Below the pieces are notes generated by a model. The model worked only from the letters and a program-made list of their open reading frames with translations, did no database searches and was not told the origin of the DNA. From Fistulifera solaris (Eukaryota), in NCBI GenBank assembly GCA_030295235.1, contig AP026125.1:1116001-1180000 (forward strand): 64,000 bases of DNA. The letters run 5' to 3'. The position numbers and the translations under genes were made by a program. Numbering within the stretch: the first letter of the stretch is position 1; every line of letters starts with the position of its first letter. Below, in pieces: positions 1 through 64,000 of this stretch.

Positions 1-1
1 G

Positions 2-592
2 GCCCAGAAAGACGTGGAAGGGGCCAGACTCGGCTTTCTATCTGTTGCTGTTCCACTAAACGGAAAACCCTATTTCACCGTTGATCAACTGCTGAAAACC
101 GCTATCGCTAGTACAATTGTTGATACGTTGGGGTTTGATAATCCGCGAGTATTTCTCGAACGAATCAACACCCAAACCACCGGTCGCTTACAGTTTTCTG
201 AGCTCATGATGGGATTGCATAAGTGCGCTGAAGAACTCTGTGCATTGGAAGACTGCAATGCAGCTCAAACGATCCAGCAGATTGTCGTTGATTTGGTGGA
301 GTTTCCTTCCGCGCTTCCTTCGGAGAAAGATGCTAAACGCCAGCGCTATTCTGAGCGCTACGATGACATGGTACACGCTTTTCGTCAATGGGAAGGACGC
401 ATGCCTGAGAATAGCCCCGATATGGGTCGGCGACAGGAGCGAATCATGGAGGTTGTTCAGGGATGTTTCAGAGGGGCAGAAAATAAGTACGTTGTGAACG
501 CACTCCGAATCCTGTACACCGACTATTCGGGCTTGCGCGTTGCTGGCGACCTTATCTTCGGAATTGTGTCGAAATTGATGAAAAATAGATGA
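2..592 (+). CDS. Hypothetical protein, C-terminal part (frame open from the window edge)
   Basis: Stop-free frame from position 2 to TGA at 590-592, with ordinary globular composition. No family recognised. Confidence 0.6.
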   Translation, partial: AQKDVEGARLGFLSVAVPLNGKPYFTVDQLLKTAIASTIVDTLGFDNPRVFLERINTQTTGRLQFSELMMGLHKCAEELCALEDCNAAQTIQQIVVDLVEFPSALPSEKDAKRQRYSERYDDMVHAFRQWEGRMPENSPDMGRRQERIMEVVQGCFRGAENKYVVNALRILYTDYSGLRVAGDLIFGIVSKLMKNR

Positions 593-1021
593 AGCGAGTA
601 CGTCCACTTAACCCAGCGATACAATGCGGCGAGAGTAACCCGCGATTGCGGTATTCTTGGCTTTTTAGTGGGGAATATTACTAAGCGTGCTTTCAATCCG
701 CAATGACCCTCTTGGACGCCAACTATGCGGGATTGTGCATGGTAAACGGGTTGGTATTCGTCAGGTGGAGAGAACGAACGAAACGCTTCCGCTGTCTTGG
801 TGGGGAGGGGATAACAGGCTCAAATCATCTACCATTTTGTTGCAGAAATTTGTTTCTCGATTGACCGCCTGTTCGGCACTGGCGACGGGATGCAGCGTCG
901 GCTGCTAGTAACGACAGCCTTTCGCCCCCATCTTTCATTGTCGACATAATCCTAACATAGTAAAACACTTTCTACAAAGCCCTAGGAGTACAAAAGAAAA
1001 ATGCAGATTTCAAATCCCGTT

Positions 1022-2358
1022 CTATATTGTTTGTCTATCGACTGTCCCTTTCATATCTGACGAATCGACGGGATGTAATGCGCTTGTTGCAGTAGGCGGT
1101 AAGGGGCTTGAGCTAGGCATATCCGGTGGTCCAGTTGTCCGCGGTGAGCTAGTAGGGACTATCATCCGATCCGATAACAGTAACTCATCTGGATGGGAGT
1201 GCGACACTGGTCCAATGGACATGGGGTTCACTTCACCTACAACCATGCTCTCTCCCATATAAGGCTCCGTAACGTAAGATTCGGGAAATCCCTGGATTCG
1301 AATATTGAGCCGCCGAAGAGTCATGAACTATGGCCAAACAGTGAGTATACTAGAGTTTGAAGTGGATACGAAAAACGACCGGTACATCTTACCTCATCTC
1401 TTTCCACTTGAACTGCAGCATTTCGAGTCTCGGGTGGTGGCTCATCCGGGCGGCGTTTCACTTTTGCTTGATAGGGACAGACATGTCCTTTCTTAGGAAC
1501 GCCACACTGTTTTGAATGCACGAATAAGCGGTAAGACCAAAGTGATCAAGGAAGCTATTACACCTGACATGTGCTGAATAAATCACTTACCCTTCCGCAT
1601 TTGTAACTACCTCGTCCTTTGTCTTTTCCGCTTTCCCCAGCAGAAGACTCAGCTCCATCCTCATCATAAAAGGATGGCTGCGAAGGCTGCTTAATAGTCA
1701 TTGTCGTCATGTAGCCCATTTCTTCGCCTCGACCCGGTGGATAAGGAGCCATCATATCCTGTCTAGGAGGACCTCGAGAAGACGATTTAGACCAGCCGTT
1801 CGGTGCGCTTGGATATACACGATTCGGTTGTTGCCAGTATCCTGGGGGAGCATCTCGGCGATAAGGCCCGGGAGGAATATGTGTCGGTGGACTGCCCCCC
1901 GGTGGAGGCCCGCCTGACCAGTATCGAGGCGCTGGACCTTCCATTTCATCTTCACGATGATTCGTTTTCGGTTTTCTACTTCGCGGATACGGACCGCTCC
2001 CAGATGGTGGCCAGCTGCCATGGTCCATGGTGGAGGTGTGCGGCTCGGAGGCCCGTAGCCGCCTACTTGTGCCCAATGAGGAGGTGGAGGCCCGCCAGGT
2101 ACTCCGGAAGGGCCGGGATGAGGATGTCCTGATCCAGGAGGACCTGAAGGACCTTGGCCATTGTACTGATGCGGCCAGGCGTAGCCAGGGAGGAGCGTGT
2201 GATCCGTACGGAGCGGAAGAATATCGTTGTTGTTGCGTTGGGTGAGGAGTCACATAAGGTGACGAACGGCGATCTTCTAACTGGTTGCCTTCCGGTCCCT
2301 TTAACCGCTTGTTCGATCTGTCACCCATTGAAGGAGACGAATCAGTCACTGTTGTCAT
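1022..2358 (-). CDS. Pro/Gly-rich protein with a Zn-knuckle-like CxxC-H-C motif (YKCGRCGVPKKGHVCPY), 3 exons
   Basis: ATG at 2358. GT-AG introns at ~1590-1510 and ~1392-1328 join GRGSYKCGR|CGVPKKGHVCPYQ...RDE|FMTLRRLNIRIQGFPESY. The Pro/Gly-rich reading appears to switch frame twice around 2030-2180. Confidence 0.7.
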
Positions 2359-3129
2359 ACGGAATAAAAAAAGGCCCAAACACTTGTGATTGAGGAGCAA
2401 AACACAAATCCTTTCACAAGCTCCGTAAAAATAGATGAATTTTGCAAACAACCACCGGATAGGCCACAACGAAAACCCACTTTGTAATCAATAAAGTTAT
2501 TGGTTACAGAATAGCTTGCAATGATAAGTAAAACTAAACGCAAGCTTGTTTTGTTTTCGTTTGAATTGATCTCCGCAATTGTCCCGTAAAACGCAACATC
2601 GTGGAAAAATCGACGTTGACGAAAACGGCTCGAACCGTTGGCGATCTTTGTATTATCCGGTTTTTCCGTTGAGCGCCTTTCAACAGACAAATTCGTCTGG
2701 CCTTCTTACGGTGACGTCTGTCCGCATACCGAGCCTGTCGTGGGCCCGTTGAAAGAGCGAGCCTTTGCAAAGTCCCTAAACGCGCCAGCCTGCCCTATGA
2801 CTACTTAAGGCCGATCTTCCGAATTTGTAAAGTGATCTGTAGAATGCATACGAGAATTCTATTTTATTTAGACGATGTGGCATCGCCAATCGCGAGCTGG
2901 CGTTGTTCTTTGCGTTCGTTTGGTAGTAGGGCGATTTCGTGCTTCACAAAACGTGCGCGTTCAAGCTTCCGATAGCCTCATCCAATCGCCTTTTTATCAA
3001 TCGCCAAAGAAAAGAGGTATCACCTTCTCATTATTCGAGCGATAACACCAAGCGGTTTTGCAGTTTTGTATCCACGCTTGGTTCATTTGATATTCATTCA
3101 TCTTGACTCTCGAGTAATTATTTCTCACC

Positions 3130-4780
3130 ATGTCAACGTTTCGGTCGTACGTTCCGATCAGAGACGCGTCGGCATCTTCTTCTAAGTTTCGCGGTGACAC
3201 GGCTCACGCAACTCAACGTCGTGGACGTGAAGCTTTTGATAGCAGTCCCAAGCAGCCTCGCCCGCGCAGCTTTGAGTGGCGGTCGTACCACAGGTCGTTC
3301 GAACGACTTGGTTCAAGGAGTCTACGATCGTCTCGGTGTCGCCCGAGGTAACAACACATCTTGGTCCAAAGGTCCGTCGGCGAAAAGTACTAGCGACGAT
3401 CTCGACCCCATCCTCGCCAGTGCACCGACACAAGAAGAGAACCATGTCAGCAGCAGCAGTTCTACTGGAGGTATTACGAACGGAAGAATGAATTTCGAGC
3501 GCAGTGCTTCATTCCATGATCGCCAAAAGAATTTTGAAAAGTCACAGCCTGGCGGAAGAGGCCGCAGCAATGAACCTACATGGTCCGAGGAAAATCGATC
3601 CAGATCGCTCTCTCGAGGTCGTGTCGCCGATAACTGGCCTCCGGCTCGTGAAGCGGAATCCACTGCCGCGAAGAAGCCATCGTGGCGAAGTGCCAATGGC
3701 GGCAGTGCCCACAACGTGAACACAACGACCGCTCATCGGTCTTTCAAAGGCACATCTTATCATTCTCCTACGCCAACTAACTCGTCGTCTCCCGTGCGCT
3801 TGAGTCCGGCCAAGAGCCCCAAGCATGTATCATCATCGCTCATGATGCCTTCGCTTGACAACGAAGCCAGCAAAGCAAAAGAAGGAGCGGATCAAACCGA
3901 GACTACCGAGAACAGTGACAGTAAGGAGGGTTTTGAATCAGTGCGAGAGCGCATGCGTCGTTATTCTGGAACTGGGGCGAAAACGTCGAGTTCTCGTTTC
4001 TCACGTCGCGATGGCAAGCAGTACGGTGCGAGCCTGTCCTCTCGTCAATTTCCTCCGAAAATTAACATTTACGGATCGAGTAAAGAGAATACTGATCACA
4101 CAGTCGGCGAAAATGATCTGGGTATTGCGGATGAGAAGAAAGATGACGATGCCGGAACCGATTACGAGGGTGCTGGGGCCGCGAGATATTCCTCTGCTCT
4201 CAGCCGCGCCAGCACTCACGCAAAGTCTCACCATTTCAATACCGATATCTCTCTAGGTAACAGCCACTTCAAATCAGGAAACAAGGTTGCAGACTCGTAT
4301 GTCTCATCCCTTCAAGCTTCACCCAAGCCTCAGGCAAAATCATTGAACGGAGAGAGTAAGCCCGCCGGTTACTCCGCACCAGTCACTGAAATTTCGACCC
4401 AACTGCAAGAAACCGGTATCGACAACGACGCACACTCCACTGCCATGTCTTCTGTGTCTCAAGATGACCTTCACATGCCCACTACACCGTCCACGAGACG
4501 CACTATGTGGAACGACAGAAATCGCGTGAAGGCCATTGCGCCAGGGCCTTCGGCAATGGATGCCGCACTTATCAACAAAATGATCGATGATCGAGTTCAG
4601 GCTCATATTGCCGATATGGAAACTCGTCTAGGTGCCCAGATGCGTCGCTTCATGCAGCAAATGGATGATAAGATTTTGGAACGGTTGGAAAAGATGGAGA
4701 ACAAGCTTCGCAGTCTTCAAGATGCAGTAGAAGGCAAGCGATCCATGGGGCGACTGGGACAGCCGATGCAGCGGCTTTAA
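3130..4780 (+). CDS. Ser-rich low-complexity protein with C-terminal coiled coil
   Basis: 528-aa ORF 3194-4780. The likely ATG at 3130 is in another frame (probable indel near 3260). The C-terminus is heptad-like (INKMIDDRVQAHIADMETRL...LEKMENKL). Confidence 0.6.
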
Positions 4781-5187
4781 CAACGAGGAATCCTCAACGA
4801 CAATTATGTAAAAGTGTTTTAAGTTTATGTATTGAAAAGAAAAGGGAAATTTTATTGAGCAGTATACTGTTTTTGAATGAATTGTTTGCAATGCGATGTT
4901 GGCTTCGTCCTTATGACTGCTGTATAGAGAACATTGACTTGACTTGTCGAAGGGAGAGGGAATTCGTAGCTTATCTTCATAGACCTAGTTTGCGCAAATT
5001 GAATGGAGAGATCGTATAGATTCCGTCTTTGAAATAGTAATTGTAGCAGTAGGGTACGCAGACGAGTGGAAGGCTGAGGGTTGGTAGCATTTGAGAAATC
5101 TTTAGTTTACACGGAACCTTCGTTGCGATTTGCGATGAGGTAAAAAGCGGGTCATACCTGGAAGGCGGTCGCTCCCCCGGAACGTCT

Positions 5188-6398
5188 TGGCATTAATATC
5201 TTGTGTTCTCTCGAAGACAACGAGTTCAACTAAGAGGACCATAGGTTCCTTTCCGTCCTATCATTCGGATTGACCAGCAACGTACATTTCAAACAAAAGC
5301 GATTAATGGGTAAATTCTTGGTAGATGCAGGTTCGTCGGATATAGGGTGTATTATTGGTAAACGGCCATCGGGTATTGGTTCTCTCTGTTGCACTGAAAC
5401 CAATACGAACATAAAGTGAACGTTGGCGTCGGAGGGCCAAATGTCATGCTAAGTCATGCTGTCGCTTCAAATCAATCCGGCTTGAATATTGAACCGGACA
5501 AATACTTGCTACACCTCTAGTCAAGCGGCTCGACAGCTATCGTTCCTGTCGCACTCCGCTTTGCCCAAGTTCCAAACACGCCTCTTAGTTCTCAGTATCA
5601 AATCTTTTTGTCTTCCTTGATCCGACCCGTTTGTTGTAAGCTCGCCCAAACAATCCCGTAGCTTGTTGTTTTGAAAAGTTGACAGAGCGCGGCTCCTTCA
5701 ATTTGCAATGTGTTCCTGACACAAACGACAAGCACCAATTCTTGCGGGCGGTATTACTTGATCGATCCACAATAAACTCAGTTGTCGAGGACGATCACCT
5801 CTACGCAAATATCAGATGGTGAAATTGCAGGAATCTCCCAGGGAAGTCTAAAAGCTCGATGAAAGCTGATTAATACGACATGTCGACTTTCTTTCATGCG
5901 ATCATGGTCACTTTCACGGGTCTCTGTCGACTCCATTTGACGGCAAGAGTGTCAAATTTTGCAGCATTAAACAGTAGATTGTGCGCTTTTCGCCTCGTAT
6001 CCGCCGTCATTTCACAGTATCGAGGGAGACTGATGATATTCATGTAAAGAAATGCCATGAAATGAAAGTTTTTCCGTCCCAAAATCGACCCTTGCGGTCG
6101 AATGAAGGTAATGCAAAGAATGAGCCAATAATCATGGGCATCCCCCTTGCATTTTGGAGCAAAAACTCACGGATTGGCACACTAGGATCGTAAAGTAGGC
6201 ATTCTGACGATATAATCTATATAAGTAGTCGCGTGCTCGGAGCGGTACTTCCAGAATGCGACATGTCGGAGCGTATATGAAAAATGTTGCTCAGGACACA
6301 CGGACAGACTGGACCCTCTTTTAGACTCGTGACCAAACTGCAAGATCGTGACTCGTATTGTTTGTACTATCTTATCTATAGTCGACGTCAGCATGCAG
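5188..6398 (-). ncRNA. Copy A of an unclassified ~1.2 kb conserved structured non-coding element
   Basis: The reverse complement aligns collinearly by eye with 26699-27855, with many identical 10-25 nt blocks. Hairpins are conserved and there is no conserved long ORF. Confidence 0.6.
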
Positions 6399-6617
6399 TG
6401 CTTTTGTGAGGGAAACGACGTTAAAATTCTGCCTCGCCGTAGGCTCCACGTAGAAACTTGTACTGAGAGGCAGAATTTTAACGTCCTTTCCGGATGAGAC
6501 GCGACGATGCGGCGCGGCGCAAAGAGTCGATACAATGAACATTTATGCTCATTGGGTTTATGTACAGTTGACCCGAAGATCTATTCGTACGACATAGAGC
6601 TCTTATTGCGTTACTGG

Positions 6618-7529
6618 ATGATGCGGGAAGCAAATCAAAACACTCAATTTCCATCGGGATTTCACGCCGTAATGCCTTTGGCCGAAGCTCCGCCTGTCAT
6701 GTATCAATACAACAATTCGTACCGACAGCCCGTCAATAATCCAAATTTTCTTACAAATGTGAGTCAACCTCCCCTATCGACGAGCATGCCGGTCACAAGT
6801 CAATGGAAGTGCATTCCTTGCGATTTAGTGCTCGAATCCAAGCCGGCACTGGAGCGACACACCGCGTCTCATGTGACTTGCACGGAATGCTCGTTCCAAG
6901 CAGCCCCGAAAGTAGTCAAAGCTCACCACCAAGCTCGACATGGTAAATTTGCCGGCAGCGGGTTCAAAAATGTCACGGTGGCTATTCCCGGGTGTCAAGT
7001 CCAGCGATTTCGAATTTGTGTCGGGAATCGACCCGAAGATATTACCGAATGGATTGCGGAGCGGAAACGAAGATTTCCCCGACGGACTCCTGCAGTTAAT
7101 GAAGAAAAGATAAAAGAGGAAGAGAGTGGCCTTTCAACATTGCTGGCTGGGTACGGTTCCTCAGACGATGATGCGTCGACGGCTGCAGAAATCCCACTAG
7201 CTGCATTTCAAGAAGAGGAACAATCAATTGCCACAGAACAACTCAAAGAGAATACTGAATCACCGAAAATGCTTCGCAAGCGTCCCTGTCGGTATTTTGT
7301 ACGCAACGGAACATGCCGAAATGGAGCTAATTGCACCTTTCTTCACGAGCTACCTTCTCCAGTCACCCCGAACGACGCTTCGCGCAACAAACCAGCCAAA
7401 CGACCGAAACAAGAGTTGACCCTGCTGGAACGACTGTTGCAAAATGACAAAAAGCGAGAAAATGCACTGGTGTTGCAGCTTATAGATTTTATTGTGGAGA
7501 ATAATTTCCTCCAGAGTGATCCATGCTAG
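6618..7529 (+). CDS. NUFIP1: NUFIP1/Rsa1-like box C/D snoRNP assembly factor with C2H2 and CCCH zinc fingers
   Basis: Two C2H2-like fingers (CIPC...H, CTEC...H), the NUFIP1-like motif PEDITEWIAERKRRFP, a CCCH finger CRYFVRNGTCRNGANCTFLH, and the C-terminal LLERLL...LQLIDFIVENNFL typical of this family. Confidence 0.75.
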   Translation: MMREANQNTQFPSGFHAVMPLAEAPPVMYQYNNSYRQPVNNPNFLTNVSQPPLSTSMPVTSQWKCIPCDLVLESKPALERHTASHVTCTECSFQAAPKVVKAHHQARHGKFAGSGFKNVTVAIPGCQVQRFRICVGNRPEDITEWIAERKRRFPRRTPAVNEEKIKEEESGLSTLLAGYGSSDDDASTAAEIPLAAFQEEEQSIATEQLKENTESPKMLRKRPCRYFVRNGTCRNGANCTFLHELPSPVTPNDASRNKPAKRPKQELTLLERLLQNDKKRENALVLQLIDFIVENNFLQSDPC

Positions 7530-7542
7530 TGGAAATATGGTG

Positions 7543-8622
7543 TTATGTACTAAGTCCTTCCGTGACGGGCATTCTTGAAACACTGTCCGTGAGACACCGA
7601 ATGGTGCTCATTTTCTGACCATTCGTTAGCGACGTATTTTCAAGAACTGCCAGAATTAATTTGGAAAGCTGTGTCTGTTTGCGCGGACCGTGGCTCATTT
7701 TCGTAGCTAACTTGGAACGTAGAATCTTCAAAATGTTTCCGATATCTACCTCTTGTTTGCTAGACAACGACCTTGATTCATCTTCGCTACTTTCAGATCG
7801 TTGCCGCTTGTATGATCTCTGATCAAGCTCCGTTTTGCTTTCCTCCATCTCCGCCTCGATAGACAGCCCTGACATCTGTAGCCACCTGTCAAAGTAAGTG
7901 CCTGACAATGCCTCTTTCATGTGCTCTAGAACACTAAGTCTTTCCGCTCCGTGTAAGTTTTCCAACGCAAGATCCAGGATATTCGCCATGGTAGCCGCTG
8001 ATCTCCTTCCCATGATTTGTCCGATTAAGTCGTTTACCTCGGATACAGAGAGCTTCTCTTTGACAATCGGAATGTAGTATGTCTCTTCTTTGTCAAGGTG
8101 ACCCTTTAAGTGCTGCAACAATGCGCAAGTCTTGACCTCCAAATCCCGTGCGAGACGCTGGAATGCATCCGATGAGATCTTGTTCGTGTCAATTGCCTCT
8201 CTTACTTGCAGTAACAACTGGTTGATTTGTACAAATTTCTGTTGTTCTTCTGCGTGTTCCTTCTTGTACGACGATTCTTCTCTGATATATCTAATTGATT
8301 TTAAATGACTCGATGATGAAACTGGATCATCTTTAGAAGGGAAATAACCCGTAGCTTCCACCGCAGGCCACAGAAACTCATCTTCTGCCGAAGAATGTGC
8401 TTGGAAGACACTCCATATGATCTGAAATCGTCCGTAAATTTTTCGAGAAAGGATCCGTAACTCGGAGAGTGTCGCAGTCTTCCGTTCCGCACAGTGCCTG
8501 AAACACTCGACTTCTCTCAGCAATGCCTGGAGGGAAGTGCGGAGGCAGTCATGCAAGTGAAGCATTTCGATCAAGGAACAGTCCTCGGTGTTGCCCATTT
8601 CGTTCGGATGATTAGTAGACAT
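7543..8622 (-). CDS. Hemerythrin (HHE) domain protein resembling the N-terminus of BRUTUS-type proteins
   Basis: HLHDCLR, HSSAEDEFLWP, HAEE and HLDKEETYYIP His/Glu ligand motifs. Confidence 0.75.
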   Translation of the reverse strand: MSTNHPNEMGNTEDCSLIEMLHLHDCLRTSLQALLREVECFRHCAERKTATLSELRILSRKIYGRFQIIWSVFQAHSSAEDEFLWPAVEATGYFPSKDDPVSSSSHLKSIRYIREESSYKKEHAEEQQKFVQINQLLLQVREAIDTNKISSDAFQRLARDLEVKTCALLQHLKGHLDKEETYYIPIVKEKLSVSEVNDLIGQIMGRRSAATMANILDLALENLHGAERLSVLEHMKEALSGTYFDRWLQMSGLSIEAEMEESKTELDQRSYKRQRSESSEDESRSLSSKQEVDIGNILKILRSKLATKMSHGPRKQTQLSKLILAVLENTSLTNGQKMSTIRCLTDSVSRMPVTEGLST

Positions 8623-9109
8623 TGCGGCGAAAGCTTAGTTCGACCAAACAAATGAAACGCTGTGATACTATTGCAAGTAATAGCTTCTAATGTGCGAATC
8701 TCGGTGACCCGGCAACAATAATAAGGCAATAATACAAATGAGAATATTGTAAGAATGAGGCCCAAGTTCGCGTTTTGTGTTCGAAGAAAATGTGGCACGA
8801 GATCGACACGCGCGTGAAGCGTGCAAAAATGCGACGTTCGGTACCGTACACGACTCACTGAGAATGCCAGTCACGGCTGCCCAACAGAAAGTCTCAACTC
8901 ACTCTATAGAGCTCAATGTCTTCGGTAGTGTACTGTGGGATTGAAAGTTACTCCGTAGTATATAGGGAATTGAGTGACGGATGGACATACGATTATTCGT
9001 TTGGTCGCCGTTTCTTGCACGCTGCGAAAATAAACGCAGGTCATCGTCACATTCGCATTGATGTTGCTTTTCACGCGTTAATAATACTGTTGCATCTACT
9101 AGAGCTTTC

Positions 9110-9871
9110 ATGTTCTTTTCACCGGTCTCGTCAAGCTCTCCGGTCGAACTGACATTGGCCTCAAAAATTGCGGCTGTTTTGGTTGCCAGCATTTTATTGC
9201 ACGGCTTCTTGTTTCATGGCTCGGGGTGGAAATCACGTTTTTATCAAGTTCCTGGATCAAACTTACTTGCTGTGAAGGTCTTAATACTTACCGAGGCTTT
9301 GTGCATTGACTGCAAACAATTTGTAAACGGACAGCTCTCGGAAGTATACAATGCTTTGGGCCCGTCCGTCATGGATCTGCAAATTGTACCGTTTGGTAAC
9401 GCCAAGTTTGTCCACGTAGATGGTGCCGAACGGGGCGACAAACCGGTATTGCAATGTCAACACGGGGTTGCGGAATGCGATGGCAATATTTACGAGCAAT
9501 GCGTTGTCATGCAGCTCTACCCTTATCCGCAGCGGTACCTACCGTTCCTTCGTTGCCTTTATGTCGAATTACCTATGGGTCACAGCGATCAGCTACTGGA
9601 CAGAGATGTTATTGCAAATTGTTCGACAGCCTCAGATTTGAATTGGGAAGCAATAGCAGCCTGTCACGACGACGAGAAACAGGTGGCGCTACTTCAGAAA
9701 AGAGCAAAGTCACAGACTCCGAGCTATCACAAGGGTGTGCCTTGGGTCGAAGTGAATGGTCGGCATGTTGAAATAACGGACGATGGATCTTCCTTGCTCA
9801 GAGCTGTGTGTAGGGCTTTTATCTCCAATGGTGGCACTCATCCTTCCTGTTCATCGAGTCTTGTTGTCTAG
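9110..9871 (+). CDS. GILT (gamma-interferon-inducible lysosomal thiol reductase) family protein
   Basis: EALCIDC CxxC active site, PFGNA, CQHGxxEC signature and VPWV; hydrophobic N-terminus. Confidence 0.85.
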   Translation: MFFSPVSSSSPVELTLASKIAAVLVASILLHGFLFHGSGWKSRFYQVPGSNLLAVKVLILTEALCIDCKQFVNGQLSEVYNALGPSVMDLQIVPFGNAKFVHVDGAERGDKPVLQCQHGVAECDGNIYEQCVVMQLYPYPQRYLPFLRCLYVELPMGHSDQLLDRDVIANCSTASDLNWEAIAACHDDEKQVALLQKRAKSQTPSYHKGVPWVEVNGRHVEITDDGSSLLRAVCRAFISNGGTHPSCSSSLVV

Positions 9872-9958
9872 GTCATTTGTTCGTTACTTACGTAAATTAG
9901 TTTTGTACCATATTCAAAGAAGTAATGTTTAACGGGTACTAAAACACATCACTCTTAT

Positions 9959-10754
9959 TTATAGTTGAGATTCTTCGCCTTCGGCGTGGCAAATGGATAG
10001 TTTTTCGGTCGGCTCGTTTGCGGTTCGAGGGGTAGAGAACTGCGCACAAGCGGGATGAGAGCCACCCTTTTTGATATAAGCAGCACAAACTGCTTCAAGA
10101 AAAGAGTCGTCACTTTCCATTTCGGCGTGGGCACCTTCGATCTCCACCCAAGGAACGTACTGATGATCCTTGGATGTCAATGCATATGCGATTTGTTGCA
10201 GTGCTGTCGCTCTAGTCGGATCGTCATGACAAGCGGCAATCGCATTCCAGTCCAGCGCTGATTTCTTGGCACACGACGCATAGATGCTTCGGTCGATGAG
10301 CTCGTCACTGTATGCCATCGGTAGCTCATCGTAAAGACAATGGATAAACGGAAGATAGCGCTGCGGGTAGGGATAAAGATGCAAGGATACGCACTGTTCG
10401 AAGGAATTTGCATCGCATTCCGCCTCACCGTGCTGACATTCTAGCACAGTTTCGTTAGGGTCGTCTTCACTGGCGACATAGCGCGCGTTGCCGAAGGGAA
10501 TGACCTGTAGTTCGATGACCGTGGCTCCGAGAAGCTCGTATGCGGGTGCCAGCGATTTTTGGACAAATTCTTTACATCCAGAACACAATGCTTCATCAAG
10601 AACCTTGACTTTCACCGGTGCAGCAGCCCGCACTGGCACGTGTTCTTCTTGGTGCTTTCGGAGCATGTTGTCTGCCGACACGAGCGTATCTTGGAAGGGA
10701 AGAGAATGCCGCAATGAACGGGAACGATTTCGTAAGGGCGCGCATCGTAGGCAT
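9959..10754 (-). CDS. GILT family protein (paralogue, convergent)
   Basis: EALCSGC, PFGNA, CQHGEAEC and YVPWV. A signal-peptide ATG at 10754/10745 is out of frame by a probable indel. Confidence 0.85.
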
Positions 10755-10884
10755 GTTGATATTTTATATCAGGTTCTCGTGAAACTAAGCTCGTTTGTGT
10801 TATTCTCCCTCCTTGAAAATAAAAGGACAAATAAGATACACGGCCGAACAAAAAGGCGTCAACAAAAAAAGAATAATCATTGCC

Positions 10885-11012
10885 ACTCACCCAGGTTTTC
10901 TGGGAGTGTGAAAATACTACTGGTCCAGATTTTCTGGACCACGTGTAAACACCAATCACCCAGATTTCCTGGGAACGTGAGAATTACGACTGGTCCAGAT
11001 TTTCTGGACCAC
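10885..11012. repeat. Two ~70-bp units with palindromic TGGTCCAGATTTTCTGGACCA and CCCAGRTTTYCTGGG cores
   Basis: A direct repeat is visible at 10887/10956 and 10920/10990. The core matches the arrays at 33 kb, 34.5 kb and 55 kb. Confidence 0.75.
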
Positions 11013-11113
11013 TTGTACTGCAAATTTATCGCTTATTGGGGAAAGTGATTTCACGACGCGGCAGAAGAAAAATAATAATAGTCTTTCACTAAGAACAATG
11101 AATGAGCTCATGA

Positions 11114-11785
11114 ATGCAGATTCAAGTTCCAGGGGCCGTCGCCGTAACAGCTTTTTTCAACGCCTTGGGGCGAGCTTCCACCGGTGGGTATATTTATGTG
11201 GGCCGTAATGGCGGCAGCGTCTCAACACCAGTAACTCATCCGATGCTTATTATCAGATCCGGTGGCGATCGTGGAGCCGATATTGCCACTCTTCGGGGAA
11301 ATCAGGCAGACTTCGAAGGGCAGGGATCGATTTCAAGAGTTGCTACAGGCTGCGGGTGTTTTGGCCGATCCGATGCTAAGGAACAGCGAACGCTCCTTAT
11401 CAAAGGTCCATTCTGTTTTGTGTATGATATGAAGAACGACTCTTCTCCTTTGTTTGCAGTAAGTCTCCACCGCATCAAAGCCAAGACAGTGAGTCTAAAT
11501 CATGTGCAGCTTTGTACAACACTTGGTGATGTTGAATATGATATCTTCTTCAAAGATACAAATTTCGTCCCAGTCTTTATTGAAGAAGTAGCAAAACAAT
11601 CGTCGATTTCGCAATCGGAGGAAATTCGACGCCAGTTGGGACATGACAATCTGATAAACAAGCGTGCATCGTTACGATTTGCCGAAAGTGTTGCTAAGAC
11701 CAAGGTTAAGGAGCAACCTGATGCGCCACCCAACAAGGCAGCCATCAACGATGCCATGAGGACCCTCGCTCCAGTAGGATACTAG
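11114..11785 (+). CDS. Hypothetical protein, possible PH-like fold
   Basis: 223-aa ORF with the beta-rich segment RTLLIKGPFCFVY...PLFAVSL. Confidence 0.6.
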   Translation: MQIQVPGAVAVTAFFNALGRASTGGYIYVGRNGGSVSTPVTHPMLIIRSGGDRGADIATLRGNQADFEGQGSISRVATGCGCFGRSDAKEQRTLLIKGPFCFVYDMKNDSSPLFAVSLHRIKAKTVSLNHVQLCTTLGDVEYDIFFKDTNFVPVFIEEVAKQSSISQSEEIRRQLGHDNLINKRASLRFAESVAKTKVKEQPDAPPNKAAINDAMRTLAPVGY

Positions 11786-12042
11786 AGACCTTACATTCAA
11801 CGGAAGCAATAAAAAAGTCTTGAAAAATGTGGCTTCATATCTCAACGCGATGACCTGGTGTCCGTGTCGGTGCTACCAAATATTCTACCCGAAAGAATGA
11901 AAAGGTAAATCTAGTGCTTATCTGAGCTTTCGCTCGTGCTTTGTTGCCAAAGGAGACCGTCAATACTACTTGAAATGTTAACGAATACACTTGGAATACA
12001 TGTTAACAGGTAGTCGCTCAAAAATCAAAACAATCGCTCTAA

Positions 12043-12934
12043 TTATTCTTGCGTAGGATTACCCGCCACGCTAACCAAGTTGATGCAATAGCGGGAACCT
12101 TTCTTGTCCGGCAAATTGTGGCCAAGATGCGTCCCATCAACACTAACAGTTTCTCCATCGCTCAGCACGCGGACAAAATCCCAATTGACCTCTTGATCTG
12201 TTGTTGTCAGGATATTTTATTATTTTAGTCATGTACTAAGCTGAACGATTTCCACGAAATCCAAGCACGACACTTACCACGAAAGCTAGGCCATCCATGA
12301 GCTCTACTTTCTGTCAAAAATTCATCCATGGTTCGACCTTTGGGGGCGGTGAATAGCAGCTTTCCTGTATTAGAGTCGTAAAAATTGATCTCTCCCGGAT
12401 TTGTTTTGGCGTCCTTGATGAAACTGGTCTTCTCAAAATATCCACTAATCATTGTAAACTGTTGAGAACACTGTTGCGAAAGGAATGGTAACGAATAGAC
12501 CCCAATAACCTACCTGTATTCAGCATAATGACGACTGTCGAACGGTGGAAAGGAAGCATGAGGAACTATACTGGTACCCACGAAAGAAGCAAATAACGTT
12601 TGAAATACTTACTTGAAATTGCAGATGCGATCTGCGGTATCACGATCGCATCCCCAGCGAAGATTTTGCTGCACAGGAACCTGTATTTCGGCAAAAGAAA
12701 GGATGATAAAAATGAGAGGCATCGCTCTCAAGGTAATCGAATGGTCTATGAAGAATGAATTTGACTTACAGCGGAAGTACCATGAGACTTCGGCGCCTGT
12801 GTGCAACGATTTTACCACAATGAGATCTTCATTCGATGCCAAAATACAGCTCGATGGAAATGTTGTCTCTGACTTACCATGATCGACTCGTCACCCATGA
12901 CACATGGAGCGGGAAATGATTTCTTTCCGAACAT
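12043..12934 (-). CDS. Methionine sulfoxide reductase B-like (Mss4-like fold) protein, 6 coding exons
   Basis: The spliced frame gives HGTS..VPVQQNLRWGCDRDTADRICNFNRHYAEYSGYF...HGWPSF...THLGHNLPD...RYCINLVS (MsrB GWPSF, HLGH, RYCIN motifs). It includes 27-nt and 21-nt exons. Confidence 0.8.
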
Positions 12935-13399
12935 TTTTTGCTTTCTTTCACTTATAGAGGCTTGCTGCTTGATTAACGCTATTGAATAAGAATTGTGAGA
13001 AGAAGAATCACTTTCTTATGAACATTTACCACGATCAACTTTTTTGTCGCAATAAGAATGTGCTCGAGCTTCTTTGAAAATGAGCAATAAAACCCGCAAA
13101 AACTGCCCCAGCTCAATACACTCGGAGTCACGAGTTATCAGTCATGCGAGTAAGTTATGGGTGTTGACGTCGTCGCGCGTTGTTATTGACGGTTACAATG
13201 TACTCTGGAAGAATAGGTAGAAAGAGAACACACAGCAGGCGCGGCCGCAAGGCAAAATGGATCATGACCGCACAATAATAGGGACGACAAGCATTGGAAG
13301 GTGTTTCTTATTGACTCAACATTTGCTTTCATCGGAAAGACAACTTAAAAATTATTCTACATAGTTTCATTGTTCTGCGGTCTGATTATAAATTCGAAT

Positions 13400-15358
13400 A
13401 TGAGCGACGATGATTTATTTGCGACATTAAGCGGCAGCCTGATGAAAGATCTTTTGGCTGATCTGACTGCTGAAGACGGTGACGGCGGTTTCATGTCACT
13501 GGAAGAACTGGAAAAGGAACTTGCGTATTTGGACAAGGGATCCACTGCAACGTCTTTTCCGCAGCCGCTCTCGGCTCCTCCGACTTCAGCGGCAGCTATG
13601 GTCATGGCGAATCGACATGATCCGGTGACACCATCCGCTCCGTTATCCGGCACGCCTATGAACAGCGGCCCAGCGCTTGATGCATGGAGTCTCTCCCTTC
13701 AGAACTTCTCTGCATCTGCATTGGAGCATGAGTTTTTGAAGGCTGACTCTGTACGCAAGCAGCAACAACGTCCACCGTCTGGAATGCCCCCTGGTTTAGA
13801 TCTATCATCGGTTCAGGAGTACAACATTGATGAGGCGTTGAAAGTTGCCGCTCCACCTGGCATAGCCAGTGTTCCTTCTTCTCTGCCTCCTGTACCGGAA
13901 AAGAAGGCGGCTCCTCCAAATGAAGCTAGTGTCTTGACAGAGGCTGCAGCCAAGCTTGTTGCGCAGATGCAACAAGGAGGAGCAGCAACCCAAACTGCTT
14001 TACCTCATATGTCAGATATTCCAAAACCTGTTCCAGCGACCCCGCAAAACTCGATCACAATCCGAGGAGGACAGGAGGTGTCTACACCTGCACATGCTGG
14101 CAATATTCCCCCGACTCCCCCGCCTTCGGCTGCTGCGACTCCATTCTTTACTCACGGTCCTCCAGAGATTCCGATGGGCTCTGTCGTCCCTACCTATTTG
14201 CCCATCGCCGCCTCTACCATTCCCGTAGCTGTGCCAGTTCGTGGAGCGGCGTGGCAGCATTCGGGTCCGCCTCCACCAAGCCAGCCTCGGTTTTGCAATC
14301 CCCATCCCCGTGCACCGACTATTCCGGCCACGGATTTGACAAGCAAGTACATGACATCTCGAGATATTGGGTATGTAGTTCACGGTATCCTCCGTCACAT
14401 TCAAGCTGCCGGGGCGTCGTCTGTCGATGATTATGACGTTCAGTACTGGGTCCGTCGAAACGGAAATAAAGCCGCCGAGCAAGCTGTTCTTTCTCGACCA
14501 ACACCGCAAAAGAAAAAGAATGCCGATGATGCGAAGGAGACTGCGTCGGAAGCAGCTCTCGCTGTTTTGGAGCAGCGCAGTCGACAAGCAAAAGCCAAAG
14601 AGTGGTCGAATGAGCACAGCACTCTCGGTCTTGTGACAAAGACGAATGTTCACCGTCCTAGGGCTTTGTTGGCTCAGCCAGTGGCTGTCGATCAGGGTGC
14701 CATCGGTAGTGAACAGAAACAACGGGCGGCTCTTTGGAAAGCACGAATCTATGCCGATCAGGCTTATCAGGCTTTGAACAAAGTGCTGGAATTATGGAGA
14801 ATGGCTGCTCCTGGACAAGTCCCTGCTTCCATGCATCCGCATTTGTTGCGACTTCTCAAGTGTATGGGAATTCATAAAACTGCAGTTGATGGTGAAGACG
14901 ATCAGCACGAGTACCGTGTGACTGATGAGGACGCCATGCGGTTGCTATTGAAGCTTGATAAGGGAAAGAACCTACTTAGCCGTGTCCTCGAGCAGGCGCT
15001 ACTGCCTCCTCAAGCTGTTCAGGCAGCATTGCCATCCATTTTGAAGATACTGTTGGCCTCTTCCTCAGTCAGCAAATCAAATGGTGTTGACGACTTGACA
15101 GATAACCGGATCTTCAGTATATTGTCTCGAATAGTAGAGAGTCTTCCTGATCTTTCACCGCAATGCTTACTCACATCCGTTCAGGTAGTTCATGGTTCCA
15201 GCGAGCAAGCTTTACTGACAACGTCACGGATGCAATGTATGCACTCATTGCTTCACCGCGGAAGTGTGGTATCTCAGGATCCCAGTTCTCCCGAGGACTT
15301 TAAGCAACAGTGGGGGATCATAGAGGACTCGTTCCTTGAAATCTTGAGTGCAATGTAA
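13400..15358 (+). CDS. PAT1: PAT1-like mRNA decapping activator
   Basis: Acidic N-terminus with MSLEELE, a Pro-rich middle, YMTSRDI...DDYDVQYW, LGLVTKTNVHRPRALL and KGKNLLSRVL, followed by a helical C-terminus. This matches Pat1 architecture. Confidence 0.7.
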   Translation: MSDDDLFATLSGSLMKDLLADLTAEDGDGGFMSLEELEKELAYLDKGSTATSFPQPLSAPPTSAAAMVMANRHDPVTPSAPLSGTPMNSGPALDAWSLSLQNFSASALEHEFLKADSVRKQQQRPPSGMPPGLDLSSVQEYNIDEALKVAAPPGIASVPSSLPPVPEKKAAPPNEASVLTEAAAKLVAQMQQGGAATQTALPHMSDIPKPVPATPQNSITIRGGQEVSTPAHAGNIPPTPPPSAAATPFFTHGPPEIPMGSVVPTYLPIAASTIPVAVPVRGAAWQHSGPPPPSQPRFCNPHPRAPTIPATDLTSKYMTSRDIGYVVHGILRHIQAAGASSVDDYDVQYWVRRNGNKAAEQAVLSRPTPQKKKNADDAKETASEAALAVLEQRSRQAKAKEWSNEHSTLGLVTKTNVHRPRALLAQPVAVDQGAIGSEQKQRAALWKARIYADQAYQALNKVLELWRMAAPGQVPASMHPHLLRLLKCMGIHKTAVDGEDDQHEYRVTDEDAMRLLLKLDKGKNLLSRVLEQALLPPQAVQAALPSILKILLASSSVSKSNGVDDLTDNRIFSILSRIVESLPDLSPQCLLTSVQVVHGSSEQALLTTSRMQCMHSLLHRGSVVSQDPSSPEDFKQQWGIIEDSFLEILSAM

Positions 15359-15893
15359 ATCTTCATGTCACTGGACACCTTCCTCTCCGCCCTTTTTAAT
15401 AAAAAAAAATAAACATCGAAAAAATGAACACAACGTTAAACCACACTCAAAAAAAAAAAAGTTCTTCGATGCTGTCGTCATTTACTATGACATGACCAAT
15501 TTTTAGTCGCGAGTAATGACTATAGACTCGAGTGTAGTTGCTGCTGCCGGCAACAGCAGCCATCCAAAAGACTTTTCGCTTTTGAATTCGGAGTTCGGAC
15601 ATTTGGCAACTCCGCGTGTACTTAGCTGAAGATACTAGTGATCCTTACACTACAAGTTTGTGTTGGTGACCAGTACACAATACAAAATACTCCCCATTGA
15701 GGATGATTCAGCGACCGCGGAACGCGCTAGCGGCTTTTTTGCTGTTGATGTTTCTATTCGTTCCTGTTGCCATTGTTTGCATCGAAAGCAGATGCTTTGT
15801 CGTTGGCTTCTTTGTGTCAACTGGTGACACCAGTAGTCAATTACAGAGTTTAAATTAGCACGACGATACACTGATAATTGGGACGATCTTAAA

Positions 15894-17483
15894 GTGTTTT
15901 GTGACTACCAGTACGCAAGGTCCTTATTTCTGAGTGAGAAGACGAATACTCCGTACCTTTGGGGGCTGGAGACGAAGCAATCGTCTCTCGGAACTCTGTT
16001 TTTATCTCGCTTCCTACAGTTGCTGAGTCATTCTGTGAAGCGAAAGAAAGAGGTCGATCTTCCTGGAGCAGGAGGGGGAATGACGTCGCTGCTCTTGAAT
16101 TGCAAAATGTCTTTCCAGCTGTCACAGACATGGCGACTAAGAACCCGACCTTTTTCACATAAACTCAGCAGCAGAAGTGCTTCTTCGAAATCCCTGAACT
16201 CTTGTGTCTACCTCAAGTCGGCACCCTTGATCAGCAAACTACCGCAGCGTGGCTTAAAGCTTCGAGCGCGAAAAGACCTTTCTGTGGACTCGCGTCTTAA
16301 CAAGGGAAGTCATGCTAAACGCCGCCAGGCAACATTGTCGATGGAGACTACTGCAGGACAAGCCGTACAGCAAGAAAAGCAAGTCCTACGACAATCTTTC
16401 AGAGAATTTTTGGAAGAGGCGCTGAAGAAGCCTCGGACTGTTCCGATTCCGCGCTGGGTTACACCCAAGCACGTCACGTTCACTTTGGCGGAAGCATTCG
16501 GTCACTCCTCTTTCGTTCTCGTCGCGTTTTCGTACGCTGTGGACGACTATTTAATGCTGCGTATGATTGCTGTCGCCGGATCATCGGCGATGCTATTCTT
16601 CGCTTACTTTCATCCACATGGGCGTGTTCTTTGGCTCCCTTTCAAATGGAACTGTCTCTTTATCGCGATTAACAGTTATCGCGTCGGAAAAGTATATTGG
16701 AACAGATATCTGGCCGAGAAGCTATCACCAGAGCTTATGGAGCTCCGAAAGAACAGTTTCTACTTAATGGACCCTGTTGACTATGCGCGGTTTGTTACGC
16801 TCGGTACCATGCACGACGTCAAGTGCGGCGAAGTGTTGACATCTCAGGGTGAACCGAACGGCTATATTCGTCTGGTAGTGGACGGTGAATTGCGAGTTTT
16901 ACGCGAAGGCAAACTCGCCTACAAGTTGGGTACTGCCAACTTTGTTTCTGAATCGGGTCTTCATGCAGGTCTTCTTTTGAAGGGCGAGGTGGAATCTTGC
17001 TGCACGATAGTTGGCGAAGCAGAAACTACACGGGTGCTTACGTGGGATCGCACTGAACTGATGGATCTCATGGAAAAGTATCCGGGTATACGAAGCTGGG
17101 TCAAGACAAGCCTCTCTTGGGATATTGTCCGTAAATTGAAAGAGCAGAGGGCGTTGCAAGCCTCGGGTGAAATCGAAGACCCCGATGAGTGGACGGAACG
17201 GCGCAATAGACAAACTCAGCACCGATACGCTGCTATTTTGAAAAATATCTTGTCGCATCATCCACAGTATTTGAAAGATCGGCGAAAACAAATACAGAAA
17301 TATCAAATGATTCATAGCATTGACGAAGAGAAACACGAGGCCGCACTTCGAGAATGTGGTTGGACGCGCGAAGAATTTGAAGCAGGAGAACGCAAAGACT
17401 CACAGTACTACACCAATGATGACGATGAGAGGCACGATTTCCGGTGGTACTTCACGACAGCGCTTTTGAGAGTGTTTGGTTGA
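15894..17483 (+). CDS. Popeye-domain / cyclic-nucleotide-binding membrane protein
   Basis: Three hydrophobic helices (GHSSFVLVAFSY...LRMIAV...WNCLFIAIN) followed by a cNMP-like domain (LTSQGE..IRLVVDGELRV..FVSE). The 5' end is uncertain. Confidence 0.7.
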   Translation: MFCDYQYARSLFLSEKTNTPYLWGLETKQSSLGTLFLSRFLQLLSHSVKRKKEVDLPGAGGGMTSLLLNCKMSFQLSQTWRLRTRPFSHKLSSRSASSKSLNSCVYLKSAPLISKLPQRGLKLRARKDLSVDSRLNKGSHAKRRQATLSMETTAGQAVQQEKQVLRQSFREFLEEALKKPRTVPIPRWVTPKHVTFTLAEAFGHSSFVLVAFSYAVDDYLMLRMIAVAGSSAMLFFAYFHPHGRVLWLPFKWNCLFIAINSYRVGKVYWNRYLAEKLSPELMELRKNSFYLMDPVDYARFVTLGTMHDVKCGEVLTSQGEPNGYIRLVVDGELRVLREGKLAYKLGTANFVSESGLHAGLLLKGEVESCCTIVGEAETTRVLTWDRTELMDLMEKYPGIRSWVKTSLSWDIVRKLKEQRALQASGEIEDPDEWTERRNRQTQHRYAAILKNILSHHPQYLKDRRKQIQKYQMIHSIDEEKHEAALRECGWTREEFEAGERKDSQYYTNDDDERHDFRWYFTTALLRVFG

Positions 17484-17667
17484 ACCGTTGCCACGGTCTC
17501 AACCAATTTAGTTTTGATAGATAGAGAGAGATAAAGTAAAGCATTGCACACTCATGTGAATATTGTATCTTCTAATAACTAGTTGCGGATAACTAAGTTG
17601 TAACCACATTTGCCCGCTTATACCAGGCAATCTAATCAATAAATTGTTCCTTCGGCGAGCTTTAACG

Positions 17668-18626
17668 TCATCTGGGTGCAACGTAGCCAGTCTCGATGGC
17701 CCATCGAACCAGCTGCGTCCGAGTTTTTGTCATCGACTCTTTGTACAGTTTGGTCACTATCTTTTCACTTGTGACACACCCGTGCCCCGTTTCGTGGCTA
17801 TTTCTGCATTGCTGTAGCCCTTGCTAATCAGGTCAAGCACTTCTCGCTCTGCCAAAGTAAGATACACGTCTGTCTTCTTGACGACGTTGTCACTATTCTT
17901 CTTCATCAACTGTTTAATGCGCGAGATCTCATCCTTAAGCTCCATGCGAAGCATCCCCTCCGAGCCCTTTTTCAGCTGCTTCTGACGAGCTATTCGATTG
18001 TCGACTATAGCTACCAATTCCTCTGGATCGAACGGTTTGGGCAAGTACACATCCGCTCCCGCATTGTATCCGTCAACGCGATCTTTCGTCATGGCCTTCG
18101 CCGTTAATAAAATAACGGGAATTTTTTTCAAACGAGTATCTTGCCGTATCCATCGCAGCAATTGCACTCCGTCTTTTCCAGGCATACGAACATCACTAAT
18201 AATGACATCGGGCACGCGAGGTAGATCACCCTCGTCGGTCCGATTTGCCAACAAATCCAATACAGCATCGGCGCTCGAACAAGTTGTGACCTGATAGCCT
18301 TGATTGTAAAGATAATCACCCACCGCTACGCGCATATCGAGCTCATCGTCGACTAATACGATCCAATGTCGATTGCGTCCAACAAATTGTGACCAAGCTT
18401 TTTGGTCGATGCGACCTGTACTTTCATCTTTGACCAGGAAACTGCTTGCTGTTTTGTTGCTGGCTTCCTTCCGAACAACAAACGACCGCTTGTTTGTTAT
18501 ACGATTGAGACTATTGTGCGAATAAATTTTTGCAAGAAACGCATGAGTCACCTGAAGGAGTGACCCGAGAGTAATAGCAAGCAACAATGAACGACGGCAC
18601 GTGCTTTGAATGGACGCTGATCTCAT
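17668..18626 (-). CDS. ycf29: Plastid-targeted NarL/LuxR-type response regulator (Ycf29-like)
   Basis: Signal peptide ending VTHA-F, a receiver domain (LVDDE, IISDVRMP, LTAK, LPKPF) and a LuxR HTH (LTLAEREVLDLISKGYSNAEIA). The HTH is completed in a shifted frame (KIVTKLYKESMTKTRTQLVRWAIETGY, stop at 17668). Confidence 0.8.
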
Positions 18627-19041
18627 TAATGCTTTGTGTGCGCAAATTCCTAAGTATTACTTTCACAAGCCTTTGTCCCACTTATTTCCTAAGAATGCAA
18701 GAGAAAGCAGCCTTTCTTGAACAATTGTCAACCATATTATTCCCTATAAACATCATGGCATAATGAAGAGCATTTTTTCCATTATCATTTCGACGAAACT
18801 CATTCGTTAGTCACGATTGAATTACAGTCCCGCGTCATCAATGGTTAATCCCTATTACCAAGACCGCATTCTAGCTTCGACGGAAATACAATTTGCGTTC
18901 CTTGTTGTTATTCTATACGGTGCACTCAGAGGTGAGTAAGGTGGCAACTGGCTTATAAAAATATTATCAAAAATACTACCCAACGACAGTGTATAACTAA
19001 ATCTCCGTTCCCTTTCCTTTGCGATGGGTAAGAGTCAATCA

Positions 19042-20288
19042 CTAAGGCATGTCTCTCATCATTTTGGCCTGTTTCATCACATTATTGTGCATAATCTTAG
19101 AAAGCTCTTGCATTGGAAGTAAAGGGAACGGGTATTCTATTTCGTGCCCAATTTCATCAACTCCGACAAGGATATACGTCGTTAAACTTGTCGCAATGAC
19201 AACCCCGACAGGCGACATGCCTACACCTAAGAGCCCGATGGGGAGCAGAGTCAAATACAAACAAAGAAGTCGCGCTGTGTGCCTCGTGAAAGTGGGAGGG
19301 ATCGGACTACCCACAAGTCGCTTGCATATTCCTATACATTGTTCTAATTCATTGACACGATCCGCCATTTGTAAATGAGCACCTTCGTTCAAAGACTTGG
19401 CAGACGCTGACATGCAAAGCTTTCTCAATCGACTCAAAACGGCAGTTGGCCGATCCGCTGGAGCGGACAAGAGCCAAGCAGCTTCTTCCGGAGGCAAGAC
19501 TGTCTGAATAATTTCATCGTCGCTTTCTCGTCTCAAAAATCCTTTCAAAGTCCAGGACAAAATTGCTAAATATCGGAGTGCCAGAAGAGCTAGGGGAAGA
19601 TCGGCGGGCGCCACATAGGAACAGAAATAACCGGCGAGCGATTGCACTTGACTGCTCATGACACCCCACGTTTTTCGTGCATCGAGTAGTCTCTCTAGAG
19701 CTCGATTCGTCCTCAGAGTGAGAAGTAGCGCAATGGGAGAACCAAACGACCCCAATAGGCCGGATCGGACCGATACTTTCTTGAGATAGGCCGGAAACGC
19801 GGGAAGAAAGGACGCCGCCGAACTCAACAGCGCCGCCCACAATCCCATGACACCTACGACCGGTAAAATTTCGGCCGCCGTGGTAGAGTATCTCCAGCTA
19901 CTGAGATGACGCCAATATCGGCGAATCGGCGGTGCGGAGTCTGGAACGAATTAGTGTTACTCGATGAGAGCGCAACAACGATTGGAGGCCCACTTTTCCT
20001 GCTTTTCACTTACGTTGCAACCAGTCCTCGTGAGTCCAGCTTCGCGTAAAGGAACTATCACGAGATATTTTGTAGCATGGTGTCAGGATGGTGCTGTTGG
20101 TTTGAATATTTTCAATGCTAGCTACATCACGTAAAAAAGTCTGCAATCATTTGCTCCTCCTTCGGCAAAGGGTCAATATTTCGGGGTTGCCATGTCGGTG
20201 TGAGGTCATTCGAGGACGCCGACACCAGTACTCCTAAAGAGACGAAAATTGTGATCTGCAGCAGAGGAGAGAAAGGGATAATTATCAT
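19042..20288 (-). CDS. Bestrophin-like (UPF0187/VCCN1-type) anion channel
   Basis: LLLTLRTNRALERLLDARKTWG, CKRLVGSPIPPTFTRHT and DEIGHEIEYPF motifs. The 5' exon has a signal-like N-terminus; one intron at ~20013-19942 and an indel at 20133-20138. Confidence 0.8.
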
Positions 20289-20417
20289 TGATTTGTATTG
20301 GAAGTTGCTGTAATGTATTGCCTGGTTAGAAGGGTAATGTGATGAGAAAATGGAAATGCCGATGCGGTTGTGTGTTTTTTGCGCTTGACAATTGTTGGCT
20401 GGCGCTAGTCAAATGTC

Positions 20418-21160
20418 TTGAAATTTCACTATGAAACGGAGTGTTGGTTTACGCCAGCCACGACTGGATTGTGCAGTAGTCATGAACCGAACAACAAAGG
20501 GATTCCGTTTGGCGTCTCTCGCATCCGTCCATTGTCATTCAACTGCGAATATATTATTTTTTAAAAATAACGGATAAAATAAAGTCGCAACAATGATGAT
20601 TCTTAACTACTTGTTAGGAGTTTCTTTTTTTTTAAAAAATAACGTCGAAATAATCCGAGGAACGACACCTTGAATTTCCATTATGAAAAGGAGTGTTGGT
20701 TTACGCCAGCCAAGACTGGATTGTACAGTAGTCATGAACCGAACAACAAAGGGATTCCGTTTGGCGTCTCTCGCATCTCGCATCCGTCCATTGTCATTCA
20801 ACTGCCAATATATCATTTTTTAATAGCGGATAAAATAAAGTCGCAACAATGATGATTCTGAACTACTTGTGAGGAGTTTCTTTTGTTAAAAAACGTCGAA
20901 ATAATCCGAGGAACGACACCTTGAATTTCCACTATAAAACGGAGTGTTAGTTTACGCCAGCCAAGACTGGATTGTACAGTAGTCATGAACCGAACAACAA
21001 AGGGATTCCGTTTGGCGTCTCTCGCATCTCGCATCCGTCCATTGTCATTCAACTGCCAATATATCATTTTTTAATAGCGGATAAAATAAAGTCGCAACAA
21101 TGATGATTCTGAACTACTTGTTAAGAGTTTTCTTTTATTTTTACGTCTAAAATTATCCTC
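20418..21160. repeat. Tandem repeat, ~251-bp unit, ~3 copies
   Basis: GTGTT(G/A)GTTTACGCCAGCCA recurs at 20441, 20693 and 20944; the units are nearly identical. Confidence 0.95.
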
Positions 21161-21392
21161 ATCATGCTGATGTTCTGTACAGGTTACAGGTACGAGCGAA
21201 ACTTATTCTGTCTGTGCGTCAGTCAACAGTGTTCGCAAAAGCAGTGCAAATCCAGCAATCCAAAGCCATCGACAATATTTTCGGCTTTCGGCATTACCAC
21301 GCTTGTCTGACGTTTCGAAGAACAAAACGCTTAACCAAAGTCTTCTAGTATTTCTTGTTGTTAACCAGCTTTCTTATTTACATAGAATCAGG

Positions 21393-22041
21393 ATGAATCA
21401 TTTTCCGCCTTGCGGGAGGCTGGCTCTTGTGAGAATCATAGTCCTTCTTTCGTTTTTACGGAATAGGCGCTTTCCCTCTCTTCCCCCCGTCATCCTCCAA
21501 GTGCCACACACAAATGCATGCCGTTCGAACCAACGATCAACGATCCAAACGACAAGAGCGTGTCGGTCAGCTCGTGCGTACTGAGTTGGGGAAGATATTA
21601 CATCAGGGAAGTGCCAGTCGAGCCGAATTCTTAGATGCTGACTTACGACAACGAATTTCGGTCGTCAAGGCCGACGTATCACCGGACCTTCGACAGGCTC
21701 GCATTTCGATTTCTGTTTCGGCGTCACTAGCACGGGAAGACACGGCCATGGACAAACGACGAGCCTACGCGTGGCTCGTCAACAACGCCAAGCCTTTACG
21801 ACATGCACTGTCGCAAAAGCTGAGTCACATGAAGTCATGCCCCGAATTGAAGTTTGTGCAAGTCGATGTGGCCGCCGCGGTAGACGTCATGTACTTAATT
21901 GACAAAATTTCATCTGGAAATGACAAACGATCGGGTAGTTTACTTGGGGAGTCTCCGTCGGGTATCATGGGTGGTGTTGATTTTGATTTGGATATGGATG
22001 ATGAAGACGATTGGGAAGAGGAGGACGAGGACTTCTTTTGA
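21393..22041 (+). CDS. rbfA: Plastid ribosome-binding factor A
   Basis: RQERVGQLVRTEL, SVVKADVSPDLRQARISIS and CPELKFVQ. The bipartite presequence (…YGIGA-FPL) joins after removing one T at 21453-21457. Confidence 0.85.
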
Positions 22042-22109
22042 CAGAAGACTAAATAAACAGCTTAGTGTTGAAGTGGCTTATTGATGATTCATATCATTTT
22101 ATTATGTAA

Positions 22110-23101
22110 TTACGATGACATTTCGTTGCGTTTCTCTTCTTCAAATTCGTAATGCATATCGTTCACATCAATAGCATGAATTTTGACCCAGCCATCCTTG
22201 GTGACATGATATAAATTGTTGATTCCACCCGAAGCAGCATCACGGTACGTGGCATGGTAAATGGCACGCTTGCCGAGATCAATGGCTTCTTCCAAAGTTA
22301 AATCTTCACGATAGTAATTATCCAAAACGCCGTAAGCAAACGTGGAGCCGCTGCCTACCGAAAACATCTTGCCCTTCAAGCGGGTACCATCGTCATCAAC
22401 ATAGTACAACTGAGGACCTGTTTCATCCCATCCCGTGATCATGGTACCCATGGAAAGTCCATATCCGCGGTACGAGGCCATCGTCCCGGCGAGCAATTTG
22501 GACGCCGCCGCGACCGTAATACGACGCCCGTTGCGGAGTTCATACATACGGCACTGCAAATTCAATCGACGCTCCCAGTAACTACAATCAGCTGCTCCTC
22601 CCGCCATGGTTCCGAGCAAGTACGGATTCATTTCAATGACTTTCTTGACGGTCTGGGAACTAATGTAATTTCCTTGAGTCGCCCGCGAATCGACACTGAC
22701 AATGATGCCGCCGTTGAATTTGAATGCCAGTGTGGTAGTGCCCTTGGCAAATTTAATCTCCTGCCCTGCATCCCCTGTACCGCACGTCGAGCGAAAATGG
22801 GAGCTGCAGTAAAGCGCTGGCTGTGAAAATCAGGAAAAGGGTTGAAAAAATGATCATGTGAGAAGACAAGCAATAGCAAATCAGTTTATTAAGAGGTATC
22901 ACACAAGACTTCTCTCGTCATCTCTATTGAACGTACATCCTTGACATTCGGTACATCAAAAGCACCGGGTCTTCCCATGAGAAGATCTTGCGATAGACCG
23001 AGCTGAGCTTTATTTCCGCAGTAACGATCGACAGCTTTGCGCGACCCGATGTCCAAGATATCGTCTCCAACTACCAACGGTTCCATTCCGAACGTGCTCA
23101 A
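22110..23101 (-). CDS. PSMB5: 20S proteasome subunit beta type-5
   Basis: Propeptide, then [40 protein letters not shown] and RDAASGG; one intron at ~22936-22822. Confidence 0.95.
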
Positions 23102-24144
23102 TGTTATTTAATAGTTAATAAAGTCTCAAGTACGAGAGTAATTGATGCTATTTCTACGCTTTTTTGTTTTCCGAAGATTGCATCATGGTCGTCGCAGCCG
23201 CGCAGCGACCGAAGACGACGATGCTGTTCGAAAGCCGAGGATGACAGTGAGCCCAAGAAAACTTTACTATAGCTCAAAGTGTTGGTTTACGGGTCTCGTG
23301 ACAGGATTTCGGTCTTGTATTTCAACGCGCTGCGACGTGTTTTCTCTGAGATTTCTTACCGGTATGACACTTAAGTGCGGTACAGTAGCGCAACGTGTAG
23401 ACGACTTTTCGCCCGACTGAATTTAGTCATGAGGAGGGCACTTTTACGTTTTATACTGTAAGGGCTGGTTACTTTTTTTGAATGTTCCCTCGTTCAAATA
23501 GTACAAATTTGTACGTAAGTACATAAGGCACCTATAGTCGAAATTATCGTTGATTGATTAACCTCCACCGCGATAAAAACACGACGACCATGGCGAAAGG
23601 AATTCATGAGGCTGTAACTTCGTTCAGGGACCTGCAAAATTGTGGGAATTGGGCCATCTAATAGCTATTAGCTATAGAAGGCTTATTGTGCGATATCCAC
23701 AATTTTGACGCTTCTGTTGCTGAGATACTCGCTTTCGAGTTGATTTTCTACGGTGAAATAGCACGGGCAGAATCAAATCACGCCTTTTCTCCGCAACCCG
23801 ATCGCCTCTGATGAAAATTAAACATCTCTTGGAACCGCCTCTCCTTAATTATATAATAAAAGTAAAAGAATATCAATCGAGCTTTATTTAATCGATCGGT
23901 GCCCCACCATGTTTAGCCTGGATTTGTGCGGCATTTTTCCATGGTGAGATTTTCGTTCCGACGGTTAGTGTAGCATAAAGTGTACTTTCACGGTGCTATC
24001 GCGACAGGGCGTCCCTGCGCGTAACCAGCCCTTACGCTCGTCACATCCATTCGTCGCAAAAAATTTATCGTCCATTCGCCGTTTATAGCCATCTCTATAA
24101 TAACAAGTCGATTTTTTCCTAATGTTATTTATCCGCAAAGAGTC

Positions 24145-24558
24145 ATGAACCACTCTCAATTGATACGAAGTATGGTGCAGGCGCAGGATGAGCCCGTTCG
24201 CCCCGCACCCACTCGCTCGAACAAGAAAGGAAGTCAAGCCACCAAAAGCAACAATAGCGTGACCCGCGAAGATATCTTGCGGTGTCATGTCAAATCGGTT
24301 TTACTAAGGGACCGTGTATTGAGCAATACGAACAAGAATGAACTTTCCTCCTTGTTCCGTTCGGAGAAAAAGGCACAACGGCTACCGATTCGTGACGCCG
24401 CACGGTTGCCAGAACCCACCTTCAATAAAACGAAGCATGAACGAGTTAAAAAGGAAGTGGCGTTACGAAAATTGACAAAGAAATTGCAACAGAAAGCGAA
24501 AGACGAGAAAAAGCAATTGAAAAAGTCAGTGAAAAGGCAGACGCTCTCGAAGCGGTAA
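24145..24558 (+). CDS. Small basic hypothetical protein
   Basis: 137-aa ATG-started ORF with a Lys-rich C-terminus and an EPTFNK motif. Confidence 0.55.
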   Translation: MNHSQLIRSMVQAQDEPVRPAPTRSNKKGSQATKSNNSVTREDILRCHVKSVLLRDRVLSNTNKNELSSLFRSEKKAQRLPIRDAARLPEPTFNKTKHERVKKEVALRKLTKKLQQKAKDEKKQLKKSVKRQTLSKR

Positions 24559-24610
24559 ATTATCGGTTTGCTGATTAAATCATAATTGTGTAATTATTAG
24601 TTAATAAGGT

Positions 24611-26157
24611 TTAGAGATACCGATTGAGGACAGGTAGCTTGCTTAGATGGTATGACAGCGGCCAGAGGATTGCGTTGCTAACAGAAAGTACCACGAAAAA
24701 GCCGATCCACAAGTGCACTGTCCCATCTCCGGGACCCGACAAGTGACTGGAAGACGGAATAAAGATACCAAAGACAACAGGAGCAAACTTGATCGTTTCA
24801 GGATACAGCACATCGTAGACCTTGTAAAACACGGAAGTGCAGATCTGTATCACCAGCGGGTGCAGTAGATACACGGTATAGGCTCCTCCGGCCAAATACG
24901 ACCAGTCTTGGTTCACGTATTCTTGAAAGAATTGCAAATACGCAACAGATATATCGACACATAGCATCCCCGCGGCTAAAAAAGTAGGCGAGGTGTTCGA
25001 CTGGACTCTCTCTGATGAAATGTAGATACATGACCACGACTCCTTCCAAACAAACCATCACACGTAGTTTCCACGGAGCGATATCCATTTGTTCGGTAAT
25101 CGTTCGTTCGTGTGATATCCATCCATATTCACCAGCCACAGTACCAGCGGTGAATAGCACAATGTCGCTGAACAGTGTTCCCGGGGACGCAATCGGCATG
25201 GCATAAAAGTACGAAATGTTCAGCACCCGAGAAACGACGAATTGCGCAAAGCCGCACAGACCCAATCCCCACATCCACCGCTTCCGTGTGCTAAGAAAAG
25301 GAACAGAACTTGTACTTCCGCTCGTATCCTCTTTGTCATTCACAAGGAGTATGTAAATCCATTCAAAGAACAAAAGCCAGTAGATGAACCAAGTGGCGCC
25401 GAGGGACGGGAAATACACCAAATCTGAATTTGCAGTCCACTGGGCGATACAAAAGCAGAGAGGATTCAAAAACACCAACGAAACCCATGCGGGAACCAGC
25501 AGTCGAGTGATACGGCCTTGTATGAAGGCATGACCTCCTTTGCGCTTGTAGCTTGATGCCGTGAAATAGCCGGAAATGAAGAAGAAGAGACACATGAAAT
25601 AGGATTGGTTGAATATCATGAGCTTGCGTATGGCAAACTTGAATGGATTGTCATAATCACCAATGACCATCATCCATGAAAGGTTACCACAGCAACCAAA
25701 CGCATCCGCCGTGTGGTTGAGCACCACCAAAAAAGTGAGAAAGACTTTGAGGTTGTCGAGATAATGCATACGTTTCCGAACAGGTTCTGAATCTTTTTTG
25801 TTGGTTGTTTCCAGTAAATTGGCAGCTGAGCTTTCGATGTCTTCTTCGGTCATGTCCTCTTTGGACACTTTTCGCCTCACAAGGCGCTTTCTTTCCGAAT
25901 AGTCCTTCGCGGACTCATTTTGCAAGCCACCCCATAAGTAAGAAGGGCGCCGTGCGTAGAGTACCGAAACGAAAATCGTGAAAAGGTAGGCGGTAAGAAA
26001 TTTTGCCACGCCTTTATCTTCCAAGAGATATTGCCCGAAGAGTGCACAGACGAAAGCTATGGCCAGATAAGCTTTGAGAGAAATCTTTTGTCGATTCGCG
26101 TTCGTAGCTTGATCATGATATCTATCGACTAATGACAGCTGGCGGCTCTACTTGCAT
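24611..26157 (-). CDS. Acyltransferase-3 (OpgC/OafA-like) multi-pass membrane protein
   Basis: YLDNLKVFLTFLVVLNH, FMCLFFFISGYF, WFIYWLL and YTVYLLHPLV. Two ORFs are joined by removing one base at 24978-24983. The start is uncertain. Confidence 0.85.
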
Positions 26158-26698
26158 GAAAGAATTGTTTCTTGGTAAAGCGTCGCTGTTGCTTGTCGGT
26201 TGCCTGTTGTCGACTATCTACCTGGTAATGATGTTGAGTTGAAATGAAAGGTTACAAGTAGGTTGGTTCGGTTTGGCATTGGCGAGGATAAACAACCAGA
26301 ACTATAACTTGGACGATAAATTCTGCCTCTAGTACAAGCTTCTACGTAAAGTCTACGACGAGGCTGAATTTAAACGCTGTTTCCCGTAATAAGCGAGGAA
26401 AGATGCAATGCTTTGAACGTCTACGCGTATATCACGTAGGAGTCTGGTAGGAAATTTATCGATGTGCGCCGTCGAAGAGTCGAAAGGCCGTCATCGAAAA
26501 TCGAAAAGGCGACGACGTCCACAGCTGCCAACGCGGTGACTGGCCATGGCCATGGATGAGACTCGCGGTCTCGGAAGTGGTCATTATGGAGTACAGTATA
26601 ATGAATGCGTGCAAATGTAACATAAACAGATTTGCTTGTGCGAATAAAGGCGAAGGGAAATGGGAAATACTCTAGTACCAGTAATAATTATAGAAAAA

Positions 26699-27855
26699 GC
26701 TGACGTCGACTATAACGAAGATAGTATGAAAATTATGAGTCACGGTCTCTCATTTTGGTCACGAGTCTGAAAGAGGGTCCAGTCTGTCCATGCGTCCTCA
26801 AAGACATTTTCGATACGCGCTCCGACATGTCGCATTCAAGAAGTACCGCTCCGAGCACGAGACTACTTACTTGAGCTAGACTCTCTTGAAATGTACTTTA
26901 CAAAGCTATTGTAGCAAACCGTGAAGTTTTGCTTCAAAATGCAAGGGGATTGCCCATGATTTTTGCCCATTCTTTTGCATCAACTAGACTACATTCGACC
27001 GCAATGGTCGATTTCGGGACAAATTACTTTTCATTTCATGGCGTTTCTTTGATGAATACTATCACTTATCCTCAATAATATGGTACTACGGCGGGACTGC
27101 TGCGAAAGGCGTTCATTTTTCTATTTTTATTGCTCTATTTGACACTTTTATTGTCAGTACGATCGAGACCCGTGAAAGTGACCAAGATCGCATAAAACAA
27201 AGTCGGTATGCATCATCAAACAAGTTTCATTTTCACCATTCAATGCTTGCGTACTGGTGGCCGTCCTCGGCAATAATGTTTATTTTGGATAGATTAAATA
27301 CCATCCGCAAGAATGGTGCTTTTCGTTTGTGCCTGCCAGAACACCCTCAAGATGGAAGGAGACGCACTATGGTAATCAAAATAATCGACAAGTAAATGGA
27401 TTGGCAAGGCGAGCTTACAACAAACGGGTCGGGTCAACGAAGACGGAAGGATTTGATACGGAGACTCTAGAAGGAGTGGATCGAACACGGGCGAAGCGGG
27501 GTGCAACAGGCATGGTAGCCATGGAGTCCGCTTGGAAGAAAGGTGCAGCAAGTATTTCTCCTGGTAAGGTATTCAAGCCGGTTTGATTTGAAGTGACGGC
27601 ATGACTTTTGGCCCTCCGACATCAAATCAGGCTCACTTTATGTTCGCATTGCTTGGTCTTTATCCAACTTAGAACAAATCCAGTTACCCCTACACCTATA
27701 CCAGGTATCCGACGAACTTGCAATTACCAAGGGTATACCCGATAATGACCTTGGTATGAAACATACGCGGCTGATATATCCGATTGAAAGGACGGAAGTG
27801 TTACGATCCATTGGGTAAATTCGTTGTTTCGAGAGAACACAAGAGACTAATGCCA
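26699..27855 (+). ncRNA. Copy B of an unclassified ~1.15 kb conserved structured non-coding element
   Basis: Collinear with the reverse complement of 5188-6398, and its first ~310 nt with 58168-58484. It has conserved helices with G-U pairs on this strand. Confidence 0.6.
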
Positions 27856-28607
27856 GAACTCAGACGACCTCGATCAATCATTGAGAAAGCACAAAGCTGG
27901 TCGTTTCCAACTGATTTGAGATCTTTAAGCATACACAAACATTCGTTTGCTGCAAAAACTGCCCAGAGCCTCTCCGGCAATACCAACTCTTGTCCAACAT
28001 TGACCGTTTTGTCTACGTCGGACTGTTTTGCGGTTGCCGCATTTTTGGGTTTGCTTGACTCCAATGGTATCTCCACTTTTCAACATGTTAGTTAACAATT
28101 CTGAGATGCTTTTGAATATTGAAACAAAAATTTGTTGTCAGTTGCAATGGTTCGAAACCTACGCTTAGGCCTGGTAAGAAATTCAGCGACGAAGGGGAAT
28201 CAGTATCAACAGCCCTACTTGTAGTGGTAGAATGTTCTACTATTTGCAAGAAACCTTCTGATCATCTATCTAGCGGATCATAATCGACCTCCAATTGACA
28301 CGAAGCACAAGGAAAGGAAACTCGTAACGATTTGGAGGTCAGCTCCATCGACTTTAAAATTGTATAACCTCTAGTTCCTGTTAAAAGTGAAGTTATTAAA
28401 GCGTAAGCGACGGAAATGTTCTTCGATGATGAACGTGACTGTCTGATTGGCAAAGAAATTCTGGTGAGAGCTGGAGTATTTGACCCTGTGTGGCCCTTTG
28501 AAAGCCCATCCACTAGGCACGAGCGTACGCGGGCAGAAGCAATTCCTCAAAAGCTATTGTCGAAGTAGGGATCTAAACAAATGCGTAGCCTAAGGTCTGC
28601 TTTGAAC

Positions 28608-31068
28608 CTAAGCTCGAACGAGCGTACGTATGGCCCTAGCGCCTCGAATTTCAAGCACTTCTACGGCCACCATCTGAGCAACAGACTGAAGCTCTTCTAA
28701 CAAAATTCCCGCCTCGGATTGTATTTCATCTCTCCTCAAAAAGGAAGACACTTCACCCAGTACCTCCATGATTGCCTCAATTCTTCCAACGCCTCCTCCC
28801 GAGCGCTGCGACATCGCGTCATTCAGCGTATCGATCATAATACGCATCTCTTCCATCCGCCTTGCATTTATGGGGCCATTACTGCCAGGAAGGAGGGGGA
28901 ACAGTCCACGAGAAACTTTGAAAAGGTTAGCTTCGCCCATACTGGCAATGCCGTCAATTGTTTCTGCAAGCTCGTGAACCAAGGGCTTTTTGAGAAATAG
29001 ACCAGTCCTGCTTGTCAAAAACTTAGCGAAAAGACGGATGGTCAGCGTCGACGATGATTCACTCTCTGACGAATCGTCTTGCTTCGACGGATTGTATTTT
29101 TTGGATGCCTTTTGTGCTAGTTTAAGAAAGTCGCGCAAGCGCTCCCAGTCGATTTCTTCACCTTTTCCATTAAGCGTTAGCAGGCGAATGAGCAGTTTTT
29201 GCAGAGCCTCCGGTGTCTCTCCCTCTTCGTCAGAAAGGAGCTGGCGCAAAACATATGGATAAGCGCCACGAACTAAGCGAAAATTTTTGTCTACTGACAA
29301 CGCGACACCTTCCAGAATGGTCAAACTTCGGATGATCACTGTCAAAAGGGTGGAGTCGTGAAGCGGACCACGTTTTCGCGACTAATGGCGTCAAGTTCAG
29401 CCTGCAACCGCGAGAAGCTGACATCGGATGCTTTTCCTGTCCCGCCTGTCGCGTTCTTCAGAGCTTTACCTAGACGAGGAACGAGCTGATCGAGTTGGGT
29501 CGTATCTTGTAGAAAGCCGAGCTTTATTGGGTTTCAGAAACGTCAGGGGAGACGCTTTCCTTTTGCACACAAAAGCTGACTGCACATCCGTACACTACTC
29601 ACCTTCAGCAAGTTTTCGGTGACCAGAGAAATATCCTTATTTTGAAGACCAATTACTAGTCCGAAAAGACCATATCTAAATTCTTCATCAATGTCGCTCA
29701 TCATTCCAAAATCTATCAAGGCCAGCTTATTGTCGGGTGTCTTTAATAAGTTTCCTCTGTGGGGGTCTGAGTGAAACAGTCCCGTCGTCATGAGCTGATC
29801 AACAGAACACCTCAACCCAATACTAACCATGTTAAGACCGTCATCTCCCAGCCATGGCCCCTTTTCGCCGTCGATCCATTCCATTACAAGTACACGTTTG
29901 CGAGTTAATGGCGTACACGGAGCTGGGACGCGAATATCCTCCCAGTCCCCGTATAAGTCCCGAAATCGCTCACAGTTGTTGGCTTCTCTAACATAATCTA
30001 GCTCGCCGAATAATTGCATTCCAAAAGCATCCGCAACTTTCGGTAAGTCGCCGCCTCGTACTTTGTCAAGCCACATTGCTGTTCTGCGAAGAAGATACAT
30101 GTCCAGAGAAGCGGATTGTTCGACATCCGGCCTTTGCACCTTGATCGCCACAACTTTACCTCCCCAGCGAGCTGCTTCCTCTTTTCCAATAGCTGCTTCA
30201 AGCTGTGGTCCCCTCCGTATTCTAGCTTTGTACACTTGTCCAATGGAAGCGGATGCAACTGCCTTGTAATCATTGTAAAACTCAAACAACGACAGAATAT
30301 CGTCCGTTTCGACTAGTTTCTTCAGTTGATTGGATCCATATGAAATGGATTTGCTGGTATCCTTCCAGCTCTTCTTTGTTACCTCCAAACGACGTCGAAG
30401 GTCGCCTAATTCGCGGCGCATAATTTTCATCGCCTCAATATCCGAAAAGGCACCCACTGCATCCACCAACTTCCCCAACTCCTCCGCCCAATACACATTC
30501 CGGATAATGTCGGGTCGCAAGCTCAGCGCTTGACCTGATTTTACAAGAGCGACACTTCGAGATTGCACCAAATGATTGCGAAGTTGTTCTCCTCGGCGTT
30601 TTTGTATTCTTACATCGTCCTGTCTTCCCATGCTTTTGTCCATCAAAAGTTGCAAATACCATCCTGTTTCGAAAATCCACGGAAAATGAGGGAGAATGAA
30701 TCAACACGTGTATAACTTCGTTCACTTCATTGCTTACCTAGCAATGGGAATGCCAATGAGTTGAGTCGCCAGCCAACTTGTAGTGGCCGCCGATCGTAAT
30801 GCTCTAATATTGCGTTGGCATCATACCCTACAACTGGCATCGGCTTTGTCTTTTGTCGACTCCTCTTTCGTCGTACGGTCGTAATGTCGGTGTTACTGTT
30901 GCTGCCTTGATGATGATGATGCACATCCCACGTTCTCGAAACAGGTTCCCCATTCTTGGTCATAGAAAGTCTCGTCGTTTGCGAGGACACCGGCAGAATC
31001 GGAGCAAACGAGGTTGCTGCCGGCAAAAAGCAAATGATCTTGAGTATCGATAACATCCTTTGGGGCAT
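28608..31068 (-). CDS. ABC1/UbiB atypical kinase, plastid-targeted
   Basis: Presequence ATS-FAP; ASASIGQVYKA, VAIKVQRP, ELDYVREANN, FHSDPHRGN and IDFGMM; introns at ~30737-30665 and ~29601-29523. Confidence 0.9.
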
Positions 31069-31389
31069 TCGTTTGCTGTATTCTAGCGTGTTTTTCCTCT
31101 TGTTTATGCGACAGCTGTTTGGTGTCAAAGAACTGCCATCTTGTTTTGTATTCACCGAAAAACGAGGAACAAAAGTTCAAAGCAATAGATTTTTTGCTGA
31201 CGGAGGACAGAACATAGTACGTGGTCGGCACTTTGAATGTGACTATTGAAGTACATGCGTGACACAAGTGACTTGGAAGAGTCACGAACTTCCGGTCATC
31301 AGTAGGTGACGTCATGTTTCTCTCCCATTTTTCGCAACGACGCGGTTTTGTTTGTTGGCAATAATAAGATCGACAACTATTATTATGCC

Positions 31390-31905
31390 ATGAACCAGCT
31401 TAAAATCATATTGCTTGCTATTGTATGCTCTCCAAGAATTCTAGGATGGACTCATTCGCAACAGCGGCCTTTCCTGCGCCTTCACAGCACGAGGTTGCGT
31501 GACAAAGCTCATTCTCAAATTGATTTGCAATCTGATACAGAGCGATTTGGGCGTGGAGAGATGCACCTGTCCGCGCTCTTGGAAGAGAAAGATATAGTCG
31601 TCTTTCAATCAGGATCGTGGTCTGTGGATGGAGTCTTGGTAGGGGATGGGCCCGTCAAATATGAATATTGCATGGTGGAGTCCCTGCAAGTTGTTTGGAC
31701 GCACAATTGTGAACACGGAGTTGTTAGAGGCTATTCCGTATTTCCTGGAAAGGATGGTATTTTTCAGGTAGATTCTACCTGGGATCCTATCGAATTTGGA
31801 CCGGAACAGTTGCTTGCACGTCTTCCCGTGAGCTGGGTCAATGAAACGACTTGTAAGCTGTGTGTTCCCTGGAAAGACCTCTCCCAAGAACTTCAGGACT
31901 TGTAA
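31390..31905 (+). CDS. Hypothetical protein with signal peptide
   Basis: MNQLKIILLAIVC N-terminus and a conserved-looking core (WSVDGVLVG, VVWTHNCEHG, EFGPEQLLAR). Confidence 0.65.
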   Translation: MNQLKIILLAIVCSPRILGWTHSQQRPFLRLHSTRLRDKAHSQIDLQSDTERFGRGEMHLSALLEEKDIVVFQSGSWSVDGVLVGDGPVKYEYCMVESLQVVWTHNCEHGVVRGYSVFPGKDGIFQVDSTWDPIEFGPEQLLARLPVSWVNETTCKLCVPWKDLSQELQDL

Positions 31906-32939
31906 ATTACACACAAAAGAGTTATTTGTAAGGGGGGAAGCTTGAAAGGTCCGTTTGCTATGATTTATGCCGAGTTATTCGACCCATTCAGCCTACGTGA
32001 CGAAAATTTACGCATCACTTTGCACTGCAGGTGTTTGATACACGATACTCATATCCGCATACGAGGCCATCAAAATAAAACGAATAGTGCTGTGAAGCAG
32101 GTCACCGGCCTCTTCGTCAAAGTTTCATGATAAGGCGCAGAATCTTGCGATTGACCGAATTTCGGCAATTTACTGATGTCAACAACGGTGACATAACTTG
32201 ATTAATGTTTGCATAGCCAAAAGTACTCAGAATAAGAACGATACCATTCGAAAGGTCATTAGATAGCTTGGTTCAAAATGGTCCAAATCAAGGCATTCCG
32301 ATACTTCGATTCTACTATACATGGTAGCGTGGAAAGAAGCAAGATGGTGATTTCACCATTCATGAAAGAACGATGTATACGCATGGATCTAGGAAGCCAG
32401 GTGGCTTTTAAATCTATTTTAATTAACGGTCGTTGATGGTGTTGAAATGAATCTCCGAATCACTGAAGTAAGCACATGCCCAGATGGTATTATTTTGCCA
32501 CGACTGAAATTCAGTCATGACTCAAAATTCTTTCGGGCGACAGTGCTAGTTGCTACCTACAATGCGTCTGTTCGCCATTTTATTTGAGCTCAGTTTGTCG
32601 TTGTTGCAATCCAATAGTCTTTTATCGGCGTTTGCATTACACGCCTTGATAGTTTACGTCGAAAAGCCGGCGACACGTTGTGAGCCTTATTTTACTATAG
32701 ACCAGAGTGATGGTTTAAGGAGACCACGATTGCATTTCAGTCATGAGTCATGAATCATCGTACTATGTATTACGGAGTACGTAGTACGGAGTATTATTTT
32801 GTCCTATCTAGACTCTAGTCTAGCCAGATTGTCGTCTCACACCTCACCAGCATTTATACCTTATTGCAACTGTCGCCGCTATTTTTGGTTTCACAAATAA
32901 TTTTACTAGGATTATTAGTAAGTATCACAGTAAATCATT

Positions 32940-33150
32940 TTCCGTGAAATGTGGTATTTTACGTATCCAGAAAATCTGGGGTGTGCTATTTTGACTTATC
33001 CAGAAAATCTGGGACCTCTTCAGAAAATCTGGACGGGTTTGCGTGCGGTGTTCGATCACGAGGTGAAGTCTTTATTATTTACTCTTCACGTAGACTACTC
33101 AGAAAATATTGAAAAGTGGTATTTTCAAGCGTCCGGAAAATCTGGCTATG
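32940..33150. repeat. Short degenerate array of TCCAGAAAATCTGG units
   Basis: The motif occurs at ~32967, 33000, 33020, 33099 and 33132. Confidence 0.65.
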
Positions 33151-33286
33151 TGGTGTCTTCAACCAGACCTTCCGGGCCGCAAGCCGCAAGGATTTTTTTT
33201 TATTATGAACCTTCTGTGCGGTAGACATAAGAAAACACTTCACAACATTTGCTTCTGCTAATTTACTTGTGAAAGCAGTTCTTGTC

Positions 33287-34099
33287 ATGAAAGGAGCGGC
33301 TGCAGTCTTTCTACAACCGCTGTGGGCTTTAACGATGATGACGCAACCATTGATATGCTCGGCGTGGCAGGCCGAAGGCCGTTATTCTTTCTCTCTCACC
33401 ACATTCGATCCGACCGGCAAGCTTGGTCAAGTCGAACGCGCCATGGAGGCAGCTCCACAGGGAATACCCATCGTTGGTCTCATTGTCAGCAATTCTACAA
33501 TTGTCATGGCCGCTCCCCAAATTTTGCCTTCTCCCTTAATGCAAGACGACGGCACCCGTCGGTTTTCGCAATTAACAAACGAAATTTGCATCGCTCACTC
33601 GGGTATTGCGGCAGATGGGCGAGTATTAGTCGCCGAAGCTCATCGAATAGTCGTAGAGTATCAATACACATTTGACGAACCAGCACCTCTCCCCTATCTG
33701 TTGGAGGAGTTGGCTCAAATTTTTCAGCAATACACAATGAAACCGGGAGCCAGGCCATTCGGAACGTCTCTGCTGATTGGATTTAATCCCCTTGATCGTT
33801 CTTCTGGCGAAGTGCCGTGTTTCTATCGGATTGACCCTTCTGGGGCCGTGACGACGCTTGGAGAATATGCCGTGATACATGGCGAATTAGCTACAACGGA
33901 TGTGCGCGAGAGGCTACAAGAAATTGCTACTGAACAAGAAGTGGAGCAACAGATAGCAGAGGTGTTACGCTCCACTCTAATGGATCAAGCTTTAAGAAAA
34001 AGACAAAGCGTAGATGTTACCATGTCAAAGAGCCTGACGATTTTGACCGCAAAAGCTTTCGAAGGACGTTTTTCAGTGCACCGCCATTTTAACAACTAA
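33287..34099 (+). CDS. Divergent 20S proteasome alpha subunit (alpha-2-like) with N-terminal signal-like extension
   Basis: YSFSLTTFDPTGKLGQVERA, SGIAADGRVLV, QQYTMKPGARPFGTSLLIG and YRIDPSG, preceded by ~30 hydrophobic residues. Confidence 0.85.
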   Translation: MKGAAAVFLQPLWALTMMTQPLICSAWQAEGRYSFSLTTFDPTGKLGQVERAMEAAPQGIPIVGLIVSNSTIVMAAPQILPSPLMQDDGTRRFSQLTNEICIAHSGIAADGRVLVAEAHRIVVEYQYTFDEPAPLPYLLEELAQIFQQYTMKPGARPFGTSLLIGFNPLDRSSGEVPCFYRIDPSGAVTTLGEYAVIHGELATTDVRERLQEIATEQEVEQQIAEVLRSTLMDQALRKRQSVDVTMSKSLTILTAKAFEGRFSVHRHFNN

Positions 34100-34399
34100 A
34101 TACTCTGGTGACTGATGATGGAATATTGACGTCTGTTGGGAATCGCGCTGATAATATCATGCGACTTGCGGCTGGCTTGCCATGCGGCCGCGCAGCGAAT
34201 GTGTTTAGGCACGTCGCATCGAATTGTCGATTGTCGCCGCATACATTTCCGTGCTTTGAGGAAAGTTAAGCACCATTGACCTCCTATTCATTATAGAAGA
34301 TTTCCTTGTTAAACAGATAATTATTACGGATTAAAAGTACAAGATTATTTTTTGTCGACCTTAACTTTTTATCTCGTAACCTTTAGCGTAAGAGAGCTA

Positions 34400-35265
34400 C
34401 GACGCGTAAACGTTCCAATTTCTGGAGACAGGGTTGTGGATCCTACCGAAATGCTTTGCATGTTCCCGAAGTTCTGGACACGGTGTTCTCGTTCATAACG
34501 AAAGAAAGTGCAGATTCTCGAAATTCTGGAATTGCAATTTTCTGGTAATACAGAAATTCTGTGGTGGTCCAGAAATTCTGGACCAGTTTTTTCATCCAAC
34601 CAAAATGCTGTAAACGTTCCTGAAACTCTGGACACGGTGTTTTGGGATTATAACGTTATGTTGTGCGCGTTTCAGAACTTCCGGACACGGTGTTTTGGAT
34701 CATAACGAAAGAAAGTGCAGATTCTCGAAATTCTGGAATTGCAATTTTCTGGTAATACAGAAATTCTGTGGTGGTCCAGAAATTCTGGACCAGTTTTTTC
34801 ATCCAACCAAAATGCTGTAAACGTTCCTGAAACTCTGGACACGGTGTTTTGGGATTATAACGTTATGTTGTGCGCGTTTCAGAACTTCCGGACACGGTGT
34901 TTTGGATCATAACGAAAGAAAGTGCAGATTCTCGAAATTCTGGAATTGCAATTTTCTGGTAATACAGAAATTCTGTGGTGGTCCAGAAATTCTGGACCAG
35001 CTTTTTTCATCCAACCAAAATGCTGTAAACGTTCCTGAAACTCTGGACACGGTGTTTTTGAATCCTACCGAAATGTTGTGCGCGTTCCAGAACTTCTGGA
35101 CATGGTGTTTTGGATCATAACGAACGAAAGTGCGCTTTCCAGAAATTCTGGAATTGCAATTTTCTGATCATACAGAAATTCTGTGGTGGTCCAGAAATTC
35201 TGGACCAATTTTTGACCCCATACTGAAATTCTGTGGTGTTCCAGAAATTCTGGACCCGTTTTTTC
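34400..35265. repeat. Tandem satellite, 207-bp unit, ~4 copies, rich in CCAGAAATTCTGG palindromes
   Basis: Units start at 34508, 34715 and 34922; the first two are apparently identical. A degenerate unit follows at ~35130. Confidence 0.95.
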
Positions 35266-35397
35266 GGTCCTATACCGCCGTCTTGCGACGACATGATGAT
35301 GAAAAATAGCAATCACAACAACAATAACAACAAAAACAACAACAAACCCTTCTGTGTGATCACTAAAGCATGGTGAGGAGCGTCTGAATAGATCATT

Positions 35398-36597
35398 ATG
35401 TCAGGGAAGAGTTCTAAAATTTTGAAAGCGGATGGAAAAGCAGCGAGAGAAGAAAAGAAACGAAAATGGGAGGCGAAACAGCAAGAAAAGGAACTTTCCG
35501 TCAACAGAAAGAGGAAGCGCGAACAGTGGTGCGAGAAGCATCCTGAATACACCACATTTGTCACAGAAGATCTCATTGCCCAGGTGTTAGGCAATGAAAA
35601 AATTCACGGGGTTCCTTCGCTCTTGCAACCGTACATTAATCTTCGTGAGGGATCTCAGACGTCGGATGATGATTCATCTGCATACTTTATTGCTGAAGGC
35701 ACAGAAACGATTCGTCTCCTGATACGGCAATCTACAGAAAACAATCCTTTAAAAATACATGTCAACTCGATTGTGGTGAAACCAAGTGTACTTTTTGATG
35801 AACCTGTGAATCTTTTGCAAGACTTAGAGCGCATCGCTTTAAAGAAAGACAGCAATGACGGCTCGCATAAAACTTCCCGTGTCCCCTTTCATGTTTTTTG
35901 TGGCCGAAGATCACATCATGAGCAAGCTTGCTGGCTTTCAAATAGCTCGTGGGGCTCTTGCATGTGGCGATGTCCCGCATAATCGGGATGCAGAATGGCT
36001 TATGAAGTATCTACTCGAGTTGCGACAGGGTGATGATTCTCCTCAGCCAATTCGTCTCTTAGCGTTTGATGCCATTTCCGATACGGCTAATCTTGGCTCC
36101 ATGATTCGAACTGCTTCGGCTTTCGGAATTGCGGCTGTCGTTTTGAGTCATGATTGCTGTGATGCGTGGTATCGACGATCTGTCCGCGTTTCAATGGGTC
36201 ATATTTTTCGTGTGCCATGCATCCGAGTCGACGACTTGGCCGCATTTCTCAATAATCTGAAGAAAGGACCGTTTGGTGTTATATCATACGCTGCCGTGAT
36301 TGACCCGGCATCAGACTTGCGCCTTGAAACGATGGAGAAAGGTAAGAAAGCCATGTAATTATGTTGATTTATAATCTGCTCCTAATTATTTGGCATGTTC
36401 GTCGCGAAGGATCGGTTGGAAAAGCTTGGTGTTGCGTTGTTGGAAATGAGGCGAAAGGAATCTCGGAACCTGTACGTATCGCTTGTTCTCATTCGATACG
36501 AATTGAGATGGAGGCTGATGTCGACTCGTTAAGCGTTCCAATTGCGACGGGAATTCTTCTACACGGTCTAAAGGAAAGGGAAACAAGATCATGCTGA
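35398..36597 (+). CDS. SpoU/TrmH family RNA methyltransferase
   Basis: FIAEG, ISDTANLGSMIRTASAFG, YRRSVRVSMG, VVGNEAKGIS and VDSLSV; indel at 35894-35899 and intron at ~36342-36409. Confidence 0.88.
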
Positions 36598-36636
36598 AAC
36601 ATTTAGTTAATTAACACTACTAGTTGACTTCTTTTT

Positions 36637-38807
36637 TTAGAAATTAAATCCTTGTTGCTGAACGAAAGGAGGCTGTTGGCCGTAGCCTCCCTGGCTGTTG
36701 TGCGAATTGAGGTTGCTGTTGGGCGTACCCTGGTACAGGAGCAGTTTGTCCGTATTGAAATTGAGCTGCAGCGGGAGCTTGTCCGTATTGCGGGACACTT
36801 GATGGCTGTCCGTATTGAGGTTGCTGATTTGGCTGTCCATATGAGTGTGGCTGCTGTTGACCATAGCTTCCGAGCGCCTCCTGTCCCCCCTTGATGAATT
36901 CCGTATTGACTTCCGTAACTATTTTGCTGTGATGAAACTACCATGGAACTGGGCTGATAGGATTTCATGATCTCTTTTGACGGCGCAGCCTTTACAATAC
37001 AAGTGAGTAATTAGCTTTAAACTGTGCAGTTGCCAAACATGTTCCGTACCTTTGTTTTCTGCAAATCCGCCAATGAGCGGTTATCATTAATAGAAGTAGA
37101 CGCGAAAGGGTTCGCGGCAGGCTCATCTTTCTTCGAAGTAAGTGAAAATGAATCTACATTCGCTAATTTTGCAAATGTTTGATCAAGCAATGACACAGGT
37201 TTGCTTTCCGCACTTGCCCCGAAGTCACTTTGTCCATTCGGCGGGTAAGACGGAGCCTGCTCTTGCGCGGGTGGAGGTTGTTGTTTTACGGGCGTTGGTG
37301 AAAATCCAGAGAACGTCGGAGCCGGTGAACCAAAGCCAAGACTCGAAGGCGTTTGTTGCGCCAGGGGCGTAACGGATAAGGGCACCTCTGGGTTATCGTA
37401 CGAGGTAGATATGGCCGGAGGAGCAGTCCAGGTACCCGAAGGTGCAGGAGTCTGCGAGTTATACGGAGCAGCAGCCGATTGCGTAAAACTTGGCTGTCCA
37501 CTCAAGGGCTGAGAATACTGATTCGATCCTCCATTTTGAGCTGATGGAGCCGGTGGGTATTGCGAAGAACCGTACGATTGACTTCCGTAGGGAAACCCAT
37601 TGGCGGAAGGAGTATTTGCATAAAGATTGACAGGAGTTGTCTGTGTCTGCACTGGAGTCACCGTCGAACCCCAAGGATCTCCAACTGCTGGTGCAGGTGG
37701 TGCAGGAGGTGCAGGAACTGGGGCGGCTCCCCAAGGCTCTGCTGAAGCAGCAGGAGGTACAGGGGGCGGGGGAGCTCCCCAAGTTTCTGCAGGAGCAGCT
37801 GCTGGGGTTGGTGCTGCAGCCCAGGGATATGCTGCATTGGGAACGGGCGTTATCGCCGTGCTCCAAGGATCGGACGTGGTTGGGGGCAGTGCAGGTAGCG
37901 GCGCTCCTATAAAAACTGTGTTGGCGGGCGTACCTCCCCATGCTGTATTGGCTGAAGGGGGTAGCGCAGCTAAAGGCTGAGCGGGAGCGGTGTCTGATCC
38001 AAAGTCCAACAAATCACCGCCGCCGCCTGCTTTAACTTTATCGTCTTCCAAAGACTGACGAATTGCTTCCTGCAAATATGCCTCCTCCTGTAAAGCGCGC
38101 AGGTTGTTAGACAGGTTCTTATTGCATAATGAGGAAGAAAACGAAACGTACCTCATCCGGGTTGGTTGGCATTTCGAGTGATGTAATGCGCTCGGATCCA
38201 GCAAAAGTGGAGCGACGAGGCTCCGCCATTGGCATGGATGTGGCTACAGCACGAGGGTCATTAGCAGCCATACCGAGTCGGTACACTTTTGGGAAGGAGA
38301 AGAAGCTCTGACCGTCTACAAAGAAATCGTATTGACGGAATCCGGGCGTCGGTGATAAAGGCGGAGAAGCGTGTGCGATGACCTTCAGCACATGATTGTT
38401 TTTCATCGTCCAACTGTGATCAAAAATACCCATCCGGCCGATTGAGAAGTGAATTTCATGTCCGTCAAACAAGATGGTGCGCTTTCCTGATGTAAGACTC
38501 CAAATGAGCGTCACATCGTGTTCTTCTCCTCGACAAGCAGTGCCTACTTCTCCGTTCGAAAGAGCCGACATGTTGGCAAAGCCAAATCTCCTGAAAAAAC
38601 ACAGGCGTGTCAGCTTTATTTTTATAGGTTTCACGTTGAAAGATATCCTTACGAGGATTCGACGCCGCAGACCGGAAATAATACCTGGTACGGAGCATAA
38701 ACGAAGTAAGCTTACCATCGGACTCTTCGTTTGCTGCTAGCAACTCGTTTACCAGCGGCAACTGCCGTAAAGTCAATCTGATACACTACCGGCACACGAG
38801 CTGACAT
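36637..38807 (-). CDS. Multi-exon protein with N-terminal beta domain, UIM-like helix and Pro/Ala- and QYGQ-rich tail (endocytic-adaptor-like)
   Basis: HDVTLIWSLTSGKR domain, EEAYLQEAIRQSL (UIM-like), DLLDF, DPW and NPF motifs, and QYGQP repeats. Confidence 0.7.
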
Positions 38808-39342
38808 GATCTACCGAATGCGTGAAGAAAAAATGATACGATGAAGGTTTTCTTTTCAAAATGATTCTTCGTTATGCACCTCTAGGGTCGTGCGAAGCCT
38901 TGCGACTGCGACGGGTGTTTTTGATCTTCGCTGTTCGATCTTTTGCTTATTGCACTTTTGCACCAATGGCGGAGTCGAAATCTGACCGGTTTTCAATACC
39001 CTAAACTTAGAATGTGTCTGATGTGTCACAACAGCCAACTCCGCCGCTAGAATACTTTAAGACGCAGTGTGTTATAAAGCACGTTTCATCTATAACCTTA
39101 GAAGTAGATACAGTTATACAGTGGCGGAATCTTTTCACGGACAAAGTACAGACTGACAGATTCCATCACATTCATTCATCACAACGTGGAAAAAGGATGA
39201 GAAGGGCAAAAGGCGGGGAGCATTGTGATTTCAAAATTTCGATCCATCGGGTTGTCTTCTCTATGAGAACAAGCAAAGTTAGTCAGGCGGATTTATGAAG
39301 TGCGCAAAGCTCAGTTAGAACTATCCTATGCCAAGTTAGAGC

Positions 39343-40961
39343 ATGAAAGCAACTGGTAGATCCCAGTACCGATGTCTGATTGTATCAATCCTCTCCGTGT
39401 CTACTTTCGGCTCAAATGATCGTGACCCATTCTTTCGTCCTGGAAACGATGTTTCTTTCCAAGACTATATCACTCCCTGCAACAGCCTTTTACAGAAACC
39501 ATTCGCGCATCCCGTCACAATGACTTCAAACCAGGTGCTCGTATATCGGAGGCAAGAAATCGTGTCGGAGAAAACTTGCGAGCACTCGTGTCACAGCTCA
39601 CTCCATCCGATTCCTCCGAAGCCCGTTCCCATGACAATGAGTCAAACAAGGACGCAAGCTTTCCATCCTCCGGAGAGATATCAACTAACAATGGACCCAA
39701 GTCACCACTGGCGTATCGATATTATGCTCGCAATCCCAAATTAAGTCACACGTACGGCTCGTTGCCGTTTCTGCTGATAGGACCCAACATTGATCACTGG
39801 AAAGTAGTCGCACGAGAACTCGCTTCCCGAGGGTATAATGTGATTGTTTGCGAACGAGTTGGTTTGGAAGAATTGCAAAAAAAGAAAGCGCAATGGACGC
39901 AACATGATTCGACTATTTTGATACAAAGATTACTAGATGCTCTGAAGTGGAACACGGTAGTGATGATCGCATGCGACGAGGAATCTGTTTTCGCTGTAGA
40001 GGCAGCAATGAACTTGGCCCCGGAGCGAATCTCGGCGTTAATCCTATGTGGTCGTATCCCTGAGCCGGAAGGCTTCTGGAAGGAGTATTCGCCTTTAATG
40101 TTGAAGAGGGGGCTAGCAGAATACGAGTCGATAGACGAAGTCTTGCTAGACAATCTGCGGTGTCCTTTTTCCATTGTTTGGGATGGAGCTATCCCACCGC
40201 CTCCAGAAACGGAAGTTCGAGATGCATTTTCGCAATCCGACTTTCCAACTCGGAATCTTATTCTTGGTGGAGGATCGGCCCCTCATCGACGTCGGCCCGA
40301 ATTATTTGCCTGGTCCATGACGCGGTTTGTTGAGAAGAATCTTGCAACGCGTACTAGCTGGACGGAGAATGAACCAAGCGATCGATCGGCCGATCGTGAA
40401 GTGGTTAACAGGAATGACGTCACACCTTTCATGGCCCAAATCAGTGAACTGTTCAATCCTGAGTCGTTTGTTGTCGGAGGTCGCCTGATCGCTACAGCTA
40501 TACTTTACGTGGCATTACTGCGAACGCTTGCTTTCCAATACGGAAGGATTCGATGGGCGACTATCAATGTCAGCTCAGCTGTGAGGATGGTTTTCACATT
40601 CCCCGGTACGGTGGTCCGCGGCTTACTCAATGTATTAGGTCAATTGAAGAAGGGCAAGTCAACACTAATCAATGTGTGCTGTGCAGCCTTCGGCTATTTG
40701 CGTTCAGTATTATCGCGGCAGCATAGTGAGGTTGTTGATGAAGATGAAGGCCCTGACATGAATGACGACCAAAAAGATCAGGACGTGGACGTTGAGTCGG
40801 AACAACTTTCCGGGCAGACGCAGGACGAAGACGGTGACGAGATTGACGAACAAGATACTGAAAGTGATTCTGGCGATTCGTCCCCAGAGCAAATACATGA
40901 CGAAAAACGAAGGAAGCGCATCCCGAGGCCGTACTTTTATTTAGACAACGTGATTGTTTAA
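39343..40961 (+). CDS. Alpha/beta-hydrolase-like membrane protein
   Basis: HWKVVARELASRGYNVIVC, LLDALKW and APERISALILCG; C-terminal TM segment and acidic tail. The N-terminus is joined via a probable indel near 39425. Confidence 0.6.
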
Positions 40962-41353
40962 AGTGATGTCCCAGGAGCATTTTTTAAAAATGCGTGTCGC
41001 CAACCAATGCGAATACCGGAAAACTGGTGCGTAAATGACGCTTTTCAATTTGATTTTGCGGTCGCATTTGCTCTTTCCGTGCTCAGTTTCGCCGTGATCG
41101 ATATCGGTGAACACATAAATTTGGGCGAAGGTAATGCACGTCACCTTAATTCGAAGGAATGTCACCAAAGCTTAAAGCTTGGATTAGATCATACAGCTAC
41201 TTCAAACGATACTTTTCTACTAGTAATGCTTTTCTCATTAGGTCTACTCGGGTAAGAAGTGTCCCCCCGTACGGTTATAGTGGTCAACAAAGGAAAGAGA
41301 CGCTTGTAAGCGCTGTAGCTCAGGGCGCGTGAGGCTCGCTCTCTTCTGCATTT

Positions 41354-42996
41354 CTACAGAACGAATGCTATATCGTCGAGCTTCATTTTCTCTGGTCGTA
41401 CCCTTTTGTGCTCCTCGTGATCTTCCGGATTGAAAGCTACTACTCTGGGCATTTTGTAAACGCCATGCGTCATGGAATCGTTCGATGTTTTTGATATCTT
41501 CGCCGTATCCTTCCGCAAGCATATCGCGCATTCAGCGCCGAACATGCAAATCCGTTCAGATCCCTTCAGCCATTCTTTTCTACCACCCACCATATTTTTC
41601 GGTCGCACATTTCCGATACTTCTAATTGCATTGGTGTCACTCCAATTTGCAACCCCAACTTTACCTGTCTCATCTGCAATTCTTTGTCTTGCTCCATTTC
41701 ACGAAATCTCACGAGACATTCGCTTTCACGAAGTGCAGATAAGGTCTTGATACTCCTTTTGAATTCTCTTATGTCTTCCTCGACATCTGTATCCTCCACG
41801 ACTTCGTACTGTTCAAGTTCCTTAAGCTTTCTTTGAATAGCATTCAATGCCGACTCGATCGTGTTCCCGAAATTGACTTTTTCAATCATTTCATTCTGTT
41901 TCGCAAGATTTTCGTAATCACTAACCAGTTCTGCCGCTGATAAGCAGTATATGACGTTGTCATCCGGCAAATTGTCAAGAATTTTCATCGCAGAATGCAT
42001 TTGTTCAGAATTCACACTCTCTTCTGTTTCGGTCGAAATATCCGTATCTCCGAGAAGAAGGCTGTGACACGCCTGTTGAGTGTCAACATGCGCTGTCAAT
42101 GTGGGACCTTTCCATTTTCCCAGAGACGGACGGACCCGAACCGGGGAATTAGTTGCTGTTGCCGACACACCTTGGGATCGCGTCCTAGGCCGTGATGATC
42201 CCTCTTTCAAGTCACAAGTTGCGTCTCGGGACGAACTTAGCAGTGAGGTAGGGGTTACCTCTGCAGTTTTCTTATAATCCAGCACGTTATCATCATTTGT
42301 GTTTGTCGTCGCGGTAGAACGACTGCGCGTTATTCGTCTATGGTCTCCCCTTTCATCAGCTGTTGTGTCTAGTTTTTGTCTTTTGGATCGCAGTCCTGTA
42401 TCTTGAATGCTCTCAGAAACCACTTCGTGACTATCCATTCTGCTGATCGTTGTAGCCCGGCTACGAGTTAAACACTTGTCCTCAATATCATCAGCTTGTG
42501 CAAGTACTTTTTGCTTCTTCGGTGGCAATTTTGCAGATTGAGAACTATTGACATTCAGCTCGTGACAATCCTTTGTGTTCATCGTCGCTGTGCGGCTACG
42601 AGTAACTCGTATGTCTTCTTCATGCCTCCTGGTCTTTGTATTTGATTTTCGCTTTTTTGATCGTAGCTTCGATAGCTGAGGTCTCTCGCAACTTGTGTTT
42701 ATTGTGATTGTCTTGCTACGAGTCACTCGTCCACTATCAACAGTCTCATCAATCTGTGCGTCTATTGTGCGTTTTCTCGAATTTATGAGACTATCATCGG
42801 CATCCTCTCGTATTTCTGTATCATCAGACGGAGGAAGGACTTTAAACATTTTGCGGAGCAGTCGGGAAACGATGCTGGTCCCCTCTGCTTCGACGGCAAC
42901 AGTTTTGTTTGCCCGCGCTTTCCGCGTCTTCACAGCACCGGAAATGCTTTTATCAGTATTCCCCATCCGCTGAAGTGGGGTGAGTGCTCTAAACAT
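41354..42996 (-). CDS. Basic hypothetical protein with repeated RxTRSR motifs
   Basis: 476-aa ORF with ~40-45-aa internal repeats. The C-terminus probably continues in a shifted frame to 41354. Confidence 0.6.
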
Positions 42997-43299
42997 GGAT
43001 GCGTTAAGTATTAAAATAGCACGACGTTTGTTTTGAGTTTATTGTTGTGAAAGTGATGTTTTTCTGTTCATCGAATGGCGACGACGAAAACAAGGAGAAA
43101 CGTGACTCACGCTGATTTCTCATTCACGATCACGGTTGATTGACGTCGTCGGACCGACAACAGACGCCAACCTCCACAAACCACGCAAAAAGTCGTCGTC
43201 AAACCGAAAAATGGCGGAATGCTTTTATATTATGGAAAACAATTGGAAAACGATAGCATAGACCTACAACTTTTTAATCAAAAAGAAAGCACTGCACCC

Positions 43300-44983
43300 A
43301 TGAGCGACCAGACCGATACAACCCCCGTCAACCCGATTCCAACGGTGATCGCTACCATCTGTTAATTGAGTTCGCTCATAAACATCTCGACTTTCAAATT
43401 GCTGAGCTCGAATCTGTACTTGATATGCACGGTATTTCGCTGGGCGATGATGAAGAGTGTCGTATTATTGCATTGCCGAATGCAAACAAAACAAAGTTGA
43501 AAACTCGTCATGGCAAGACTGTGCAAGTACACCGTGTCAAGGACTCGGGAAGCGGTGCAGTAACGTCACGACGTCCTTTTCTTATTCTTTCTTTACCTCG
43601 TACGTCCAAATGGATACCCAACAATGATGAAACTCAGACCAACAATATTGCGTCCATTATTCTTGAAAGATGTACTTTGGTCAGAAACGTCATGGAGCTA
43701 TGGGGTATGGGAACTTCTATTGAAGAATGTGCCATGGCAGCTAAAGATTGGATACAAAACTATACACTGGGCAAGCTGACCTTCTCCCGAGTTTCTTCTG
43801 AATCCTGGAAACTGACTGTGCATACATTAGGGGCAAAGTATACGTACGAAGAGCAAGGCGTGATGCGCAGCCATGTTTCCCATTTGGGCTTTTCGGGACC
43901 CGTCCAAATGAAAGATCCCACCAACGAGTATGTTTTGATTCACGAAATCGAGCTCAATGAGACAGGAAGTCCTCTATACCCGAGACACAGCCCGGAAGGC
44001 AAAATCATTTCCGAAAACGACGCTCGACCTCCGATTGCTTGCTATTTCGCTCGAACACTGTGCGGAACTCGCCAACACAAAGGACGTGGAAAAGAACAGT
44101 ACAGTTTGAAAAATCGAACTTATTTGGGGCCTACTAGTATGGATGCCGAGTTGAGTTCCATTATGACGAATCTGGGACACTGCAAGGAAGGAACCATTGC
44201 TTTTGATCCTTTTGTCGGCACTGGATCCATTCTTCTGTCATGCGCTCTGCGCGGAGCTTTCTGCATAGGAACCGATATCGATTTTAGAATCTTGAAGGGG
44301 AGAAGTAAAGACGAAAACATTGAGTCGAACTTTCGTCAATTTAATTTGCCGAAACCAGAGCTGATTCGAAGTGATAACTCCATTCATCATCGCCACTTTC
44401 GTACGACGTCCCCCATGTATGACGCGATCATCTGCGATCCTCCCTACGGTATTCGTGCCGGGGCCAGAAAAAGTGGGTCTCGCCTGACCAATCCGAAGCC
44501 TGTACCGGAAGATCAGCGCCACGACCATATTGCGCAGACGCGTCCTTACCCAGTGTCCGACGTCATGGCGGATCTTTTGGATGTAGCAGCAAGGAATTTA
44601 GTTCTCGGAGGTCGACTGGTTTATATTATTCCATCGTACGCAGACTTTGACGACGAGTGTGATCTTCCTCGTCACGAGTGCTTGCGTATCGTTCACATCT
44701 GTTATCAACCATTGGGATCAGAGCTGGGACGTCGGATGGTAACCATGGAAAAGATAGGCGAATACGATGTTTCTAAAAGGGAAACGCATTATCTGGTTTC
44801 GACATGGGTTAACGGCCCCGAAAGTGCTGAAAAGTGTGCTAATATTCGAGAAAAGATACTCGAGAACGCGAAGCTCAAGCCCGGATACGAATCGAAGTTA
44901 GAAATACGTAAGCAGAAGCGAAAGGCCAACAAGGAGGCAAAAGAATTGCTAAACGCGCCGCTGCTGATAATTTTACGGACTAA
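43300..44983 (+). CDS. TRMT11: tRNA (guanine(10)-N2)-methyltransferase TRMT11/Trm11
   Basis: YLGPTSMDAELS, FDPFVGTGS, GTDID and DAIICDPPYGIRA. The N- and C-terminal ends are restored by single indels at 43322-43326 and ~44940. Confidence 0.92.
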
Positions 44984-44986
44984 AAC

Positions 44987-47456
44987 CTACTTCATGAAAC
45001 GACCCAAAGGAAATTTGATGGAGGCTGCAAGGCTGTAAGCGTCCTCTTTCGTCATAGGGCAAGAATATTTCGGTTCTCGAAGACGAATAGTGTCTTCACG
45101 TTGCCTCTGCCCGTGTTCGTGGATCATCCCAATATCGCGCAGAAACGATATGTTATTGTAAAATGATAAGGACTCCTCCGCTCGAAGCTTGTCAATATTA
45201 TCGAAGCCGGCGTTCTTGCTTGTCGAATCATCACAATTCGTTACAATACTCACGAAAACAGAGAGCATACGTTCTGCTGGAAAATATCTACGTTGAAGGG
45301 ATTTCGACTCTTCTTCAGTAGAACCGAAAGCAATTTCCTCGTCGTAATCGCGATGACCAGATGTGCGACGTCGTTTACCATTCTTCTCGATACTGAGAAG
45401 TTCTTTGTCGCGATCTGGACTGTTTACCTGGCAAAGAAATGAAGCGAGAAGCAAGTATTTTGCCATGACAGGGAGTTCGTGAATACGACTCGCGCGTACC
45501 TTGTCTCCTCCGCTATCAGGAATAACAAGTGCGTCGGCAGATAGTCCTTTTCCATAAAGGTTCGAAGGCGAGGCTGAAACTTTTTGTCTAAGATGGCTAT
45601 CACTTTGTCAGGCTCTATTTGCTCTTCAGTAGACCCGCCGTTTGCCGTGCTGAGGGTTTTTCGGAGGTTTCTTTTTTGCAACGGCTCCGTGTATTGGAGC
45701 CAAGATGAGCGACAGATGCTGGTATATTCTCTGATGTCGACCGTGATATCGTGCACCGATCTGATGATGTTATCTAGAAAGGCCTCGTAAAGTACACTAG
45801 CAAAGTTGTATTCATTTCGCTCTAGTTCTGCATCACCCCGTATCATTGACTGAATGTGTCTGGTTAACATTATCTTCATTAGAGAAAAAGAGCACGTGCC
45901 CATGAGAACTGATTTCAAGATACATGGAACGCAGTACGGCATCAAACTTACCCTTTTAATCTTTCGTTTGTCTTTGTACGCCGCAAAATGGAAATGTGCT
46001 GGTTGAAAGTAATCCCCCAAGGTTTCCATGGGGTCGAGATGTAGCCCTGCAATTTTGAAAGCGAATTAAATGAGTTTCATGTAGTTGTGCTGTCGGCAGC
46101 TCGGCATTAATCGTAACAACTTACGGCTGTATTCCAATAGTAAGCTTTTTGATATAACGATGATCGACAGGTTGAGCTGAAGTAATTGTGGAAGAAGCAG
46201 AATCTGAGAAAGAAAATTCACACGTTGTTCGGGACTTTTGTGTGAATTCATCGACAGCATTCTTTCTGCATTATCTAGTACGAGAGCTCCACAACGAGCA
46301 CCTCGAAACAATCCTTTCAAATCACAACCAAGATTCCAAACCGACATGCTTGTGGATGATGATCCTGAGCCATATGTAGACTCTCGTCCTAACGATACAC
46401 GTCCTTTACTTTTCTGCAGTTTCTTCCTTTCTCTCTCCTCGTTCTGAGAGTCGTAAGAGAACGAATGTTCGCGATCCTGTGGATGTGACTCTGTTACGCT
46501 GTCAGTGCTGTTGTCGCATCATTCGTTTGTTGTTCGATTTATAACTCACCATCGCCATCACTCATCATTGAACTAATGTATTGACCTCTCGCATCGCCAC
46601 CAAGTTCGCCGCTTTCAATAATGCTGCTCGCAAACTCTCGATAAACTTTCCGGCACAAATCATCAATTGACGAATCATCCAAGGCAGAACAGTTGACATA
46701 ACTATCCAAATAGATTGCGCGGCGTTGATCGACCCTTTGTTTCACATAGTCCACACACGCTCTCACAGTGGCTGTTTTCCCTACCCCAGCTGGACCTGTC
46801 ACAAATACGGGAGCCGGAACGAACGAGTTGTTGATTTGAGCTGCCCCTGCTTCCAAGTAACCCGTGAGCTTTCTCATTTCGGATTCACGGAAGGGAAATT
46901 GAACCGACAAAGTTTCGAAAGAAGGCTTCACGCAAGTAGAGTTGTTCCTGACGTCCCTCATGTTGTGCGAGGTTGGAAGAAGCATTCCTCGTTTCTTTAC
47001 GTCAATATGATCTTTTACGGTTGTTGTAGCCGCTTTGCGCTTCGGTGCCTTTGCTTTGTTCGATAGTCCCATTCCATATTCTAGACCGATACGAGAGAGA
47101 AAAGCCTGATTTCGCTGCTCATTTTTGGCTCGTTTTTGCAGCAATGATAACTCATTGTGGTCGATATCCGGAGACATGAGCGATTCTGCGTCTTGATCTA
47201 AAGAGCCTGTACTGCTCCGAGTAGCCGGTGTTGATATTTTCCGTGTACTATCCTCGCTTTCTTGTGTATAAAAGAGTTGTTCAAGATTAACCAACTCAGA
47301 TTTTTTGTCATCTAATGGGTTTTCAAACGATAGCGTAGACGCACGGGCGCTATCTTGTGACGAGAATAAGCCTTGTCCTGCGGCAGTAGCATCATTCGAC
47401 TCATCTTGTGTCGCATACAACAGGGGTTCTTCCGACTCGCAGACAGAAGCGTCCAT
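44987..47456 (-). CDS. ORC5: Origin recognition complex subunit 5-like AAA+ protein
   Basis: FPFRESE, Walker A GPAGVGKT, YVNC, LVLDNAER, HFAAY and the C-terminal LPVMAKYLLLASFLC...D / FPAERMLSVF. Several introns and one indel. Confidence 0.8.
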
Positions 47457-47843
47457 GCTTCTTAAACGGCAGCAAACGACTGTCTTTGTGAGTCGTCGCT
47501 TTGATAGTCAAACAACACAATGCAAAAGGCGGAAAAGCATACGAGGAATGCCGTTGCTGTTTTATTGTGTGCTTTTTGCTTGTGAATAAAGAAAATGAAA
47601 CGCGCGGTTTGGGGCGGGGAGAAAATTCGCCTACAATAAAGATGAGGCTGAGGAGTCATCTAAGCGTTGGTACGACACAAGGTGTTTTCACGCTATACAG
47701 AAGAGTGTAGTAGGAGAACGAAAAGAACAAACCCATCACCAAACGAAAGTATCTTTTTCATTTTCGTCGCCTCGAGTCTGTTCGTTATAAAGAGGTAACT
47801 CTTCATTCATTGCCGACAGTTACAAGTTGTAACAAAATACAAA

Positions 47844-49811
47844 ATGAAAACTATAGACCTAGTTGTTGCTGGACTGATATCCAACGCCGCACAAGAGGCC
47901 TTTGCGTTCTCAATCGCACCTTTCGCTCCCTCGTCGTCTCGACTGCGAAACGTCTTGCAATCGTCCACGTTCGAATGGTCCGTGACGGATGACTGGGACG
48001 ATCTTTCGAAAGAAAATCCACGTAACTCTGCGCTGACTAGTAATGAGATCTACTATCAAGATCTAGCTTGGAAAGCAGCCGTGCAACTGGAACAACAACA
48101 ATCCGCGAAGCGGCCTGGCATTTCTGCAGAAGATAAGGCTCTTCAAACAACCATCAGTCAAATTATGTCAGACTCCGACGAATTAGAAACCACCGAATAT
48201 GTAGATGATCACAGTGATTACTTTGAAGAAGAGCTTGGCCGAGAGATATCACTACTGGTCCGGTGCAATGAAAGTCCTGACGAGATGCTGACACGCGAAG
48301 GAAGGTTGATGCCCTCCGCTCTTTCTTCGAAGGAAAAGGATGACCCCGCGCAACTTGTGCTCTGGATAGAAAATGGTGATAACAATGAATCAATCGTGGA
48401 TGGCACCATGGGGACTAGCTCTATGAACTGGAAGATGACAGCATTCTTCCAAAAAAGCCGTTGAGGACATCTTTCATCAACATGCCAAAGAGCAAGTCAT
48501 GGACTGTACGGCAGTCGCATCCTGGATGCGGCAGAGCTTGCACGATGAGCAGATAGGCCCACACGATGGAAGAGTGAGGTCCACTATATCATTGCACGGC
48601 ACCTATGGCAAGGGATATTTGACCCTCGAAAACTTTCGTCAGCTATACTTGGCTGCAGTGGTCGGTACCAGCCCCTTGTTGGAAGCGGATGCTTCGCATC
48701 CTTATCAGGCATTAGAGCGGCGTCAACCCAGTATACAAGCCGTTTGGAGGGACATTCGGAATCATGGCATTAATTCTCCTAATGAAGTGGAGTTTCAGCA
48801 GAAATTCATGGAATTTCGAAAGACATTAGACATCAACGTCGATCCAAACTCTGAGATGATAATGGATGAGTGCGAAATAACCGACGAAGTCATTCAAATA
48901 TCTCAAACAACCGATAAGGAGGGGAAGAGCAGTTATGAATTGGTTGAGCTTGCACCGGATCGTCAAAGTCCGCTTTGGATGAACGACGGTAATTTTGGTA
49001 CGTTCTACTATTTCACCATGATCGAGTTGCCGCATTAAGCTTCACTCACTCTATTTCCAGTTTTCATTGATGAGGAGTCATGCATCGGATGTACACAGGT
49101 AAGAAGTTGCTTGAAAATGTTTTTGCTCATAATGTCCCCTTCTAAATCTTTAAACTGTCTATCTTCAGTGCGTATCCGCAGCTCCCGCTTCTTTTCGAAT
49201 GGTTGAAAACGGTAGAGCTAGGACCTACTCACAGAAAATAAGCCCCGATGTATCTGCAGCAGTAGCGGCGTGTCCGGTTGATTGCATGCACTTCGTGTCC
49301 TTCGATGAGTTGAAAGAATTGGAAACAGCCAGGGATGTTGGCGATGGAAGAGATGATCATCGACACTTTGGTAATAGTCCAACCATGGGTTATATTGGAC
49401 GAACGCCTCTGCATGTTAGCAGGAGAGGAACTGACGCAAATCATCGCAGTTCTTGGTATCAGTAAGTACAGCGTAATTAGTCTGGATGTAAATAGGTGAT
49501 CAGCGCGAAATCTAACACTATCGCTCTACCATTTAGCTATCTGAAGAACAAGTGTCAAAGTAAGTACTGTAGCTATCGATTTGAACTCATTTAGCTACCA
49601 GGCACATGATACACTAACGGCTGATGTTGCTTTTGTTGATACAGCATCCACACATTGCCCGCAGCGTGGCTGCTACGACTGTCCTCGCTTTTCCGAACCA
49701 GGTGCTAACCCATACTTTCAAGAGCGTGTCAAGAAGTCAACCCATCAACGAGCGCAATATTTCATGGAAAAAGGAATCGCGGACCCGTATCGTAAAGTAG
49801 CCGAGTTGTAA
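47844..49811 (+). CDS. Plastid-targeted protein with EF-hand-like segment and 4Fe-4S ferredoxin domain (DnaJ-ferredoxin-type Fd)
   Basis: AFA-F presequence, GKGYLTLENF, the spliced VFIDEESCIGCTQ|CVSAAP, AVAACPVDCMH, and C-terminal CPQRGCYDCP. Confidence 0.75.
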
Positions 49812-49830
49812 ATTTACAAAAATAGTTTTA

Positions 49831-50866
49831 TTAGCCTTCAATACTTCCTACTCTCGTGTAAGTTGATGTCTCGTCTAATGTGAATGTGTAATCGAAAGTG
49901 TCATCAAACCAAAGTGCGTTGACGTAAATTGCAACGCTAGCACCCAGAACAGAGCCGGCCGTCACATCGGCTGGAAAGTGTTTGTTATCGTGCACTCGAC
50001 TCGCAGCCACAAACAACGCCAATGCAACGGGAAGTAATGATAAGATAGAAATAGCGCGATACAACAGCGGAGGTTTCGAGTACGCCGTTTGGCAGCGCGC
50101 AATTCGGCTTCCTTCTCCCGCAAAAATGACGGTCTGTTCCACTTTTCGAATACTTCGGAGACCGAACTGCTGATGGAGAAAGAGCGCCAGCAACGTCAAC
50201 CCACAGAACGACGTCGATGCGTGTCCCGAAGGAAACGATTTACGTGCATCTTCGGCATCGGCCCCCAGACAGTATTCGTAGTTCTCATCCGGTTCACAAA
50301 GTTGATAGAAACTGGGACGGAGATAACCACAAAAGACTTTCATCGACTCCGTCGCCAGATCATTCAAGGCATGCGCTACAGCATACGAGCACACTGTTCG
50401 GTGAATCCCATCCAATCTTCCGAATTTAGTGCATTTTGTCACGAGAAGTAATTGCAAGAGACCCGGAAAGATCAAACTTAAGAGGAAAAGCCACGTGTTT
50501 GATACAGTGTCACCGTCGAACTGTTCATTGATCGACAAATTGAGAACGTATTCGCCCGATTCCAGCAACTGATAAGGAATAGGCCGCTCATGCACCGGGA
50601 GAAAATGCAAGAGGAAAGAACCAAAGCCGAGTGTCAGAGAAATACACAACTCAATGACTTGATCCTTGGACAGTTGCTTCCTTGCAACGGCTCTATCTCG
50701 TCCGATTGTGCCTTCCATGATTGTGTCAACGCGATCAATACCCTTACTCTGTTGACTGGGGCTGGAATGCGATGACATGAAAGTCTTGTGCGCGTCGATG
50801 ATGATAAGCTGTTCGTCGTTCGAGTTGGAGGCCACTTTCTTCGCCGACGTGATGATGGAGATTCAT
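49831..50866 (-). CDS. PAP2 lipid phosphate phosphatase / phosphatidate phosphatase
   Basis: KVFCGYLRP, SFPSGH and SRVHDNKHFPADV catalytic motifs, with about six TM helices. The start is uncertain. Confidence 0.9.
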
Positions 50867-51664
50867 TGCATCTTCCGTTTCGTCCTTGGAATGAATCGTG
50901 TATGCCGCGGCATCCGTGTGCGTTGTATCGTATCAAAGGAGTGTAAAGTCTAAGTGTACAAACCATCGCTAAAACCAGTCGCTCCGGTTTTATTGTTGTG
51001 ACAACATTTTCGTCGTAATTATCGACGCATTCATCACAAATGATGCAAGAAGTAAATGCATGCTGCTCACTCACATTGCGTTATCAGTGTTAGAGAGTCG
51101 GAAAGGCGGAAATGAATGAGCATGCTTCCTAGGTCGGAGAAAGGTTTTCATGACTAAAATGCAGTCGTGAGTTCTGTAAACTGACACTTTGGGCTATAGT
51201 AAAAGGGAAGAGACCGGTCTGGTAACATTAACGTCGTAAAAGCAACCGGCGCATTCATTGCAAATGATGATAGAACAAATTACATGCTGCGCTAGGTTTT
51301 ATGCGCTACTACTGCAAAAAGAACTGCGGAATTTAGTGAGCACGCACTCATAATCTGGTTTGAGATTCTTTGGATTCATGACCGAAAAGTGCGGTCGTGG
51401 TAAGGTTGAGCTCACACTTTAGTCTATAGTAAGTTTTGATGTATAGACGGTCGGACAACATTTTCATCGCATAAACGTCGTACTGGTATAAATAAAGCAA
51501 CCGGAGAAAAAAAAGATGATGATGCGAATGAATGATGAATGGTAACAAGTGATTGTATTCTAAGTAGTTGTAATCCTTTCAGATGCAGCTTTTCTAAACG
51601 AGCTTGGCATAAAACACTTTATTTCCCGCTGGATAAAATAGCTTTACAGCTTGCTTTGATAAAA

Positions 51665-53149
51665 ATGAATGAAACGTTGACGACTCGTTTCTTTGGGTTT
51701 GATCCCCAAGATATTGCACGAATCTCTTGGTTCGATGAGTATTCGGAAGATGATTCTCGAACAGCCTTTGGCCTCGTATTGAATTATTCTTCCTGGAATC
51801 GAGAAGTCGTTCTTGCCTCCGACGAAATTCGAAATGACTACCTACAGAGAATAGGTGAACGTGTTTTGGATGGACTTTCCTGTCAAAAATTCGTCGTTTG
51901 CCGACAGATTGATGCATGCGACGACACGATGGATCAATTCATTTGCGACAACAATTACTTTGAAAGCGGAAGAAGCAAGCAACTAATACCACCCGAAAGC
52001 CTTCCTGTATTTTCTTTGGTCGTAGCGAAGAACGATACAATATTGACTACGAGCTACATCACGAATGTGTCGTCACGTTGTATTTTGAATTCACTTGCCA
52101 CTTTTTCGGATGCGACGAAAGACCTCGACCAGCAAGTGTTAGCTATCAATGACATTGGTAGCTCGATTGGTACCCAGGTGGATCAACTCGCACAAGAGTA
52201 TCATATTGAGGTCGATCTCTCGCAATCGTCAAAGACTCTCCGGATTTTTATAGCCGGTGATCGTTCGTCAGTGGGCAAGTCGAGTGTCTGCTTGGGCATT
52301 CTCGGCAATCTGCTGCAACAAGGGTACAAGCCGGAAGATCTGGCGTATATCAAGCCCGCGACACAAAGTGAATCGACGCAACTGGTTCAGCTTTATTGCG
52401 ACAAGCACGGCATTGCTTGCGTTCCCATCGGTCCCTTGGTGTACTATCGAGGATTCACTCGGGCGTTTTTGGCTGGTGAAACTCAATCAACAGAGGAACT
52501 TCTCGACATGTGTGGACGGGCCGTGGATCGGATTGCGGTCGGAAAGCGCGTAGTCTTGGTAGACGGTGTGGGCTTTCCCGCGGTTGGGTCTATTTGCGGA
52601 ACCGACAACGCATCCGTTCTGAAAGCATGCAGTTATCCGGTTCTCAATGAGAACAACGAAATCATTTCACGGAAGCCCATGGCAGTCGTACTGGTGGGTG
52701 GGGGTGGAGTGGGAGGCGCTGTGGATGCCTTTAATCTCAATGCTACTTACTTTTCTTCGGCAGGCGTCAAAGTGATAGGGGGTATTTTCAATAAGCTTGC
52801 CCTCGATGGCTTTTACTCGCTTGAAGACTGTAAGTCTCAAGTGACAAGATATTTTGACTCGAATGAGGAACAGTTACGTCAGGGAAGGCGGCCATTCGGT
52901 TTTGTTCCAGTCTTTCCACAGCTTACTCTTCCTGACGCCATCGAGCATGTCAATGAATACATTAAGCTTTTTGGAGCGCATGTTGATTTTCATTCACTTC
53001 TTCTTAGCGCGCGACAAGTCAGAGATGATTCCAGTGCATCCGATCTTCCCAAACTGCAAACAGTGACGATGCAGAGAGCAGCAAAGTCTCGAAGCCGTGC
53101 GGATATCGAGACGAGCGCTATTAATGCGGGTGCTGCGCCATCGGCGTGA
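51665..53149 (+). CDS. BioD/dethiobiotin-synthetase-like P-loop (AAA_26) domain protein with unknown N-terminal domain
   Basis: IFIAGDRSSVGKS, YIKP, VLVDGVG and GGIFNK. Confidence 0.75.
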   Translation: MNETLTTRFFGFDPQDIARISWFDEYSEDDSRTAFGLVLNYSSWNREVVLASDEIRNDYLQRIGERVLDGLSCQKFVVCRQIDACDDTMDQFICDNNYFESGRSKQLIPPESLPVFSLVVAKNDTILTTSYITNVSSRCILNSLATFSDATKDLDQQVLAINDIGSSIGTQVDQLAQEYHIEVDLSQSSKTLRIFIAGDRSSVGKSSVCLGILGNLLQQGYKPEDLAYIKPATQSESTQLVQLYCDKHGIACVPIGPLVYYRGFTRAFLAGETQSTEELLDMCGRAVDRIAVGKRVVLVDGVGFPAVGSICGTDNASVLKACSYPVLNENNEIISRKPMAVVLVGGGGVGGAVDAFNLNATYFSSAGVKVIGGIFNKLALDGFYSLEDCKSQVTRYFDSNEEQLRQGRRPFGFVPVFPQLTLPDAIEHVNEYIKLFGAHVDFHSLLLSARQVRDDSSASDLPKLQTVTMQRAAKSRSRADIETSAINAGAAPSA

Positions 53150-53411
53150 AGCTTAAAATAGGCCAACGTGTCAGAAGAAAGAGGTAACTTAAAAGTTCGC
53201 CCTTGAGGAGAATCTATCCTGGATGAATGATGCTCTGTTGTTGATATGAATTGAGACGCAGGGCTGAAAACTTTTCTCGACCTTTAGATCATTGTGTCAC
53301 GTGGCCTCCAAATACCGACTCCGTAGAATTAATATGAAATACCAACATGTAAAGTATACTGTAGACATATTTACATGATAAGCAATGGCAGCTATGGGTT
53401 TCATTTATCCC

Positions 53412-54900
53412 TTAAAATTGTATCGTTCGAAAATCAATCATTGTCTGATTCTGATCCCATGTAGGGCATGCGCACATGTGTCTATCGGACATTTCATTCA
53501 CATGAACAACAATATTTTCCAATGCAGCTGTGTATGAATAGTCGAAGAACGCAGGGACACGCAATGTAGCACGAGCCTGTACATCAAGAACAAGCTTGCC
53601 TCTGTAATAGTCGGAAGTCAACGACAAGGCTTCCCACTTTTCAGGAGATAGGTGCGTAATGATGAACATGTCAGTAATCGAATTTGCCTTGGCTGTAGTG
53701 GGCGGAATATCAAAAGTACCAACAAATACTCCATTGTGGGCAAAGAGCCTTTGCCCATGTCCAAAGCAACATCGAATCGATTCGGGTTAGCAACGGACAT
53801 AAGAATTTCAAAATCAGCCGACACCTTCAAAGAAGTGAGGCTATCCATCAAACTCTTCCACGCTACCGCATCGTTACAGACATTGTAGACAGGAACACGG
53901 GGATAGTACATGACGGTAGCAACAAGACCCAAGACGACTGTGAACAACGTCATAGCGTAGCAACCGACGCATACTCCATAAAGCCGATCAGCTGCCCGAG
54001 TCCTGCGGCGTCTACCGGACGCTCGAAGCGTCACATTATCTTCATCTTCTGATTCTGAGAATCCTTGAATCAATGTGGTGTACTCGATTCGCTCGTTTTC
54101 GTCCCCATCCGCGTTCACTTCCTCTCGCGGCGTTCCTTCCTCTCTGTCTGCTTCACCGCCGTTCTCCTCCGCGTACTGCGTAGCGTCAGCTTGTTCACGA
54201 GCTTGCACTCGTATCTCCTCATGTTCCCTCATAATCAGCGGCTGATCTAAAGCGGCGTCTTCGTCAAAATCTGTGTTCATCGAGTTCAGCAAATCATCAT
54301 ACGCTCCCTTGATGCCAAAGGCCAACCCCCAACAAGCCGTTGCACAACAAACGATGATACAACTGAGCACAACCATTGCTAGCAAAAACAAAATGTTCAA
54401 TTTCTCAAAGCCCCCTTCGTGCAACTTCTCTGGGACATCACGTTTGCAGCGGTCATTCGAATAACAATCGACACCCACAGCGCAGCCATACATACTCCCC
54501 ACAACATGGCAAGCATTATCGTGCGCACACCAATGACAGAAGCGAGACGAAAGGACACAATCACTGCAACTCGTTTGTGCGTAACAACCGTGATCGTCGG
54601 TGTCGTTGTTCTTTTTCGGCCGGGAGCAGCTGACACCGGAGAAACAACCGTGCACGCTGCCGCGGGCGTGACAGGCTTGATCGGCTTCGCACCAATGACA
54701 AAAGGCACTGCTGTAACATTCGTTGCATGTCGAGTAAGACGCACAGGAATCGCCGAAGTAGCCAGTGACGTTACTCGGTGAAAAGTCGAGCGAATCGTGT
54801 GCAACAGAAACGACCGCCTCGTCGAACGAGAGTGTGTTTTTCGTGAGCGAGGATTTGCCACGCAAGCGTGAGAGCAAATCCGCCTAATCGAAAAAAGCAT
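53412..54900 (-). CDS. Membrane protein with Cys-rich PSI repeats and C-terminal LEA_2-like domain
   Basis: Two CxxCxxxxxCHWC repeats, two TM helices, and SVANPNRFD; indel at 53742-53744. Confidence 0.7.
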
Positions 54901-55069
54901 TGTGAATTGCATCTCTTTTAATCAAAAGGATAAACAGCTACTGCAGTGTTGATGATGATTCTTTGTAGAAGAAACGCTTGAAGCGGGCTGTTGTCGACAC
55001 GAAAAAGAAAAAGCTGTCACACGCGCGACGAGCCGAAAAATATTCTCATCTTCGACCGCATGCGGTGTT

Positions 55070-55410
55070 TCCACGTTCCCAGAAAATGTGGGGGCGTGGC
55101 ATTTGACGTCTCCAGAAAATGCGGCCGCGTGATAGTGTCACGCGTCCAGAAAATGTGGGGGCGTGGCATTTGACGTCTCTAGAAAATGTGGGAACGTGAT
55201 GTTTTCACGTTTCCAGAAAATGTGGGGGCGTGGTAGTTTCACGTGTCCAGAAAATGAGGGAACGTGATGTTTTCACGTCTCCAGAAAATGTGGGCGAGTG
55301 GTGGGTACAGCATGGTATTTGACGTCTTGTCCAGATAATGTGGGCGCGTGGTAATTTCACGTTTCCAGAAAATGTGGGTGAGTGCTATTTTCACTTGTCC
55401 AGAAAATACA
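55070..55410. repeat. Minisatellite, ~32-33-bp unit (TCCAGAAAATGTGGG...), ~10 copies
   Basis: Repeated CCAGAAAATG(T/C)GG with alternating TTTGACGT / TTTCACG variants. Confidence 0.9.
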
Positions 55411-55616
55411 ATGATGTGTGATGTGATGTCCATCGAAAAAATTGGAGCATTCTATTTGCTATCGTTGTTGTTGGCCAAGCAAATAAGACCTTATACCTCT
55501 TGGCCGAAGGTGCAACACCTCTGCCTCTTCGCACATCTGTACAAAATTAGCCTTGACTTTTTAAGTCGAAACAACTTACAAAGATTCTAGCCCACCGCTG
55601 CGATTAATGCCGTCGC

Positions 55617-56570
55617 TTGATGGTTTGTTGTCTCATCCATCTCATGGTCTTCTTTTCTGTGTCATTACGTCACGTCGCTAAGCACTGTCAAACCCAGAAA
55701 ATTGCTGCAAGATTACTTTCCTCCTCCTCCGATATTGCACGTCTTGTCGAAGACCACGATATTTTGTTTTTGCGTCCCGTGGAAGAAGCGATTCAAATCG
55801 TACTCTCCAACTACAAATCAACCGCTCACATTCTAGACATCGAGCCCTCCGAAAGAGAATCCTTGGCAGTCGCTCGAAACCTCGATGACCGTCTTCGGTC
55901 TTTTCGACGTAACAATAACTGCCCCCGATGTTGGCTTCAACGAGCTCATTGCATATGCTTTCAATGTCCTCCGTTGACCCAAGAAACACCATTATTTCAT
56001 CGCATATTCTTACTCATGCATCACAAAGAAGTCTGTTTGACCGTCGACACTGCAAAACTCATATTTTTGGCATTTCCATCGACCAGCCGTATGGTAGTCG
56101 CGGGGATTGGTCCCGAGTATCAAACTTCCATGGAAGAGTTCCTTCACGCGACCAGGGAAGACCACTGTCTCGTGCTGTTTCCTGACGACGATGCCAAGAC
56201 GTATAAATCTATTGTCGCTGAGGAGCCATATTCAACAGACGAACGCCGAAAGAGCTTGATTGTGATTGATGGTACATGGGAACAAGCCAGAAAACTCTAT
56301 AAGCGATACATTGCCCCCCACGAGGGCCCTCGGCCGGTTCAACTTACCGAAGAAGCTTTGCAAACACTAACCACCGAAGAGGAAGGAGGACGTCAGCTGC
56401 GTCGACATCCGCAACTATTCCGAGAGATCAGTACGCTGGCCGCACTTCGACTATTTTTAAGAGATGTGGACCCTAATCATGAGGCCTGCACCAAGCTAAC
56501 ACACTATCAAAAACTCGCGGATGCTGCTGCGAGAAAGCAATTGGGGGAAATACGATACCGTCAATGTTGA
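55617..56570 (+). CDS. DTW-domain tRNA-uridine aminocarboxypropyltransferase (TapT/DTWD2-like)
   Basis: CPRCWLQRAHCIC, LMHHKE, IDGTWEQARKLY and ISTLAA. Confidence 0.85.
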   Translation: MMVCCLIHLMVFFSVSLRHVAKHCQTQKIAARLLSSSSDIARLVEDHDILFLRPVEEAIQIVLSNYKSTAHILDIEPSERESLAVARNLDDRLRSFRRNNNCPRCWLQRAHCICFQCPPLTQETPLFHRIFLLMHHKEVCLTVDTAKLIFLAFPSTSRMVVAGIGPEYQTSMEEFLHATREDHCLVLFPDDDAKTYKSIVAEEPYSTDERRKSLIVIDGTWEQARKLYKRYIAPHEGPRPVQLTEEALQTLTTEEEGGRQLRRHPQLFREISTLAALRLFLRDVDPNHEACTKLTHYQKLADAAARKQLGEIRYRQC

Positions 56571-56627
56571 CAATAGCGCACGAGCAGCGATTACGATATA
56601 TCTAAATTAGATAAGCTAGCTTATGCT

Positions 56628-58081
56628 CTAATCACTATCACTATCATTCATCATGGCTGCAAACAGACCTCCAGAGGTAGACGGCTTACTAGCAGGCTTT
56701 TTTAAGAGCAGGTTTGCCCCGTGAGGCCGGAGTGACCCATTTCGCTGTCGTGGGCAGTGACATGGAAGTCGGCTTGGAAGTGCTCGCCGGTTTGGTAGCT
56801 TTCTTCACGTTTTTCTTCTGATTGTTCCAGCTCGACAACGATTGTTGAACTCGGGCATGGAATATCTCGTCGCTTTCAAACCAACCACGACTTTGTTGCT
56901 GAAATCATATGAAATAATGTGACAGAGGATGTTCAATGTAATTTTTCCAACAGACTAAACAACTTACCTCCAGATCCGAAATCTGCTGCATTATATCGTC
57001 CTTCTTCGCAACAACTTGGTTCTCCTTTAGAGTCATTAGCCGGCCTTTAGCCTTTTCTTCTATTTCCTCAATAGGGAGCAATTCCTTTCGTAGCTTATGA
57101 ATTTCCGCTTCGTGCTTCAACGCATGTAATGGTTTTGGGTTGATGCCTTCTACCTTGGTCTTCCTCTCTTGCAAAGTGACGCGCTTCGCCTGCAGATTCT
57201 CAACGCGCTTCATTTTCCCTTCTTTTTTAGCCTGTTCTATTTCCGTATCAAGAGCTTTGATTTTGTCATTGACCTGCTCTAGAAGATTTTTTCTTTCTTC
57301 GGCAGTGACATTACCTCCTTCGACAAGTGCATGCATACGCTCTCTGACAAACGATAGTTTATCTTCTATCGAGGATAACGAAACGGAATCGTAAAATGCC
57401 TGTTCCGCATCCGTAAGTACTGTACCCGACATAAGCTTACTTTCTAGTCCCTGCAATCGTTCCTTGATAGAAGTCAATGCCGTGACACAACCTTTCGTTT
57501 GACTCCATGATGGGCATTTATTCGGTATATTGCGTTTGAAAACATCCAGAGTCGAATGAGCCAATTTGTAATCCGGACTATCTTCCGCCAGCAAGGGTTG
57601 TTTCGACCCAGCATTCAAAGTCAGCTGTTCCATTTCCGTTTCCCCGACGCCTCCCGTGACACGCGGGAAGACCACAACCGTCTTCAAGTTCTTGCCCGTA
57701 TCATGTTGCAGTTTAAAAGTCCCCCCACATTCCAAAACCGCAGAGGCGCCTCGATCTTCTTCATATCCCAGTTCACGTAAAGTACGCGTCATGGCTTGGG
57801 CAGCTCCTTCATCGTACTTTTGTCGTCCCAACTTGCCCGCGCCGGTAATAAACGTCAAACGAATCATTTCCGACAACGGCAAGGGCTCTTTGAAACCATC
57901 GTAAATCTGCTTTTCGATCGTCGATACTCCCTGTCCCGCCAAGTCGAACGTTTCACTATCTATGCGGAGATGAGACTCAGAAAAAACGAATCAAGTCGAC
58001 AAAGATAAGCGCAATAGCATAGGATGACTCACCCGTGGCGCCGCGGATCGCCGCCGCCAATCCACTCACAGAAGTTGCCAT
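56628..58081 (-). CDS. Conserved hypothetical coiled-coil protein, 3 exons
   Basis: ATG at 58081, introns at ~58032-57960 and ~56967-56901; FITGAGKLGRQKYD, FKLQHDTGKNLK and SRGWFE. Confidence 0.7.
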
Positions 58082-58167
58082 GGTTGTAGCTTTCTCTTTA
58101 ATAATTTAACAAGCTCTTTCTTGAATAAGTTTGCTCGTCAAGCTAAAAAGCACGGCCTTTTATCGCT

Positions 58168-58484
58168 CAAAGTCGACCATTTGCGGTCGAATGAGTTGTT
58201 GCAAAAGAATGGGCGAAAATCATGGGCAACCCCCTCGCAATAATTCACGGATTTCTACAGTAGCATCGTAATGTAGGCTTATATACAGTCTAGTTCGTTT
58301 AAGTAGTCTCGTGCTCGGAGCGGTACTTGTCTAATGCGACATGTCGGAGCGTGTATGGAAAATCTTGCAAAGGACGCACGGACAGACTGGACCCTCTTTC
58401 AGACTCGTGACCAAAGGGGAGACCGTGACTGGTAATTATTATACTACCTTCTCCATAGTCGACGTCAGCATGCAGAGCTTTTTG
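58168..58484 (-). ncRNA. Copy C (5' ~310 nt only) of the conserved structured element
   Basis: Shares GCTGACGTCGACTA, TTTGGTCACGAGTCT, GAGGGTCCAGTCTGTCC, GCTCCGACATGTCGCATT, AAGTACCGCTCCGAGCACG, TGCCCATGATT and the TCGACC/GGTCGA hairpin with copies A and B. Confidence 0.6.
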
Positions 58485-58673
58485 CACAGCAGAAGAAAAT
58501 AAATAATGACGACGGTGATGCGCGTTGTGAATGTGCTGCGGTGGTGGACTCCTCGATAATAAAGGAGACATTCTCAAGTATATGCGAGCAGCAATTAACA
58601 TCGATATCGTTCATTTAATGAAGAAATAGTTTTTCGTTGGGCGTTAACACGCTGTTGGTGTATCAGTCAAACG

Positions 58674-59935
58674 ATGACTGACAGAGAACGACAAGAAAAT
58701 GAACTCGAATTCGTCACAGCCGCTTACGAACCGACCGAAGCCTGGTGTTCGAAGGAGAGAGGTCTTTTACCATACATCGATCTTTGAGAGCCGGGCCGCT
58801 TGCGTGGCTTTTGCGCATATCGTTGCCGAAGCAGTATCCCGGTGGAGGACAGATATTGCAAATCGAAGTGAAAGTGAATGAAGAGAATACACGCGACCGC
58901 AAAGTCGCTTTTCAGCTACAACCAGCTTTACATAAAGTGTGTCAACAAGTCGCAGAATCATTGCGAGGCGAAGAAGCTCTCTATGCTGTTTTGAACGCTG
59001 CCGAAGAATGGATGCACGAGAATGAAGACAAGTGGATAAACGAAAGCGCGCAAAGAAAATTGAGTGAGGAGGATGAACATTTTACCCCGGACGCTCGAAA
59101 ATCTCACGTTTGTTTGGGTCGAAAGCTCATCTACTCGCATCACATTATTTCCAAGCGCAAGCGAGCGGATATTCTGGATTTAGCACGTCAGCTGAGTTTG
59201 ACAGGGTTCATGAAAATTGGATGGCCGGGTCTTATTATCGTAGAAGGAAGTGAAGAAGACTGTCAATTGTTTTACGATGGAATCAAAGGTTGGTCTTGGC
59301 AGTATCTAGTGGTACGAGGAGAAATGCAAGAGAAGTGCAAGGAACTAGAAAAGTCCCGCCTATTTCCAGTCTTCGCGGAAGTCGATAGTATGTCTGTTGT
59401 GACCAATCGTTGTCGCGAGGTTGGACTCGAAGCGCTTTTCCGAACAAGCATGAAAGTGTACGGCACCGATGACAAGGATGAAACCGACGCATTTATTTCA
59501 AGAAGTGACACTGAAGAAATGTATGGGGCTCTGGTTTTAGTAGATCACATGAACGATGGAAGTACTTACCGCAAGTGGCTGCGGAAAGTGTGTCACGAGA
59601 ATGACGTCCTCATTATGCTGCAACAGTTTTTTCCGAACGACGATCACCTCAAACGGCCCAAAATCGTTGTCGGGTTGGTAGGTGGAAATGTCAAGAACGT
59701 TTTGAAGCAATGGCGTACTCGAAAAGTGGACGTGGACTCGAAAGGGAAGCCTTGCTTGGAAAGAATGATGACAGTTCTAGTCGAAGGATTTCTAGAGCAC
59801 GTCCCACGAGCAGAAATCAATTGGGAAGAAGTCGGCCATGATGAACGATTCTTGAATACAACCACAGACAACGTCAAGGGGTTGGCAAGTACCATTGGAG
59901 GAAAGGAATGGAGAAAAGCTGTCGAGCAGCTTTGA
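58674..59935 (+). CDS. RWD-domain protein, RWDD2-like, with a second RWDD3-like C-terminal domain
   Basis: RQENELEFVTAAY and LPKQYP (RWD), YSHHI...TGFMKIGWPGLIIVEG, and VDVDSKGKPCLERMM; indel at ~58747. Confidence 0.8.
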
Positions 59936-61039
59936 CCCTTATAAGAACTCGTGTGTTTATGTACTTGTGATGACAAGACGCCCCCTCGTTTCCTTTAAAA
60001 ATCAACGAGCTTGCACCTCCCGCATCGTGCATTCACTCGCTCGAAATCCAAAATTTCTTTCAAACAAATCCTGCTTAAACAACGGTACTCACGCCGCGAA
60101 AACTTTCAGTGAAAGTTGTCTTGACTATTCTTGAAAAGTATGCACTCAATTCTGGTACCGTACTCAGTTTCGGCTTAACTCCGAAATGGAAAGCCATGAC
60201 ACGTGAAACGTGAAGATGGCAGATGGCATGCATTCTGCAGTCAGACTCGGAATGCGAGATGCGAGACAGAGAAATCTCTCCCTAAGAGTTGACTCCTGAA
60301 GCGGCATGCAATCTTTGTCCTTGTGTTCTGCGTCCTGCCTCCTGATCCTAAGACGATAGCTATGGTGCCAGAAGCTAACCCCAGCTCCAGCTCTCAAGTC
60401 TCAAGTCGCGAATTACTTGTAAGGAATTTATGAGTTTTCGTCTTTATCCGCTTTTTGGATGTCCATTGTACATTCTGCGTCGTAGCTACCTGCCGGTGTC
60501 TCTAAAGTCTGGAGTCTGGAGTCTGGAGTCCGGCATACGAAACACTTTTTTTGGCTGTTCTGTTGTTCACTATAGTATTCACTTTCACCCGCTCGCTGCT
60601 CACGACCTCACGACTCACGAGCCACCTGACACCGAACGCCAAACGTTGCTACACCTACGACGCAGAATGTACAATGGACATCCAAAAAGCGGATAAAGAC
60701 GAAAACTGTCATAAATTCCTTATTAAGCATGCCATCTGGAAAGGACGTTAATAAAATTCTGCCTATGGCTAAAAACTAAAGCGAAAGTGTCATACAGTAT
60801 ACATTACTTCTATAACTATTTTAATTTTAAAAATAAAGTGGAGCGGCCAATGGAGCCAAACGCCAAACCCCGGGTAGCGAGAAGCGAATACAAAGTAATT
60901 ATGCCTTGATCCTTGATGGATTATTCTGAGCAGCATTCATGTTGTCTAGACTGTTTAGATCGAGGACTCAACTCATTTTTTTCAGATCCTTTTGGGTGAC
61001 ACTCAGATAACCAACAACAAATCTTGTGTTTTCCCAGCC

Positions 61040-62193
61040 ATGAAGATCTACTTGTTCCTTGCCCTTGCCTTACTTCGAAAGGCTTCTTCGGTGTCTTCTC
61101 AGTGCGAAGAACTCATTTCTTGCCTCGATAAGATTACCGGAAAAAGTCTCTTCGATTTGGTTCCCCCGAAGCCTCTCGAGATGATCTTTGTGTTACAATG
61201 GTAAACATTTACCAGGGGCAGACTGGAATTGACGCCATGTGCGCCGCAGCAGCAGCTGCGAGTGGCCGACTTCTCGCCTCTACAACAAGTGACTCCAAGT
61301 ATCTGCGCGTCAATGAGATCAAGGAGAGCACACCTAGCCAGTCTCGGCAGGAGTCCACTTTCCCCGGCTATGGTCGTCACTTGGCAGCACCGACATGCCA
61401 GGCAAGTTTCAGTCCGGAATTCGCGGATGATTCAGGTTCCGGGACTAGTTACGATACGCTTATGGCTGCTGTTGAGGGGCCTTATTTGTTTGGGGGCAAG
61501 AAGAAGCGTTCGGACGGTGATGCCTACGCAGCACTCTTCATTGGGTATCTTACCGCCCTCAACGCTGCCGCTGCAGCAACCGGTATTCCTGTTGCAGACA
61601 ACTTAGCTCAAATCTCCCTTTCTGCTACGCAATCGACGGTGGAATCACTTAACGTCCACGATGGCGGCATCGATTCCACAGAGATTCAGGCGGCCTTTGA
61701 AAACTCACAGAAGATACTAACCCAGACGTGCAACATAATTTCGCAAGTGAACACGTTTGAAACGACGGCAACGACCCGCTTTGGCAACATTGATGCTGCC
61801 ATCAGTAGCTTCCAAGCCACCGTAAACACTCGCTTCAACACGGTCGACGCGTCGATCACGACGTTGACAAACAATGTCGCCATTGGGTTCGATACTACAT
61901 ATGCCCGCTTTGACTCCGTCGATAGCGACCTTGATACCCTAAGCTCTGCCGTTTCGACAGGTTTTACCGACGTGTACGAGCGCTTTGATCAAGTCGAAGC
62001 CCTTGTGAACAGTCGTCTTGACGCGATCGAAGCTACGCTTGAGGCGCGCTTCACCCAGCTAGATGACTTGCTGGCCATTGTCCGTACGCTCCTCATCACT
62101 CCTGATGGTCGCCGCACCGCCTGGAACAACCCAGCTCTCATTTGTGACGGCAGCCCCACCGGAAACTGCGCAACTGTTCCCAACTTTCCTTAA
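61040..62193 (+). CDS. Secreted protein with RxL motifs and long RFxxVD coiled-coil repeats
   Basis: Signal peptide MKIYLFLALALL, joined by an indel at 61163-61167; repeats RFGNID, RFNTVD, RFDSVD, RFDQVE and RFTQLD. Confidence 0.7.
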
Positions 62194-62724
62194 CCGAAGA
62201 GAAAAAGTTGACGATGAGCCCGGCCAAGAGTTACCTGCGACGGGATATACGTGTGTTCTTGCATTTCATTGGTTCGCTGGGTTTTCTTTGGATGATAGGG
62301 ACGAGTGGCAGCCGGTCTCCCCTAATAACTAAAGTTTTCTTCCTTATAGATCCACTGAATGCTTTTTTCATTGGTCTCTTTTCATGCGAAGACCTTCAAG
62401 CTAGCGCATGTTCTTCCGTACCTAATTCGTAGTATCTAAAGCAACTAGGTTGTTGTTCCTCGAACGCTTGTAGAATCCTTGCGTATTGGCCCCGACATCA
62501 TTTAGCTCTGTTTTATATGGTTGTAGAGGAACCCCAATTTGTCGAGGCCATAGACAGCAGCAAGCCCAAACAATGGATGACCGGTGGTGAAAATGGCATG
62601 GCAGTTCCATTTGAATTTTTTTCTACGTGGCCCAGCAAAAGAGTCGTTGTTCACTTTAAATGGTAGAAAGAGGAATATCCACCAAAACGAAACCATTTAG
62701 AGCGCGCTTGGCAATCGCGAAAAC

Positions 62725-63739
62725 TTACACCTTATCAATCATGACACTCGGACAACCGTTTCTGCCATGTTCACAAAGTGTCCTTGATAAACGCAAACGC
62801 TGCTGCAGCTCTTTCGGCAGGATTTTTGGCACGTAACCCGGTGACAGCTTGAGCATATCAATTATTTCCTGATAAGACGGTTGACCATAATCAAGCAAAC
62901 GTCCCCCATCGCGCTTATTATTCCACGGCTGCTCGTTCCCTTCCTCCGGCGGTGTTTTTGCAAACGGCTTTTCACCTAACATCTTCCAGTCGACGTCCCC
63001 ATTAACAAGTTCTTCCCGTAAATAGACTCTCCAGGGCCAATTGTAATTGTGCAAAATGCGTACCGATTCTCCTTCACAGATCAGATTGGTTAGCGAAAAG
63101 TAGGCTGATAAAATTCCGCATACCGTGCACTCGATTCATCAATTCCAAAGAATCCACCGAAATCCGACCGCCGACGCCATTGCGGATTCACCAACACCAA
63201 GTTGCGTTTCGGGCCTACTTGTTCATCCAACGATCGAATGGCTTTGACGCATTCGGCCGTGGGCAATAGCACAAAGACACAATCGTTCGCCGCCGATTCC
63301 GCTTGTCCCATCCACGCGTAAACACCGTCACTGGCATCCAAACACACTTTTGAATCGCCGTCGAATCCACAACACCGAGACCGATCATAATCTGTTCTAC
63401 CATTGGGGCAGCCGCTTCCATCATTTGACGGGCGCCACCGGGCCAGTCATCGAGATCCGTTGCACCGATGACGGGCAACAAAAGTCGTATGGCATGCCGA
63501 ACGGTGCCGTCGGCGGAAGCGAGTTGAATGCTTTGTACGCATTGTCGGACTTGATCGTCGACGGAAGTGGGTAAACGTGCCGTTACCAAAGAAGAGAGTT
63601 CAGGGTCATTCTTGTCATTGCCGTTGTTGCGAGATGATTCCCGAGTGACAATCATCTGACGACGGTGAAACAACCGCATCTCCAGTTGAAAGCTCAGTGC
63701 TACTGTCACTAAACCTGATAGTAACAAGAGCGGCTTCAT
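62725..63739 (-). CDS. DUF1995 (LPA3-like) plastid protein
   Basis: Presequence ALS-FQ; LLPVIGATDLDDWPGG, LVLVNPQW, WPWRVY and PSYQEI; indels at ~63350 and ~63098. Confidence 0.75.
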
Positions 63740-64000
63740 TTAACTTTGGTGTCACTGAGAAGAACTCCGTTAAGATGTGTTTATGTGGTAATAATATAAA
63801 AATGAAACATCGTCTCAATTCTCAATCAAGGTCGTCAATAACGCAGGCTCAACGAAAACTTTGTAAAACTGCTAACCCGGAGTTTCATGACTACACTTCG
63901 GGAGATAGTAAACTCATGATTCACGCAACCATATCAGAACTTTGGGATAAAAGCAAGCATATACAAAATGAAAGCATTGTCGGCTGCATTTGCACCTGTT

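Follow-up and report, generated by a model that had tools for sequence, protein, structure and literature searches.

A multi-copy non-coding element with a putative promoter-like head in the genome of Fistulifera solaris

An intergenic stretch of about 1.15 kb in the genome of Fistulifera solaris (GenBank assembly GCA_030295235.1) recurs in inverted orientation some distance away on the same contig. The window analysed here comprises 64,000 nucleotides (contig AP026125.1, positions 1,116,001 to 1,180,000 of the forward strand). A preliminary description, made from the letters of the sequence, had read the stretch as a large RNA-like element with covarying helices. This raises the question of what is conserved between the copies: an RNA fold, a reading frame, the ends of a mobile element, or short stretches of nucleotides as such. 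The answer that we tentatively favour, while giving it slightly less than an even chance, is that of a non-coding interspersed repeat of no assigned class, in which a promoter-like head precedes a non-coding body that is transcribed in part, and which is conserved as primary sequence. Within this answer, promoter activity, mobility and the nature of what the conserved blocks bind are what we infer.

Copies of the element and their block-wise conservation

The main copy (B) was first described as collinear with the reverse complement of 5188-6398 (copy A), and this is borne out by blastn, which aligns B 26699-27855 with the reverse complement of A 5188-6392 (71.5% identity, 1233 columns, E 4e-170) along a diagonal traced by six inverted repeat pairs in a repeat search of the window. 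The third copy (C) that had been reported does exist, but its likeness is confined to the first ~320 nt of the element (58170-58469 aligned): C has 79.8% identity with B over 317 (blastn) and 78.2% with A, and beyond the first ~320 nt common to A and B it passes into unrelated sequence. The copies are therefore described below as a head, common to all three, and a body, common to A and B (Table 1). They are unequal in length (0.33 kb for C vs 1.15-1.2 kb for A and B) and have one sharp outer boundary in common. A profile search with A and B finds three places in the window, namely A, B and C, the next matches having E >=0.45. The three heads are roughly equidistant (pairwise identity 0.79-0.84), the bodies of A and B show 72.5% identity without gaps, and 16 indel events, mostly not multiples of three, separate A from B. 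All three copies lie within 53 kb, in unrelated intergenic contexts, with both orientations represented. The GC content of the element is 0.435-0.46 vs 0.464 for the window, and its CpG observed/expected ratio is 1.09-1.15 vs 1.13.

At the outer edge, the word GCTGACGTCGACTAT is found in A, B and C alike. Upstream of the GCTGACGTCGAC word, A and C have ~15 nt in common that B lacks, B having a 9-nt gap there. At the other end, the A-B homology stops at ...TAATGCCA (27855), just past the hairpin with a GAGA loop at 27824-27842. Between hairpins 1 and 2 of the head, B carries 5 extra nt (26983-26988) that are missing from A, from C and from the haplotype seen in one of the sequencing runs (X2, see below); the difference is therefore an indel polymorphism in a spacer.

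Table 1. Features of the element and of its surroundings, in window coordinates.
Feature	Position	Strand or orientation	Basis and remarks
Copy A, long form	5188..6405	-	inverted pairs, blastn, alignment, nhmmer
Copy B, long form (head + body)	26694..27855	+	blastn vs A, A/B alignment, nhmmer
Copy C, short form (head only)	58158..58487	-	blastn, nhmmer
Head module of B, common to A, B and C	26694..27015	+	alignment; read depth
Body of B, common to A and B only	27016..27855	+	alignment; approximately single-copy depth
Outer edge word GCTGACGTCGACTATA(A/G)	26699..26715		overlapping palindromes GACGTC and GTCGAC, TATA-like word; invariant in the three copies except for the last bases
Hairpin 1, 12-bp G-U rich stem, with the only compensatory pair of the element	26939..26980	+	folding, pair counts; alifold z -3.55 in window 26931-27050
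Hairpin 2, TCGACC / GGTCGA, then TTT(T)	26995..27011		stem invariant (palindromic), loop variable
Only part of the element in RNA-run contigs	27275..27530		X3 27298-27530, X4 27275-27509, exact matches; contigs carry no strand
Sole AATAAA kept in both A and B (both strands considered)	27279..27284	-	low-coordinate ends of the RNA contigs 4-23 nt away
Longest invariant block, 25 nt	27408..27432		A/B alignment
3' hairpin with GAGA loop	27824..27842	+	by eye; 3+4 bp, bulge in B, 1x1 mismatch in A
Neighbour of A: CCCH zinc-finger/NUFIP1-like gene	first in-frame ATG 6507	divergent	102 nt from outer edge; start by eye
Neighbour of B: Acyl_transf_3 gene	RNA contigs reach 26228	divergent	Pfam, RNA contigs
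Neighbour of C: RWD/Prp3_C-like gene	ATG 58674	divergent	187 nt from outer edge; start by eye
Gene downstream of C	ATG 58081	same strand as C	inner edge of C 77 nt upstream; start by eye

Relatives of the element were not found in the metagenome, viral and prokaryote collections scanned. The metagenome scan with a 19-nt invariant block returned three loci of 19-27 nt each, which have no extended similarity and were set aside as chance matches. The viral contigs gave two chance loci for one block and none for two others, and the prokaryote genome contigs gave no match for two blocks. In the literature on diatom non-autonomous elements and non-coding repeats, a search too narrow to call the family unpublished found no description of it.

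Conservation between the copies comes in blocks. The eight invariant blocks that had been listed are all identical in A and B, and the first three recur in C. The alternation of such blocks with variable spacers, also noted earlier, exceeds what a uniform model gives: over 1130 ungapped columns (74.2% identity), A and B have 11 identical runs of at least 15 nt where 3.24 are expected, a count that none of 5000 column shuffles equals. With gaps scored as mismatches, there are still 8 runs vs 1.5 expected (0/5000 shuffles). In the three-way alignment of the heads (321 columns), 220 columns are invariant, and 5 runs are at least 12 nt long vs 0.98 expected (3/5000 shuffles). One conserved block, at 26823, contains a 10-bp palindrome, and the pentamer TCCGA is conserved five times vs 0.39 expected, an excess that is marginal once the 1024 pentamers are corrected for. 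These data support a multi-copy non-coding family under non-uniform constraint. The constraint acts on the nucleotides: a single frame stays open in the heads of A, B and C alike, and in it the conserved codons vary at none of their three positions, while changes in the variable codons are mostly non-synonymous (read from the alignment).

Copy number, neighbouring genes and transcription

Contigs of four sequencing runs were aligned on 23500-31500. Two of them, X1 (organism A) and X2 (a wetland metagenome), cover this region evenly and were therefore treated as DNA. The two others, X3 and X4, cover 13 and 9 of 30 bins, mostly genes; a spliced 74-nt joint in X3 (30662>30737, with GT..AG ends on the minus strand) shows that these runs contain RNA.

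In the DNA runs, the summed depth of the bin 26704-26970, in the head, is 253 (X1) and 214 (X2) vs ~21 and ~12 alongside, that is ~12 and ~18 times the flank, or about 10-18x overall; these sums include partly aligned contigs, possibly from two haplotypes, and the copy count is to be taken as an order of magnitude. The excess spans only ~230 nt, less than the whole head or unit, and the long contigs of both runs break at 26766 and restart at 26936. The remainder of B stands at flank depth, inside one 1689-nt contig that continues into the flank. It follows from this profile that the core of the head has many copies in the genome, roughly ten or more, and the body only few (A, B and at least one more). 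In both X1 and X2, the 42-nt stretch 27400-27441 around the 25-nt block also occurs in contigs whose flanks are different (loose ends at either limit), and hence it has at least one further genomic copy. Together with a joint 26983>27398 in one X2 contig, the loose ends point to further variant copies.

Both junctions of B with its flanks are spanned by contigs of X1 and of X2, and B therefore occupies the same locus in both DNA sources; no insertion polymorphism of B was seen between these two. Between an X2 contig (26936-28633) and the window there are 17 letter differences; of the 15 listed, one is in the element (27097) and 14 are in 27859-28550, the first of the latter lying 4 nt past the end of the A-B homology. 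Compared over 920 nt in the element and 775 nt outside, the difference in density has a Fisher p of 2.4e-4, or 2.6e-3 with the two unlisted differences assigned to the element. The density in B (1 per 920) is similar to that in four coding contigs (5 per 1824, p 0.67). This low polymorphism suggests constraint on B as a whole, in a single contig comparison whose outcome could also be due to the local genealogy or to the assembler popping bubbles.

The same alignments gave two observations outside the element. At 24978, 26085, 26504 and 28041, every run covering the place disagrees with the window by a single-base indel; these four are probably small errors of the window sequence or strain differences. 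A second multi-copy stretch is found at 23542-24035, with a depth of 63-88 in X1 and X2 vs ~21 and ~12 nearby, loose ends at 23542 and 24035, and no Rfam match. It includes the deepest contig of X3 in 23500-31500 (23575-23868, depth 23.7, 7 differences).

In all three copies, the gene next to the outer edge of the head is divergent, with its 5' end towards the element, and the 14-mer at this edge has four sites in the window at <=2 mismatches (the three copies and one 2-mismatch site) vs 0.29 expected. In C, a further gene starts downstream of the head; its model, drawn by eye from the sequence, has a short exon, an intron (GT 58032, AG ending 57960) and a long ORF in frame, for which tblastn found nothing in A or B. 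At the far end of A and B, the neighbouring gene is convergent, with its 3' end towards the element. The window as a whole is gene-dense, 18 of its 37 ORFs of at least 170 aa having ordinary Pfam families. From the position of the head, and from the resemblance of its motifs to promoter motifs, we infer that it is a promoter-type cassette.

Other repeated intergenic sequences lie in the window. Four tandem arrays (10883-11017, 32950-33013, 34437-35263 and 55066-55407, with periods of 70, 33, 52/207/415 and 34/67) are organised about a common palindromic word, TCCAGAAA(A/T)TCTGGA, the core of which resembles a heat-shock-element half-site pair; they may constitute a single family of regulatory arrays. 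Another intergenic tandem array, at 20417-21136, has a 251-nt unit in 2.9 copies with 92% matches. Two convergent paralogous ORFs of 269 aa each, at 9062-9868 (+) and 9962-10768 (-), have a GILT thiol-reductase domain.

As for the body, contigs of 233 nt (X3) and 235 nt (X4), 256 nt combined, lie inside B in both RNA runs of one study. Their depth (3.6 in X3, 4.1 in X4) compares with 4-13 at the neighbouring acyltransferase gene. They are confined to the body, the head being without any, and the uncovered parts of the element are no evidence of silence. The discrete transcript of ~1.1 kb envisaged in the preliminary description was not seen: the contigs, which yield neither strand nor transcript ends, cover 27275-27530 only. 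Close to their low-coordinate ends stands the conserved antisense AATAAA (27279-27284), which, as a candidate poly(A) signal, is a lead only. If it is used, then the RNA of the body would not be driven by the head. For two diatoms, a published study describes no dominant AAUAAA signal (PMC6413133).

From these elements the following scheme can be proposed. The head (~0.32 kb, B 26694-27015) would be a portable promoter-type cassette spread by copying at the DNA level, either by transposition (class unassigned) or by local duplication. The body (~0.85 kb, B 27016-27855) would be a non-coding transcribed region. As to the invariant blocks of 12-25 nt, they would be primary-sequence sites for proteins or nucleic acids rather than strands of a large RNA fold. 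The reading as a repeat is favoured by the three copies in unrelated intergenic contexts and in both orientations, with one sharp outer boundary in common; against it stand the lack of any transposon hallmark and of insertion polymorphism of B between X1 and X2. The occurrence of three copies in 53 kb argues for local duplication as much as for transposition. Either of the alternatives offered in the preliminary description, a ncRNA gene family or a non-autonomous element, may still hold.

A stronger version, which we consider unlikely, would make of these sequences functional non-coding transcription units that form a family specific to the lineage: a promoter or leader, portable and bidirectional, reused before protein-coding genes, would be followed by a ~1-kb ncRNA whose 15-25-nt blocks would be trans-acting recognition sites under purifying selection, both in old paralogues and within the species. 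About as doubtful is a non-mobile family of functional lncRNA genes, in which the head would be the gene's own promoter, the transcript would measure ~0.8-1.1 kb, copies would arise by local duplication and short motifs would be under selection. The RNA contigs inside B in both RNA runs, the blocky conservation between old paralogues, and the three copies inside 53 kb are all in line with such genes. So are the placement of A and B, which stand gene-like, head-to-head and tail-to-tail with their neighbours, a CpG ratio near that of the window, and the coding-like invariance of B in the one population comparison. However, C is a head without a body, placed in front of a protein-coding gene, and the copy number of the head is far above that of the body; moreover, just 256 nt are represented in RNA, in strandless contigs, which leave the head and the remainder of the body uncovered.

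Signatures of mobile elements, structured RNAs and proteins

A reading of the element as mobile calls for an examination of its ends. The absence of TIRs, TSDs and a poly(A) tail, as noted from the outset, stands up to closer examination. The best TIR alignments score 12-14 vs shuffle means of 13.8-14.4. Terminal direct repeats score at the shuffle mean, and internal direct repeats were not found. By eye, no TSD is seen at the three copies, where ~30% divergence could have erased one, nor any poly(A) or A-rich tail. The combination of TIR and TSD that marks TIR DNA transposons and MITEs was thus not found. No transposase or reverse transcriptase was detected in the 37 large ORFs of the window (18 with a family, none TE-related) or in the ORFs of the element. 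A Helitron was rejected: no TC...CTRR is present at the homology limits in either orientation (by eye), and hairpin 2 is not followed by CTRR. Elsewhere in the window, 60433-60485 and 60655-60707 form an inverted repeat, 53 nt long and perfect, with its arms 169 nt apart.

With these results, the preferred non-coding repeat has to be weighed against a decaying retroelement on the opposite strand. Either the head would be the common 3' end of non-LTR-like copies, C, A and B being 5'-truncated or short and non-autonomous, or A and B would be solo LTRs. We regard this as improbable, somewhat more so than the lncRNA genes discussed above. Copies that share one end and differ at the other, with ~10-18x depth at the shared end and ~1x over the rest, give the profile of 5' truncation if the element is read antisense, and antisense is also a possible orientation of the RNA (AATAAA). 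But A and B have their far end in common, a coincidence that independent truncation would not produce. No poly(A) or simple-repeat tail is present at the shared end (...GCTTTT), where a TSD was not seen either, and of features of SINEs or non-LTR elements neither a tRNA-like head nor a 7SL or 5S match nor an A-rich tail was found. For solo LTRs, the limits of the A-B homology can be read as TG (TGACG...) and CA (...TAATGCCA), but the likeness of A and C extends ~15 nt past the TG, which is therefore not the true edge, and the copies have no internal part in which a PBS could lie. Internal direct repeats and a reverse transcriptase or other domain are lacking in the element, and no reverse transcriptase was found in the window.

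According to the preliminary description, the element would be a ~1.15-kb structured ncRNA or an RNA-mobilised element, with helices kept by covariation. This now appears very improbable. Of 52 pairs in the seven helices that had been listed, 36 are invariant, 7 show one-sided changes, 1 a two-sided change and 8 are disrupted in a copy; the covariation score, 0.090 vs 0.070 +/- 0.012 after shuffling, is matched by 95 of 500 shuffles. The apparent covarying helices are mostly invariant or one-sided positions, and the single compensatory pair does not sustain the claim of covariation. Nor does the consensus fold of the whole A/B alignment bear out selection on a large RNA structure: RNAalifold gives -153.7 vs -149.2 +/- 8.0 for column-shuffled alignments in the sense orientation (z -0.57), and z -0.26 in antisense (25 shuffles each). 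Neither a stable consensus fold nor compensatory changes of the kind expected of a large structured ncRNA were found, in tests that rest on 2-3 sequences and have limited power.

The only fold signal is at the end of the head, where two hairpins stand out (26939-27011). Two of the 28 sense windows of 120 nt have z <=-2 (26891-27010 and 26931-27050, the latter the lowest), leaving 26 above this value, and two of 28 do so in antisense; with 260-nt windows, it is one of 16 per strand. All such sense windows, of both sizes, are within 26886-27143. The 12 pairs of hairpin 1 are kept in A, B and C; among the changes in them, one is compensatory and three are one-sided but compatible. That its G-U pairs work on one strand only, as had been proposed, holds for A and B (z -2.34 and -1.92 in sense vs -0.42 and -0.23 in antisense) but not for C, in which sense has no advantage (-1.32 vs -1.40). 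For hairpin 2, the loops GCAAG, GCAAT and GCAAAT that had been read in the copies are confirmed.

Known RNA classes were also considered. Rfam 15 gave no match at gathering thresholds in the whole window, and a permissive search (E up to 10) on A and B returned five matches only, with E 3.4-9.9 and 12-19 bits. No tRNA-like gene was found in the element. A C/D snoRNA cluster was rejected (sense: no conserved C-like box and one conserved CUGA; antisense: one C-like box and no CUGA), as was a telomerase RNA, the element being multi-copy and having no telomere-template 7-mer. A Pol III gene was discarded in view of runs of four or more T inside the head on both strands (by eye). The short span of the RNA contigs also speaks against a large structured RNA. 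The element should not be passed onward as a new class of structured RNA, and the main value of the analysis is at present a negative one.

Coding potential was assessed in the same copies. No ORF is common to A and B over its full length, as first stated, and none of the 14 ORFs of the element of at least 60 aa reaches the Pfam cut-off (best E-value 0.064). The earlier remark that no third-position pattern is present holds roughly: A/B mismatches by phase are 113, 99 and 81, a bias with p 0.03 uncorrected whose phase matches no open frame. A 97-aa frame over the best-conserved, RNA-covered part has one match (E 4.8e-6) in 1.84 billion protein representatives, a 1034-aa tandem-repeat bacterial protein in which the score sums the same weak ~35-aa match over several repeats; this relative was judged spurious, a repeat artefact. 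Shared frame, third-position bias and homologous proteins, the marks of a protein-coding gene or pseudogene, were not found. A decayed protein-coding gene or captured gene fragment is hardly credible: several frames do stay open over 70-97 codons at the same place in A and B, and the mismatches have their slight phase bias, but the frames are broken by the indel events, amino-acid identity where both are open is about that given by neutral DNA at 65-70% identity (by eye), and the protein searches yielded the repeat artefact only.

Comparison with known systems

If the head is indeed a reusable promoter cassette, it would provide a gene-dense protist genome with a compact regulatory part of natural origin, and would exemplify the rewiring of neighbouring genes by repeats. 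Should the body be a conserved lncRNA in several copies, candidate binding sites would lie in its invariant blocks.

With large structured RNAs (RNase P/MRP, telomerase RNA, group I/II introns, SRP RNA), the element shares a size of ~1 kb, conserved blocks with variable spacers and a few local hairpins. Unlike them, it is multi-copy and has no Rfam match, no global fold signal and no telomere-template 7-mer.

LincRNAs have been reported in diatoms. Like intergenic lncRNA genes, the element is non-coding, intergenic and partly covered by RNA, and has no conserved fold. It differs from them in being multi-copy, in the invariant blocks of 15-25 nt that its old paralogues keep, and in a head that is also found upstream of a protein-coding gene.

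Transposon-derived or duplicated promoter cassettes (exapted repeat promoters) are taken here as a general concept and not as a specific family. The head resembles them in being short and multi-copy, in its TATA-like word and palindromic sites, and in its distance of 77-190 nt from start codons; in C, a gene follows it directly. In A and B, unlike such cassettes, it is followed by non-coding sequence and by no gene, and it is a putative promoter.

Finally, the element can be compared with the unclassified ('Unknown') interspersed repeats and non-autonomous TEs of de novo libraries. It departs from them in that B looks constrained in one population comparison, and in having no TIR, TSD, LTR, poly(A) or end made of a hairpin plus terminal tetranucleotide, and no autonomous partner in sight. 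Nevertheless, as in such repeats, its copies are multiple, non-coding and intergenic, occur in both orientations, are of unequal length with one end in common, and include mosaic variants.
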